Below are positions 1 to 40,522 of a stretch of 40,522 nt of DNA, in pieces. Origin of the DNA: a virus; IMG/VR virus record IMGVR_UViG_3300048790_000037, positions 1-40,522 of that record; one strand, 5' to 3'. Both the position numbers and the translations under genes were made by a program. The stretch's first letter is position 1, and each line of letters begins with the position of its first letter. The notes below the pieces were generated by a model. That model was not told the origin of the DNA. It was given only the letters and a program-made list of their open reading frames with translations, and ran no database searches.

Positions 1-127
1 GCTGCCTATCATACTGACAACACATGAAGACCATAAAGAGCTTATAGACAGGCTGGCATTTCAACGCGCAAAGATAAGTACACCTAACGACATTCTTTAC
101 GTGGACCTAGATGAGGTTAAGGTTGGT
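1..127. repeat. Terminal direct repeat copy 1 (identical to 40396..40522); marks circular closure of the contig
   Basis: Bases 1..127 match 40396..40522 base for base. The repeat lies inside an ORF that continues across the junction. Confidence 0.95.
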
Positions 128-208
128 TGGCATCATAAAGGTGAATTTGACATGGACGGTAACCTGGTAGTCGAAGCACCCGGTGGTAGCGAAATATGTA
201 CAGAATAA
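2..208 (+). CDS. Hypothetical protein, C-terminal part of the ORF that starts at 40358 and crosses the junction
   Basis: The reading frame from ATG 40358 continues through the repeat and ends at TAA 206..208. That TAA overlaps a downstream ATG (TAATG). Confidence 0.5.
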   Translation: MPIILTTHEDHKELIDRLAFQRAKISTPNDILYVDLDEVKVGWHHKGEFDMDGNLVVEAPGGSEICTE

Positions 209-408
209 TGCCTCACCCGGCGAATGACAGGGCAAAGTTAGTGCAGATGCATGCCGAAGGGCTTAAAAGGGCTATCGAAGCAAGAGAGCGTAATGAGCAG
301 ATGGCATACTACTGGTCCGAGGTAGAAAAAGGTCATATGGATGAGCTTAAAATGCTTGAAAACACAAAAGAGACGTTGCGCCTAAAAGTACCTGTCGACG
401 ATGTTTAA
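196..408 (+). CDS. Hypothetical small protein
   Basis: 70-aa ORF. An alternative ATG at 208 overlaps the upstream stop codon. No recognisable motif. Confidence 0.5.
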   Translation: MYRIMPHPANDRAKLVQMHAEGLKRAIEARERNEQMAYYWSEVEKGHMDELKMLENTKETLRLKVPVDDV

Positions 409-502
409 ATATTATCATTGATAGATTTAGCCCATACACTATTGTGAGGGCATTCATAACACAACATAATGTGCAATTATCGGACCATAAACAGGGTAAA
501 AG

Positions 503-865
503 ATGAGAGATCCATATGAAGAAGTAAGTGTACTAAAAAGCCTGCCCAATCCGGGCGAGAGAGTGCTTGCCTATGGACATCACACCTACTGTTGTGAATT
601 GGATATGGACGATGAACCCGACTGGCACGAGGTGTTTTTTAGGTTTAATATAGTTTTTTACCGTATTAAAAAAGCCATTCCGGAGGACAAAGGAGAATCT
701 ATTTTACAGGAATATGAACTAAAAGAAGCCTGGCACACAGGGACATACCACTACGACGGCCATCTTAGAGGTGTGACGAAATGGAAAAGGATCGCTTCTG
801 AAACAAAAAAAAGGCACAACGACTTATGTCAGGTGAATGCGATGAGTGCGGTGAGCATACCGTAG
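503..865 (+). CDS. Hypothetical protein, DUF551-like pattern
   Basis: 120-aa ORF. SLPNPGERVL...GVTKW resembles the W/P...THW pattern of DUF551-type small phage proteins. An A8 run at 805..812 lies near its 3' end. Confidence 0.5.
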   Translation: MRDPYEEVSVLKSLPNPGERVLAYGHHTYCCELDMDDEPDWHEVFFRFNIVFYRIKKAIPEDKGESILQEYELKEAWHTGTYHYDGHLRGVTKWKRIASETKKRHNDLCQVNAMSAVSIP

Positions 866-1011
866 ATTGTCAGTGTAACAGAGTTATCAAGTTATCGGAC
901 AGCGATAGAGACTACTTCCTAAAGACTATGCAACATCCTCCTCCACCCAACAAGGCGTATAAACAGGCGTGGAAGAGCTATCTCAACACAAGAATAGACG
1001 AGGATAAATAA
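826..1011 (+). CDS. Small Cys-rich (CxxC..CxC) protein with a TacA/DUF1778-antitoxin-like C-terminal motif
   Basis: N-terminus is CDECGEHTVDCQC. The C-terminus IKLSDSDRDYFLKTMQHPPPPNKAYKQAWKSY resembles the conserved D...FL..L..PP.PN..L tail of DUF1778 antitoxins. The SD is weak, and the frame is reachable by a -1 shift from ORF 503..865. Confidence 0.5.
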   Translation: MSGECDECGEHTVDCQCNRVIKLSDSDRDYFLKTMQHPPPPNKAYKQAWKSYLNTRIDEDK

Positions 1012-1208
1012 TGCCAGAACCAAAACCTACCCCCCCGATAGACTTATCAGTCAAATACATGGCCTGGGACATCAAAGAGATAAGTAATAGCCTGAAAGCG
1101 CTTGTAGCGGCTTTTAAGGAATTCACAGAGACGTACGCCCTGATCAAGGCGGAGAGCGCTATTATGCCGAAGAAATCCGAGCAAAAACAGATGGAAATGC
1201 CCTTCTAA
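1011..1208 (+). CDS. Hypothetical small protein
   Basis: 65-aa ORF. Its ATG overlaps the upstream TAA (TAATG), suggesting translational coupling. Confidence 0.5.
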   Translation: MPEPKPTPPIDLSVKYMAWDIKEISNSLKALVAAFKEFTETYALIKAESAIMPKKSEQKQMEMPF

Positions 1209-1702
1209 TGAGAAACGAGAAGCCAATAGAAGCCATCAAGAACAAAGGACCTATGAAGAAACCGTCCAAGGTGGACAAGGATCTTGTCTTTAGACTAGCT
1301 CAAACGCTTCTTCCCGTCACCACGATAGCCACAATACTTAAGATCTCTCCCGGCGTCCTTATGAGGAACTTCGAGTGGGAGATAAGGAGAGGTAGGGAGG
1401 ATAGAAAGCACACCCTCGTGCAAGCTATGTGGCATAAGGCCCTCATAGAGAAAGATGGGAAGATGCAGATATGGCTGTCTAAGCAGCACCTAGGGTACAG
1501 GGATAGTGCTCCAGAGCAGGCCCAACAGGTCGTATTTAACGTAAAATGTAACGAGGTACCCACTCATGACGGGAATATTATTCATGTTGGTAGCAGCAGC
1601 AGCGGCGACACTAGCGGTTTATGTATATCTAATCAGTCAGATGACGGCGGAGTCATTGAAAATCAACTCAGCTCATATCCCGAAGGCAAAAGAGGACAGT
1701 GA
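1208..1702 (+). CDS. Putative terminase small subunit / HTH DNA-binding protein
   Basis: HTH-like VTTIATILKISPGVL followed by MQIWLSKQHLGYRD. This resembles the '...FwLKn..GwrD' signature of several phage small terminases. It lies 1.5 kb upstream of TerL, which is not adjacent. Confidence 0.45.
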   Translation: MRNEKPIEAIKNKGPMKKPSKVDKDLVFRLAQTLLPVTTIATILKISPGVLMRNFEWEIRRGREDRKHTLVQAMWHKALIEKDGKMQIWLSKQHLGYRDSAPEQAQQVVFNVKCNEVPTHDGNIIHVGSSSSGDTSGLCISNQSDDGGVIENQLSSYPEGKRGQ

Positions 1703-1890
1703 TGGACAAGAAGATACACAAGATAACGAAACTGATGAAGAAAGCCTCAGCGGACATAGCAAAAGGCCAATCGACTAAAGCTAGGAAAGTGCTTAAAGGT
1801 GCTGCTAAAAAGAACGAGGCGCTTAAAGTCGAAGACAGGGATGTGCGAGATCCTTACATAGCTAAATGTGAAAAAGCCGGGGTGAAATGA
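1699..1890 (+). CDS. Hypothetical basic small protein
   Basis: 63-aa Lys-rich ORF. Start is GTG 1699 or ATG 1702, overlapping the upstream TGA. Confidence 0.45.
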   Translation: MMDKKIHKITKLMKKASADIAKGQSTKARKVLKGAAKKNEALKVEDRDVRDPYIAKCEKAGVK

Positions 1891-2135
1891 GTAAAATGCA
1901 CCCAAACGTATGTAGAGCAATCAAATTCGCTCTAAGAAACCGTAAAACTCGCCTGCCCTCGATCAGGCCGTTTAACCAGCAAAACCTCAGAGACGCTATC
2001 TCTGCATTGAACTTAGATAGCTTGATTAGGGATGTGAGACCTTACATTAAAAACATGATCTATGAGCTTATGAAGTGCGAAACACGCATACGGCGGCTTG
2101 AGATGCAGGTGGAACGCTTATTGAGTAAGAAATAA
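1887..2135 (+). CDS. Hypothetical protein
   Basis: 82-aa ORF with an ATGA start/stop overlap with the upstream gene. C-terminal coiled-coil-like RIRRLEMQVERLL. Confidence 0.5.
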   Translation: MSKMHPNVCRAIKFALRNRKTRLPSIRPFNQQNLRDAISALNLDSLIRDVRPYIKNMIYELMKCETRIRRLEMQVERLLSKK

Positions 2136-2431
2136 TGTACCGTGTTCAATTTAAGACCAAGAAGTCTCACACCATCTACCCATACATGATAGATGAGAAC
2201 TCGCAGCTATGCATTAAGAAAGCCTTCGTCAAGTACATCAAGAAGCTAAAAGAGTACCAAATGCCCATTGAGGGGCCCTATTACTACTGTTCTTACGAGT
2301 ACATGCCCCAAGACCCATGGATGTGCTGCAAGTTGCTTAAGTATAAGAAGATTCCCGAAGCAGAAGAGATCGTGAAAGGCATTCTACCAGAGGTAGGTTG
2401 CGTACAAAGGCTTCCCGATGAGCCAGCATAG
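2135..2431 (+). CDS. Hypothetical protein
   Basis: 98-aa ORF with a TAATG overlap with the upstream gene. Confidence 0.5.
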   Translation: MYRVQFKTKKSHTIYPYMIDENSQLCIKKAFVKYIKKLKEYQMPIEGPYYYCSYEYMPQDPWMCCKLLKYKKIPEAEEIVKGILPEVGCVQRLPDEPA

Positions 2432-2714
2432 CGAATCATCGGAACCTAGGAGATCTATGACTGAAGACACTCAAAACAGCAACCTGAACATCGTCCAGGA
2501 AATCATAACGAATAGGCAGAAGATCCTTGAGGACTTCGCCAGGGCTTACCTGGCCTCACTCAGTTTCACCGAGGAGGTAGGCTTATCTCACCTAATTCAG
2601 CACATAGAGCTTCATGAGAAAGAGACGAGAAACAAGAAGGGTGAATTTGGCTTTAAATACTGGTTCGAAATCAAAAGCGGGGCGTATGGAAAAAAGGCAC
2701 GTAACAATACCTAG
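2418..2714 (+). CDS. Hypothetical protein
   Basis: 98-aa ORF with a 14-nt overlap with the upstream gene. Confidence 0.5.
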   Translation: MSQHSESSEPRRSMTEDTQNSNLNIVQEIITNRQKILEDFARAYLASLSFTEEVGLSHLIQHIELHEKETRNKKGEFGFKYWFEIKSGAYGKKARNNT

Positions 2715-2721
2715 TCGACAC

Positions 2722-2889
2722 ATGGGGATGATGTGGGGAAACCTAATTGCCATCGTCTTATCCTGGGGGACAAATCACTCCATCTTTTGGATGATCATTC
2801 ACATGTTTATAGGATGGTTTTACTGTATTTACTGGCTATTCAGTCACACCAACTTTCAACGCTGTTTCGATAATATGATGGCAACGTAA
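2722..2889 (+). CDS. Small membrane protein (two predicted TM helices); weak holin-like candidate
   Basis: An internal ATG of ORF 2614..2889 lies just after the upstream stop. The product MGMMWGNLIAIVLSWGTNHSIFWMIIHMFIGWFYCIYWLF is almost entirely hydrophobic. Confidence 0.4.
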   Translation: MGMMWGNLIAIVLSWGTNHSIFWMIIHMFIGWFYCIYWLFSHTNFQRCFDNMMAT

Positions 2890-3236
2890 TGCCTTGGTGC
2901 AAAGACGCTAGCGGCATGTGCGGATTTAGATATGGGCCGCTAAGGAGCGTTATCACTAACGATGCATGGATACTTAACCTTATATCAACGAGGGGACAAC
3001 AAATGGAAATGACTATGGAGGATAAGAAAAAATTCAGACCCACCCGTATTTTTATATCATACACCATCTATGGCTGCGTCAATGAAGCAGATATTTCAAT
3101 TCGAACCATGCATGACCTGGGAAAGGCAAAGGCGCATCTGGATGATGGCAGGTACAGGGTATTTGAGTTGATAGACGGAGTGCAGAGAGAACTCTTAGCG
3201 ATCGATCTGTCCTACACAACCTATTACGCGGATTAG
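2889..3236 (+). CDS. Hypothetical protein
   Basis: 115-aa ORF with a TAATG overlap. It ends one base before the TerL start. Confidence 0.4.
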   Translation: MPWCKDASGMCGFRYGPLRSVITNDAWILNLISTRGQQMEMTMEDKKKFRPTRIFISYTIYGCVNEADISIRTMHDLGKAKAHLDDGRYRVFELIDGVQRELLAIDLSYTTYYAD

Positions 3237-4574
3237 ATGTTTAATCAAGAGATCAACCTAGAACTTCCTGCTAACTATATAGCTAGGCCTTATCAGTCCG
3301 AGTTCTGGGCTAAGATGCGATCCGGCATCAAAAGAGCCGTCCTGGTCTGGCACAGAAGAGCAGGTAAGGAGAAAACCTGTTGGAATTATCTCATCATGCA
3401 GGCATGTATGAGAGTAGGAATATACTACTATTTTTTTCCACATTTCAGCCAGGGACGTAAGATCCTTTGGGACGGCGTAGATAAATTGGGATACCGCCTC
3501 CTAAATCATCTGCCTGAGTCTTTAATGGACGGCAAGCCCAACTCAACAGAGATGAAAATAAGGTTGAAAAATGGAAGTCTTATTCAAATTATTGGTACTA
3601 ACAATATCGACAGTATCGTTGGGACTAATCCAATCGGTTGCGTCTTTACTGAATACTCACTCCAAGATCCCAAGGCATGGGGTTTTATACGGCCAATACT
3701 ACGAGAGAACGGGGGTTGGGCGGTATTTAATTTTACTCCACGGGGGGCTAATCACGGCAAGGAGATATATGATATGTCTCGCCTTAATCCAGATTGGTAT
3801 TGTCAGCTACTTACTGTGGATGATACTCATGTCCTAAGCCGCGAAGACATAAAGCGAGAGCGTAAAGAAGGCATGTCCGAGGATATGATTCAGCAGGAAT
3901 ACTACTGCTCATTCACCCTAGGTATCGAGGGTTCCTACTATGCTAAATACGTTCAAGACGCCAAAGACGAAGAAAGAATCGGGTGGGTTCCCTGGTCTCA
4001 AAGTTCTCGTGTTTATACGGCCTGGGATATAGGATATGGCGATAGCACTGCAATTATTTTCTATCAAGTCATAGGCAATGCGATCCATATCATAGATTAC
4101 TACGAATGCCACGGCGAAGGATTCCCCCACTATGCCCAGGTACTCAAGGATAAAGCGTATATTTATGCGGATCACTACGGACCCCACGACATCGACAGCC
4201 ATGATTTTTCCAGCGGACTCTCACCAAGAGAGGTGGCTCTCTCGCTTGGTATCAAATTCACGATCCTACCAACGCTTAAAGTCAGTGTTGAAGCAGGCAT
4301 TGAGGCTGTGCGTAGTATCTTCCCACGCATTTATATTGATGAAGATAAGTGCCAGCGACTCGTTAAGTGCCTGGAAAACTACCGAAAGGAGTTCGACGAA
4401 AGATTAGAGGTGTACAAGTCTAGGCCGAGGCATGATAAATGGTCTCATGGAGCAGATGCGGCTAGGTATATGGCCATAGCTGTGAAGATCTTCGTAGACC
4501 ACAGACATGCAGGTGTAGACGATCAGACAGCAGACAGATGGTTCAGAGAAGCAATTCCTCTGTTTGAAACTTAA
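3237..4574 (+). CDS. terL: Terminase large subunit
   Basis: 445 aa. Walker A-like HRRAGKEKT, Walker B-like GCVFTEYS and a FTPRG coupling motif. C-terminal RNaseH-like nuclease motifs WDIGYGDSTAI, GPHD and HGADAARY. Confidence 0.92.
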   Translation: MFNQEINLELPANYIARPYQSEFWAKMRSGIKRAVLVWHRRAGKEKTCWNYLIMQACMRVGIYYYFFPHFSQGRKILWDGVDKLGYRLLNHLPESLMDGKPNSTEMKIRLKNGSLIQIIGTNNIDSIVGTNPIGCVFTEYSLQDPKAWGFIRPILRENGGWAVFNFTPRGANHGKEIYDMSRLNPDWYCQLLTVDDTHVLSREDIKRERKEGMSEDMIQQEYYCSFTLGIEGSYYAKYVQDAKDEERIGWVPWSQSSRVYTAWDIGYGDSTAIIFYQVIGNAIHIIDYYECHGEGFPHYAQVLKDKAYIYADHYGPHDIDSHDFSSGLSPREVALSLGIKFTILPTLKVSVEAGIEAVRSIFPRIYIDEDKCQRLVKCLENYRKEFDERLEVYKSRPRHDKWSHGADAARYMAIAVKIFVDHRHAGVDDQTADRWFREAIPLFET

Positions 4575-4577
4575 TTA

Positions 4578-4628
4578 GGGTAGGGTTCTGGCCTCCACCG
4601 CAACATATAGAGGCCCTACCCGTTTTTA
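4578..4628 (+). terminator. Intrinsic terminator after terL
   Basis: Interrupted hairpin GGGTAGGG..GCCTC / GAGGC CCTACCC, followed by GTTTTT. Confidence 0.7.
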
Positions 4629-4681
4629 GGTGAATATGGAAGCAACGATAATTCTATACCCATGTTCTTGGTGCGGAAAAC

Positions 4682-4897
4682 GTGAAAGATATACCAAAAG
4701 ATGGAAACACATACCTAACCTGGCATCCAGCGGAAGGATTGGGATTTGTTAAATGGTCAATGGGCGACGAATGTTTCTACTTTCATTCAGAACCCTCCGT
4801 ATATAAAGTTGTCACTGAGACCTGTAAGTCATTCACAGGATGGATGAACCAGTTTGGTAAATGGAATCAGATAGATCAAGCGGAGGATCAGATATGA
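4682..4897 (+). CDS. Hypothetical protein (DUF551-like W-rich pattern)
   Basis: 71-aa ORF with a GTG start and weak SD. Contains IPKDGNTYLTW...FTGWM. Confidence 0.35.
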   Translation: MKDIPKDGNTYLTWHPAEGLGFVKWSMGDECFYFHSEPSVYKVVTETCKSFTGWMNQFGKWNQIDQAEDQI

Positions 4898-5106
4898 AAA
4901 CACTATTCGCGCTAGCATTATTGGCAGGCAATCCGGGATGTTGGGACTGCGTAGGACTGAGTGATGTGGAAATTATGATGGCTTATGACGACGATTATGA
5001 TAAACACGTGGGGGATATCCCTGTAGAAGATCGGGGATATGGTACGCGTACGGGGTCCGGAGCGTGGGGGCCTGATGAAAGGCCTGGTGCTCATGCCACG
5101 GGCTAG
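4894..5106 (+). CDS. Hypothetical protein with signal-peptide-like N-terminus
   Basis: GGAGGA lies 5-6 nt upstream of ATG 4894, and there is an ATGA overlap with the upstream stop. The N-terminus MKTLFALALLAGNPGC is hydrophobic. Confidence 0.45.
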   Translation: MKTLFALALLAGNPGCWDCVGLSDVEIMMAYDDDYDKHVGDIPVEDRGYGTRTGSGAWGPDERPGAHATG

Positions 5107-5280
5107 ATTGAACTAGACCAGTCGCCGACACTGGGCTTGAGTCGGTAGGGATTGGAGATTTCCGGTCGTCTGACTTGAGCAAATCGGTCCGCATGGCGCT
5201 CTCTGCGGGGTATAGCACTCGATCCCTCAATCAGTGCCGAGATAAGGCCACACTTCTTGACGTAACATGTGTGGTTGGTT

Positions 5281-5320
5281 GGCTGTTATCCAGCAGTGTA
5301 CAGCGAAAACAGCCCTTTTT
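5281..5320 (+). terminator. Intrinsic terminator/attenuator hairpin 12 nt upstream of the RNA ligase start
   Basis: Perfect 7-bp stem GGCTGTT (5281..5287) / AACAGCC (5308..5314), followed by CTTTTT. Confidence 0.6.
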
Positions 5321-5331
5321 CTGGAGCCTCA

Positions 5332-6009
5332 ATGGAATATCCTAAGATCAATAGCCTGTGGAAACGCGAGGGTTGGTATTTCGACCAAGCTAAGAAGGTA
5401 GATAGACCTTTTCAAGAGAATAGGCAATCATTCATAGCTGGTGACTATGCCGCGCCAGAGTTTGGCAGCATAAAAAAGTGGCACGTAGAAGAGAAGGTTG
5501 ACGGAACGAATATAAGGGTTTTCTTAAGCTGCCGTATGGTAGGCGATAAGTGCACAGCGATATTCGGCGGAAGGACGGGGAATGCGCAGATACCATGCCA
5601 TCTTCTAGACTTCTTGCAGTCACATTTCTCCAAAGCAAAGACGGAAAGCCTCATGGAATTTCCGGGAGAAATGATACTTTTTGGAGAAGGTTACGGGCCG
5701 AGGATACAGGCCGCAGGAGGTAACTACCGCAAAGATCCCGGCTTGATATTGTTCGATGTGAGGATAGGTGACTGGTGGCTTAGGAGAGAAGACGTAAAGG
5801 CTATAGCGGATAAACTAGAGCTGCCTATGGTTCCTGAGATTGGTATTATGGCCGAGGAAGAGATAGTCGAATTCGTAAAGTCGAAACCACTAAGCCAATG
5901 CTCCGTCAACCCTCAGATGATGGAAGGGGTTGTCTGCAGATCAGATCCCCTAATGCTAACACGTAGTAGACAGCCCGTAATGTTTAAGCTCAAATGCAAG
6001 GAATTCTGA
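5332..6009 (+). CDS. ATP-dependent RNA ligase family protein (stand-alone nucleotidyltransferase domain)
   Basis: Covalent nucleotidyltransferase motifs: I EEKVDGTNIRV, then ILFGEGYG, EGVVCR and FKLKCK. GGAG lies 5 nt upstream of ATG 5332, which is internal to ORF 5269..6009. Confidence 0.8.
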   Translation: MEYPKINSLWKREGWYFDQAKKVDRPFQENRQSFIAGDYAAPEFGSIKKWHVEEKVDGTNIRVFLSCRMVGDKCTAIFGGRTGNAQIPCHLLDFLQSHFSKAKTESLMEFPGEMILFGEGYGPRIQAAGGNYRKDPGLILFDVRIGDWWLRREDVKAIADKLELPMVPEIGIMAEEEIVEFVKSKPLSQCSVNPQMMEGVVCRSDPLMLTRSRQPVMFKLKCKEF

Positions 6010-6272
6010 TGACTGAGAAAGACGTGTGGGATAACTTGCCCTATCACGACAAATTGACGGTCACATGCCGTATATTCGATATAATAACGTCAGGCGGACC
6101 CGCTTCCTTTAGAAGGATGATCTATGATAAGCTAGGGTTTAAAGGCGATGCATATGCACCGCTGTATGGGTCTGGTGGTATGACCATAAGCAATGCCCTA
6201 AGTTTACAGATGGATTGGGATGATCAAGGAATACAAGAAAGAGCTAAAGTCAAAGAAGAAAGATGCGACTAA
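6009..6272 (+). CDS. Hypothetical protein
   Basis: ATG 6009 overlaps the ligase TGA (TGATG). It is in frame with ORF 5994..6272. Confidence 0.5.
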   Translation: MTEKDVWDNLPYHDKLTVTCRIFDIITSGGPASFRRMIYDKLGFKGDAYAPLYGSGGMTISNALSLQMDWDDQGIQERAKVKEERCD

Positions 6273-6447
6273 ATGGACGCCCTGCACCGAATGCCCTCCT
6301 TGGTCCGGTACGTATGAATGTCAATACGATGATGGGTGGACCGAGCTGATGTTCTACTCGGGACATCCTAAGCACACCTGGTTACGTATAGGATATAAGG
6401 GCAATCAGGACGAATTAATTCAGCCGCATTTCTGGAGAAGCACATGA
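6220..6447 (+). CDS. Hypothetical protein (DUF551-like pattern)
   Basis: 75-aa ORF overlapping the upstream ORF by 53 nt. Contains KWTPCTECPPWSG...PHFW. Confidence 0.4.
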   Translation: MIKEYKKELKSKKKDATKWTPCTECPPWSGTYECQYDDGWTELMFYSGHPKHTWLRIGYKGNQDELIQPHFWRST

Positions 6448-6746
6448 ATCAGGTTGGACCTTTTAGAAGACCGAATGATACATCGACAGGTGGAGCAGGC
6501 GGAGGAGGATTAGGCGGTTATTCAGGAGGTTCAGGAATGGTCTCTGTGCAGAATCCTCCGCGTAATAGACCCTTTCCATGGCCATTGCCTTATAGCGCAA
6601 CACAAGGAGCCATAGGAGGCGCAGGAGGCATTGGGATGGTATCAGTGCCGCGGCCGCCTTATTACGGTCCTTATTTAATGTATTTTCCCTATGCCGTACC
6701 TGATCAGTACTACCGAGGACTTCCCACAAACTCATTGGTGATGTGA
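6444..6746 (+). CDS. Gly/Pro/aromatic-rich low-complexity protein
   Basis: GGAGAAG SD and an ATGA overlap. Contains a GGAGGGGLGGYSGGSG tract and two GMVSV-x-x-PP repeats. Confidence 0.45.
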   Translation: MNQVGPFRRPNDTSTGGAGGGGLGGYSGGSGMVSVQNPPRNRPFPWPLPYSATQGAIGGAGGIGMVSVPRPPYYGPYLMYFPYAVPDQYYRGLPTNSLVM

Positions 6747-6898
6747 TGCCTACAGGAATGGTATCAATTCAGCCGCCGCCTCCAAAAGTTCCCAGATCTC
6801 CTATGAGTCCTATCGGCGTTCAGAGTCCTTTTATTCCTTTTCCCAGACTGCCACTCCCTCCCGGAACCATTACCCCGCCCCAGAATGTCACGCCTTGA
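6746..6898 (+). CDS. Pro-rich 50-aa protein carrying a third GMVS(I)QPPPP repeat
   Basis: The ATG overlaps the upstream TGA (TGATG). Below the ORF-track size cutoff, so I translated it manually. Confidence 0.35.
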   Translation: MPTGMVSIQPPPPKVPRSPMSPIGVQSPFIPFPRLPLPPGTITPPQNVTP

Positions 6899-7086
6899 CA
6901 TGGACCAAAATTGCGGAACAAAAGCCTTCTAAAAATCAGCACGTATGGATATGGTTTCCTTCAATAGGTTGGTTCATAGATAGGCGTTGGAATGAGGCTC
7001 CTTGGTATCACCAACCCATTGAACAAATTGTCGGGCCGTTAGCCGTTGCGACGCATTGGTACCCTATACCTGAGAGAAAAATATGA
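6895..7086 (+). CDS. DUF551-like small protein
   Basis: WTKIAEQKPSKNQHVW...VATHWYPIPE matches the classic DUF551 pattern (W..I....P ... THW.P.PE). TTG start overlaps the upstream stop. Confidence 0.5.
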   Translation: MTWTKIAEQKPSKNQHVWIWFPSIGWFIDRRWNEAPWYHQPIEQIVGPLAVATHWYPIPERKI

Positions 7087-7325
7087 CAGCCAAGCAAGTG
7101 AAAGATTATAAGAAAGTAGCTAAACGCGAGGGCACGTTCAGCACGCTAGCTAGAAAAGAAGGCAAAGGCGCACATGAAAGATATGAGGCCGAAAAGAAAG
7201 CTGGCTTAAAGGCCTCTGCCGCCGATTCTAAGCGCGAAGAGCACATAGATGTAGATTTTGCCGTCGATAGAAAGAAAGTCGCTACAGCGGCAAAGAAACA
7301 GGCTTTAAAGGCCGGTCATCACTAA
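7083..7325 (+). CDS. Hypothetical Lys/Ala-rich basic protein
   Basis: 80-aa ORF with an ATGA overlap. It is the last gene before the counter-oriented ParB-like gene. Confidence 0.5.
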   Translation: MTAKQVKDYKKVAKREGTFSTLARKEGKGAHERYEAEKKAGLKASAADSKREEHIDVDFAVDRKKVATAAKKQALKAGHH

Positions 7326-8063
7326 TCAGTCGATGGGATCGGAATTTCGCCAATTATATATCTCCTTGAACATGATGTAAAAGTCCGTAGGATTGCAGCA
7401 ATTATGGATAGAAGATCCTCGAGTCTTTAGCCTGGTGATGAAAGTTTTTATGTGGAATCCAGGTCTTCTGATGAGTTGTAGAAGTCCCTGTTTAACTTTG
7501 TCCGATCTTATCCACGAGCCCGCACACAAACAGACATCGGAGACAATATCCATCGATGTGCGTAAAGCGTCGTTTTGTTTGATGATATCTTGAATTTTAT
7601 CATCTTGCAATTCCCAGGTTCCCTGCCTGAAATGCTGCTGATTAGCATGCGGGCGAACACATTGACCACATCCCCTTATGATGGAAGAGAGGGATATCTT
7701 GAACTTATGTTGGCCTAATATATCGGCCAATTTCATATAATGCGGCTTGCCGAGTTTGATGAAACAATTAAGGTGAGAATAAGGGTCCCAGTGCTTGGAG
7801 TTATTATTGCTCGTGATGATGTACTCGCTACCTAGACCTTTAGACTCCACGTAGTATATGGGTATGCCTAACTTCTCGGCAGCAAGTAGTCTGTGCTGGC
7901 CGTCTAGCACGTTGAATGACTCGTCAACGACGATAGGATGATACTTCAACGCGTTGCACTTCAAGATAGATTTTACAAGTTTGTTTACATGCCTTGGATC
8001 AATATCCCTGTTGTAGGTTAGAAAACCAAAAGCTGAATAATCCCTCGTCTCTAATATCTCCAT
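7326..8063 (-). CDS. ParB/Srx-superfamily (DGQHR motif) nuclease-like/DNA-binding protein
   Basis: HPIVVDESFNVLDGQHRLLAAEKLGIPIYYV is a ParB N-terminal domain signature. ATG at 8063 has a GGGGGA SD. The ORF-track start at 8117 is a TTG that lies inside the predicted promoter. Confidence 0.8.
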   Translation of the reverse strand: MEILETRDYSAFGFLTYNRDIDPRHVNKLVKSILKCNALKYHPIVVDESFNVLDGQHRLLAAEKLGIPIYYVESKGLGSEYIITSNNNSKHWDPYSHLNCFIKLGKPHYMKLADILGQHKFKISLSSIIRGCGQCVRPHANQQHFRQGTWELQDDKIQDIIKQNDALRTSMDIVSDVCLCAGSWIRSDKVKQGLLQLIRRPGFHIKTFITRLKTRGSSIHNCCNPTDFYIMFKEIYNWRNSDPID

Positions 8064-8087
8064 AGGTCCCCCTGGGTATATTTTCTG

Positions 8088-8117
8088 CATATATTCGATC
8101 GTACGCATTGGGGTCAA
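8088..8117 (-). promoter_or_regulatory. Sigma70-like promoter for the ParB-like gene
   Basis: On the minus strand: TTGACC (8117..8112), 18-nt spacer, TATATG (8093..8088). Confidence 0.45.
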
Positions 8118-8131
8118 GCAAGTTTTCGCCT

Positions 8132-8150
8132 GTAAACATTAAACTTTAAT
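8132..8150 (+). promoter_or_regulatory. Conserved 19-nt motif copy 1 (GTAAACATTAAACTTTAAT), upstream of the portal gene
   Basis: One of three near-identical copies (also 10740 and 26158). A TATAAT lies at 8154..8159. Confidence 0.6.
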
Positions 8151-8182
8151 CTCTATAATGAGGCTTTAGCAAAGGTTTATGC

Positions 8183-10258
8183 ATGTCCTCGCCAATGTCA
8201 GATTATTCGCGGTCTCAAGACTCCACTGAGTTCCTAGAGCACTTCAGGCGCGAAGTAGTTAAGAACGATCCTAGACTAGAGTTTCACCAAGATATCATCA
8301 AAGACTTCGGAGAATCGTATGAGAGAGCGTATCAGTTGTGGAACACTTTTTATGCAGAAGCTTATAAAGATCTTTCTTATTATCTCGGTAATCAATGGTC
8401 GCTTGAAGAGTTGGCTTACCTCAACAATCAGCGCAGATCGTCGTTTACATACAATAAGATCCGTAGACTTATTAACCTGGTCCAAGGATACCAGCGAAAG
8501 AATCGGCTCTGCTCGGTGGTTCGGCCTATTGAAAACGCTTCTGAAGACACGGCGACAATGCTGTCAGATGTGCTTCAATATGTCATGCAAACATCCAATG
8601 GGTATGAACAGATCAGTGACGCGTTTAAAGGCGCTCTAACGACAGGTCTTTCCTTCCTATCACCTTACATGGATTATCGCAACGATCCCGTATCAGGAGA
8701 CATATGCTTCCATAGGGACGATTGGAACGCTGTTATCCTAGATCCCTTTTTCACCAAGAGAGACCTCAGCGACTGCTCGTTTGTAGCTAGAAGGAAGTTC
8801 CTTTCCAGGACGGAAATATGTTCCCTACACCCGGATAAGACCGATCTGATTATGAGCCTGCCTTGGGGTTCCAGAGACGACAAGTTCACTTATATGCCCT
8901 ACGCCCGTCAGTGGGGGATGCAGAAGCTTATGAACTATACCGAGTACTGGAGGACAAAGTGGGTAACCAAAGAAGTTCTCGTGGACATGGAGACAGGAGA
9001 GACGAAGGAATGGTCAGGAGATAAAAAACGCCTTCGTATGTTCAAAGAAGCATATCCCCAGATAGAGTTGATACGCAAACCAGTCAAGCAGGTAGAACTA
9101 GGTGTGATCGTCGAAGGAGAGCTTCTTTATTATGGCAAAGATCCTTTCGGATTGGATGACTACAGTTTCGTGCCTTTTATGGCGGTATGGGAGCCATCCT
9201 ATGACCTATGGAGCTGGAAGATACAGAGCCTAGTCCGGGTTATGAGAGATCCTCAAACGGAGATAAATAAGCGTAGATCTAAAGCCCTAGACGTATTCGA
9301 CTCGCAGCTTAACTCAGGCTGGATAGCTAAGACCAACTCGGTAAGCAATCCTACGTCGTTGTTTAAGTCGGGACAGGGACAGGTTGTATTTTTGAAACCT
9401 GAAGCTCAGATGACGGATGTGCAGCGTCTAGAACCTCCTAGAGTGGACCAGTCAGCATTTCAGCTTATGGGGGAATTCGAAAAAGACCTCTTTGACACAC
9501 TAGGACTAAGCCCAGAGAACGTAGGCCAATCAGAAAACGAGAAGGTCGAGACCGCAGGAGTGCTAGCAAAAGTGCGCCAGGCGGCTGGATGGATACCTAT
9601 GCAGGACGTTATGGATGGCCTCAGAGAGTCTCAGCAACTTCTATGTCGAAAAGTAGTTAAGTTAATCCAACTCAACTACACACCCGAAAAGATACGCCTT
9701 ATTACCAAAAAAGAGCCCACTCCCGAGTTTTTCAGCAAAATGTTCTCACAATACGATATCTCGGTGGAAGAAGGTGTCCTTACAGACACCCAGCAGCAGA
9801 ACCAGTTCATCCAGCTCATGGCGCTCAAGCAAATGGGCGTCAATGTGACGGACGAGGAGATAGTGGCTAATAGCCAACTGCATGATAAAAAACCCATGCA
9901 GGAAAGATTTAAGGCAGAAAGAGAATCAGCTATGCAGCAGCAGCAGAAGGTAGCACAACTCGAAATGCAGAAATTAGAAATGCTTAATAAGTCCGTAGAG
10001 GCAAAAGCCTACTCGGATCAGTCTCTGGGCGCTGAAAGACTGGCTAAGGTAGAGCTAGATAAAGCACTGAACGCCGAGAGAATAAGCAGGGCTCAGGAAG
10101 ATAAGACCGCAGCAGAGCTGAACCTGATTAAAGCCCTCAAGGAGCTTCAGGGAATGGACATGGATTCGCTTGTGCGAGGTGTTGAAGTGCTAAAGGGACT
10201 TGCGGAGAGCCATCAAATAATGAATCCTCCTGAGACCCAGAAACAGGAAGCGGCTTAG
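8183..10258 (+). CDS. Portal protein
   Basis: 691 aa, positioned between terL and scaffold/capsid. Long C-terminal heptad-rich, Q/E/K-rich tail (QQQQKVAQLEMQKLEMLNK...) like podoviral portal barrels. Confidence 0.8.
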   Translation: MSSPMSDYSRSQDSTEFLEHFRREVVKNDPRLEFHQDIIKDFGESYERAYQLWNTFYAEAYKDLSYYLGNQWSLEELAYLNNQRRSSFTYNKIRRLINLVQGYQRKNRLCSVVRPIENASEDTATMLSDVLQYVMQTSNGYEQISDAFKGALTTGLSFLSPYMDYRNDPVSGDICFHRDDWNAVILDPFFTKRDLSDCSFVARRKFLSRTEICSLHPDKTDLIMSLPWGSRDDKFTYMPYARQWGMQKLMNYTEYWRTKWVTKEVLVDMETGETKEWSGDKKRLRMFKEAYPQIELIRKPVKQVELGVIVEGELLYYGKDPFGLDDYSFVPFMAVWEPSYDLWSWKIQSLVRVMRDPQTEINKRRSKALDVFDSQLNSGWIAKTNSVSNPTSLFKSGQGQVVFLKPEAQMTDVQRLEPPRVDQSAFQLMGEFEKDLFDTLGLSPENVGQSENEKVETAGVLAKVRQAAGWIPMQDVMDGLRESQQLLCRKVVKLIQLNYTPEKIRLITKKEPTPEFFSKMFSQYDISVEEGVLTDTQQQNQFIQLMALKQMGVNVTDEEIVANSQLHDKKPMQERFKAERESAMQQQQKVAQLEMQKLEMLNKSVEAKAYSDQSLGAERLAKVELDKALNAERISRAQEDKTAAELNLIKALKELQGMDMDSLVRGVEVLKGLAESHQIMNPPETQKQEAA

Positions 10259-10676
10259 AAGATAGTTCGAGGATCTGATCGGCCATCCTTTCAACTTCTT
10301 CCACTACCATCGGTAAAGTCCACATAGTCATCTTTATATCGGTAATTTCGATCGAACGAAAACATCTAGTGCGATTAGAAAAAGCCTCAAGATATTGCGG
10401 CGACATGATGGAGGGGTCTACTTCATCCCACGCATGAGCGCAATCGAATCCTAAAACGTGAAGATCTCCTCCCGGCCCATCCGGGCAATTCAAAGTTCCT
10501 ACAAATGTTAACCCACCGTGCACATCCACTAAGTCAAAAATCTCCCTATAATGCTTTCCGTGAAATGGGTGACCTTTTGGTAGTACTACATATCCGCATC
10601 TGTGGCCATAGGGATGGGCGACGACTATGCATTTTATGCCCTTATACTCCCACTCTCGTTCTATACTCACGTCCAT
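10137..10676 (-). CDS. Conserved phage protein of unknown function with His/Cys/Asp motifs
   Basis: GHRCGYVVLPKGHPFHG...VHGGLTF...GFDCAHAWD. GGAGGG SD. The 3' end overlaps the portal 3' end by 122 nt (convergent). Confidence 0.6.
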   Translation of the reverse strand: MDVSIEREWEYKGIKCIVVAHPYGHRCGYVVLPKGHPFHGKHYREIFDLVDVHGGLTFVGTLNCPDGPGGDLHVLGFDCAHAWDEVDPSIMSPQYLEAFSNRTRCFRSIEITDIKMTMWTLPMVVEEVERMADQILELSSKPLPVSGSQEDSLFDGSPQVPLALQHLAQANPCPFPEAP

Positions 10677-10739
10677 GCCCTCCAGCTATCCCAAATATTA
10701 TCACCCCGTTCTATTTTCCGAAAGCTGCTTAACACCTAA

Positions 10740-10758
10740 GTAAACATTAAAGTTTAAC
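10740..10758 (+). promoter_or_regulatory. Conserved 19-nt motif copy 2 (GTAAACATTAAAGTTTAAC)
   Basis: Contains a TAAAC-N6-GTTTA inverted repeat. It lies 58 nt upstream of the first gene of the scaffold/capsid operon. Confidence 0.6.
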
Positions 10759-10815
10759 TTATAGAGTTTGCCCTGTAAAATTAGGATTTGAACATAGACA
10801 CACAGCAGAGGGTAT

Positions 10816-11007
10816 ATGGACCTAAGTTTTCGTGGATACGTCCACCCACCAGAATCTTACAGCCGAGAGCTAGATAGAGAAGTCGCAAGAGAGGAAAAGC
10901 CCTATGGATATACTCTTCCTCCTCCTCCTGCTGACACTGGTGATTTTAATCAGCGGAGACTCGAGAGCGATAAGCAGTATCGACTGAGGAAAGGCAGAGC
11001 CATATAA
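10816..11007 (+). CDS. Hypothetical protein
   Basis: 63-aa ORF; the first gene after motif copy 2. Confidence 0.45.
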   Translation: MDLSFRGYVHPPESYSRELDREVAREEKPYGYTLPPPPADTGDFNQRRLESDKQYRLRKGRAI

Positions 11008-11186
11008 TGGCTGAGAAGTGGATTCAAAAGGCTATATCTAAACCCGGCTCCCTTCGCAAGACCCTCAAAGCAAAGAAAGGCAAACCAATCCCGGCTAAAA
11101 GACTAAATGCCGCAGCCAAAAAGCCCGGCATCACGGGCAAACGTGCTCGCCTAGCCGAGACGCTTAAGAAGATGCATCACAAGTAA
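11007..11186 (+). CDS. Small basic protein (59 aa)
   Basis: Manually translated as MAEKWIQKAISKPGSLRKTLKAKKGKPIPAKRL...RARLAETLKKMHHK. TAATG overlap with the upstream ORF. Confidence 0.45.
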   Translation: MAEKWIQKAISKPGSLRKTLKAKKGKPIPAKRLNAAAKKPGITGKRARLAETLKKMHHK

Positions 11187-11196
11187 GGAGCAATAG

Positions 11197-11448
11197 ATGA
11201 GACATCATCACGAACATATGCACCACCGCCACGAGAGCCACGCTTCCGAGCACGGCATGAAAGGTCACTACAAACACGAGACAGAACATCCAGCAGTGCC
11301 GCATGAAGGGCATATGGAAAGCGGATGGGGCTGTCACGACTTCAAAGGACAGGCTGATCCAATAGCATATGGTCAAGCTAGCGGCGAAGGCTGCAAGTCC
11401 GACCAGAAGAAAATGCATTCACAATTCAAAGACTACCATTGGGACTGA
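11197..11448 (+). CDS. Histidine-rich small protein
   Basis: AAGGAG SD. About one residue in five is His (MRHHHEHMHHRHESHASEHGMKGHYKHETEHP...), and there are two Cys. Confidence 0.55.
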   Translation: MRHHHEHMHHRHESHASEHGMKGHYKHETEHPAVPHEGHMESGWGCHDFKGQADPIAYGQASGEGCKSDQKKMHSQFKDYHWD

Positions 11449-11449
11449 T

Positions 11450-11812
11450 ATGGCCCAGGAGATAGGTGAAAGTCGAGATGCATGGGGTCAAGATGTCTGG
11501 GATAAAGCCCAGGACTTTGCAAACAATACCAAGTCCGACAAGCCATTCTACATCGTCTACGCAGCTAAGGCCGAAAGATCACGCCCTAATGTGTTTAGAC
11601 AGACATTCAAAGCCTACCACCAAAGACCTCCTGCCATCCTAGGCATATTGGTCTGGTATGTGAATCATCCACTCGGCGAGTTCAGGTTCCTACCTGAATT
11701 GTCATCGCCACCGGATATTCCACTTGATCCAAGTCTTCTTTCGAATCAAGCGTCCGACGCGTCCGAGAGAGTGATGGACCAAGGTAAAAAAATGAACATT
11801 TTAGTTTCCTGA
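11450..11812 (+). CDS. Hypothetical protein
   Basis: Internal ATG of ORF 11369..11812, located right after the upstream stop. 120 aa, no recognised motif. Confidence 0.5.
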   Translation: MAQEIGESRDAWGQDVWDKAQDFANNTKSDKPFYIVYAAKAERSRPNVFRQTFKAYHQRPPAILGILVWYVNHPLGEFRFLPELSSPPDIPLDPSLLSNQASDASERVMDQGKKMNILVS

Positions 11813-11852
11813 GATGGGCGTAAGTAAACACCGCCGCCAGGTTTAGGAGCAC

Positions 11853-12620
11853 ATGACAGAAGACATAGATATCAAGAATATGACGGGCGCAGATATAGGT
11901 TCCGCCGCCGGGAATCAACAAGTCGAGACGAATTCTTATAACGAAGAAGCATCGGATTACCCGGTCGTCAGAGAGCTATTAGACCCAGGGCAAGAATTCC
12001 CTGAGCCAGAAGCTCAAACCGGAGTCAATCCACAAGCGGAACATTTCCGTGCTCTCGCCAAAGAAGTCGATCGAATGAAAGCTGAGAGGGAGACAGAGAG
12101 GCGGGAGAACCAACTCCAGCTTGATATGCTCAAAGCGAATCTCAATAGACAGAATCAACCCGAGACGCCGAAAGAACGTCAGTTCTTAGACTCCATGAAC
12201 GCAGAGGACATCCCAAGTGTAGGTGAGCTGCGTAAGGAATGGCAAGAGCGGGAATCCATCTACGAGACACGCATACAAGAGCTTCAGGTAGCCCAGATGC
12301 ATCCCGATTATGCTGAGGTCGTCGAAAAGTTCGCCGTGCCTCTGGTTCAATCAAAACCGCATCTTGCCGAGGGTCTCAGGGGAGCCACGAACAAAGCCAT
12401 GTACGTGTACGAACTTGGGAAGATGGCCCAGCAAATGCAGAGCCAATCATCTGCGCCGTTAAAGAGCGAGTCCGCTCAAAGAATAGTCGATAACGCCCGC
12501 AAGCCTGGGACGCTTTCCCAGACAGGCGGACAAGGAGCACTGTCAAAGGCCGACTACTTCGCCACGATGTCAGATAGAGAGTTCATGCAGTTTGCCAGCC
12601 GTAACCTCGAAGGGATATAA
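11853..12620 (+). CDS. Putative scaffolding protein
   Basis: AGGAG SD. 255 aa, acidic with E/Q/R-rich helical segments, and immediately upstream of the capsid gene. Confidence 0.6.
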   Translation: MTEDIDIKNMTGADIGSAAGNQQVETNSYNEEASDYPVVRELLDPGQEFPEPEAQTGVNPQAEHFRALAKEVDRMKAERETERRENQLQLDMLKANLNRQNQPETPKERQFLDSMNAEDIPSVGELRKEWQERESIYETRIQELQVAQMHPDYAEVVEKFAVPLVQSKPHLAEGLRGATNKAMYVYELGKMAQQMQSQSSAPLKSESAQRIVDNARKPGTLSQTGGQGALSKADYFATMSDREFMQFASRNLEGI

Positions 12621-12637
12621 CCTAACGAGAATTAACA

Positions 12638-12804
12638 ATGGCAATTACAGGCTTAACACAATTGCCACCGGAAGTAAGAACCTATTTCGATAGACTTCTA
12701 CTTACTTTGGCTAGACCGTATTTCTTCTACGACATGTTCGCTCAAAAGCGACAGATCCCGTTGAATTCCGGCGATCAAATGGTGTTTCGTCGCTATGGCA
12801 CGCT
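12638..12804 (+). CDS. Major capsid protein, exon 1 of 3
   Basis: MAITGLTQLPPEVRTYFDRLLLTLARPYFFYDMFAQKRQIPLNSGDQMVFRRYGTL resembles the N-terminus of N4-gp56/HK97-fold capsid proteins. The exon ends in U, paired to the internal guide at 12815..12820. Confidence 0.8.
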
Positions 12805-13195
12805 AGACACAGTTGGCGTGGGTAAATCTTCTCTGATTGACTTGGAACTCCTAGAAGCTGCATAGCAGGAAGGACAACAAGGGGCAAGCTATGAGTTTGA
12901 GCAAGAAAGATACGATGAAAAAACATGATGTTAAGGATTCATCTATGGGGAATTTTCGTGTAAAACTTGGTCAAAAATATGGGCAGCCTGAACGTAGCAA
13001 GCGAGAAGACATTAATTGGTATGGTATGAAAGCTATTATAGATTCCGAAGGAATTTGTCATTTCGAAAATGGAATCTCTAAAGATTTAAATCAACCAATT
13101 GATGATGCGGTGCTCTGAACTCTATGGAGACATAGAGAGACTAGCTGAGAAGACTAGTCCGCCTGGAATAATCTAGGTCCACAAGTAACAGATCG
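12805..13195 (+). mobile_element. Group I intron 1 in the capsid gene
   Basis: P1 pairs CACGCU with GGCGUG, with a U-G wobble at the splice site. The terminal G is at 13195. The 3' core is homologous to intron 2. Removal restores the reading frame. Confidence 0.75.
12891..13118 (+). CDS. Intron 1-encoded 75-aa ORF of unknown function
   Basis: AAGGGG SD. The ORF ends at the same TCTGAACTCTATGG position as the intron 2 endonuclease ORF. No LAGLIDADG, GIY-YIG or HNH motif is visible. Confidence 0.4.
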   Translation: MSLSKKDTMKKHDVKDSSMGNFRVKLGQKYGQPERSKREDINWYGMKAIIDSEGICHFENGISKDLNQPIDDAVL

Positions 13196-13289
13196 AACTG
13201 CCGCGACGGTACCACTAACAGATGGACAAACTCCTCCGGGAGACCAACTATCTGTAACTGACTTTAAAGCACAGATACAATGGTACGGT
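13196..13289 (+). CDS. Major capsid protein, exon 2 of 3
   Basis: Encodes (L)TAATVPLTDGQTPPGDQLSVTDFKAQIQWYG. This is the expected L.EG.TP.G...s.t...a....YG segment of this capsid family. Confidence 0.8.
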
Positions 13290-14053
13290 AAAGAACAGGA
13301 AGACGAACTGCTTTTAGCAGCCTAACTGCCGTATTAAAATCATGAGTGATTACATGGAAAATCTAAACATAAATTCTCCTTCGTGTTATTGTGTTGTGGC
13401 GGATGTTTCGTCACAACGATCAGTAATGGTAACAAAGGACTTTTTATGCAGGATAACCAGAGGCAAGCGCTTCGCATTTCATATATAGCCGGAATTCTCG
13501 ATGGGGAAGGATCATTTTGTTTTATAAAGCAGAACAAACAGGGACAACACAAAAAACATGGGAGAGTTTCTCCTGTGTATTATGGTCTTGTCCGGATAGG
13601 TTTGGTAAACAGAGAAGCTTTAGAATTTATAAATGATACTTTTCCGGGATCTGTTATAAAATGCGAAGGCGTTCGAAGAGACAGACCGACCTACCAGGTG
13701 ATGTATAGATGGGAAATGAGAAAAAGACATCTTTTGATAGAGATATTGAAAAAACTCATCCCCTATCTCATAGTGAAAAAACCACAGGCAGAATTGCTGC
13801 TCGAAACATTGAGCACTTGGATTATGCCTTTCAATCGCAAAATAGGTATATGTCCTCACGAAATACAACGCAGAGACCTTGCGTGGGAAGAAATGCGCAA
13901 GCTTAATGCAGTTGGAGCAGCCGCAACGACTAAGTCTCATGACAACCGAGAGGTTGAAGCGATAGTCTGAACTCTATGGAAACATAGAGAGGGAGATCCG
14001 AAGAGGTTTCCCCGCCTAAATTTAAAATATTTAGGTCACAAAGTAACAGATAG
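13290..14053 (+). mobile_element. Group I intron 2 in the capsid gene, carrying a LAGLIDADG endonuclease ORF
   Basis: P1 pairs UACGGU (13284..13289) with GCCGUA (13328..13333), with a U-G wobble. The terminal G is at 14053. The core is homologous to intron 1. Confidence 0.8.
13446..13970 (+). CDS. LAGLIDADG homing endonuclease (single-motif type)
   Basis: The ISYIAGILDGEGSFCF motif lies near the N-terminus. AAAGGA SD. 174 aa, located inside intron 2. Confidence 0.85.
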   Translation: MQDNQRQALRISYIAGILDGEGSFCFIKQNKQGQHKKHGRVSPVYYGLVRIGLVNREALEFINDTFPGSVIKCEGVRRDRPTYQVMYRWEMRKRHLLIEILKKLIPYLIVKKPQAELLLETLSTWIMPFNRKIGICPHEIQRRDLAWEEMRKLNAVGAAATTKSHDNREVEAIV

Positions 14054-14731
14054 AGTTTCGTCACAGTGACGGATCAAGTACAGTATGTGGTTCAAGACCG
14101 AGTCCTCAATGAGGCAACAAAAGTCTTGAGTTTACAGCTTGGTTTATCGATAGACACACTCTGTAGAGACATGATGGTGTCTACAGCGTCAACCATACTT
14201 TGCAGCAATGGTCTTAACGGCAATACGCCTACCGAGCTCACTGACGCAGACATCCAGACAGCAGTCATTGCACTTAGACAGGGCAACGCCCGTCTAATGA
14301 CCAATCCTCTGCCTGGAGAGAACAAGTTCGCTACAGCACCCGTACGTATGTCTTACTGGGGCTTCATGAGTGTGGATCTACAGCAGGATTTGGAGAACGT
14401 AAGTTCGTTTATCAGCTCTGCTAACTACCCCAACCCACTGAATGCTTTGGAAGCGGAATGGGGGTCTACACGAAACGTTCGTTGGCTAATGAGCACGAAC
14501 GGCTACAGCAATGGGGCCTCGCCCAACGTGTACTCTAACATGATCTTAGGAAGCGAGTCTTACGGTGTTGTAAGGCTGGGTGCAAAAGAAGCCGAATTCA
14601 TCGTGAAGCCTCTAGGCGCATCCGGTACGGCTGACCCTCTCAATCAACGCGGCACAGTTGGATATAAGTATCCGTTTACTACACGGATCTTAAATGACAA
14701 CTGGATCACTCGCTTAACATGCACATTGTAG
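14054..14731 (+). CDS. Major capsid protein, exon 3 of 3
   Basis: SFVTVTDQVQYVVQDRVLNEATKVLSLQLGLSIDTLCRDMM...GTVGYKYPFTTRIL matches the body of the capsid family. The frame is open from 14054. Confidence 0.85.
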   Translation, partial: SFVTVTDQVQYVVQDRVLNEATKVLSLQLGLSIDTLCRDMMVSTASTILCSNGLNGNTPTELTDADIQTAVIALRQGNARLMTNPLPGENKFATAPVRMSYWGFMSVDLQQDLENVSSFISSANYPNPLNALEAEWGSTRNVRWLMSTNGYSNGASPNVYSNMILGSESYGVVRLGAKEAEFIVKPLGASGTADPLNQRGTVGYKYPFTTRILNDNWITRLTCTL

Positions 14732-14741
14732 GGGGTAGATC

Positions 14742-15467
14742 ATGGCTATTGTAAGAGTAGGGACATTAACAGTAGGAACGGGCGGAGTAGCTCAGAATTT
14801 GATTCTAGGCTTCGTCCCCAGCTACTTCAAGATGGAAAACAAGACGCTCAATACATCCGGCACAATCACGGGCGTAAACGAAGTCGAGTGGTGGAATGAC
14901 ATGGCTAACGCCTCTGCGTACATCACGACGTCTACTGCCGGAGCTGGTGTTCTAAGCTACATCTCCACTAATGGTATCACTCCATATCAGACGACAGATG
15001 CTAACCTGTATCCCACGACAAATCTAACCATCACGGCGATTAGTCAAGCGGCCCAGGCCAGCATTACGGCGACACATGCATTCACGGCTAAAGATGTAGG
15101 CGTGACTACGGTGACTTTCCACGGCGTGAAAGGGATGACTCAGATCAACACTCTAAGCGGTGTTGTGCAGAGTATTACTTCTACGACCAGCTTCACAGTG
15201 AATATCAATACCACGAACTTCTCAGCTTATACCGGCGGCGGTATCGCCAACATAATCACTGGTATTCCTGCATTGCAGGGCGGTTCTCTGACATCAGGCA
15301 ACGCTCTTGGATTTCCTCCGGCTCAGACCGCGACATTCCAAGTAGACAACACGCCTCTGTTTAACCAAGGAGCATTGGGCCTAACACTAGGCACTAGCTT
15401 GATGGTCACTACAGGTAACGTCTGGGAATACCTAGCACTGCTCGACGCAAGCTTTACGTCGGACTAG
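14742..15467 (+). CDS. Putative head decoration protein with ubiquitin-E1 FCCH-like beta-barrel domain
   Basis: VTFHGVKGMTQINTLSGVVQSITSTTSFTVNINTTNFSAYTGGGIA parallels the UBA1 FCCH segment F.EV.GM.ELNG....I......F.I.DTSNFS.Y..GGIV. The gene is directly downstream of the capsid gene. Confidence 0.6.
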   Translation: MAIVRVGTLTVGTGGVAQNLILGFVPSYFKMENKTLNTSGTITGVNEVEWWNDMANASAYITTSTAGAGVLSYISTNGITPYQTTDANLYPTTNLTITAISQAAQASITATHAFTAKDVGVTTVTFHGVKGMTQINTLSGVVQSITSTTSFTVNINTTNFSAYTGGGIANIITGIPALQGGSLTSGNALGFPPAQTATFQVDNTPLFNQGALGLTLGTSLMVTTGNVWEYLALLDASFTSD

Positions 15468-15476
15468 ACAAAACAG

Positions 15477-15510
15477 CTACCAGGAGAGGAATTCACAGCT
15501 CTCCTGGTAG
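15477..15510 (+). promoter_or_regulatory. Perfect 12-bp stem-loop without a U-tract
   Basis: CTACCAGGAGAG (15477..15488) pairs with CTCTCCTGGTAG (15499..15510), with a 10-nt loop. Confidence 0.6.
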
Positions 15511-15535
15511 ATGCCACACCTAAGGAATCAATGAA

Positions 15536-15916
15536 ATGACCTCTAACGCAGTACCTGCGGCCGTGACTCCGCCTTCACCGTACGAATGGTTAGAAACCGT
15601 ACATATGATAAGCAACGTAACGAATTCATCACAAGCTCAAGTGACTGTACCATCGCATGGATATACCTTGGCCGACGTAGATATTACCTCGGTAATGTTC
15701 AAGCAAGTCAAGGGTATGCTGCCCATCAACGGTATGCCCGGAGTCATCCAAAGCGTCATAGATTCAAATAACTTCATCGTCAACATCAACACGACGAACT
15801 TTCCCATTTACAGGTCCGGTGGTGTCGTCATCACCGATACAGGAGAGCCTCCCACACAGACGGTGGGTTTTCAGACATTCAATACACCTTGGCAAAACGT
15901 AGCCAAAACCAACTGA
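15536..15916 (+). CDS. Second FCCH-like-domain protein (putative decoration/cement protein)
   Basis: VMFKQVKGMLPINGMPGVIQSVIDSNNFIVNINTTNFPIYRSGGVV is paralogous to the domain in 14742..15467. Confidence 0.55.
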   Translation: MTSNAVPAAVTPPSPYEWLETVHMISNVTNSSQAQVTVPSHGYTLADVDITSVMFKQVKGMLPINGMPGVIQSVIDSNNFIVNINTTNFPIYRSGGVVITDTGEPPTQTVGFQTFNTPWQNVAKTN

Positions 15917-15922
15917 GGACAT

Positions 15923-16309
15923 ATGGTAAAGACAAAAAGCAAACTTAACGATAAACCAGGCGAGTTTATTGAAGAAATCATTTTACAAGAAAACCCTCCC
16001 GGGCTACCCGACGAACATGGAATCGTGTTAACTACGCACATCCCGCGGATGCGCAAGGTGCAGTTTTTGAACGGGCGGGATCCTGGATATCCACTTGAGT
16101 TTCATTACGCTTCTAAGACACATCCTCTCAAGCATTATCAACTCTTCCATGGATTCAACCACGAGCTACCTGAAGAGGTTATAGAGCATCTAGAGAACTG
16201 CGCTGAGAATGAGTACGCCTACCGCAAGAGTGTGCACGGACATCCTGAAATGTATGTCAAAGGTCAGAAATACCTGTATCAGTGTAAGAACATCAAGAGG
16301 GCTGCTTAA
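15923..16309 (+). CDS. Hypothetical virion-module protein
   Basis: 128-aa ORF in the structural operon. No recognised motif. Confidence 0.55.
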   Translation: MVKTKSKLNDKPGEFIEEIILQENPPGLPDEHGIVLTTHIPRMRKVQFLNGRDPGYPLEFHYASKTHPLKHYQLFHGFNHELPEEVIEHLENCAENEYAYRKSVHGHPEMYVKGQKYLYQCKNIKRAA

Positions 16310-17457
16310 TGGCTGCTGGCTGGTCTCTACAAAATATTGAAGCGAAAGTCAGGTCTATCACTGGCCGTCCTAGCGAGGACCAGCTAAGCAACCAGGAAGT
16401 CACTGATTATATTAACAACTACTACGTCTACATGATGCCTTTCGAGCTGAAAGAGCAGATAGAGAACCAGTATTTGCAGTTCAAGACAACTCCAGGCAAG
16501 GATGTGTATGTATTCCCAGAAGGATACTTCACCGACTCGCCTGGAGCTTATGCCGATGGATTTCCCCTAGTTTTCTACCAGGACCCAGACATCTTCTTTC
16601 AGGACTGGCCTCAGCAATACGCGGTAGATAATATCGCTACAGGTAACGCGTCGCAGATCACCTTTACAGGGGGTCTACAGAACCCGCCTGTCGTCATAGG
16701 CAGCCTGTTCATCACCTCAGACGACCCATTGACCAACGAGCAGCAGGTAGTTCAGGACCAGGGGAACATCGTCAATCAGCAGATCTCTACAGGCACTGGT
16801 ATTAATACATACAACGGAATCCTAACGGTATTCCAAATACAACCAGGAACCCTGTCGATTACAGACGGAGTAGAGACGTTTACGGACGGCGGGACGGGGT
16901 CTCTGGTAGGCAGTTTGGGAGGGAGAGGTACGATCGTGTATTCTACCGGTGTTTGGTCCGTTACGTTCAATGCGGCAGTGATCGCCGGAGTAGGCATAGA
17001 GGCTACATACCAAACGAATTTAACTATAGGCACGCTGTCAGGCGATGGGGCTGGTACGATAAACTATATCACTGGCGCTTATTCGGTGACGTTCAACTCC
17101 ACTCCTGCCGCCTCTGCATACATCTACGCTAAATACATAGGTTACTCAGGGAATCGTCCTCAAGGTGTTTTATGGTGGAATAACCAGTTCACGATGAGAC
17201 CTGTACCGGACCAGGCATATAACATACTCATGCAAGGCTTCATCAAGCCGAACATCTTGATGCTATTTAATGACACCCCTTTGCAGGTCGAATGGGGCCA
17301 GCTGATCGCTTACGGAGCAGCCCTAGATATCTTCTCCAGCACAGGCGATCTAGATAACTACGAGCGTTATTATCCCATCTTCAAACGCATGGAGAATATA
17401 GCTCTCGGAAGAACGATTCAACAATACACCGCTTCACAATCAGTTCCGAGGTTTTAA
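16309..17457 (+). CDS. Virion structural protein, candidate head-tail adaptor
   Basis: 382 aa with a TAATG overlap. Internal repeat GTIVYSTGVWSVTFNAAV / GTINYITGAYSVTFNSTP. The call rests on its position between capsid and tail genes, not on homology. Confidence 0.45.
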   Translation: MAAGWSLQNIEAKVRSITGRPSEDQLSNQEVTDYINNYYVYMMPFELKEQIENQYLQFKTTPGKDVYVFPEGYFTDSPGAYADGFPLVFYQDPDIFFQDWPQQYAVDNIATGNASQITFTGGLQNPPVVIGSLFITSDDPLTNEQQVVQDQGNIVNQQISTGTGINTYNGILTVFQIQPGTLSITDGVETFTDGGTGSLVGSLGGRGTIVYSTGVWSVTFNAAVIAGVGIEATYQTNLTIGTLSGDGAGTINYITGAYSVTFNSTPAASAYIYAKYIGYSGNRPQGVLWWNNQFTMRPVPDQAYNILMQGFIKPNILMLFNDTPLQVEWGQLIAYGAALDIFSSTGDLDNYERYYPIFKRMENIALGRTIQQYTASQSVPRF

Positions 17458-18048
17458 ATGGCTAATTATGATCCTAACATTCCACAACCGGACGATTTGA
17501 TAAGCGATAGTCAGTCTGAGATTTTGGCTAACTTTCAGCAATTAAATACCCAGTTTGGTATAGACCATCAACCTCTCTGGGATGGGTCTGAAAACGGTAA
17601 CGGATACCATCAATGGATAAGTTTCTTTAAAGCTTTGACATCTCCTCCAGCGCTGCCAAATCTATTTCCCCCGGCACTCGTTAACCCGTCCATTGAGTAC
17701 ACCCAGACGGTAGGTACTGACGCTCAGTTGTTCTTCAAAAATTCTACGACGATAGCCCAGTTAACGGGACTTGTTCCCGTCACAACAACCTCTGGGGCTA
17801 CAGGTTCGGGAATAATAACTCCCTGGGGACTGATCTTAAACTGGGGGGCGACAGTCTTAGGCAATTCGGGAACAACCAAATTTCAAATACCATATACCAC
17901 ATTTCCAACTACCTTTCCTGTAGTACTATTGACCCCATTGAGTTCCTTCGCTACCACGGCGATTGTAACCACGGAGAATAACGAGACTTTTTCCTGGTCG
18001 AATACACCGAGCGCTTCGCAAGTCTTCTTCTTTGCAATAGGAATGTGA
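17458..18048 (+). CDS. Tail protein (tubular-A size class)
   Basis: 196 aa. The N-terminus PDDLISDSQSEILANFQQLNTQFGIDH is typical of phage tail/fibre N-termini. It precedes the nozzle-like gene. Confidence 0.45.
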   Translation: MANYDPNIPQPDDLISDSQSEILANFQQLNTQFGIDHQPLWDGSENGNGYHQWISFFKALTSPPALPNLFPPALVNPSIEYTQTVGTDAQLFFKNSTTIAQLTGLVPVTTTSGATGSGIITPWGLILNWGATVLGNSGTTKFQIPYTTFPTTFPVVLLTPLSSFATTAIVTTENNETFSWSNTPSASQVFFFAIGM

Positions 18049-20132
18049 TGGCAGAGTTACAGCCTTATCTTATCTCCGAGTTTAAAACAGGTATCGCCAC
18101 GTATCTTAAGTCGTGGTCTAGACCGCAAGACGCTTTCTTTCCTTTGGAAAATGCTTGTGTCTACAGAGGAGTGATCAACAAGCGCAACGGGTCTACGATA
18201 TTCGGTAATCAGCTAGAAGACAATCAGCCCGTCATGGGTATTATACTGAGGATCGACGAATCTACCAGCGGTATTGAGCTATGCGGTATCTCTACGCGCG
18301 ACTTTTATACCTATAATCCAGGTTTAAATGCCTTCTCGGCAGTCAACACCATAGGAAGTACTACAGCAAGTTTCTGGGAAGGCACTGTCTATTCAGGCCT
18401 TTCAATCGCAGCTCCTCTTATGTGGCGTACGCTTGTTCCGGGATCGGTTACCGTGACGGCATATAATTTACAGGGGAACCCGCCGGTCGCAACACAGATT
18501 GGTCAAATGACCGATGACGGACTTATGGGATGGACGGCTCAATCGGGCATATTTATGGGTGCCGGTGCAGGGGGGACGATAGATTATTCACCACCTAACT
18601 ACTACACCAACTCTTTCACATATAATTTTTCTGCAGGACTAGCTCCTTCCCCCTATCAAGGCGTATATATAACCATTACCGCAGCGCAGACGACTGTGGG
18701 CAGTTCTGTATCTCCCGGTCTAGGTTACTTTACAGGAAACAACACCAACTTTTTCAACTATGTTAACTGGCAGCCGTCCGACCCAGACACAGGCGTTCTT
18801 AGTACGAGCTATCTCTACATAACTAACGATGTGGACCCCGTCACACTATATGATGGCACTAATCTTTCAAGACCCGTGTTCTACACCACATATGTCGTTA
18901 CCCTAGGAGGATCAGCTCCTAATCAGTTTCCTGTCTATACATACGGCAGATATGTCGTGACAGCGCAAGATGTCAATGTCTACAAGCAGAGTCTCCTTAT
19001 TTTTCGCCCGACAATACAATTGGGAGCCTCAGGATCGTCGGTATTTCCATCTAACCAAGCCATCTATTGGAGTGCCGTACAGAACCCGTTTAACTTCATC
19101 ATCAACGTCCCGGGGAACGGGGGATTCATCGTAGCGCCGACAGGCGATATATTTATCTCAGAAGAAATTCTGAAAGACGCCATAGTATGTTTCTTCAGCA
19201 ATAGCACATGGCTATTCCGCTTCACGGGCATAACAAGTTCTCCTTTCCGCATAGATAGGATCTCCGTCAACAAACGCAATAACGTGCCCTATGGGACCAT
19301 AGCTTATGATGAACGTGCCACGTCACTGGGAACTACAGGATTTCTAGACTGCGATGGGGTTAACGTGCAGCGGTATGATCCTCCCATCATCGACTACTAC
19401 GAGAGTTTGATATCTGAGCAATACATGTCCCAGATGTATTCCCAGAGATATGATAACCTAAGCCAGACGTGGATGAACTACGTATCAAATGATACCGTCT
19501 ACCCTATTGTTGGCACGGGCGCTCCCGGATCGGATAGCACGCTGATATATAACCATTTGGAAAATACGTGGGCGACCTACAAATGGCCTTTTCCTGTTAC
19601 CTGTATGGGTCTCTATTTCAAGCAGACGGCCACGACCTGGTCTACTCTCATGCAAACGTGGGCTTCCACCCAAGTGTCATGGGACTCTTATTTCTTCCAG
19701 AAGGGCACTCCCATTCTCTTAATGGGAGACGTTAATGGTAATATCTACCAAGTCGACAATGCTGGTAATAACAGCGATAATGGCAATGCCATCAATGTTG
19801 ACATTACTGGTACCAGATGGAATCCCATCAAGCAGGCTGGACAAAAGGTACAGATGCCTTATCTAGATTTTTACTACAACAAAACATCTAACGACTATGA
19901 CAAAGCCACAGAGCTGACTTTGAATTTCTATGTAGATGACAGCAACCTTCCAGCTATCACACTGCCTCTTACATTAGATGGAATCACCTCAAATTTGTAT
20001 TCTTGGAAAAGGATATATCCAAACATCATAGGCCGTTTTATTCAGCTTGAGATAACCGGGGGAGCTGATACTGCCTTTCAGATTCTAGGTATCAATTTAT
20101 GGGTCAAGCCAGCAGGGAGGTTCACGCCATGA
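18045..20132 (+). CDS. Tail tubular protein B / nozzle-like protein
   Basis: 695 aa. The N-terminus LISEFKTGIATYLKSWSRPQDAFFPLENACVYRGVINKRNG resembles gp12-type nozzle N-termini. An ATG at 18048 is an alternative start. Confidence 0.55.
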   Translation: MMAELQPYLISEFKTGIATYLKSWSRPQDAFFPLENACVYRGVINKRNGSTIFGNQLEDNQPVMGIILRIDESTSGIELCGISTRDFYTYNPGLNAFSAVNTIGSTTASFWEGTVYSGLSIAAPLMWRTLVPGSVTVTAYNLQGNPPVATQIGQMTDDGLMGWTAQSGIFMGAGAGGTIDYSPPNYYTNSFTYNFSAGLAPSPYQGVYITITAAQTTVGSSVSPGLGYFTGNNTNFFNYVNWQPSDPDTGVLSTSYLYITNDVDPVTLYDGTNLSRPVFYTTYVVTLGGSAPNQFPVYTYGRYVVTAQDVNVYKQSLLIFRPTIQLGASGSSVFPSNQAIYWSAVQNPFNFIINVPGNGGFIVAPTGDIFISEEILKDAIVCFFSNSTWLFRFTGITSSPFRIDRISVNKRNNVPYGTIAYDERATSLGTTGFLDCDGVNVQRYDPPIIDYYESLISEQYMSQMYSQRYDNLSQTWMNYVSNDTVYPIVGTGAPGSDSTLIYNHLENTWATYKWPFPVTCMGLYFKQTATTWSTLMQTWASTQVSWDSYFFQKGTPILLMGDVNGNIYQVDNAGNNSDNGNAINVDITGTRWNPIKQAGQKVQMPYLDFYYNKTSNDYDKATELTLNFYVDDSNLPAITLPLTLDGITSNLYSWKRIYPNIIGRFIQLEITGGADTAFQILGINLWVKPAGRFTP

Positions 20133-20560
20133 CCGCTCCTTATGGACTGCCTTATGTCTATGAGACCACGATTGTGCCTCAAGGATGGGACCTTTTCATA
20201 CCCTATTTCAACAGACTCTATGAACAGATAGCGAGCACGGTGAATAACAAAGACAATATAGCCTATACGATGGCTGTCACCAGCACGCCCCAGGACATCG
20301 CACAGACGCCTCAGTTCGGCGCGTTCATCATATGCGTGTCAGGAGTCGCCTCAACGCTCCCAACGCTCACAGCGAGCCTCTGTAAGTCAGACGCCACGCA
20401 GGCAGGATCTATAGCTATTCTGGGCTCTCAGGCGGGGACGGCAAATTGGGCCGGATTTAGCCTGACAATAATATCAACAGCCACCAACTTTCAGATATCC
20501 CATAACAACACAGGTCTCTCAGGAGCATTCAATATAAGACTAACCGGAACGCAGATGTAG
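20129..20560 (+). CDS. Hypothetical virion protein
   Basis: ATGA overlap with the nozzle gene stop. 143 aa. Confidence 0.5.
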   Translation: MTAPYGLPYVYETTIVPQGWDLFIPYFNRLYEQIASTVNNKDNIAYTMAVTSTPQDIAQTPQFGAFIICVSGVASTLPTLTASLCKSDATQAGSIAILGSQAGTANWAGFSLTIISTATNFQISHNNTGLSGAFNIRLTGTQM

Positions 20561-20567
20561 GGAAAAT

Positions 20568-21059
20568 ATGACTACAGCGACGACATATCAGGAAAACATG
20601 CCGAAAAAAGAGCTAAACATCGAAACGTTGCAGTTCGCTAGGCTGAGAATACCCAGACTCATCATGCCTGAGCTAATTGAGAGTGTGAGGGGATGTGAGT
20701 TCACTCCAGAGCAGTTTTACGAATTCCACGAAAGCCAGGCAGATAACCCCTACAACTATCTTTATGCAGTCATCGACGAGGATAAGAAGATTCATGGATT
20801 TCTTTGGGCACACACCAATAGGCTGGACAACTCCATATACATCAACTGCTATTCAATTTCAAAGGACTACTGGGGTAAAGGCAAAGCCATAGAAAAAGCT
20901 AAGGAAATACTCAGAGAGCTGGTGAGAAAGACCAAGCCTCATAAGATCTATTGGTCTACGACTAATGATAAGTTCTTCTCCAAGCATGGATTCAGAAGAT
21001 CTAAGAACGTATTAATGGAATATAATATCGATAAAGAGGGAGACGGAACAGATGGCTGA
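20568..21059 (+). CDS. GNAT-fold N-acetyltransferase-like protein
   Basis: IHGFLWA...YSISKDYWGKGKAIEKAKEIL...NDKFFSKHGF follows the GNAT motif A/B pattern (R/Q-x-x-G-x-G/A ... FY.k.GF). Confidence 0.55.
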   Translation: MTTATTYQENMPKKELNIETLQFARLRIPRLIMPELIESVRGCEFTPEQFYEFHESQADNPYNYLYAVIDEDKKIHGFLWAHTNRLDNSIYINCYSISKDYWGKGKAIEKAKEILRELVRKTKPHKIYWSTTNDKFFSKHGFRRSKNVLMEYNIDKEGDGTDG

Positions 21060-21549
21060 CAAGGGCGGAAGTGGATACGAGAAAATCGATACAGTGTCAC
21101 CTGAGCTTAAGGGGCTGATCGGTCAACTGATCCAGCAGGTGATACCTAACTACCAGGCAGCAGCAGAAGGATTCAAGCAGTTCCTGCCGGGCGGAGGAGG
21201 AGGAAAGGCCATCACCGACGCTGCTCAAAAGAACTTCCAGCAGCAGACAGTCCCGGATATCTTTAACTCGTTTGGAAGAGGATCTAAGGGGTCTAGCGCG
21301 CTTAACCAGACTCTGGCCACAGGGGCATCTAACCTGAACACGGATATAGCCTCTTTGATGTCTCAATACGGCCTTCAGGCAGCTTCCGGGTTAGGGGGAC
21401 TTGCTCAGGGTCAGCTATCAGGAGCTTCTCTGCCCACATTCGCTTTAGCGCCTAGACAGCAGCCTTTCGGTCAGCAATTACTAGGCGGCCTACTAGGCCT
21501 AGGGGGCCAACTAGGGGGAGCTTACCTCGGTCGCCCCGGAGGATTCTAA
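21052..21549 (+). CDS. Gly/Gln-rich putative internal virion protein
   Basis: 165 aa with low-complexity G/Q/L-rich sequence, in the position of T7 gp13/14-like genes. Confidence 0.45.
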   Translation: MADKGGSGYEKIDTVSPELKGLIGQLIQQVIPNYQAAAEGFKQFLPGGGGGKAITDAAQKNFQQQTVPDIFNSFGRGSKGSSALNQTLATGASNLNTDIASLMSQYGLQAASGLGGLAQGQLSGASLPTFALAPRQQPFGQQLLGGLLGLGGQLGGAYLGRPGGF

Positions 21550-21752
21550 TGCCTACGTACAATAAGCAATTCAAAGGCGGATACTTCCCTCAACAGCATT
21601 GGGACGAAAGCACGCGAGTGAATGGACATGAGCCCGACTCGCCAAGCGCCATGCGCAAACGCAACTCAGTTGCCAAGGGATCTCAGACAGAAGCTAGGCC
21701 CGGCATGGCAGGTAAGAACGATTATACGCGTAAAGCTAAGAGAGGTAGGTAA
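21549..21752 (+). CDS. Hypothetical basic small protein
   Basis: 67 aa with a TAATG overlap. Confidence 0.45.
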   Translation: MPTYNKQFKGGYFPQQHWDESTRVNGHEPDSPSAMRKRNSVAKGSQTEARPGMAGKNDYTRKAKRGR

Positions 21753-22954
21753 TGGTTCAGGTTCTACCGGCAGTACCGGGATTTGGTGAAAGGCTTGCTG
21801 ATACGATAACCCAGGCGGGATCTAACCTCCTTCAAGGTTACATGAAAGGCCAGCAGAATACCCGGGACGCTAAAGTTCTCGACAAGCTTGGCGATCCTAA
21901 CCTATCTCCTGTACAGAGATTTCAGCTCGTGGGCCAGTTGAGCCAAGATAAACAAAAGACGCTTATACCTGCATTCCATACGCTTCTGACAAGTCAGAAT
22001 CAAGCCAAGGAGGGAGAGCTTAACAGAAAGAACGCGCTTGATATAGCCAACATTAAATCTCAAGCTGCCGCCGTCAATAGACCAAAGGAACAAACCCCAG
22101 AAGAAAGAAAAGCAGAAGTCGGTGCTATTTTGGAGGCCAGCGGATTCACGCCCGAGGAAGTGGAAAAATATTCGCCATCCCTTACACCTAAATCAGCTAC
22201 GACCTTAGCTGAAAAAAAGCTCAACGCGGCAAATAAAGCACCTCGATTAACGCCTGAAGAGGAGAAAAAAGAGGCACAAGCAGGAGTTGAATCCACGCTT
22301 AGACAGGCAGGCTATAGCGCTGAAGATGCGAAGCAACAAGCAGAAAGCGGGCTGCCTCAAGCAGCTGCTAATACTATCCATAAGCAGTATCTAGAAAATC
22401 AAGAATACGTAGCGAAGCAGCTAGAAAAAGGCACTATACCTCCAGGGGAAAAAGAAGTTCTTCAAAGGACATGGAACAGGATAGCCGAGATAAAAAATGA
22501 GGGTTATCTAGGCATGAGGACTTCAGTCGACGACTGGCTCAACCCTGAATACATTCAGCATAGAAAAGAAGCAGATACTCTCGTGTCTCAATTTATCGGA
22601 GCGCTTAAACTGTTGGAGAGTAGTGGTCAACTTTCCAACACTAGGTTTAATGATATTGTCAGCCGATCATTTAGAACCATCGAAGGAATAGGTTCAGAGC
22701 ATCGAAATAGTACCAATGCTGAGATAGCCGGGGCGCTCATGGCCTGGGCCACTCAATTTGACCTTGATCCATCCGTTTTACTTGGGAAGTCTAAGGAAGG
22801 CAGACAAAACGAACCTACTCCGGAAAATCAGGATGTGTTTGGCGGAGGGAAGATTAAAGTCATACATCCAAAAACTGGAGAGGAATTCTACCCGGCAAAT
22901 AAGGAAGACCTTCAAGCAGCTAGGCGAGCTAAATGGAAGGTAATAGGTGAATGA
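21752..22954 (+). CDS. Putative internal virion/ejection protein
   Basis: 400 aa, highly charged and helical, located upstream of the largest virion gene. Confidence 0.45.
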   Translation: MVQVLPAVPGFGERLADTITQAGSNLLQGYMKGQQNTRDAKVLDKLGDPNLSPVQRFQLVGQLSQDKQKTLIPAFHTLLTSQNQAKEGELNRKNALDIANIKSQAAAVNRPKEQTPEERKAEVGAILEASGFTPEEVEKYSPSLTPKSATTLAEKKLNAANKAPRLTPEEEKKEAQAGVESTLRQAGYSAEDAKQQAESGLPQAAANTIHKQYLENQEYVAKQLEKGTIPPGEKEVLQRTWNRIAEIKNEGYLGMRTSVDDWLNPEYIQHRKEADTLVSQFIGALKLLESSGQLSNTRFNDIVSRSFRTIEGIGSEHRNSTNAEIAGALMAWATQFDLDPSVLLGKSKEGRQNEPTPENQDVFGGGKIKVIHPKTGEEFYPANKEDLQAARRAKWKVIGE

Positions 22955-25667
22955 TTTTACATCTAGGCTAGTTCCTGTCTCTCAAGGAGAAGAAACACCC
23001 TCTTTTATTTCAAGGCTTGTTCCAGCAAATAAACAGCCACCTGAAGAGTCAGGTGACGGTGTACGTAAACAAATTGCTAAAGAATTACAGTTTCCTTTGG
23101 GTGTGGCCAAATTCTATACTCAGCCAGCCAATATAGCTTCTGCTGCGCAAGTAGGCGCTTCTTACGATGCGCTACGTGATTTAAAAGAATCAGATTGGAT
23201 CAACCTATTATCTAACCCTGAGCATCCCGAACTTGACTTGCCATACGCCATGGATAGAGTCAACGAGCTGAATGCTAAATATTTCCCCACACAGAATAAA
23301 GCCGAAGAACTTGTTGAAGAGGCTACGGGGATTCCTTTGCAGCCAAAAAGTGATACGGATAGAGGTCTTAGACAATTCGCGTTCGGTTCAAGAGTTGCAG
23401 GGCCAGTGGGTGGAGCAGTGGCAGCATCCGCTTATTTCATTGCCAAGGGCGCTGGTGCGAGTGACGAAGATGCCACCGCCATATCCGACTTATCATCTGT
23501 GGCCCCATCATTTTATAGATTCCTCACTAACTTTGTAAAAAATACGTATAACCCTGTTTTGAAGGGTCAGATATTACCTCCACTAGCGCGTGGCCAAAAT
23601 CCTAAGCAAATCCCTTTTAAGCCAACCATAGAAGTAAGCCCAACTAAAACGCCCCAAGTCCCTAATCAGCCCACTCCACCAGTTGTTCAGCTTCCCCAGG
23701 CCATCCAGGGAGGTAAAACCAATATCACCTCCATCCCAAGACCAAGAGGACAACCGCCCTCGGTTCCGGCAGCAAATATCGAACCACAGCCTAAGTTCTC
23801 TTCGACCTACGACATGGGCAAAGCCGTTCAGCAAAGGGTTAACAAAGACGTTAGGCAAGCCGCTTTAGAGAGTGAATCGCCTGAGCAAATTGATTTGTCC
23901 GGTCCGCTAGGCCCAAGACCCGAGGCACTTCCCAAAGCCAATAAGCCCCTAACCAAGATTGAAAAACGCGACCCGACAGGCCAGAACCTCCAGCATTGGC
24001 TCATGCGAGATGTTGTCAAACCTATCATCACCAAAGAGAAACCCACTCTAGAACAAGACGTACTGAACCAAATATCGCCGGATCGTTACGACAACGAGAG
24101 CATCGGCGGCCGTCAAGTTAATCAACAAGTCGCTAAGATAGACGATCTAGTCTATGACCAGATTTCGCCTGCATATCAACTGGCTAACGATCTCACGAAA
24201 GATATAAGCGGGAACGTTCCTGATCTCAACAAGCACTTCAGAGAGGTTATTAACGATCTGTCCGGTAAGACTCTATCCGGTCCTTCAGCCAAACGACTGA
24301 GCTTCGCCCAGGACATGGTATCCCGTCTGGCGAAACTGGATAACAAATCCAGGGTCATCGGACATGTTCCTATTTCAGTGCCTAAGTTGATAGGACAAAG
24401 CCAAGAACTCAATAGGATGATCAAATTCGACTTCGCGCATGGGGAGGCTACTAAGGTATTCTTGCAAGATCAGAAAGCGATAGACGCGGCTATAGAGAAG
24501 CTTACAGGGCAAGACCCAGAGGCTTATAGAGCCTGGAAAAATGCTAAGGCAACTAGACAATATTGGGCTTCCATTTTCGATAATGACTATATCAATCCCT
24601 GGAGAGATCTAGAAAACAGGAACTATATCAGCCTATACCGAAGTGCCTTCAACCCGGATAAGTTCAACGAACTCAAAAGAGTATTAGAACTCACACCTCA
24701 AGGCGAACAAGCGCTGGCAAGGATTAAGGTAGATCTTCTCAAGCATCATGTAGGAGATTATCTAGAGCATCCTGAGAAGATATTTACGCCTAAAGGCACT
24801 CAGGCCTTCCGTGAGCTTAGGTCCGTATTTACTCCTAAAGAAGTGCAGAATATCCGCACGACAGCTAAGAGGCATATGGAAGCCGCTAGGCATAGGCCCA
24901 TAACATTCAGAGCTAATAAACCCGTCCCGGTGACGAAGGTTCCATACACCACTAAAACTAAAGAAAAGCATCCGCTAGCAGAGATGGGCCCGGAGAAGAT
25001 CGGCAAGCTAGCTCGCACGCAGGAAGGACTCGACACTTTAGAGGAAGTGTTGAGGAAAAACCCGCTCGATCGCAAATTGTTGCATAATATCAAGGAAGAG
25101 ACGGCATTAGATATTTTAAGCAAAGGTAAGATACAGCCACATGACAAGTCTAAGTCAATCAAAGAGGCTCTAAATGACAAAGATACATTGGCCGTCCTTA
25201 ACCGCCTCCTTGGACCGGTCCGAGTAAATCAACTTAGAACCATCGTAGACCAGTCGGATAAGATAGAAGTCTTTCTGAATCGGCTAGCCGAAGACCGAGC
25301 AAAAGCCGCCAAAGAAGCATTAGCCCTAAATAAGATGCACGCAAAAGGCAGAGCTGCCGCTGCAAAAGCCGATAGGAAAAGGCAGCTCAAGCAGGAAAAG
25401 GAAGCTCTGGCAGCTTTGGCAGATGGGGACAAAATATCCAACGCATCGAAAAACCTGGCCACAGTTTTCAAGTTCGTGGTCAAGCCGATTAAGTCGACTC
25501 AAAGCCTTTTGCTTAAGCTCTTCTCAGCAAAGAATATCGAGAAGTTCTTCCATGTTTCAGAGAAAATGAAAGGACTTCCCAAAGGTAAAATCAGCGAAGA
25601 GACCATCCGCCAGATCGCCAAGGATCTTGGAAAGGATCTCAATGATGTCATTGATCTTTTACAGTAG
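22947..25667 (+). CDS. Large internal virion/ejection protein
   Basis: 906 aa with a GTG start and GGAAGG SD. Pro-rich linker and K/E-rich helical regions. No lysozyme or transglycosylase motif recognised. Confidence 0.5.
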   Translation: MNDFTSRLVPVSQGEETPSFISRLVPANKQPPEESGDGVRKQIAKELQFPLGVAKFYTQPANIASAAQVGASYDALRDLKESDWINLLSNPEHPELDLPYAMDRVNELNAKYFPTQNKAEELVEEATGIPLQPKSDTDRGLRQFAFGSRVAGPVGGAVAASAYFIAKGAGASDEDATAISDLSSVAPSFYRFLTNFVKNTYNPVLKGQILPPLARGQNPKQIPFKPTIEVSPTKTPQVPNQPTPPVVQLPQAIQGGKTNITSIPRPRGQPPSVPAANIEPQPKFSSTYDMGKAVQQRVNKDVRQAALESESPEQIDLSGPLGPRPEALPKANKPLTKIEKRDPTGQNLQHWLMRDVVKPIITKEKPTLEQDVLNQISPDRYDNESIGGRQVNQQVAKIDDLVYDQISPAYQLANDLTKDISGNVPDLNKHFREVINDLSGKTLSGPSAKRLSFAQDMVSRLAKLDNKSRVIGHVPISVPKLIGQSQELNRMIKFDFAHGEATKVFLQDQKAIDAAIEKLTGQDPEAYRAWKNAKATRQYWASIFDNDYINPWRDLENRNYISLYRSAFNPDKFNELKRVLELTPQGEQALARIKVDLLKHHVGDYLEHPEKIFTPKGTQAFRELRSVFTPKEVQNIRTTAKRHMEAARHRPITFRANKPVPVTKVPYTTKTKEKHPLAEMGPEKIGKLARTQEGLDTLEEVLRKNPLDRKLLHNIKEETALDILSKGKIQPHDKSKSIKEALNDKDTLAVLNRLLGPVRVNQLRTIVDQSDKIEVFLNRLAEDRAKAAKEALALNKMHAKGRAAAAKADRKRQLKQEKEALAALADGDKISNASKNLATVFKFVVKPIKSTQSLLLKLFSAKNIEKFFHVSEKMKGLPKGKISEETIRQIAKDLGKDLNDVIDLLQ

Positions 25668-25742
25668 TGTGCACATAGAACGCGATTAGCGAAAGCACTC
25701 CATAGTATAGAGCCACTACCAGCATACCTGCAAAAATCACGC

Positions 25743-26057
25743 TCATTTCTTCCCCTTTCTTTCGAGTTCGGGTATGAATCTCTTAAGATCCGCAATGTCG
25801 TCTTGGCAGTCTTTAATTAGCTTATCTGTGTCTCGCTGAAAGCTCATGAAGGCCATGACAAGCTTATCAATACGCTCTCCCTGCTTATCTATCCTCGCAC
25901 ATGCATCTTTTACATCTACGTGAATAGATGACACCTCGGTGTGTATCGCAGTTACCTCAGCGCTTAGCCTGGTGATGAGCCATAAGATAGATCCTCCCGT
26001 CGCAGCCACGGCTAAGAAGACCGAAATACAAAGCCCTATAATTTCATACCATTCCAT
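25743..26057 (-). CDS. N-terminally anchored membrane protein with coiled coil (holin/spanin/XhlA-like candidate)
   Basis: GGAGGAG SD. A TM helix IIGLCISVFLAVAATGGSILWLI is followed by heptad-like EVTAIHTEVSSIHVDVKDACARIDKQGERIDKL. Confidence 0.55.
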   Translation of the reverse strand: MEWYEIIGLCISVFLAVAATGGSILWLITRLSAEVTAIHTEVSSIHVDVKDACARIDKQGERIDKLVMAFMSFQRDTDKLIKDCQDDIADLKRFIPELERKGKK

Positions 26058-26157
26058 TACTTGTTATTCTCCTCCGCCTGCGCCAATTCGGCAGGCACAA
26101 TGTTTTTCATCACCAATCTGAGCGTCTCAGTATAGCATATGTCCCCCTTAAGCCCAA

Positions 26158-26176
26158 GTAAACATTAACCTTTAAC
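26158..26176 (+). promoter_or_regulatory. Conserved 19-nt motif copy 3 (GTAAACATTAACCTTTAAC)
   Basis: Lies 56 nt upstream of the fibre operon. A weak CTGACC-17-TATAGC promoter-like element follows at 26185..26213. Confidence 0.6.
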
Positions 26177-26231
26177 ATTAGGCTCTGACCATTTAAAATT
26201 ATGTTTATATAGCAAAGTCCAGGAGACTCCC

Positions 26232-26921
26232 ATGCCAACACTAGCCCCAGTAGTCACGCCATATTACGGCGGAGGTCAAGTCATCAACCCAGCAGACGTT
26301 ATATCAACATCCGGCGCTCCAAGCACTGCCAATATACAGCATCGCCTAGGCACGCTAGCTGTAGATAACACCGCTGCTACGATATACGGGTTAGCATCTA
26401 AGTCGGCAGGAATAGCTACCTGGATTGTTCTAGGCGGCGCAACAGGCGCCGTAGCTACGATTAACAGCCTGAGTCCCACAGCAGGTAATATCGTCATCGC
26501 GGGGACGGCTGGACAGGTCACAGCAACATCGGCAGGCAGTACGGTAACATTAAGCACACCAGCGGCTTTCGTTGCGCCGGGGTCCGTTGCAACTAACGGT
26601 AATCTCATTCTAGGTGTTGCCGGAAATAAGATCATATCTACAAGCGTTGCTACTACAACTGCTGCCGGAGCTAACTCATTCGGCACGGTAACTCTGTCAT
26701 TGGGAACCGCGACCGTAGCTACTACAGCAGTCACAGCTAACTCCATCATCATGCTTACACGAATGTCACCCGGCGCTACCGGAGCAGCTCCACTAGGCAT
26801 GTTATCTATCGGGACAATCACCGCCGGGACTAGCTTCGTCATCAACGCCCTCACCACGGCTAACTCCACCACTAACGTCACCTCTGATCTCTCTTCAGTG
26901 GGTTGGATAATCATCAACTAA
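26232..26921 (+). CDS. Tail fibre-like protein
   Basis: AGGAG SD. 229 aa with A/T/G/V/S-rich beta-type composition. Confidence 0.55.
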   Translation: MPTLAPVVTPYYGGGQVINPADVISTSGAPSTANIQHRLGTLAVDNTAATIYGLASKSAGIATWIVLGGATGAVATINSLSPTAGNIVIAGTAGQVTATSAGSTVTLSTPAAFVAPGSVATNGNLILGVAGNKIISTSVATTTAAGANSFGTVTLSLGTATVATTAVTANSIIMLTRMSPGATGAAPLGMLSIGTITAGTSFVINALTTANSTTNVTSDLSSVGWIIIN

Positions 26922-26929
26922 GGTAGTCC

Positions 26930-27280
26930 ATGACTCAAAGTAACCTGCCTAACCAGGGCCAATCTGTCTGGGATACGGAGTTACGTATCGCTGCATCGAC
27001 GTTCACAGGATCATCCCAGACGATAGGCACACTGACTAATGTGCCGGTCATCATGATAATCACGAATGACACTAATCAGACCGTCTTCTTTGCTGATAAC
27101 ACGGGAAGCACTAAGGGCAAGACCATGATAGCCGGGGAAAGATTCGTCTTGGACTTCAGGGCTAATAACGGCCTGTCTGCCGCTTTCGCTTTTCCAATCG
27201 GAACCATCTTCTACGCTACAGGCGCGGCAGGTGTCGGTAACACAGGCAGTTTTTACGTGAGTGTGATCTACGCCCAATGA
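26930..27280 (+). CDS. Hypothetical fibre-module protein
   Basis: 116-aa ORF between two fibre genes. Confidence 0.5.
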   Translation: MTQSNLPNQGQSVWDTELRIAASTFTGSSQTIGTLTNVPVIMIITNDTNQTVFFADNTGSTKGKTMIAGERFVLDFRANNGLSAAFAFPIGTIFYATGAAGVGNTGSFYVSVIYAQ

Positions 27281-28533
27281 GTCAAATCTATGTAAATACT
27301 TCCTCTGGCCTCGTCGGATCGGTTAATGGCCTAATAGGCAATGATGCCGTCTCCGTGGGACCTAACGGCGCTGGGTTTATCAACCTGGTAGGTACAGGCC
27401 CCGTCCTCGTCACCGGAAACGCCGGGACGAACACAGAGACGATATCCGTCGGGTTGGCTACAACTGCTGTTGTAGGCGTAGCTAGCTTTAATCCCGCTGA
27501 TTTTACGGTAGTTTCGGGGGCGGTATCTACCATTGGACTACCTATTGCTTCGCTAGTAGGAACTAATGGAGTTGCGGTTACCAATGTCGGAAACGCCTAC
27601 ACTGTTTCCGGGATTAATGCTACTACCACCACTGTGGGTGTCGCTAGCTTCAACTCCACAGAATTCACTGTTGATGGTTCCGGACGAGTTTCATTAATAG
27701 GCGGAGGCGCACCCGGGACAGTCACGTCAGTGTCTGTTGTTACTGCTAATGGACTAGCCGGAACGGTTGCGACTGCTACGACAACGCCAGCTATCACCCT
27801 TTCAACGACTCAGACAGGCCTACTATCCGGTAACGGAACAGCGATCACAGGCACACCAATAACGCAGTATAACGTCATCACAGGCGCAGCTGCCAATGTT
27901 CCTAACTCTGTGGCTCCATCAGCAGCTAGTGGTATTCCGCTCATTTCACTGGGATCAGCTACCCAGCCCGCCTTCGGAACGGCAGTTGTTGCCGGGGGAG
28001 GCACCGGGTCTACGACGTTTAATACAAACGGCGTTGTCATCAGTGGCACATCTACTACCTCTCCTTTGGCTTCACTGTCTCTAACATCCGGTCAGCTAAT
28101 CATTGGCGGTACGGGAGCACCAGCAGCAGGCACGCTAACGGCCGGTCCGGGCGTATCCATCACTAACGGAAACAATTCCATCACGATTTCTACTACTACG
28201 GGCGGGATAGCATGGGTAGATGTAACGACAGCCACACAAGCACTTTCGGTCTCCACAGGATACGTCACTGATCACGTAAACGTCACCTATACACTTCCTT
28301 CCACAGCTGTTCTCGGTGACCTAATTGAGATTGTCGGAAAGCTCGGTATCACAACGATAGCCCAGAACGCCTCCCAGCAGATCCTCATGGGGTCCGGTTC
28401 ATCTACGGTTGGTATCACAGGGTCTGTAGCAGGAACTAACGTAGGTGATTGCATCATGCTTAGGTGCATCACGGCAGGTTCTAGCACGGTCTGGCGGGCG
28501 CAAAATTGGGTAGGCAACTGGACAATAACCTAG
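27277..28533 (+). CDS. Tail fibre protein
   Basis: 418 aa with an ATGA overlap. Repeated VGVASFN..(D/E)FTV..G.VS.IG units. Confidence 0.65.
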   Translation: MSQIYVNTSSGLVGSVNGLIGNDAVSVGPNGAGFINLVGTGPVLVTGNAGTNTETISVGLATTAVVGVASFNPADFTVVSGAVSTIGLPIASLVGTNGVAVTNVGNAYTVSGINATTTTVGVASFNSTEFTVDGSGRVSLIGGGAPGTVTSVSVVTANGLAGTVATATTTPAITLSTTQTGLLSGNGTAITGTPITQYNVITGAAANVPNSVAPSAASGIPLISLGSATQPAFGTAVVAGGGTGSTTFNTNGVVISGTSTTSPLASLSLTSGQLIIGGTGAPAAGTLTAGPGVSITNGNNSITISTTTGGIAWVDVTTATQALSVSTGYVTDHVNVTYTLPSTAVLGDLIEIVGKLGITTIAQNASQQILMGSGSSTVGITGSVAGTNVGDCIMLRCITAGSSTVWRAQNWVGNWTIT

Positions 28534-28540
28534 GGATTGA

Positions 28541-29854
28541 ATGACTCAGCAACTATCGACAAACACGTTCACCGTAGCTAAATGGGTCGTCAGCGCTGAC
28601 CCGACTCAAGGCACTCACACGACGATAGCCGCGGCGTTAACGTCTGCCTCTTCCGGCGATACAATCATGATACGCGACGGGACTTATACAGAAAATCCCA
28701 CGCTTAAAGCAGGTGTTGACCTGGTTGCATTTACGGCAGACGCCCAGACGGCTAACGTAATCATTAACGGCACTATCACGGCAAGCTATGCTGGAACTGC
28801 TGCGATTACCGGATGCCAGCTTAAGACTAATGCGGCTAACGCTATTGCAGCGTCCGGAAGCAACGCAACTATCCTGTACATCAACCAATGCGACATACAA
28901 GCCACCGGAAGTAGCACAGCAATATCGAATTCGGCATCAAACGCCGGATCTTTGCTTGTGTTTAACGAATGTACAGGAAATACGGCGTCTACATCTAATT
29001 TTTATGCTAATAGCGGCACCGGGATCATAGAGTTTGTTTCGTGCTATCTGACAAACAGCGGAAATTCGACTACAGCTAACACTTCTTCCGCCGGAACCAT
29101 CACAATGACAGGTTCTAGATTTTTTTATACATTTAGCACGTCGGGATCTGCGGCTGTTACCGCGATTGGATGCAATTTTGATTCTTCAGTTTTAAACGCG
29201 ATTACATGGACATGCAACGCCACCACAGGCAATGCAGTCTTCAATCAGTGTGCCGTTACCTCTGGATCTGCCGAGTGCGCTACCGTGGGCGCTGGCGCCC
29301 TAATGCAATTTGTCGAATGTTACATAAACAGTTCAGGCACCAACGCTTTTACGGGTGCGGGGACTATTCAATATGCTCTTAATGTGTATCTCAGCGGAAA
29401 AGTCATAACAACGACAACAAAAATCGTTCTTGCCAGCGATGTGTTGCCAATAAATTTATCGACATATCTGCCCGCCTTAGCGTTCGGCGGCAGTTCCACG
29501 GGTATCACCTATACTACTCAGCAGGGTGAGTATTATCGTGTTGGTAAGTTAGTTTTTTACTCCATATACCTGCTTATTTTGTCAAAGGGAGCTCAGACGG
29601 GGGCTGCCACAATCACACTGCCAACGACCGCGGGTGCTAACGCGACCGATTTCGTAGCATCTTCTCTCGTCCTAGGAAATGCCATCAACGCTTATCCCAC
29701 TGGTACTACTCAAGCAATTGCCTATGTAGCCCCCAATGCGACGGTACTGACACTACAAGCTCAAGGAACCTCTGTTGTCAACACTGCTATCACGAATACG
29801 ACTATTAGTAACTCGACGATCATTCAGGTGTCCGGTTTCTACATTTCCACTTAA
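28541..29854 (+). CDS. Tailspike-like protein with a right-handed beta-helix (pectate-lyase-type) N-terminal signature
   Basis: HTTIAAALTSASSGDTIMIRDGTYTENPTLKAGVDLVAF is the usual start of beta-helix domains. Repetitive N/T/S/A/G-rich turns follow. Confidence 0.6.
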   Translation: MTQQLSTNTFTVAKWVVSADPTQGTHTTIAAALTSASSGDTIMIRDGTYTENPTLKAGVDLVAFTADAQTANVIINGTITASYAGTAAITGCQLKTNAANAIAASGSNATILYINQCDIQATGSSTAISNSASNAGSLLVFNECTGNTASTSNFYANSGTGIIEFVSCYLTNSGNSTTANTSSAGTITMTGSRFFYTFSTSGSAAVTAIGCNFDSSVLNAITWTCNATTGNAVFNQCAVTSGSAECATVGAGALMQFVECYINSSGTNAFTGAGTIQYALNVYLSGKVITTTTKIVLASDVLPINLSTYLPALAFGGSSTGITYTTQQGEYYRVGKLVFYSIYLLILSKGAQTGAATITLPTTAGANATDFVASSLVLGNAINAYPTGTTQAIAYVAPNATVLTLQAQGTSVVNTAITNTTISNSTIIQVSGFYIST

Positions 29855-29877
29855 ATATATCAACAAGGAGAAAACAC

Positions 29878-30537
29878 ATGTGTAAAGATGATAACAAAGA
29901 TTGCTGCTGCATTCAGGGTCCTCAAGGCGTACCAGGATTGCAAGGAGCGCAAGGTATCCAAGGCGTACCAGGAGCGCAAGGTGCCACTGGCCCTCAAGGC
30001 GTACAAGGCGTACAAGGCTTGCAAGGACCTGCCGGCTCAGGTTCGGGGTCCGGAGCCTGCGAAAGATACGCTAACGTCTATGCAACCGTTGCTCAAGTGA
30101 TCGGCGCATATAGCACACCAACAGACACTGTCCTCTTGGATGCTATGAATGCAGTATCGGTAGGCGACTTTGACCTGACACAAGCAAACGTCACCGGCGA
30201 TATTAAATTCCTGAACCATGGTATTTATCATATTCAATGGCAACTGCAAGCTCGTATTACAGCCCCAGTACCTAACCCTGTTCCTTCATGGTCTTTCGGC
30301 TTCTGGTTGAACGGCGTTCTTGTGCCTGGGTCTATCTACAGCGGCTTTACTCAAGCGCCTGGAGACGATGCTTGCCACAGCACAGGCGACATTATCATCG
30401 AGGTTAAAGCAGGTGATTTACTACGACTACGCAACACAAGCGTAAGCAGTGTAAACCTGAATCCTAATGTAACCGGGTCAGTATTCCCGATCACAATTGC
30501 CAGCGTTAACATCGAATGTCTTGAGGCGCTAGCCTAG
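29878..30537 (+). CDS. Collagen-like (G-X-Y)n protein with BclA/C1q-like C-terminal domain
   Basis: AAGGAG SD. Cys-rich N-terminus (CKDDNKDCCC) and about 14 G-X-Y triplets (GPQGVPGLQGAQGIQGVPG...). These are followed by a roughly 160-aa beta-rich domain. Confidence 0.75.
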   Translation: MCKDDNKDCCCIQGPQGVPGLQGAQGIQGVPGAQGATGPQGVQGVQGLQGPAGSGSGSGACERYANVYATVAQVIGAYSTPTDTVLLDAMNAVSVGDFDLTQANVTGDIKFLNHGIYHIQWQLQARITAPVPNPVPSWSFGFWLNGVLVPGSIYSGFTQAPGDDACHSTGDIIIEVKAGDLLRLRNTSVSSVNLNPNVTGSVFPITIASVNIECLEALA

Positions 30538-30554
30538 TTTCCAGTAAGCAACGC

Positions 30555-30592
30555 AACCAGGTCGGGACTGTATTTTCTGACCTGGTTTTATT
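30555..30592 (+). terminator. Intrinsic terminator ending the late operon
   Basis: AACCAGGTC (30555..30563) pairs with GACCTGGTT (30579..30587), followed by TTATT. It also lies directly 3' of the convergent gene 30588..30872. Confidence 0.75.
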
Positions 30593-30872
30593 CATCCGGC
30601 GGTTTTTCATTTTTGAAAGTCCGCATCAAGCAATAACTTTCGTATGTTCTGTTATCCAAAATACCTCTTTCTTGATATAGGACTAAAATTTCTTTATAGG
30701 CATCTTTGCGTCCTGATACATAATCACTATTGGGCCAGGTATCATCGATCTGATACACCTCCCGAAAGCAATGGACAAAGATGTTCTGCTCTAGAGACAG
30801 CTGAGGATAAACCTGTATTTCTGCCGACAAAATCAAGGGTATCCCTAGTAAGAAGATCAAAGCTTGAATCAT
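30588..30872 (-). CDS. Small secreted/exported protein (moron-like)
   Basis: GAGGTG SD. Signal-peptide-like MIQALIFLLGIPLILSAEIQ. It has its own promoter upstream. Confidence 0.55.
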   Translation of the reverse strand: MIQALIFLLGIPLILSAEIQVYPQLSLEQNIFVHCFREVYQIDDTWPNSDYVSGRKDAYKEILVLYQERGILDNRTYESYCLMRTFKNEKPPDE

Positions 30873-30915
30873 AAATCACCTCATTGGGGGTTATATGCAT
30901 GCTGCCGCTCACGAA

Positions 30916-30944
30916 GATATACCGCCTTCCAACAATCAAGTCAA
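30916..30944 (-). promoter_or_regulatory. Sigma70-like promoter for 30588..30872
   Basis: On the minus strand: TTGACT (30944..30939), 17-nt spacer, TATATC (30921..30916). Confidence 0.5.
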
Positions 30945-31124
30945 TCTTGTCTTAACGATTACCTTCCTCGCTTCCCTGTACTTCTACTGGCCTAAATAGT
31001 CAAACCATCGGGAATCCCCCTAATTTGATGCTGGCTGCGATTTTATTTCGAGTGTCGAAATATACGTTTTGTTTACGCAAATCGATTCTAGCTATGTTTC
31101 TGTGCGTTTTAGAGGCATTCCTGA

Positions 31125-31310
31125 TCATAGGGTGAAACCTATCGTTCGCCAGCCTCTACTTGCCACTTTTGGCTGTTTTCTTTTCGTCTCAAGCCACTTC
31201 TCATGAGCGCATGACCTGCAATAGGTCGCTTTGGGAGTGAATTCAATGCACGCTACTTTCTCGTGCCCGCACTTAGGGCAAGTTTTCTTGAGCAAGTCAA
31301 ATTCCCTCAT
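31125..31310 (-). CDS. Zinc-ribbon small protein
   Basis: CPKCGHEK...CRSCAHEK. It overlaps the upstream gene by 14 nt. Confidence 0.5.
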   Translation of the reverse strand: MREFDLLKKTCPKCGHEKVACIEFTPKATYCRSCAHEKWLETKRKQPKVASRGWRTIGFTL

Positions 31311-32202
31311 GAGACAGCCCCAGCTTGGTCAATTCTTGAATCAGTTTCTCACGGAAACTTGGCTCTGAGAGTTTGATGCTCTTGCAATAAGCTCCTCTAC
31401 TGAACTCGATGTAGTCATGCCCGTATACGATGCCTTTGTGCTTAGGGTATTTCTGCTTTACAGCGTCTAGGGTAGCTTTCGCTTGGTTGGCCTTGGTCTT
31501 AGTCTTGCTCTGGCCTTTCTTGTCATCATCCATTAGCCACCTGCGTATGACCGCTGCATGGCAGGCATAGCGTTTGAACTTGGCGGGCTCTGAATCGCCG
31601 TAAAGATCCAGGCGAATGACCATGTCGAGCACGCGTTCCCTACCGTAATCCTGCACGAGGAGGTTGAAAGCCTCCACCAGCATTTTTACCTTGTTGAGTG
31701 AGAAAAAAGAATCGGGGGGCGGGGGAGGCGGAGCCGGGGGCTTGCCCCCCTCTTTCTTCTTTTTATATACCTTAGGTATCTTAGGTATATGTGTATTTAG
31801 TATGGGCGGATTTACGAGATCTCGTAAACCCGTTCGTCGAAAACATTTTTTTAATTCTTCGATGTAAGGCCCTCTTTCTTCGGGACTTAAGGGAATTTCA
31901 AGGAAAATGTATTCAAACACCTTTCCCCTCAAGTTTCCACGTCCCCCTTTATGGTCCGTGACGTCCAACCGCACGACATAACCCGCCTTTATCAGCTCGT
32001 TTATTTTTGAATAAATAGCGTCTTTGCCTTCCATGCATTTGGCCGCAAGCTCCTTAACTCTGAAGGTCCAATTGTCTGGCCTAGACATGCATCTTGCCCA
32101 AAGTCCCACAGCTCCAAGACTTAGTCCAGGATTCCACAGCGCTTCTTTGTTCAACTGGACGTAGGGATTTTCTCTGTTGTGAAGTACTCGGATGATGCTC
32201 AT
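31297..32202 (-). CDS. Putative replication initiation/replisome-organizer protein (winged-helix N-terminal domain)
   Basis: The N-terminus LSLGAVGLWARCMSRPDNWTFRVKELAAKCMEGKDAIYSKINELIKAGYVVR resembles DnaD/replisome-organizer wHTH domains. A PPAPPPPPP linker is present. The gene sits in the early operon. Confidence 0.5.
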   Translation of the reverse strand: MSIIRVLHNRENPYVQLNKEALWNPGLSLGAVGLWARCMSRPDNWTFRVKELAAKCMEGKDAIYSKINELIKAGYVVRLDVTDHKGGRGNLRGKVFEYIFLEIPLSPEERGPYIEELKKCFRRTGLRDLVNPPILNTHIPKIPKVYKKKKEGGKPPAPPPPPPDSFFSLNKVKMLVEAFNLLVQDYGRERVLDMVIRLDLYGDSEPAKFKRYACHAAVIRRWLMDDDKKGQSKTKTKANQAKATLDAVKQKYPKHKGIVYGHDYIEFSRGAYCKSIKLSEPSFREKLIQELTKLGLSHEGI

Positions 32203-32373
32203 GAAGATTAACTCCTCTGGTTAGCTGTTAGGTAAGAGAATTTTTTTTTCGATTAATTTCGGCCCAAGGCTTGCTTTTAATCGATACCCATGCTAACTTA
32301 GGATTCTCTTAAGACCTAAGTGAGTTTTTGTTTGGTGATTAAACCGCGTCAAGCACGGTCAATCCCCCAAACG

Positions 32374-32411
32374 TTCCGGCTCCTGTTTAGCATGGGTGCC
32401 GGAATTTTTTT
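32374..32411 (+). terminator. Plus-oriented intrinsic terminator inside the leftward region
   Basis: TTCCGGC (32374..32380) pairs with GCCGGAA (32398..32404), followed by T7. Confidence 0.6.
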
Positions 32412-32453
32412 ACCATGCCGACTATTTCTTTTTCATTAAGAATCTACTATCGC

Positions 32454-32483
32454 TTGCAGAAAAAAGCGGGCCGGGAATATATT
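32454..32483 (+). promoter_or_regulatory. Sigma70-like promoter for the counter-oriented ORF 32507..32935
   Basis: TTGCAG (32454..32459), 18-nt spacer, TATATT (32478..32483). Confidence 0.45.
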
Positions 32484-32506
32484 CGGCTCTCAAAACGGGG
32501 GTTTTC

Positions 32507-32935
32507 ATGTGTCAGATACGCAATATTCTCAGTCTATCGAACGTTCACGAGAGGATGGGTATTCACCGGGTCAATACCCGCAAGTATACCGCTTTGATCA
32601 ACTATACGCAAGCCGCCGGGACCTACTGGAGAGAACGAAGCTACCTGGAGCTTTTAGGTAAGTGCATAGATAATGGGTTTCTCACTCAGAAAGGTTCGGA
32701 ATTTCTTCAGGAGCTAATAGAAACAAAGAAACTCGATTATCTTACCTGGAGCTTCAAAACGCCTTGGGTGCGCAAGAAAATTGCGTTGGGTGCTTGTGAA
32801 TCTGCTGCATCATGTTCCGACCATCCAACGCTTTTCGATTATGGCAAGTTGGATATGCCGTCACTTCCGGCGATTGAAATGCCTTTGCATATGCTAGCAA
32901 AAACCCCAAGCCAGTCAAGGCTCAGGGCAACTTAA
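32507..32935 (+). CDS. Counter-oriented hypothetical protein (possible winged-helix regulator)
   Basis: It is the only long ORF on either strand in a 768-nt gap of the leftward operon. ATG 32507 is internal to ORF 32396..32935. LELLGKCIDNGFLTQKGSEFLQELIE is wHTH-like, but only weakly. Confidence 0.35.
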   Translation: MCQIRNILSLSNVHERMGIHRVNTRKYTALINYTQAAGTYWRERSYLELLGKCIDNGFLTQKGSEFLQELIETKKLDYLTWSFKTPWVRKKIALGACESAASCSDHPTLFDYGKLDMPSLPAIEMPLHMLAKTPSQSRLRAT

Positions 32936-32970
32936 GGATCACATGGAATTTGTTGCCTAGGCTTCAAGGG

Positions 32971-33648
32971 TCAAGCAACTACTGCCTCAGCGGCTTGTTG
33001 CTTGCCTGCGTAGTCTAGGTATTTGCCTTTAAGGTCGGCGTAAGTGTTATTGTCTTTAAGGGCATATTTGGCTACCCCCTCCATATCCCACTTACCTTTA
33101 GACTGGTTGGCAATGTCAAAGATATATTCGCGTAGCAGGCCAGTGTCTACCTGATCCGCCTTTAGCATAATCTCTAAAGTTTGGATATTCTGCGGGTTAA
33201 CCTTCGGCTTGGCTGGTGGCCTAGGCTGCGGATGGCCATTAAACACATTCTTAGGGGGCATGGCTGCGTTTCCATCGTCGTCTTCATCGGGACACACGCC
33301 AACGAGACTCGCTAAGCTATACCGCCTTGCATAAGTGATAGCGCTGCCCATAGCCTGGCAAGATTCGTCCTTGCTGAGAATAGGCGTGTAGCTGCGCATC
33401 CACTGGCCGCTCGAATGAGCTAGCGTGGTAGCCAGCATAAGCTTGCCTTCCATTACGCACGTGGCCTGAATAACTGCTAGGCTATGTTTAGCTAGTGCGG
33501 GCCTGCACGCTTCCCATACGCTGGTCAAGTCAGCGTATTTCGATTTGAAATAGGGGTTTTCGCTGTCCTTGATAGCTGGCTGCATTTCGCCTTGAGCCTT
33601 AGACAATGCCGTGATCAACTCTTGGATATTTTCGCTTTGTAGATTCAT
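32971..33648 (-). CDS. erf: ERF-family single-strand annealing protein
   Basis: LITALSKAQGEMQPAIKDSENPYFKSKYADLTSVWEACRPALAKHSLAV...AITYARRYSLASLVGV is the ERF superfamily signature. Confidence 0.85.
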   Translation of the reverse strand: MNLQSENIQELITALSKAQGEMQPAIKDSENPYFKSKYADLTSVWEACRPALAKHSLAVIQATCVMEGKLMLATTLAHSSGQWMRSYTPILSKDESCQAMGSAITYARRYSLASLVGVCPDEDDDGNAAMPPKNVFNGHPQPRPPAKPKVNPQNIQTLEIMLKADQVDTGLLREYIFDIANQSKGKWDMEGVAKYALKDNNTYADLKGKYLDYAGKQQAAEAVVA

Positions 33649-34088
33649 TACTTGCTCCTTAGGGTTTGTGTTTTAATCTCTGTTGCTGTCACGCCGGGTA
33701 TCACTGTCCCGGCTGTTAGTGCTAGCTCTATGCGTTTCTCGTCTGGCGTGAGATAAGACATAGGCAGGGCTTCATAGTCTACGTCCTCGATCTTGTGGAT
33801 TACTTTGGTCTTGACGGTGCTACACACATAATCGGATAGCTGCTGCTGGCTGTCTCGATACGCTGTTGCATTCTTATTTGTGATATCCTCTAGCCATTCT
33901 AGGATATCTTTGACCTTGTATAACGTGCATAGCGTTTCCTTCAGCGCCTTGTGCAATCTACTCGCTTCAAGGAAAAGCTCGTAGTTCCGCTTGTATCCCC
34001 CTTCAGTGATCACCTCCAAATTGTAGGCCTCAGATAGCAAATCCCTTAAGCCGTTTTCGGTAGGTATTTGGATTTCCTGGTTATCCAT
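33648..34088 (-). CDS. Gp157-like protein (recombination-module partner)
   Basis: 146 aa, helical. C-terminal LPMSYLTPDEKRIELALTAGTVIPGVTATEI matches the Sipho_Gp157 tail (lP.ey....dK..I..aLk.G..vpGa). It is immediately upstream of erf. Confidence 0.55.
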   Translation of the reverse strand: MDNQEIQIPTENGLRDLLSEAYNLEVITEGGYKRNYELFLEASRLHKALKETLCTLYKVKDILEWLEDITNKNATAYRDSQQQLSDYVCSTVKTKVIHKIEDVDYEALPMSYLTPDEKRIELALTAGTVIPGVTATEIKTQTLRSK

Positions 34089-34278
34089 AGCAGGCCTCCT
34101 TAGCTTCTATGTAATCCTCCCACGTTTCCGCTGCTTCCGGCCAACTCCATTTGTGCCGACATTCGAAACATTCGAAACAATATTCATCATGATATTCCCA
34201 CGGCGCAAGCGCCCCGCATTCGGGGCACTCGTGAGTTAGTTCATCGTCGTCGATAGGGTGAATGTGAGAGTCTAGCAT
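34081..34278 (-). CDS. Zinc-finger small protein
   Basis: HECPECG...CFECFECRHKW. Confidence 0.5.
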   Translation of the reverse strand: MLDSHIHPIDDDELTHECPECGALAPWEYHDEYCFECFECRHKWSWPEAAETWEDYIEAKEACYG

Positions 34279-34523
34279 GATAACTCCCTAGGCGTTTCTA
34301 TATCGTCGATTTCAAGTATTTCGCAATATAAGTCATATACGATGGTGCGATTAGATTCGGCTAGCTTCAGCGCTTCGCATGCCCCGCAATCGTAACGATT
34401 GCTTATGTAAGCTTTGAAGGCTTCAAGATACTCGCTGTTTAACTGCTTGTACTTTTCCCATACAGTCCTCTGGTATTTCTTGCCCAAATTTTGGGCATAG
34501 GGTAACGTGTGTGATATACTCAT
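34272..34523 (-). CDS. Hypothetical protein
   Basis: 83-aa ORF in the leftward operon. Confidence 0.5.
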   Translation of the reverse strand: MSISHTLPYAQNLGKKYQRTVWEKYKQLNSEYLEAFKAYISNRYDCGACEALKLAESNRTIVYDLYCEILEIDDIETPRELSC

Positions 34524-34544
34524 GTTCTTTCCTCAGTTAAGTCG

Positions 34545-34569
34545 GCCCGGGCAGTAACCCGGGCTTTTT
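34545..34569 (+). terminator. Plus-oriented GC hairpin plus T5 between two minus-strand genes
   Basis: GCCCGGG, loop CAGTAA, CCCGGGC, followed by TTTTT on the plus strand only. Confidence 0.5.
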
Positions 34570-34576
34570 GTTAGTG

Positions 34577-34870
34577 TTAGGCGTCGTCTGTTTGTCGACG
34601 TATCGCTTCTACTTCTGCATAGTCGTAGAAAAATTCATTGTCATAGGTGTACCATCGCTTGCTCTCGATCATATGTTCTAAAAAATAATGGTACTTCACT
34701 AAGTAGGCTGAGTAGTCAATAGCCTTAAGCACGTAGCTTGTCGTGAATTCAGATCCCGCGATATTCCACACGGGATAGCGTTCATCTAAATCGTTTTCAA
34801 AAGCCTCTACCGTTGCTATAGGGCGCAATTTGACTTCTACTTTTTCTATTAGTTCTTTTTCCGCGTTCAT
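34577..34870 (-). CDS. Hypothetical acidic/aromatic protein
   Basis: 97-aa ORF in the leftward operon. Confidence 0.5.
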   Translation of the reverse strand: MNAEKELIEKVEVKLRPIATVEAFENDLDERYPVWNIAGSEFTTSYVLKAIDYSAYLVKYHYFLEHMIESKRWYTYDNEFFYDYAEVEAIRRQTDDA

Positions 34871-35349
34871 GCTGCTATATACTCCCTCTTGTTAATATTT
34901 TTAATAACTTCGCTTCCGTGTCTAGCTCTGATACTTGCTAGATCCATGCTGCCATACCTACGCTTGCGCTCTGTATCCTTGCGCCAATACCATGCCAGTT
35001 TCTTAGAGGCCCAAAGAAACCCGGCTTGCTTAAGTAAATCCCGAGCCGGACGTGTGTCCCCCGTTACCCATAGCCAGTTACCGCACAATTCTACTAGCAC
35101 GCCAGGTATTGCTAGAATCTCGTATAGTTTCTCTGCAACTTCCATACACTCTGCAAGCAGGTCGTCTGTCTCGGTAGCAGTCTTGCCAGCGGCTTGATAG
35201 GCCCCGCCCAACGCTTGCTCATACTGCCTGTTGAGCTCTTTCATGGTTTCGACGCAACCGCCTAAATCGGGATGATATTTCTTGGCTAGGGTCTTATAAA
35301 CAGCCTTGACCGATTCAATGTCGGCTAGGCCTTCAAAACACTTGATCAT
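34867..35349 (-). CDS. J-domain (DnaJ-like) protein
   Basis: VKAVYKTLAKKYHPDLGG contains the HPD motif. The C-terminus has WLWVTGDTRPARDLLKQAGFLWASKKLAWYW. Confidence 0.8.
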   Translation of the reverse strand: MIKCFEGLADIESVKAVYKTLAKKYHPDLGGCVETMKELNRQYEQALGGAYQAAGKTATETDDLLAECMEVAEKLYEILAIPGVLVELCGNWLWVTGDTRPARDLLKQAGFLWASKKLAWYWRKDTERKRRYGSMDLASIRARHGSEVIKNINKREYIAA

Positions 35350-35573
35350 GTCCTCTCCTTAATTGGTTTCCATAGCCCGCAATTGTCTTGAGTGATATAA
35401 AAACAGCACCTCAAGCCGTGTTTTACCGGTATGCGAAAATCGCCTGGTCTAGTTTTCCAAAGCTTGGTCGCCCCGTTGCGCCTAGCCCGCAAGGCAGTCT
35501 TGTCAGCGTTGGTGGCGCTAACGCGCTCGTAGTGGTTGGCGTTTATGTAGTCCGTTATTGTGTATGTCATCAT
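35346..35573 (-). CDS. Hypothetical protein
   Basis: 75-aa ORF with AAGGA-type SD. Confidence 0.5.
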   Translation of the reverse strand: MMTYTITDYINANHYERVSATNADKTALRARRNGATKLWKTRPGDFRIPVKHGLRCCFYITQDNCGLWKPIKERT

Positions 35574-35613
35574 GTCCTTTCCTTAAGTGAGCGCCCGGCG
35601 GACCGGGCATAGG

Positions 35614-35883
35614 TTAAATCTTTCGGTACGTGAGTATCAGCTTGCCATCTTCATATATTTCAGCTGTTGACTCATCGGGAAAGTTCATATCGCTGGCTTT
35701 CGGGAAGTGAACCCAGCTTTCGACCTCTTTCCCGTCCCGCCGAACGGTCTTAAACGCCACCGAATTGGTTTTCTTGCGCACGATAGAACGTGTGCCCATG
35801 TCTCCATTATATATGTGGTTGAAGCAGTGCCATTCTGTCCCGATTGCCATTGCACGCTTTAAATCCGCTAGTGTCTTCATCAT
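35614..35883 (-). CDS. Hypothetical protein
   Basis: 89-aa ORF with AAGGAGAGG SD. Confidence 0.55.
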   Translation of the reverse strand: MMKTLADLKRAMAIGTEWHCFNHIYNGDMGTRSIVRKKTNSVAFKTVRRDGKEVESWVHFPKASDMNFPDESTAEIYEDGKLILTYRKI

Positions 35884-36020
35884 GTCCTCTCCTTAGTTTT
35901 GTGCGTGTAGGGGCTTCTGCGGGTAGATAACTCGCTGTCTTTGCGATATTCCGCTCTGTATCTTGTGCTTTCCATTGCTAGATCCTTTGCTCGCCTAGGT
36001 TTATTTATTTCCAATTCCAT
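35880..36020 (-). CDS. Possible 46-aa basic ORF
   Basis: Manually translated as MELEINKPRRAKDLAMESTRYRAEYRKDSELSTRRSPYTHKTKERT. TAAGGA lies upstream, and its stop overlaps the next start (ATGATG). Confidence 0.3.
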   Translation of the reverse strand: MELEINKPRRAKDLAMESTRYRAEYRKDSELSTRRSPYTHKTKERT

Positions 36021-36035
36021 AGATCCTTAGTCCTG

Positions 36036-36230
36036 CTAGTTAAAAAATCCGTCTGTCATCAACGCCTTGGGACAGTCTTCATGTCCTGCAATCACAATCC
36101 ACGCAACGGTGTCATTTCCCTCGGGACCGGCTAGCAGTATCTCGACAGGTCTAGGATCTTCCCATCCTACGCATCCGTTCGCTGCAGCCTCAGCGTCTGC
36201 CTCTGTCTTAAATCTCTTGTAGGTCATCAT
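36036..36230 (-). CDS. Small acidic protein, first gene of the leftward early operon
   Basis: 64 aa with GAGGA SD and a net negative charge. Confidence 0.55.
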   Translation of the reverse strand: MMTYKRFKTEADAEAAANGCVGWEDPRPVEILLAGPEGNDTVAWIVIAGHEDCPKALMTDGFFN

Positions 36231-36327
36231 AATGTCCTCGTTAAGTGTTCTGTCGTTTGCTTGTCTGCTTGCTACACGCTACAACTATCTCTGTGTTACT
36301 AGAGTAAGGAGACTGTGTATGTGAGAC

Positions 36328-36356
36328 ATTATGCAACAACGCGGAATATCTTGCAA
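36328..36356 (-). promoter_or_regulatory. Leftward early promoter (PL-like)
   Basis: On the minus strand: TTGCAA (36356..36351), 17-nt spacer, CATAAT (36333..36328). Confidence 0.6.
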
Positions 36357-36449
36357 CATTTTTTCGCAAGACGTCTCATTTTTTTCCGACTTGTTCCAAC
36401 TTATGTCACATATACAAGCTCCCGCAAAATGAAAAGACGTCCCGCAAAC

Positions 36450-36478
36450 TTGCATCTTATGCCGATATGTGCTATAGT
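36450..36478 (+). promoter_or_regulatory. Rightward early promoter (PR-like) with extended -10
   Basis: TTGCAT (36450..36455), 17-nt spacer, TGcTATAGT (-10 at 36473..36478). GGAGG and ATG 36497 follow. Confidence 0.7.
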
Positions 36479-36496
36479 GTATGTCGGAGGCGATGA

Positions 36497-36718
36497 ATGG
36501 ATTTAAAAAGGTATTTAATAAGCAAAGGTTTGACGATCATTCAGTTCGAGGCGATTAGTGGCATACGACGGTCAAACTTGTATCGAGCGATACACGGCAA
36601 AAAGATGAATCCCGAGAACGTGAGAAAGCTACACGAGGCTAGCCACGGGGAGATCGACGTGACGGAGTATAGCAGATGGTATGAGGTGAGGGATGGGCAG
36701 TACGACGGATACGCATAG
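36497..36718 (+). CDS. Cro/XRE-like HTH regulator
   Basis: LTIIQFEAISGIRRSNLYRAIHGK is HTH-like. It is the first gene after the rightward promoter. Confidence 0.6.
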   Translation: MDLKRYLISKGLTIIQFEAISGIRRSNLYRAIHGKKMNPENVRKLHEASHGEIDVTEYSRWYEVRDGQYDGYA

Positions 36719-37178
36719 CAAGTCCTTATCCGCTTATCCTGATCCCATGACAATCTTGGATGCGGCTGAGTACACACATACAAGCAAGCAAGCGGTAGGC
36801 GCGATGATCAAGCGCGGTAGGATCAAAGCTACTCGGGTGGGTCGACACTTCGCGATATCGCATGCAGACCTTGAGCACGCTCTACTAAACAAGTATAGTC
36901 GGGTAGACCTGCGTTATGCGGGCAAGCGTGTGTATGATCACGCTCAAGGCTTAATCAGCGCGATTTACGCTAGGCACATGCTAGCTTCGGTGTTGGGTAG
37001 GCCGGTCACTATGCAACACGTGTACTACTGTATTCGCGTGGGGCAACTGCGAGCGATGCGATGCGGTCACGTGTGGGTGATCAAGCACGGTGACGCGATA
37101 GCGTGGATCCAGTCTAGGCTCGAGGCCGAGGGGGCGGGGGAGGGGGTCAAGGCCGGTAATGGGAACGGAGTAAGGTAA
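36693..37178 (+). CDS. Protein with two excisionase/MerR-type HTH repeats
   Basis: ILDAAEYTHTSKQAVGAMIKRGRIKATRVGRHFAISHADL and LGRPVTMQHVYYCIRVGQLRAMRCGHVWVIKHGD. GAGGTGAGGG SD. Confidence 0.6.
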   Translation: MGSTTDTHSKSLSAYPDPMTILDAAEYTHTSKQAVGAMIKRGRIKATRVGRHFAISHADLEHALLNKYSRVDLRYAGKRVYDHAQGLISAIYARHMLASVLGRPVTMQHVYYCIRVGQLRAMRCGHVWVIKHGDAIAWIQSRLEAEGAGEGVKAGNGNGVR

Positions 37179-37190
37179 CGGTCCTTAGGC

Positions 37191-37290
37191 CTAATATAAA
37201 TATTACAACCGCCCAAAACCTATAGTCCGATAAAAACAACTCTAATCCAAAAACCCGAGAATTACAACAACACCCAAACAAATTATTATC
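37191..37290 (+). promoter_or_regulatory. C-rich, G-poor untranslated tract with two ATTACAAC..CCCAAAC direct repeats (candidate rut/Rho site)
   Basis: Hand count over 100 nt gives 27 C and 5 G. The repeats start at 37202 and 37261. Confidence 0.4.
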
Positions 37291-37439
37291 AGACGGACAT
37301 AATAAGGATCAGGAGCAGCAGAAAATATCTAACCAAGAAACAAGTGGTGGAGGAGCATCACGAGGGAGGAACGTGATAGATAACGGTTGCAAAATCCAAA
37401 TATATGCTGTATCTGTTTTGTCATGAAACGAGGACACCT

Positions 37440-37715
37440 ATGGAAAGAGACGAGGGCATGACAGCAGAAGCGCGGGAGGTGGCAAACGAGATATCCGTTA
37501 TACTGAAAAAAACTATAATGGACCATTTCAACAGCAGACCTGGCAGATGCGTAAGAGCGCACATGATAGGGACGTGTGAGTCTATAGCTATAATCATGGT
37601 AGACATCATCATAAGCATGGCAGAGCAGCCGAAACAATCTCTTACGCTGCTAAACGAGTTAAGCCACGAGTATATGGCTGAAAGGCTCGCCCTGGAGAAA
37701 CCCTATGGAATCTAA
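37440..37715 (+). CDS. Small helical protein, paralogue A of a tandem family
   Basis: GAGGA SD 5 nt upstream of ATG 37440, which is internal to ORF 37404..37715. Core: GTCESIAIIMVDIIISMAEQPKQSLTLLNELSHEYM. Confidence 0.55.
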   Translation: MERDEGMTAEAREVANEISVILKKTIMDHFNSRPGRCVRAHMIGTCESIAIIMVDIIISMAEQPKQSLTLLNELSHEYMAERLALEKPYGI

Positions 37716-37968
37716 GCAAACAAGCGAACGCGAAGCCGTTCTTATAGACATATATCGACGGGTGAGGCAAGCAACACTCGATGTATTTGACGAGCATGAG
37801 ATTGTAGATCCGTGGAAAATCATGACACTGGCATGTGAGGCGTACATGATATCAGCAATAACATTGATATTAAACAACTGTGAAAAACCCGAAGAGATGT
37901 TTGACGACCTATGTGAGGCTGCCAAACTAGAAATGCGTACAGTGACTAATAAAAGAGAAAGGGAATGA
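37705..37968 (+). CDS. Small helical protein, paralogue B
   Basis: Core LACEAYMISAITLILNNCEKPEEMFDDLCEAAKLEM aligns without gaps to paralogue A. Confidence 0.55.
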   Translation: MESKQTSEREAVLIDIYRRVRQATLDVFDEHEIVDPWKIMTLACEAYMISAITLILNNCEKPEEMFDDLCEAAKLEMRTVTNKRERE

Positions 37969-38016
37969 AACATTCCGATTCCGACCAGTACATAAAATCT
38001 CTCAAGAAGAGGGAAG

Positions 38017-38220
38017 ATGCATAAGTATCTCGAAGAATCGCTGGACACCGTGGTAAAGACGTGGGGACTCAATGAAGACGAGACTTTCTGGCTGCATAAT
38101 CTTGTGCATTATTATATATACCGCATGAGATGCAAGCAGATGAGTATAAAGGTGCCTGACGCGATGGCAGAGTCTATCAAGAACACGGAAGATTACTGGG
38201 GGCAATTTCGTGAACAGTGA
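38017..38220 (+). CDS. Hypothetical small protein
   Basis: 67-aa ORF within the array. It is not obviously related to the paralogues. Confidence 0.45.
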   Translation: MHKYLEESLDTVVKTWGLNEDETFWLHNLVHYYIYRMRCKQMSIKVPDAMAESIKNTEDYWGQFREQ

Positions 38221-38236
38221 CAAGGAAAGTAGAGAT

Positions 38237-38512
38237 ATGGCACAGGAGCTAGACCTTTTGCTGCCTGAGTTATGCAAACAGATTTTTACTACTGTGATAA
38301 AGTATGTGGAGCAAAAATCACCGGATGATCCACCACACCAGTTCTATATAGGAATAAACGCATGTGTTCTCTCGGCTTTGGGGATGACAGATGCGTTGTG
38401 CGAGATGTTAGGCCAACCTGATGCGGCAATAAAAGTCTTTGATATGGCCGTGGAAATAGCTAGAAATCGAAAAAAGTTAGCGGACGAGGATAACGATGGC
38501 CAGACCACCTAG
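38237..38512 (+). CDS. Small helical protein, paralogue C
   Basis: Core NACVLSALGMTDALCEMLGQPDAAIKVFDMAVEIAR aligns without gaps to A and B. A GTG at 38210 is an alternative start. Confidence 0.5.
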   Translation: MAQELDLLLPELCKQIFTTVIKYVEQKSPDDPPHQFYIGINACVLSALGMTDALCEMLGQPDAAIKVFDMAVEIARNRKKLADEDNDGQTT

Positions 38513-38732
38513 TATTATGGATGCTCCGTCAGTTAATACGCATGTGATGACATTATGCGGGGAGCTGCTACTGACGGCACAGGAGTACATGTCTATCAAT
38601 TCTGTGGACGATCAGTATTACCGGAAGAAAATCGTCGCTAGGGCTATGTCTCTGGCTTTCAGGGTGGTGAAGCGTGGAGAGCTCAGCACACCAGAAGAAA
38701 TACTAGAGGAGATGATACGCGAGATGTCTTAA
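38496..38732 (+). CDS. Small helical protein, possible divergent paralogue D
   Basis: HVMTLCGELLLTAQEYM resembles B (IMTLACEAYM). It also has a C-terminal STPEEILEEMIREM. Confidence 0.5.
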   Translation: MARPPSIMDAPSVNTHVMTLCGELLLTAQEYMSINSVDDQYYRKKIVARAMSLAFRVVKRGELSTPEEILEEMIREMS

Positions 38733-38739
38733 TGGGAAG

Positions 38740-39069
38740 ATGGTCGCGAGTCACAGGAGAGCTATTTTGGACTATCCAAAAGAAATAACGTGGCAGGGGA
38801 CGTTAACTAACGCCAAGAACAAGGCAAGAAACTGGACGAGCGTCAGAGAGCATGTCCCACCGGAAGGTAAATTTTGCCTAGCCTACTCAAAAGTACACGG
38901 CGTCTACCATATCGCGGCGTGGTCTGCTGCTAGAGGGTGGGTAGACCAGTTAGGTGAAAGATTTTCGGTTATCACGCACTGGTGCGACGAGGACCTTGAC
39001 ATGCCTTATGCTATAACAGGAGAAATCAATATGGAATCGGCCAAGGAATATGGCCTTGCGAGAGAGTAA
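38740..39069 (+). CDS. DUF551-like protein
   Basis: NWTSVREHVPPEGKFCLAY...IAAWSAARGWVDQLGERFSVITHW. Confidence 0.55.
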   Translation: MVASHRRAILDYPKEITWQGTLTNAKNKARNWTSVREHVPPEGKFCLAYSKVHGVYHIAAWSAARGWVDQLGERFSVITHWCDEDLDMPYAITGEINMESAKEYGLARE

Positions 39070-39155
39070 AGAATTTTCTAATCACTTTCCCCTTCTCAAA
39101 AAATGTCTAGTTATCCTATTAGCTGAATTTAGCGCGGGTTAAATCCAGGTAGGGA

Positions 39156-39602
39156 TTGTATCAGTTCGAGATCATAGGTATACCAAGAGCACAGAAGCAG
39201 ACGAGGTTCGTTACGAAAGGCGGTAAGTCCTGGAGTTACGACCCTAGCCAGAAGGACAAAGAGCAGATCCAATGGCAGATCAAGCCTATGGCGCCGGAGA
39301 AGCTGTTGGACGGCCCTGTCGAGCTTACCATAGCGTTCTTCATGCCTATACCCAAGTCGGCTAGCAGGGCCCTTAGAACGCAGATGATCAACAGGGTAAT
39401 ATTGCCTGACGTTAAGCCGGACGAGGACAACATGGCCTACCTTATAAGCAATGCCTTGAAAAGTATCGTTTATGACGACGACAAACGCGTCTGTGTCAAG
39501 CATGTGTACAAATTCTACGGGGAGACGCCTAAGACGGTGATACGGGTGAGGCCTATATTGCAGGCGGAGCCATTAGGGTTTAGAGATGCAGATGATATTT
39601 GA
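39156..39602 (+). CDS. rusA: RusA-family Holliday junction resolvase
   Basis: PDVKPDEDNMAYLISNALKSIVYDDDKRV matches the RusA catalytic core (kPD.DN..K...Dal.g..y.DD.qv). TTG start. Confidence 0.85.
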   Translation: MYQFEIIGIPRAQKQTRFVTKGGKSWSYDPSQKDKEQIQWQIKPMAPEKLLDGPVELTIAFFMPIPKSASRALRTQMINRVILPDVKPDEDNMAYLISNALKSIVYDDDKRVCVKHVYKFYGETPKTVIRVRPILQAEPLGFRDADDI

Positions 39603-39774
39603 AGACGATATAGAAGGTATGGATCATTTGGAAGTCATAATGACTCCCGGGGAGGTGTCTTCTCTTAGGAAGGACGGCTATATCTGCCAGGATCTTAAGG
39701 CAGAAAAATTCAGGCCTAGGCCAGTCAACGTTTTTATCAGAATCCTCAAGAAAGGAGAGTCAAGTGCCCTTTAA
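39586..39774 (+). CDS. Hypothetical small protein
   Basis: 62-aa ORF with a 17-nt overlap with rusA. Confidence 0.45.
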   Translation: MQMIFEDDIEGMDHLEVIMTPGEVSSLRKDGYICQDLKAEKFRPRPVNVFIRILKKGESSAL

Positions 39775-39922
39775 ATCCAAGGCCCAGCAGGCATATTTAT
39801 TCGCCAACGAACCATCGGTGGCCAAGGAGTTTGCTGAACACACGCGTAAATCAGCGTATAAGAAGCTCCCGGAGCACGTAAAGAAGAAAGCTAAGAGCAA
39901 ATCCAAAGGGAAGAAAAAATGA
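39764..39922 (+). CDS. Small basic protein with FKSKAQQ motif (52 aa)
   Basis: GTG start 5 nt after AAAGGAGAG. Translation is VPFKSKAQQAYLFANEPSVAKEF...KKKAKSKSKGKKK. Its stop overlaps the next ATG (ATGA). Confidence 0.45.
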   Translation: MPFKSKAQQAYLFANEPSVAKEFAEHTRKSAYKKLPEHVKKKAKSKSKGKKK

Positions 39923-40365
39923 CATCCAATTTGACCACCGACGGTTTTAAAGACAAGACTATCATAGATGAAGGAGTCCCGGAAGGACACATTTTGTATT
40001 ACAAATTGATGTACCAAGGATACAAGGCACGACTAAAAGAAGAATCACTCAAGTCCACAAATTATCGAATAGCATGTGAAAAATGGAAGGGAAATGCTTC
40101 GTATCTAGCCGGACTGCTCCTAGAAAAAGACAAGACTATCCACGATCTAAAGGCCAAGTATTCCACTGACATGACGAGCGATCAGATGGAACAAAAGAAT
40201 GCCCAGATTCGCAAATTAAGCGCTGAGAACGCAGACTTAGTCACGCTTGTAAATGCCTTAACAGCTCAGAGGCATAAGTTAAATACACAGCTTCAAGCAC
40301 AGAATAGCTCATGTGAAGAAGCCTGGGATCGCATAAGAGAAATCATGGAGGCATTAAATGATTAA
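39919..40365 (+). CDS. Coiled-coil protein
   Basis: 148 aa with a long heptad-like C-terminal half (QMEQKNAQIRKLSAENADLVTLVNALTAQRHKLNTQLQAQ). Confidence 0.55.
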   Translation: MTSNLTTDGFKDKTIIDEGVPEGHILYYKLMYQGYKARLKEESLKSTNYRIACEKWKGNASYLAGLLLEKDKTIHDLKAKYSTDMTSDQMEQKNAQIRKLSAENADLVTLVNALTAQRHKLNTQLQAQNSSCEEAWDRIREIMEALND

Positions 40366-40522
40366 GTGGACGCTAATATTTAGAGACAACACCCAGCTGC
40401 CTATCATACTGACAACACATGAAGACCATAAAGAGCTTATAGACAGGCTGGCATTTCAACGCGCAAAGATAAGTACACCTAACGACATTCTTTACGTGGA
40501 CCTAGATGAGGTTAAGGTTGGT
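40358..40522 (+). CDS. Hypothetical protein, N-terminal part (continues at 128 after the repeat, ends at 208)
   Basis: ATG 40358 overlaps the upstream stop (ATGATTAA). The frame stays open to the window end and continues across the junction. Confidence 0.5.
   Translation, partial: MIKWTLIFRDNTQLPIILTTHEDHKELIDRLAFQRAKISTPNDILYVDLDEVKVG
40396..40522. repeat. Terminal direct repeat copy 2 (identical to 1..127)
   Basis: Exact 127-nt identity with the window start. Confidence 0.95.

Follow-up and report, generated by a model that had tools for sequence, protein, structure and literature searches.

Here we report evidence supporting the division of an uncultivated phage's major capsid gene into three exons by two tandem, mutually homologous group I introns. 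The window (the whole 40,522-nt stretch analysed) is very probably a complete or near-complete tailed phage genome of ~40 kb, with an N4-gp56-type major capsid gene that acquired its two introns independently. We demonstrate how the gene divides into exons, that both inserts belong to one intron family, that covariation supports their RNA fold, and that other phages carry orthologous introns at these capsid sites.

A capsid frame in three exons

The exons were placed by alignment to intronless homologues, which for exon 1 was gap-free and combined with translation:

12638..12804, plus strand, capsid exon 1 (167 nt; codons 1-55 and 2 nt of codon 56; final base U)
13196..13289, plus strand, capsid exon 2 (94 nt; codons 57-87, preceded by the last base of codon 56; final base U)
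14054..14731, plus strand, capsid exon 3 (codons 88-312 and stop codon)

Exon 1 terminates at 12804 with ...GGCACGCT, exon 2 translates in phase as L|TAATVPLTDGQTPPGDQLSVTDFKAQIQWYG, and exon 3 begins at 14054 with the residues SFVTVTDQ. Together they make 939 nt, or 312 codons and a stop, and the peptides spanning the junctions of the spliced product are YGTLTAATVPL and QWYGSFVTVTDQ. The first-pass annotation had proposed this three-exon, 312-codon frame, and comparison with capsid families bears it out. The spliced product aligns gap-free, at 100% coverage and 74-90% identity, with more than 100 uninterrupted N4-gp56-type capsid proteins of 310-318 aa, neither junction showing a gap, and the spliced gene is ungapped along all 939 nt against the intron-less gene of contig L107, which includes CAATGGTATGGATCTTTCGTGACC. 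With both inserts taken out, the reading frame runs colinear with that of intron-less homologues.

The relatives aligned at 100% coverage are named in their sources ‘N4-gp56 family major capsid protein’, and the spliced product matches Pfam Phage_capsid_4 (PF25209; 31 bits, cut-off 27), its homology to this family being full-length. Upstream of the gene are a P22-like portal gene and a scaffold-sized gene, an order also found in L107. Among cultured phages the closest capsid is at most 32% identical, and the sole match of the region in a blastn search of deposited phage genomes was a 58-nt P9 segment, in Desulfovibrio phage 7757. GC content is 40% in the introns and 48% in the exons. On homology alone each junction is ambiguous by 1 nt, since exon and intron are both followed by an A; the group I requirement for a final U in the exon and a final G in the intron settles it at the position first proposed.

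Two introns of one group I family

By sequence and fold, both intervening blocks are group I introns, and we infer that they are spliced. The P1 pairings proposed at first pass, each with a terminal U·G, are exact (coordinates in the lists below). In both introns P10 adjoins P1 (5 bp in the first, 4 bp in the second) and P9.0 is UG/CA. All core helices are complementary in both introns, which each have P1 with its U·G, a terminal G with P9.0 and P10, and the P4-P6 and P3-P8 core with its P3/P7 pseudoknot; unconstrained MFE folding recovers the helices of both. The segment CTGAACTCTATGGARACATAGAGAG is present in both and is followed by hairpins that differ by compensatory changes, as had been noticed. 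Comparison of the two introns shows two compensatory pair differences in P7 and several in P3. The stretch TAAA(A)TC...GATTRAC is also conserved; the family fold and model make it the P3 5' strand together with J3/4 and no hairpin.

A 25-nt J7/9-P9 element has about 105-106 exact copies in IMG/VR. Because an exact match to P9 served to seed the family alignment, P9 is necessarily invariant in it and adds no covariation. For 25 compact ORF-less relatives the RNAalifold consensus comprises P3, P4, P5, P6, P8, P9.0, P9, P9.1 and P9.2. Once the P7 pseudoknot is included, pairing holds in 97.9% of cells, and 31 of 48 pairs show double (compensatory) changes; three of the five P7 pairs of the family fold change in this way. 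None of 500 shuffles reaches the family value, and slid controls pair at 37-49%. The introns of Staphylococcus phage Twort belong to subgroup IA2 and carry P7.1/P7.2. Unlike them, the window's family has neither P2 nor P7.1/P7.2; P9.0, P9, P9.1 and P9.2 are present.

A covariance model, R1, was built from compact relatives in other contigs only, without window sequence. It has exactly two matches in the window, at 12819-13195 (intron 1; 130.5 bits, E 8e-36) and 13827-14053 (intron 2; 107.2 bits, E 3e-29). The blocks end in AAGTAACAGATCG (intron 1) and AAGTAACAGATAG (intron 2), and the matches finish on their predicted terminal guanosines, G13195 and G14053, confirming the shared 3' ends claimed earlier.

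The general model is less sensitive. At its gathering score, Rfam Intron_gpI (RF00028) found no match in the window or in 20 related loci. Searched permissively, it gave intron 2 a score of 30.7 bits (E 1.6e-5; gathering 50), intron 1 no match at all, and the compact relatives 28-40 bits (down to E 8.7e-7), again below gathering. In intron 2 and the compact relatives it aligns R (…AACGACUAAG…), P8, S (…GAAGCGAUAGUC…) and P9. The Rfam search suggested for these blocks thus falls short of its threshold, whereas R1 matches both. This miss is a matter of limited model sensitivity and no refutation, since R1, specific to the family, and the covariation settle the question; with scores of 28-40 bits, and intron 1 undetected, standard annotation pipelines miss the family.

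The two introns are homologous, as had been claimed, in that both are matched by the model of one large phage group I intron family. Tandem duplication of a single intron is rejected, because they fall in different sub-lineages with distinct P7 (AGCA:UGCU in intron 1, GACUA:UAGUC in intron 2) and P9.1 loops (CUGAGAAGA and CCGAAGAGG, respectively), and the orthologues of each occur singly in other phages. Inteins are excluded, the inserts having in-frame stops and being out of frame; group II introns are excluded by structure, and no reverse transcriptase is present.

Intron 1 comprises the following:

12805..13195, +, intron 1 (391 nt; group I, GGUGCU/P7 ‘AGCA:UGCU’ sub-lineage; no P2; ends G13195; basis R1)
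12810..12820, +, internal guide: CAGUU 12810-12814 with 3' exon AACUG 13196-13200 (P10); GGCGUG 12815-12820 with CACGCU 12799-12804 (P1, U·G)
12827..13009, +, P3 with enclosed P4-P6 domain (basis R1 alignment, helix check, MFE fold)
12827-12833 / 13003-13009, +, P3, UCUUCUC / GAGAAGA
12841-44 / 12878-81, +, P4
12849-52 / 12871-74, +, P5
12858-61 / 12865-68, +, P5a
12882-85 / 12986-89, +, P6
12888-89 / 12983-84, +, P6a
12890-12982, +, rod-like L6 extension (z = -3.9 on folding)
G12994 and A12996-A12999, +, P7 5' strand
13010..13104, +, extended P8 arm, a 10-bp basal helix closing a structured 75-nt loop (z = -3.95)
13105..13195, +, 3' domain (basis R1, helix check, covariation, MFE fold)
within 13105..13195, +, J8/7, GAUGCGG
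13111-13115, +, P7 3' strand
13116-17 / 13189-90, +, P9.0, UG / CA
13120-26 / 13131-37, +, P9
13139-44 / 13154-59, +, P9.1
13161-66 / 13173-78, +, P9.2

The MFE fold recovers all nested helices, including 10/10 pairs of the P8 basal helix (CAUUAAUUGG 13010-13019 / CCAAUUGAUG 13095-13104), a long-range helix that replaced the local hairpin AUCAA/UUGAU as candidate P8. According to the covariance model, the insertions of intron 1 are separate, one in L6 and one in L8. A P7/P3' strand at 12909-12921, with the ORF in P8, was rejected, the model placing P6'-P7-P3' at 12983-13009. Orthologues occupy the same capsid site (site A) in 5-6 other contigs in all (L169, L172, L176, L179, L182). They keep ...ACGCU|A, a GGCGUG-type guide and the terminal G, and synonymous changes in their exons are matched by changes in P1 and P10: L176 has a compensatory P1 (GACGCU/GGCGUC), and its P10 is UGUU:AACA where the window has AGUU:AACU.

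Intron 2 comprises the following:

13290..14053, +, intron 2 (764 nt; group I, GAUAGU/P7 ‘GACUA:UAGUC’ sub-lineage; carries a LAGLIDADG gene; ends G14053; basis R1)
13324..13333, +, internal guide: AACU 13324-27 with 3' exon AGUU 14054-57 (P10); GCCGUA 13328-33 with UACGGU 13284-89 (P1, U·G)
13340..13468, +, 5' core (basis orthologue alignment, helix check, MFE fold)
13340-46, +, P3 5' strand, UCAUGAG
within 13340..13468, +, J3/4, UGAUUAC
13355-57 / 13457-59, +, P4, UGG / CCA (3 bp only)
13362-64 / 13450-52, +, P5
13365-13449, +, stable L5 extension hairpin (z = -5.1)
13462-64, +, P6 5' strand, GGC
13467-68, +, P6a 5' strand, GC
13917..14053, +, 3' core (basis Rfam alignment, R1, helix check, MFE fold)
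13917-22, +, P6a'/P6'
13928-32 / 13963-67, +, P7, GACUA / UAGUC
13936-42, +, P3', CUCAUGA
13943-47 / 13952-56, +, P8, CAACC / GGUUG
13968-69 / 14047-48, +, P9.0, UG / CA
13972-78 / 13983-89, +, P9
13991-98 / 14005-12, +, P9.1
14014-21 / 14029-36, +, P9.2

Run on the 5' half of intron 2 alone, R1 returned noise, because a 450-nt ORF parts the halves; this half was placed by orthologue alignment and ORF-deleted folding. The P4/P5 register is its least certain part, and an alternative P4 (CAUG/UAUG at 13444-47) was rejected as not conserved in L183. The 38-nt L1 loop contains a hairpin (CUGC 13308-11 / GCAG 13317-20), and L185 likewise has a compensating hairpin in a large L1. L183 does not retain the 4-bp P10. 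In L183 and L185/L186, orthologues that occupy the same capsid site (site B) have the 5' part, ORF and 3' part of intron 2, and a final G is found in every site-A and site-B orthologue.

Reading frames within the introns

Each intron contains an open reading frame:

12891..13118, +, 75-aa ORF in intron 1, crossing L6, P6', P7, P3' and the P8 arm
13446..13970, +, intron 2 ORF (174 aa), predicted single-motif LAGLIDADG homing endonuclease, motif YIAGILDGEGSF (basis PDB, PHROG and profile matches)

The first-pass annotation put both at the same position, which holds loosely: both stop at the same UGA in J7/9. The intron 2 ORF is the only one credible as a gene.

By sequence match, the intron 2 product is identified as an I-MsoI/I-CreI-like LAGLIDADG homing endonuclease encoded in the P6 loop. 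The single sequence matches I-MsoI in the PDB (E 1.9e-9) and PHROG 5046 (E 2e-14), and a profile of 5 orthologues matches the native chain of I-MsoI (2.9e-8), then I-CvuI and I-CreI, over residues 6-128. The LAGLIDADG motif and the catalytic acidic residue accompany this I-CreI-type homology. In Pfam the window protein had no match at E<=1 (PF00961/PF14528); PF00961 was matched at E<0.1 by 4 of the 5 orthologues, with that of L033 above the cut-off (25.1 vs 23.1 bits). Intact orthologues in L183 and L185 are 59-66% identical in amino acid sequence. The ORF begins within the 3' strand of P5 and occupies L6, and an AAGGA resembling a Shine-Dalgarno sequence lies 6 nt upstream of its ATG (5 bases between). 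Like I-MsoI, I-CvuI and I-CreI, homodimeric enzymes of algal rRNA group I introns, the protein is intron-encoded, has ~170 aa, a single LAGLIDADG motif and the catalytic Asp (ILDGEGSF). Unlike them, it has a phage capsid gene and not rDNA as its predicted target, and its C-terminal ~17 codons lie within the ribozyme core (P6', P7, P3', P8 and P7'); identity to these enzymes is low. Endonuclease activity may be expected of it, and its site is polymorphic exactly at the intron 2 position, being occupied in L183 and L185/186 while 61 of 80 related loci are uninterrupted, a pattern consistent with homing.

The 75-aa ORF of intron 1 is probably not a functional gene, because it runs through the ribozyme core and is without relatives: it has no Pfam or PHROG hit, and its only database match in a homology search was itself. 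That it nevertheless encodes a real small protein, whether a degenerate endonuclease or the remnant of a DNA-binding or maturase-like module, strikes us as unlikely. An AAGGGG precedes its ATG, and in the related L033 intron the last ~35 residues of an 89-aa ORF align with the C-terminal 35 codons of the 75-aa frame, which are partly conserved (~80% nucleotide identity; W(Y/F)G(M/V)KA...G(I/L)C(H/Y)FE(N/D)G...QPIDDAVL), several differences being synonymous while the distal P8-arm folds of the two introns differ. Against this, the two ORFs are not related in their N-terminal halves, in-frame reading of the ribozyme core accounts for one third of the ORF in intron 1, the L6 and P8-arm insertions each fold as a stable rod, and a hand count gives ~7 synonymous to 14 non-synonymous codon differences, which is not clearly purifying.

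Capsid introns among phages and the proposed splicing

Introns in phage capsid genes had been called rare at first pass, and in this lineage they are not: interruptions occur in 19 of 80 related capsid loci, with two introns in several of them. In IMG/VR, 68 of the 106 P9-element copies lie directly upstream of an exon homologous to the window's capsid family. These homologues are 25-56% identical, so the phages bearing the element are very diverse. P9-bearing introns recur at at least 10 codon positions, with hot spots near residues 104, 140 and 181, and in several phages with two capsid introns these are separated by micro-exons of roughly 48-115 nt.

Persistence of same-site orthologues in several independent metagenomes bears on whether the introns still function. 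It is very unlikely that they are decayed relics, one or both ribozymes having lost splicing in a defective genome or a capsid pseudogene. Intron 1 lacks an endonuclease and carries insertions of 93 nt (L6) and 75 nt (L8), the P4 of intron 2 is weak, and the case for splicing comes from sequence; yet core helices, guides, U·G pairs and terminal guanosines are intact in both introns, the exons are full length and under clear purifying selection, and this is the sole capsid gene of an otherwise complete-looking ~40-kb genome. Phage genes split by the insertion of free-standing endonucleases are known (background in PMC10448857), and the capsid might likewise be truly split by selfish endonuclease cassettes, its fragments being translated separately and then assembling. 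We regard this as highly improbable: exon 2 has 31 codons, begins mid-codon and has neither start codon nor ribosome site, intron 1 has no endonuclease, and both inserts belong to a covarying ribozyme family with ends that coincide with the exon boundaries. The contig is metagenomic (JGI), but chimeric assembly joins, absent from any real genome, are hardly conceivable as the source of inserts that end at codon-precise sites restoring the frame, whose guides complement flanking exons of the same contig and whose sites are occupied in unrelated samples.

Based on these observations, we favor two functional group I introns and propose that the late transcript would fold into two ribozymes. Each would dock its 5' splice site through P1, the exon ...U being paired to a guide G, and an exogenous guanosine held in P7 would then attack the 5' splice site, a guanosine dependence that we infer. 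The terminal G, positioned by P9.0 and P10, would take the place of this guanosine in the same pocket, and the exons would be ligated; both reactions would be needed for the 312-aa capsid mRNA. The intron 2 endonuclease would presumably cleave the exon 2/exon 3 junction in the intron-less capsid alleles that co-infecting relatives bring, and so drive homing; intron 1 carries extended P6 and P8 arms in place of a credible endonuclease. Since a virion contains hundreds of capsid subunits, two obligatory splicing events imply very efficient ribozymes.

More tentatively, these may be members of a capsid-specialised mobile group I intron lineage, such that multiple obligatory splicing of a top-expressed late gene could be normal, tolerated and possibly exploited in a whole uncultivated clade. 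If so, possible uses would be late-gene timing or endonuclease interference with co-infecting relatives; such interference has reportedly been shown for PhiPA3.

Capsid introns are known from cultured phages. Mycobacteriophage LittleE (Cluster J) has a group I intron in its capsid gene (Pope et al. 2013, PMC3706429), and a capsid intron of lactococcal phage Tuc2009 is cited in that paper. As in LittleE, a tailed phage, the intron-bearing gene of the window encodes the major capsid subunit of its tailed phage; U is the last base of the exon and G that of the intron, a LAGLIDADG-like homing endonuclease lies in the intron, and the arrangement was recognized through intron-less relatives. LittleE has one intron with the endonuclease on the opposite strand, whereas the window has two, 94 nt apart, with a sense-strand endonuclease inside L6; splicing in LittleE was proven by RT-PCR and N-terminal sequencing, whereas in the window it is predicted from sequence. 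Phage lineage and capsid family differ, and the likeness drawn here is one of features.

Several group I introns in one phage gene, which would require multiple splicing, likewise have precedents, with three in orf142 of Twort (Landthaler & Shub 1999, PMC22036, as cited in PMC6669764) and a multi-intron terL in gut ‘Jug’ jumbo phages (PMC12880540). There too the introns within a genome are related; the interrupted genes are orf142 and terL, where the window has a major capsid gene.

These results leave the present understanding of group I introns as it is. Capsid sites that are polymorphic, with and without LAGLIDADG genes, offer a natural system for homing, endonuclease loss and possible competition between phages. 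Gene callers break this capsid gene into fragments and Rfam Intron_gpI misses the family at its curated threshold, so capsid genes of this abundant uncultivated phage group would be mis-annotated or enter phylogenies truncated. They can be repaired by applying the splice rule exon …U | intron … GUAACAG N3-6 G | exon together with the family model.

Capsid exons and their predicted spliced product

Reading the region and translating its three exons confirms the exon coordinates of the first-pass annotation: when joined, they form one 939-nt frame of 312 codons plus a stop.

Features of the interrupted capsid gene
12638-12804: capsid exon 1, 167 nt, ending ...ACGCU
12805-13195: intron 1
12891-13118: intron 1 ORF, 75 aa, its frame crossing L6, the core and the P8 arm without a break
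13115-13139 and 13967-13991: the 25-nt J7/9-P9 element
13196-13289: capsid exon 2, a 94-nt island that completes codon 56 with its third base and adds 31 more codons
13290-14053: intron 2
13446-13970: intron 2 ORF, 174 aa, motif YIAGILDGEGSF
14054-14731: capsid exon 3

Queried against 5.8 billion proteins, the conceptual spliced protein matched over 100 uninterrupted proteins, each 310-318 aa long (74-90% identity, 100% coverage), several of which bear the source name 'N4-gp56 family major capsid protein'. The alignment to capsid families, proposed earlier as a check, is colinear and gap-free at both junctions (...FRRYGTL/TAATVPL... and ...QWYG/SFVT..., slash at the splice point), and Pfam places the product in Phage_capsid_4. 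An intron-less capsid gene of exactly 939 nt on a related contig (L107), set in the same portal-scaffold-capsid context, aligns ungapped to the spliced frame at 70% nucleotide identity. Homologues, the L107 gene and Pfam all fit the spliced product, and the exon structure is therefore real. With homology as sole guide each junction keeps a 1-nt positional ambiguity, which the rule that the exon ends in U and the intron in G settles as originally placed. Among cultured phages, capsid identity to this protein did not exceed 32%.

A covarying group I intron family

The 25-mer CTGAACTCTATGGARACATAGAGAG, common to both introns, has 105 exact occurrences in IMG/VR (L001-L105) within one architecture, ...GAACGACUAAG-P3'-P8-GAWGCGAUAGU-CUGAAC-P9-P9.1-P9.2-...AAGUAACAGnnnG; many of the introns bearing it are compact (190-240 nt) and ORF-less. 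Twenty-five compact copies were aligned and a consensus folded with RNAalifold (P3, 7 bp; P4, 4; P5, 3; P6/P6a, 4 + 2; P8, 4; P9.0, 4; P9, 7; P9.1, 7; P9.2, 3), the P7 pseudoknot being put in by hand before pairing statistics were taken. Standard pairs occupy 97.9% of alignment cells (P7 pseudoknot included), and 31 of 48 pairs, including three of the five in P7, changed on both sides, P9 being invariant only as the search key. None of 500 shuffles reached this level of covariation, and sliding the partners lowered pairing to 37-49%. The modelled fold is of group I topology, without P2 and without P7.1/P7.2.

A covariance model, R1, made from these 25 foreign compact sequences matched the window exactly twice, at 12819-13195 in intron 1 (130.5 bits, E 8e-36) and 13827-14053 in intron 2 (107.2 bits, E 3e-29), both matches stopping on the terminal G previously assigned to each intron. 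Together with the covariation and intact P1, P7 and P10, they support the first-pass annotation's reading of two group I introns in the capsid gene, with corrections: the TAAATC...GATTRAC segment it pointed out consists of J1/3, the P3 5' strand and J3/4 and is not a stem-loop. At gathering thresholds Rfam had no match anywhere in the window. In the suggested Intron_gpI search, a permissive run found the 3' core of intron 2 (30.7 bits, E 1.6e-5, below the threshold of 50) and nothing in intron 1. RF00028 (Intron_gpI) fell below its gathering score at every related locus tested, compact ORF-less ones included (best 40.3 vs 50 bits), so routine Rfam annotation will not flag introns of this family.

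Helices of the two introns
Intron 1 P3: UCUUCUC 12827-33 with GAGAAGA 13003-09 (R1 alignment)
Intron 1 P6'-J6/7-P7: GCAGCCUGAACGUAGCAA 12983-13000 (R1 alignment)
Intron 1 P7: A12996-A12999 with U13111-U13114, plus G12994:C13115 (R1 alignment)
Intron 1 P8: 10-bp helix, 13010-19 with 13095-104
Intron 2 P3: UCAUGAG 13340-46 with CUCAUGA 13936-42
Intron 2 P6/P6a: 13462-68 with 13917-22
Intron 2 P7: GACUA 13928-32 with UAGUC 13963-67
Intron 2 P8: CAACC 13943-47 with GGUUG 13952-56

P1, P10, P7 and omega-G are intact in both introns. The contiguous P10/P1 guide of intron 1, CAGUU/GGCGUG, pairs with AACUG of the 3' exon and CACGCU of the 5' exon, and that of intron 2, AACU/GCCGUA, with AGUU and UACGGU. 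In intron 1, L6 and L8 each hold an insertion, of 93 and 75 nt respectively, that folds as a stable rod (z about -3.9), and an unconstrained MFE fold of the whole intron with flanks fully recovers P1, P3, P4, P5, P5a, P6, P8, P9, P9.1 and P9.2. Intron 2 has the family's P9 to P9.2, and its MFE fold, with a GAAA loop in place of the ORF, again recovers P3, P6/P6a, P7, P8 and P9-P9.2; weakest are the 3-bp P4 and the P5 register, both flanking a hyper-stable 85-nt L5 extension (z = -5.1).

We are highly confident that both inserts are functional group I introns. Each would self-splice by the standard two-step, guanosine-initiated pathway, and capsid synthesis would require splicing of both. Skipping of exon 2 should be disfavoured, since the P10 guide of intron 1 fits AACUG of exon 2 but not AGUUU of exon 3; it would also shift the frame, 167 nt not being a multiple of 3.

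Reading frames within the introns

Intron 2 carries an intact LAGLIDADG gene, whose product matches I-MsoI in PDB (E 1.9e-9) and PHROG 5046 (E 2e-14); a five-orthologue profile matches native I-MsoI (2.9e-8), I-CvuI and I-CreI over residues 6-128. The Pfam PF00961 cut-off is passed by the orthologue in L033, a distant relative, and not by the window's protein. The ORF starts in the P5 3' strand, occupies L6 and uses the P6'-P7-P3'-P8-P7' core as its last codons, stopping at the UGA of UCUGAAC, where the intron 1 ORF also ends. Its start codon and a Shine-Dalgarno-like AAGGA, kept in orthologues, lie inside the base of the predicted L5 hairpin, so folding of the ribozyme may then restrict translation. 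The endonuclease would home intron 2 into intron-less capsid alleles.

The 75-aa ORF of intron 1 had no Pfam or PHROG match and only itself as a relative in the protein search; the 89-aa ORF of a related L033 intron resembles it in its C-terminal third (~80% nucleotide identity). The 75-aa ORF is probably non-functional, and we consider it unlikely to be a real protein gene.

Insertion sites and origin of the intron pair

Of 80 loci related to the spliced capsid, 19 are interrupted, at sites mapped with tblastn and R1, and the other 61 are not, a site-specific presence/absence polymorphism.

Capsid insertion sites (approximate residue)
Site A (= intron 1), 56: L169, L172, L176, L179, L182, probably L170/L173
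Site B (= intron 2), 87: L183, L185/L186
Site C, 93-96: L177-L182
104: L185/L186
177: L031
227 and 256: L184
290-299: L174/L175, L141

Site-A orthologues all read ...ACGCU/A...GGCGUG... with a 3' end of ...CAGnnnG/AAC; P1 is compensated in L176 (GACGCU with GGCGUC), and P10 shows covariation with a Thr codon whose third position differs synonymously (AGUU:AACU vs UGUU:AACA). Site-B orthologues share the 5' segment, ORF (66-71% nucleotide identity) and 3' segment of intron 2. In L172 the site-A intron (1787-2499) holds a 170-aa LAGLIDADG ORF (1841-2353, minus strand) opposite the capsid gene; as intron 1 has none, it seems that an endonuclease has been gained or lost at a single insertion site.

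Two introns per capsid gene also occur in L179 and L182 (A + C), L184, and L185/L186 (B + residue 104). In L185 (1520-2562), and likewise L186, a site-B intron with LAGLIDADG precedes a second family intron at R/VLNEA, leaving an inferred micro-exon of ~48 nt (residues 88-103), a tighter spacing than in the window. A distant capsid homologue (L033:5475-7476, 36-44% identity) apparently has three consecutive family introns, one resembling intron 1 (89-aa ORF, CxxC...CxC motif) and one intron 2 (169-aa LAGLIDADG ORF).

Introns 1 and 2 differ in their P7 and P9.1 variants, and each type occurs singly elsewhere. This rules out tandem duplication as the origin of the pair; by sequence, the two are of different sub-lineages and thus independent acquisitions. 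G+C is ~40% in both introns (12805-13195, 13290-14053), 48% in the capsid exons and 47% in the whole window, a difference that fits AU-rich mobile RNA elements of foreign origin.

At 68 of the 106 exact-P9 sites in IMG/VR, an exon homologous to an N4-gp56-type capsid (25-56% identity) lies within 400 nt downstream, and the family is therefore predominantly a capsid-gene family; these insertions recur near residues 104, 140, 181, 210 and 250. Two human-faecal phage contigs, MT836218.1 (7307-8434) and MT837590.1 (4718-5845), have a capsid homologue (30% identity) whose match falls into two parts spanning 1128 nt rather than about 900 nt; this may be another interrupted capsid gene. In Desulfovibrio phage 7757 (L106, OR395405.1, 78812-83869; deposited, unannotated), R1 matches 2382-2584 (144.5 bits) at the end of a 743-aa nrdD-like ORF, and a 217-aa HNH-like ORF follows. 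The 743-aa ORF resembles part of an anaerobic ribonucleotide reductase and may contain an intein-like insert of its own.

Capsid-gene introns and multi-intron phage genes are both already documented, and the window is a further member. Mycobacteriophage LittleE likewise has a capsid-gene group I intron with a LAGLIDADG-like ORF, its splicing proven by RT-PCR (PMC3706429) and here inferred; that paper also cites a Tuc2009 capsid intron. Several introns within one gene, as here, are found in Twort orf142 (three, as cited in PMC6669764) and in terL of gut 'Jug' jumbo phages, which is in 2-3 pieces, the Jug genomes averaging ~18 introns each (PMC12880540). Elsewhere in the window, a 246-aa ORF (5269-6009, plus strand) matching Pfam RNA_ligase (PF09414, E 2.3e-15) lies between a terminase-sized ORF (3237-4574) and a P22-like portal (8183-10258).
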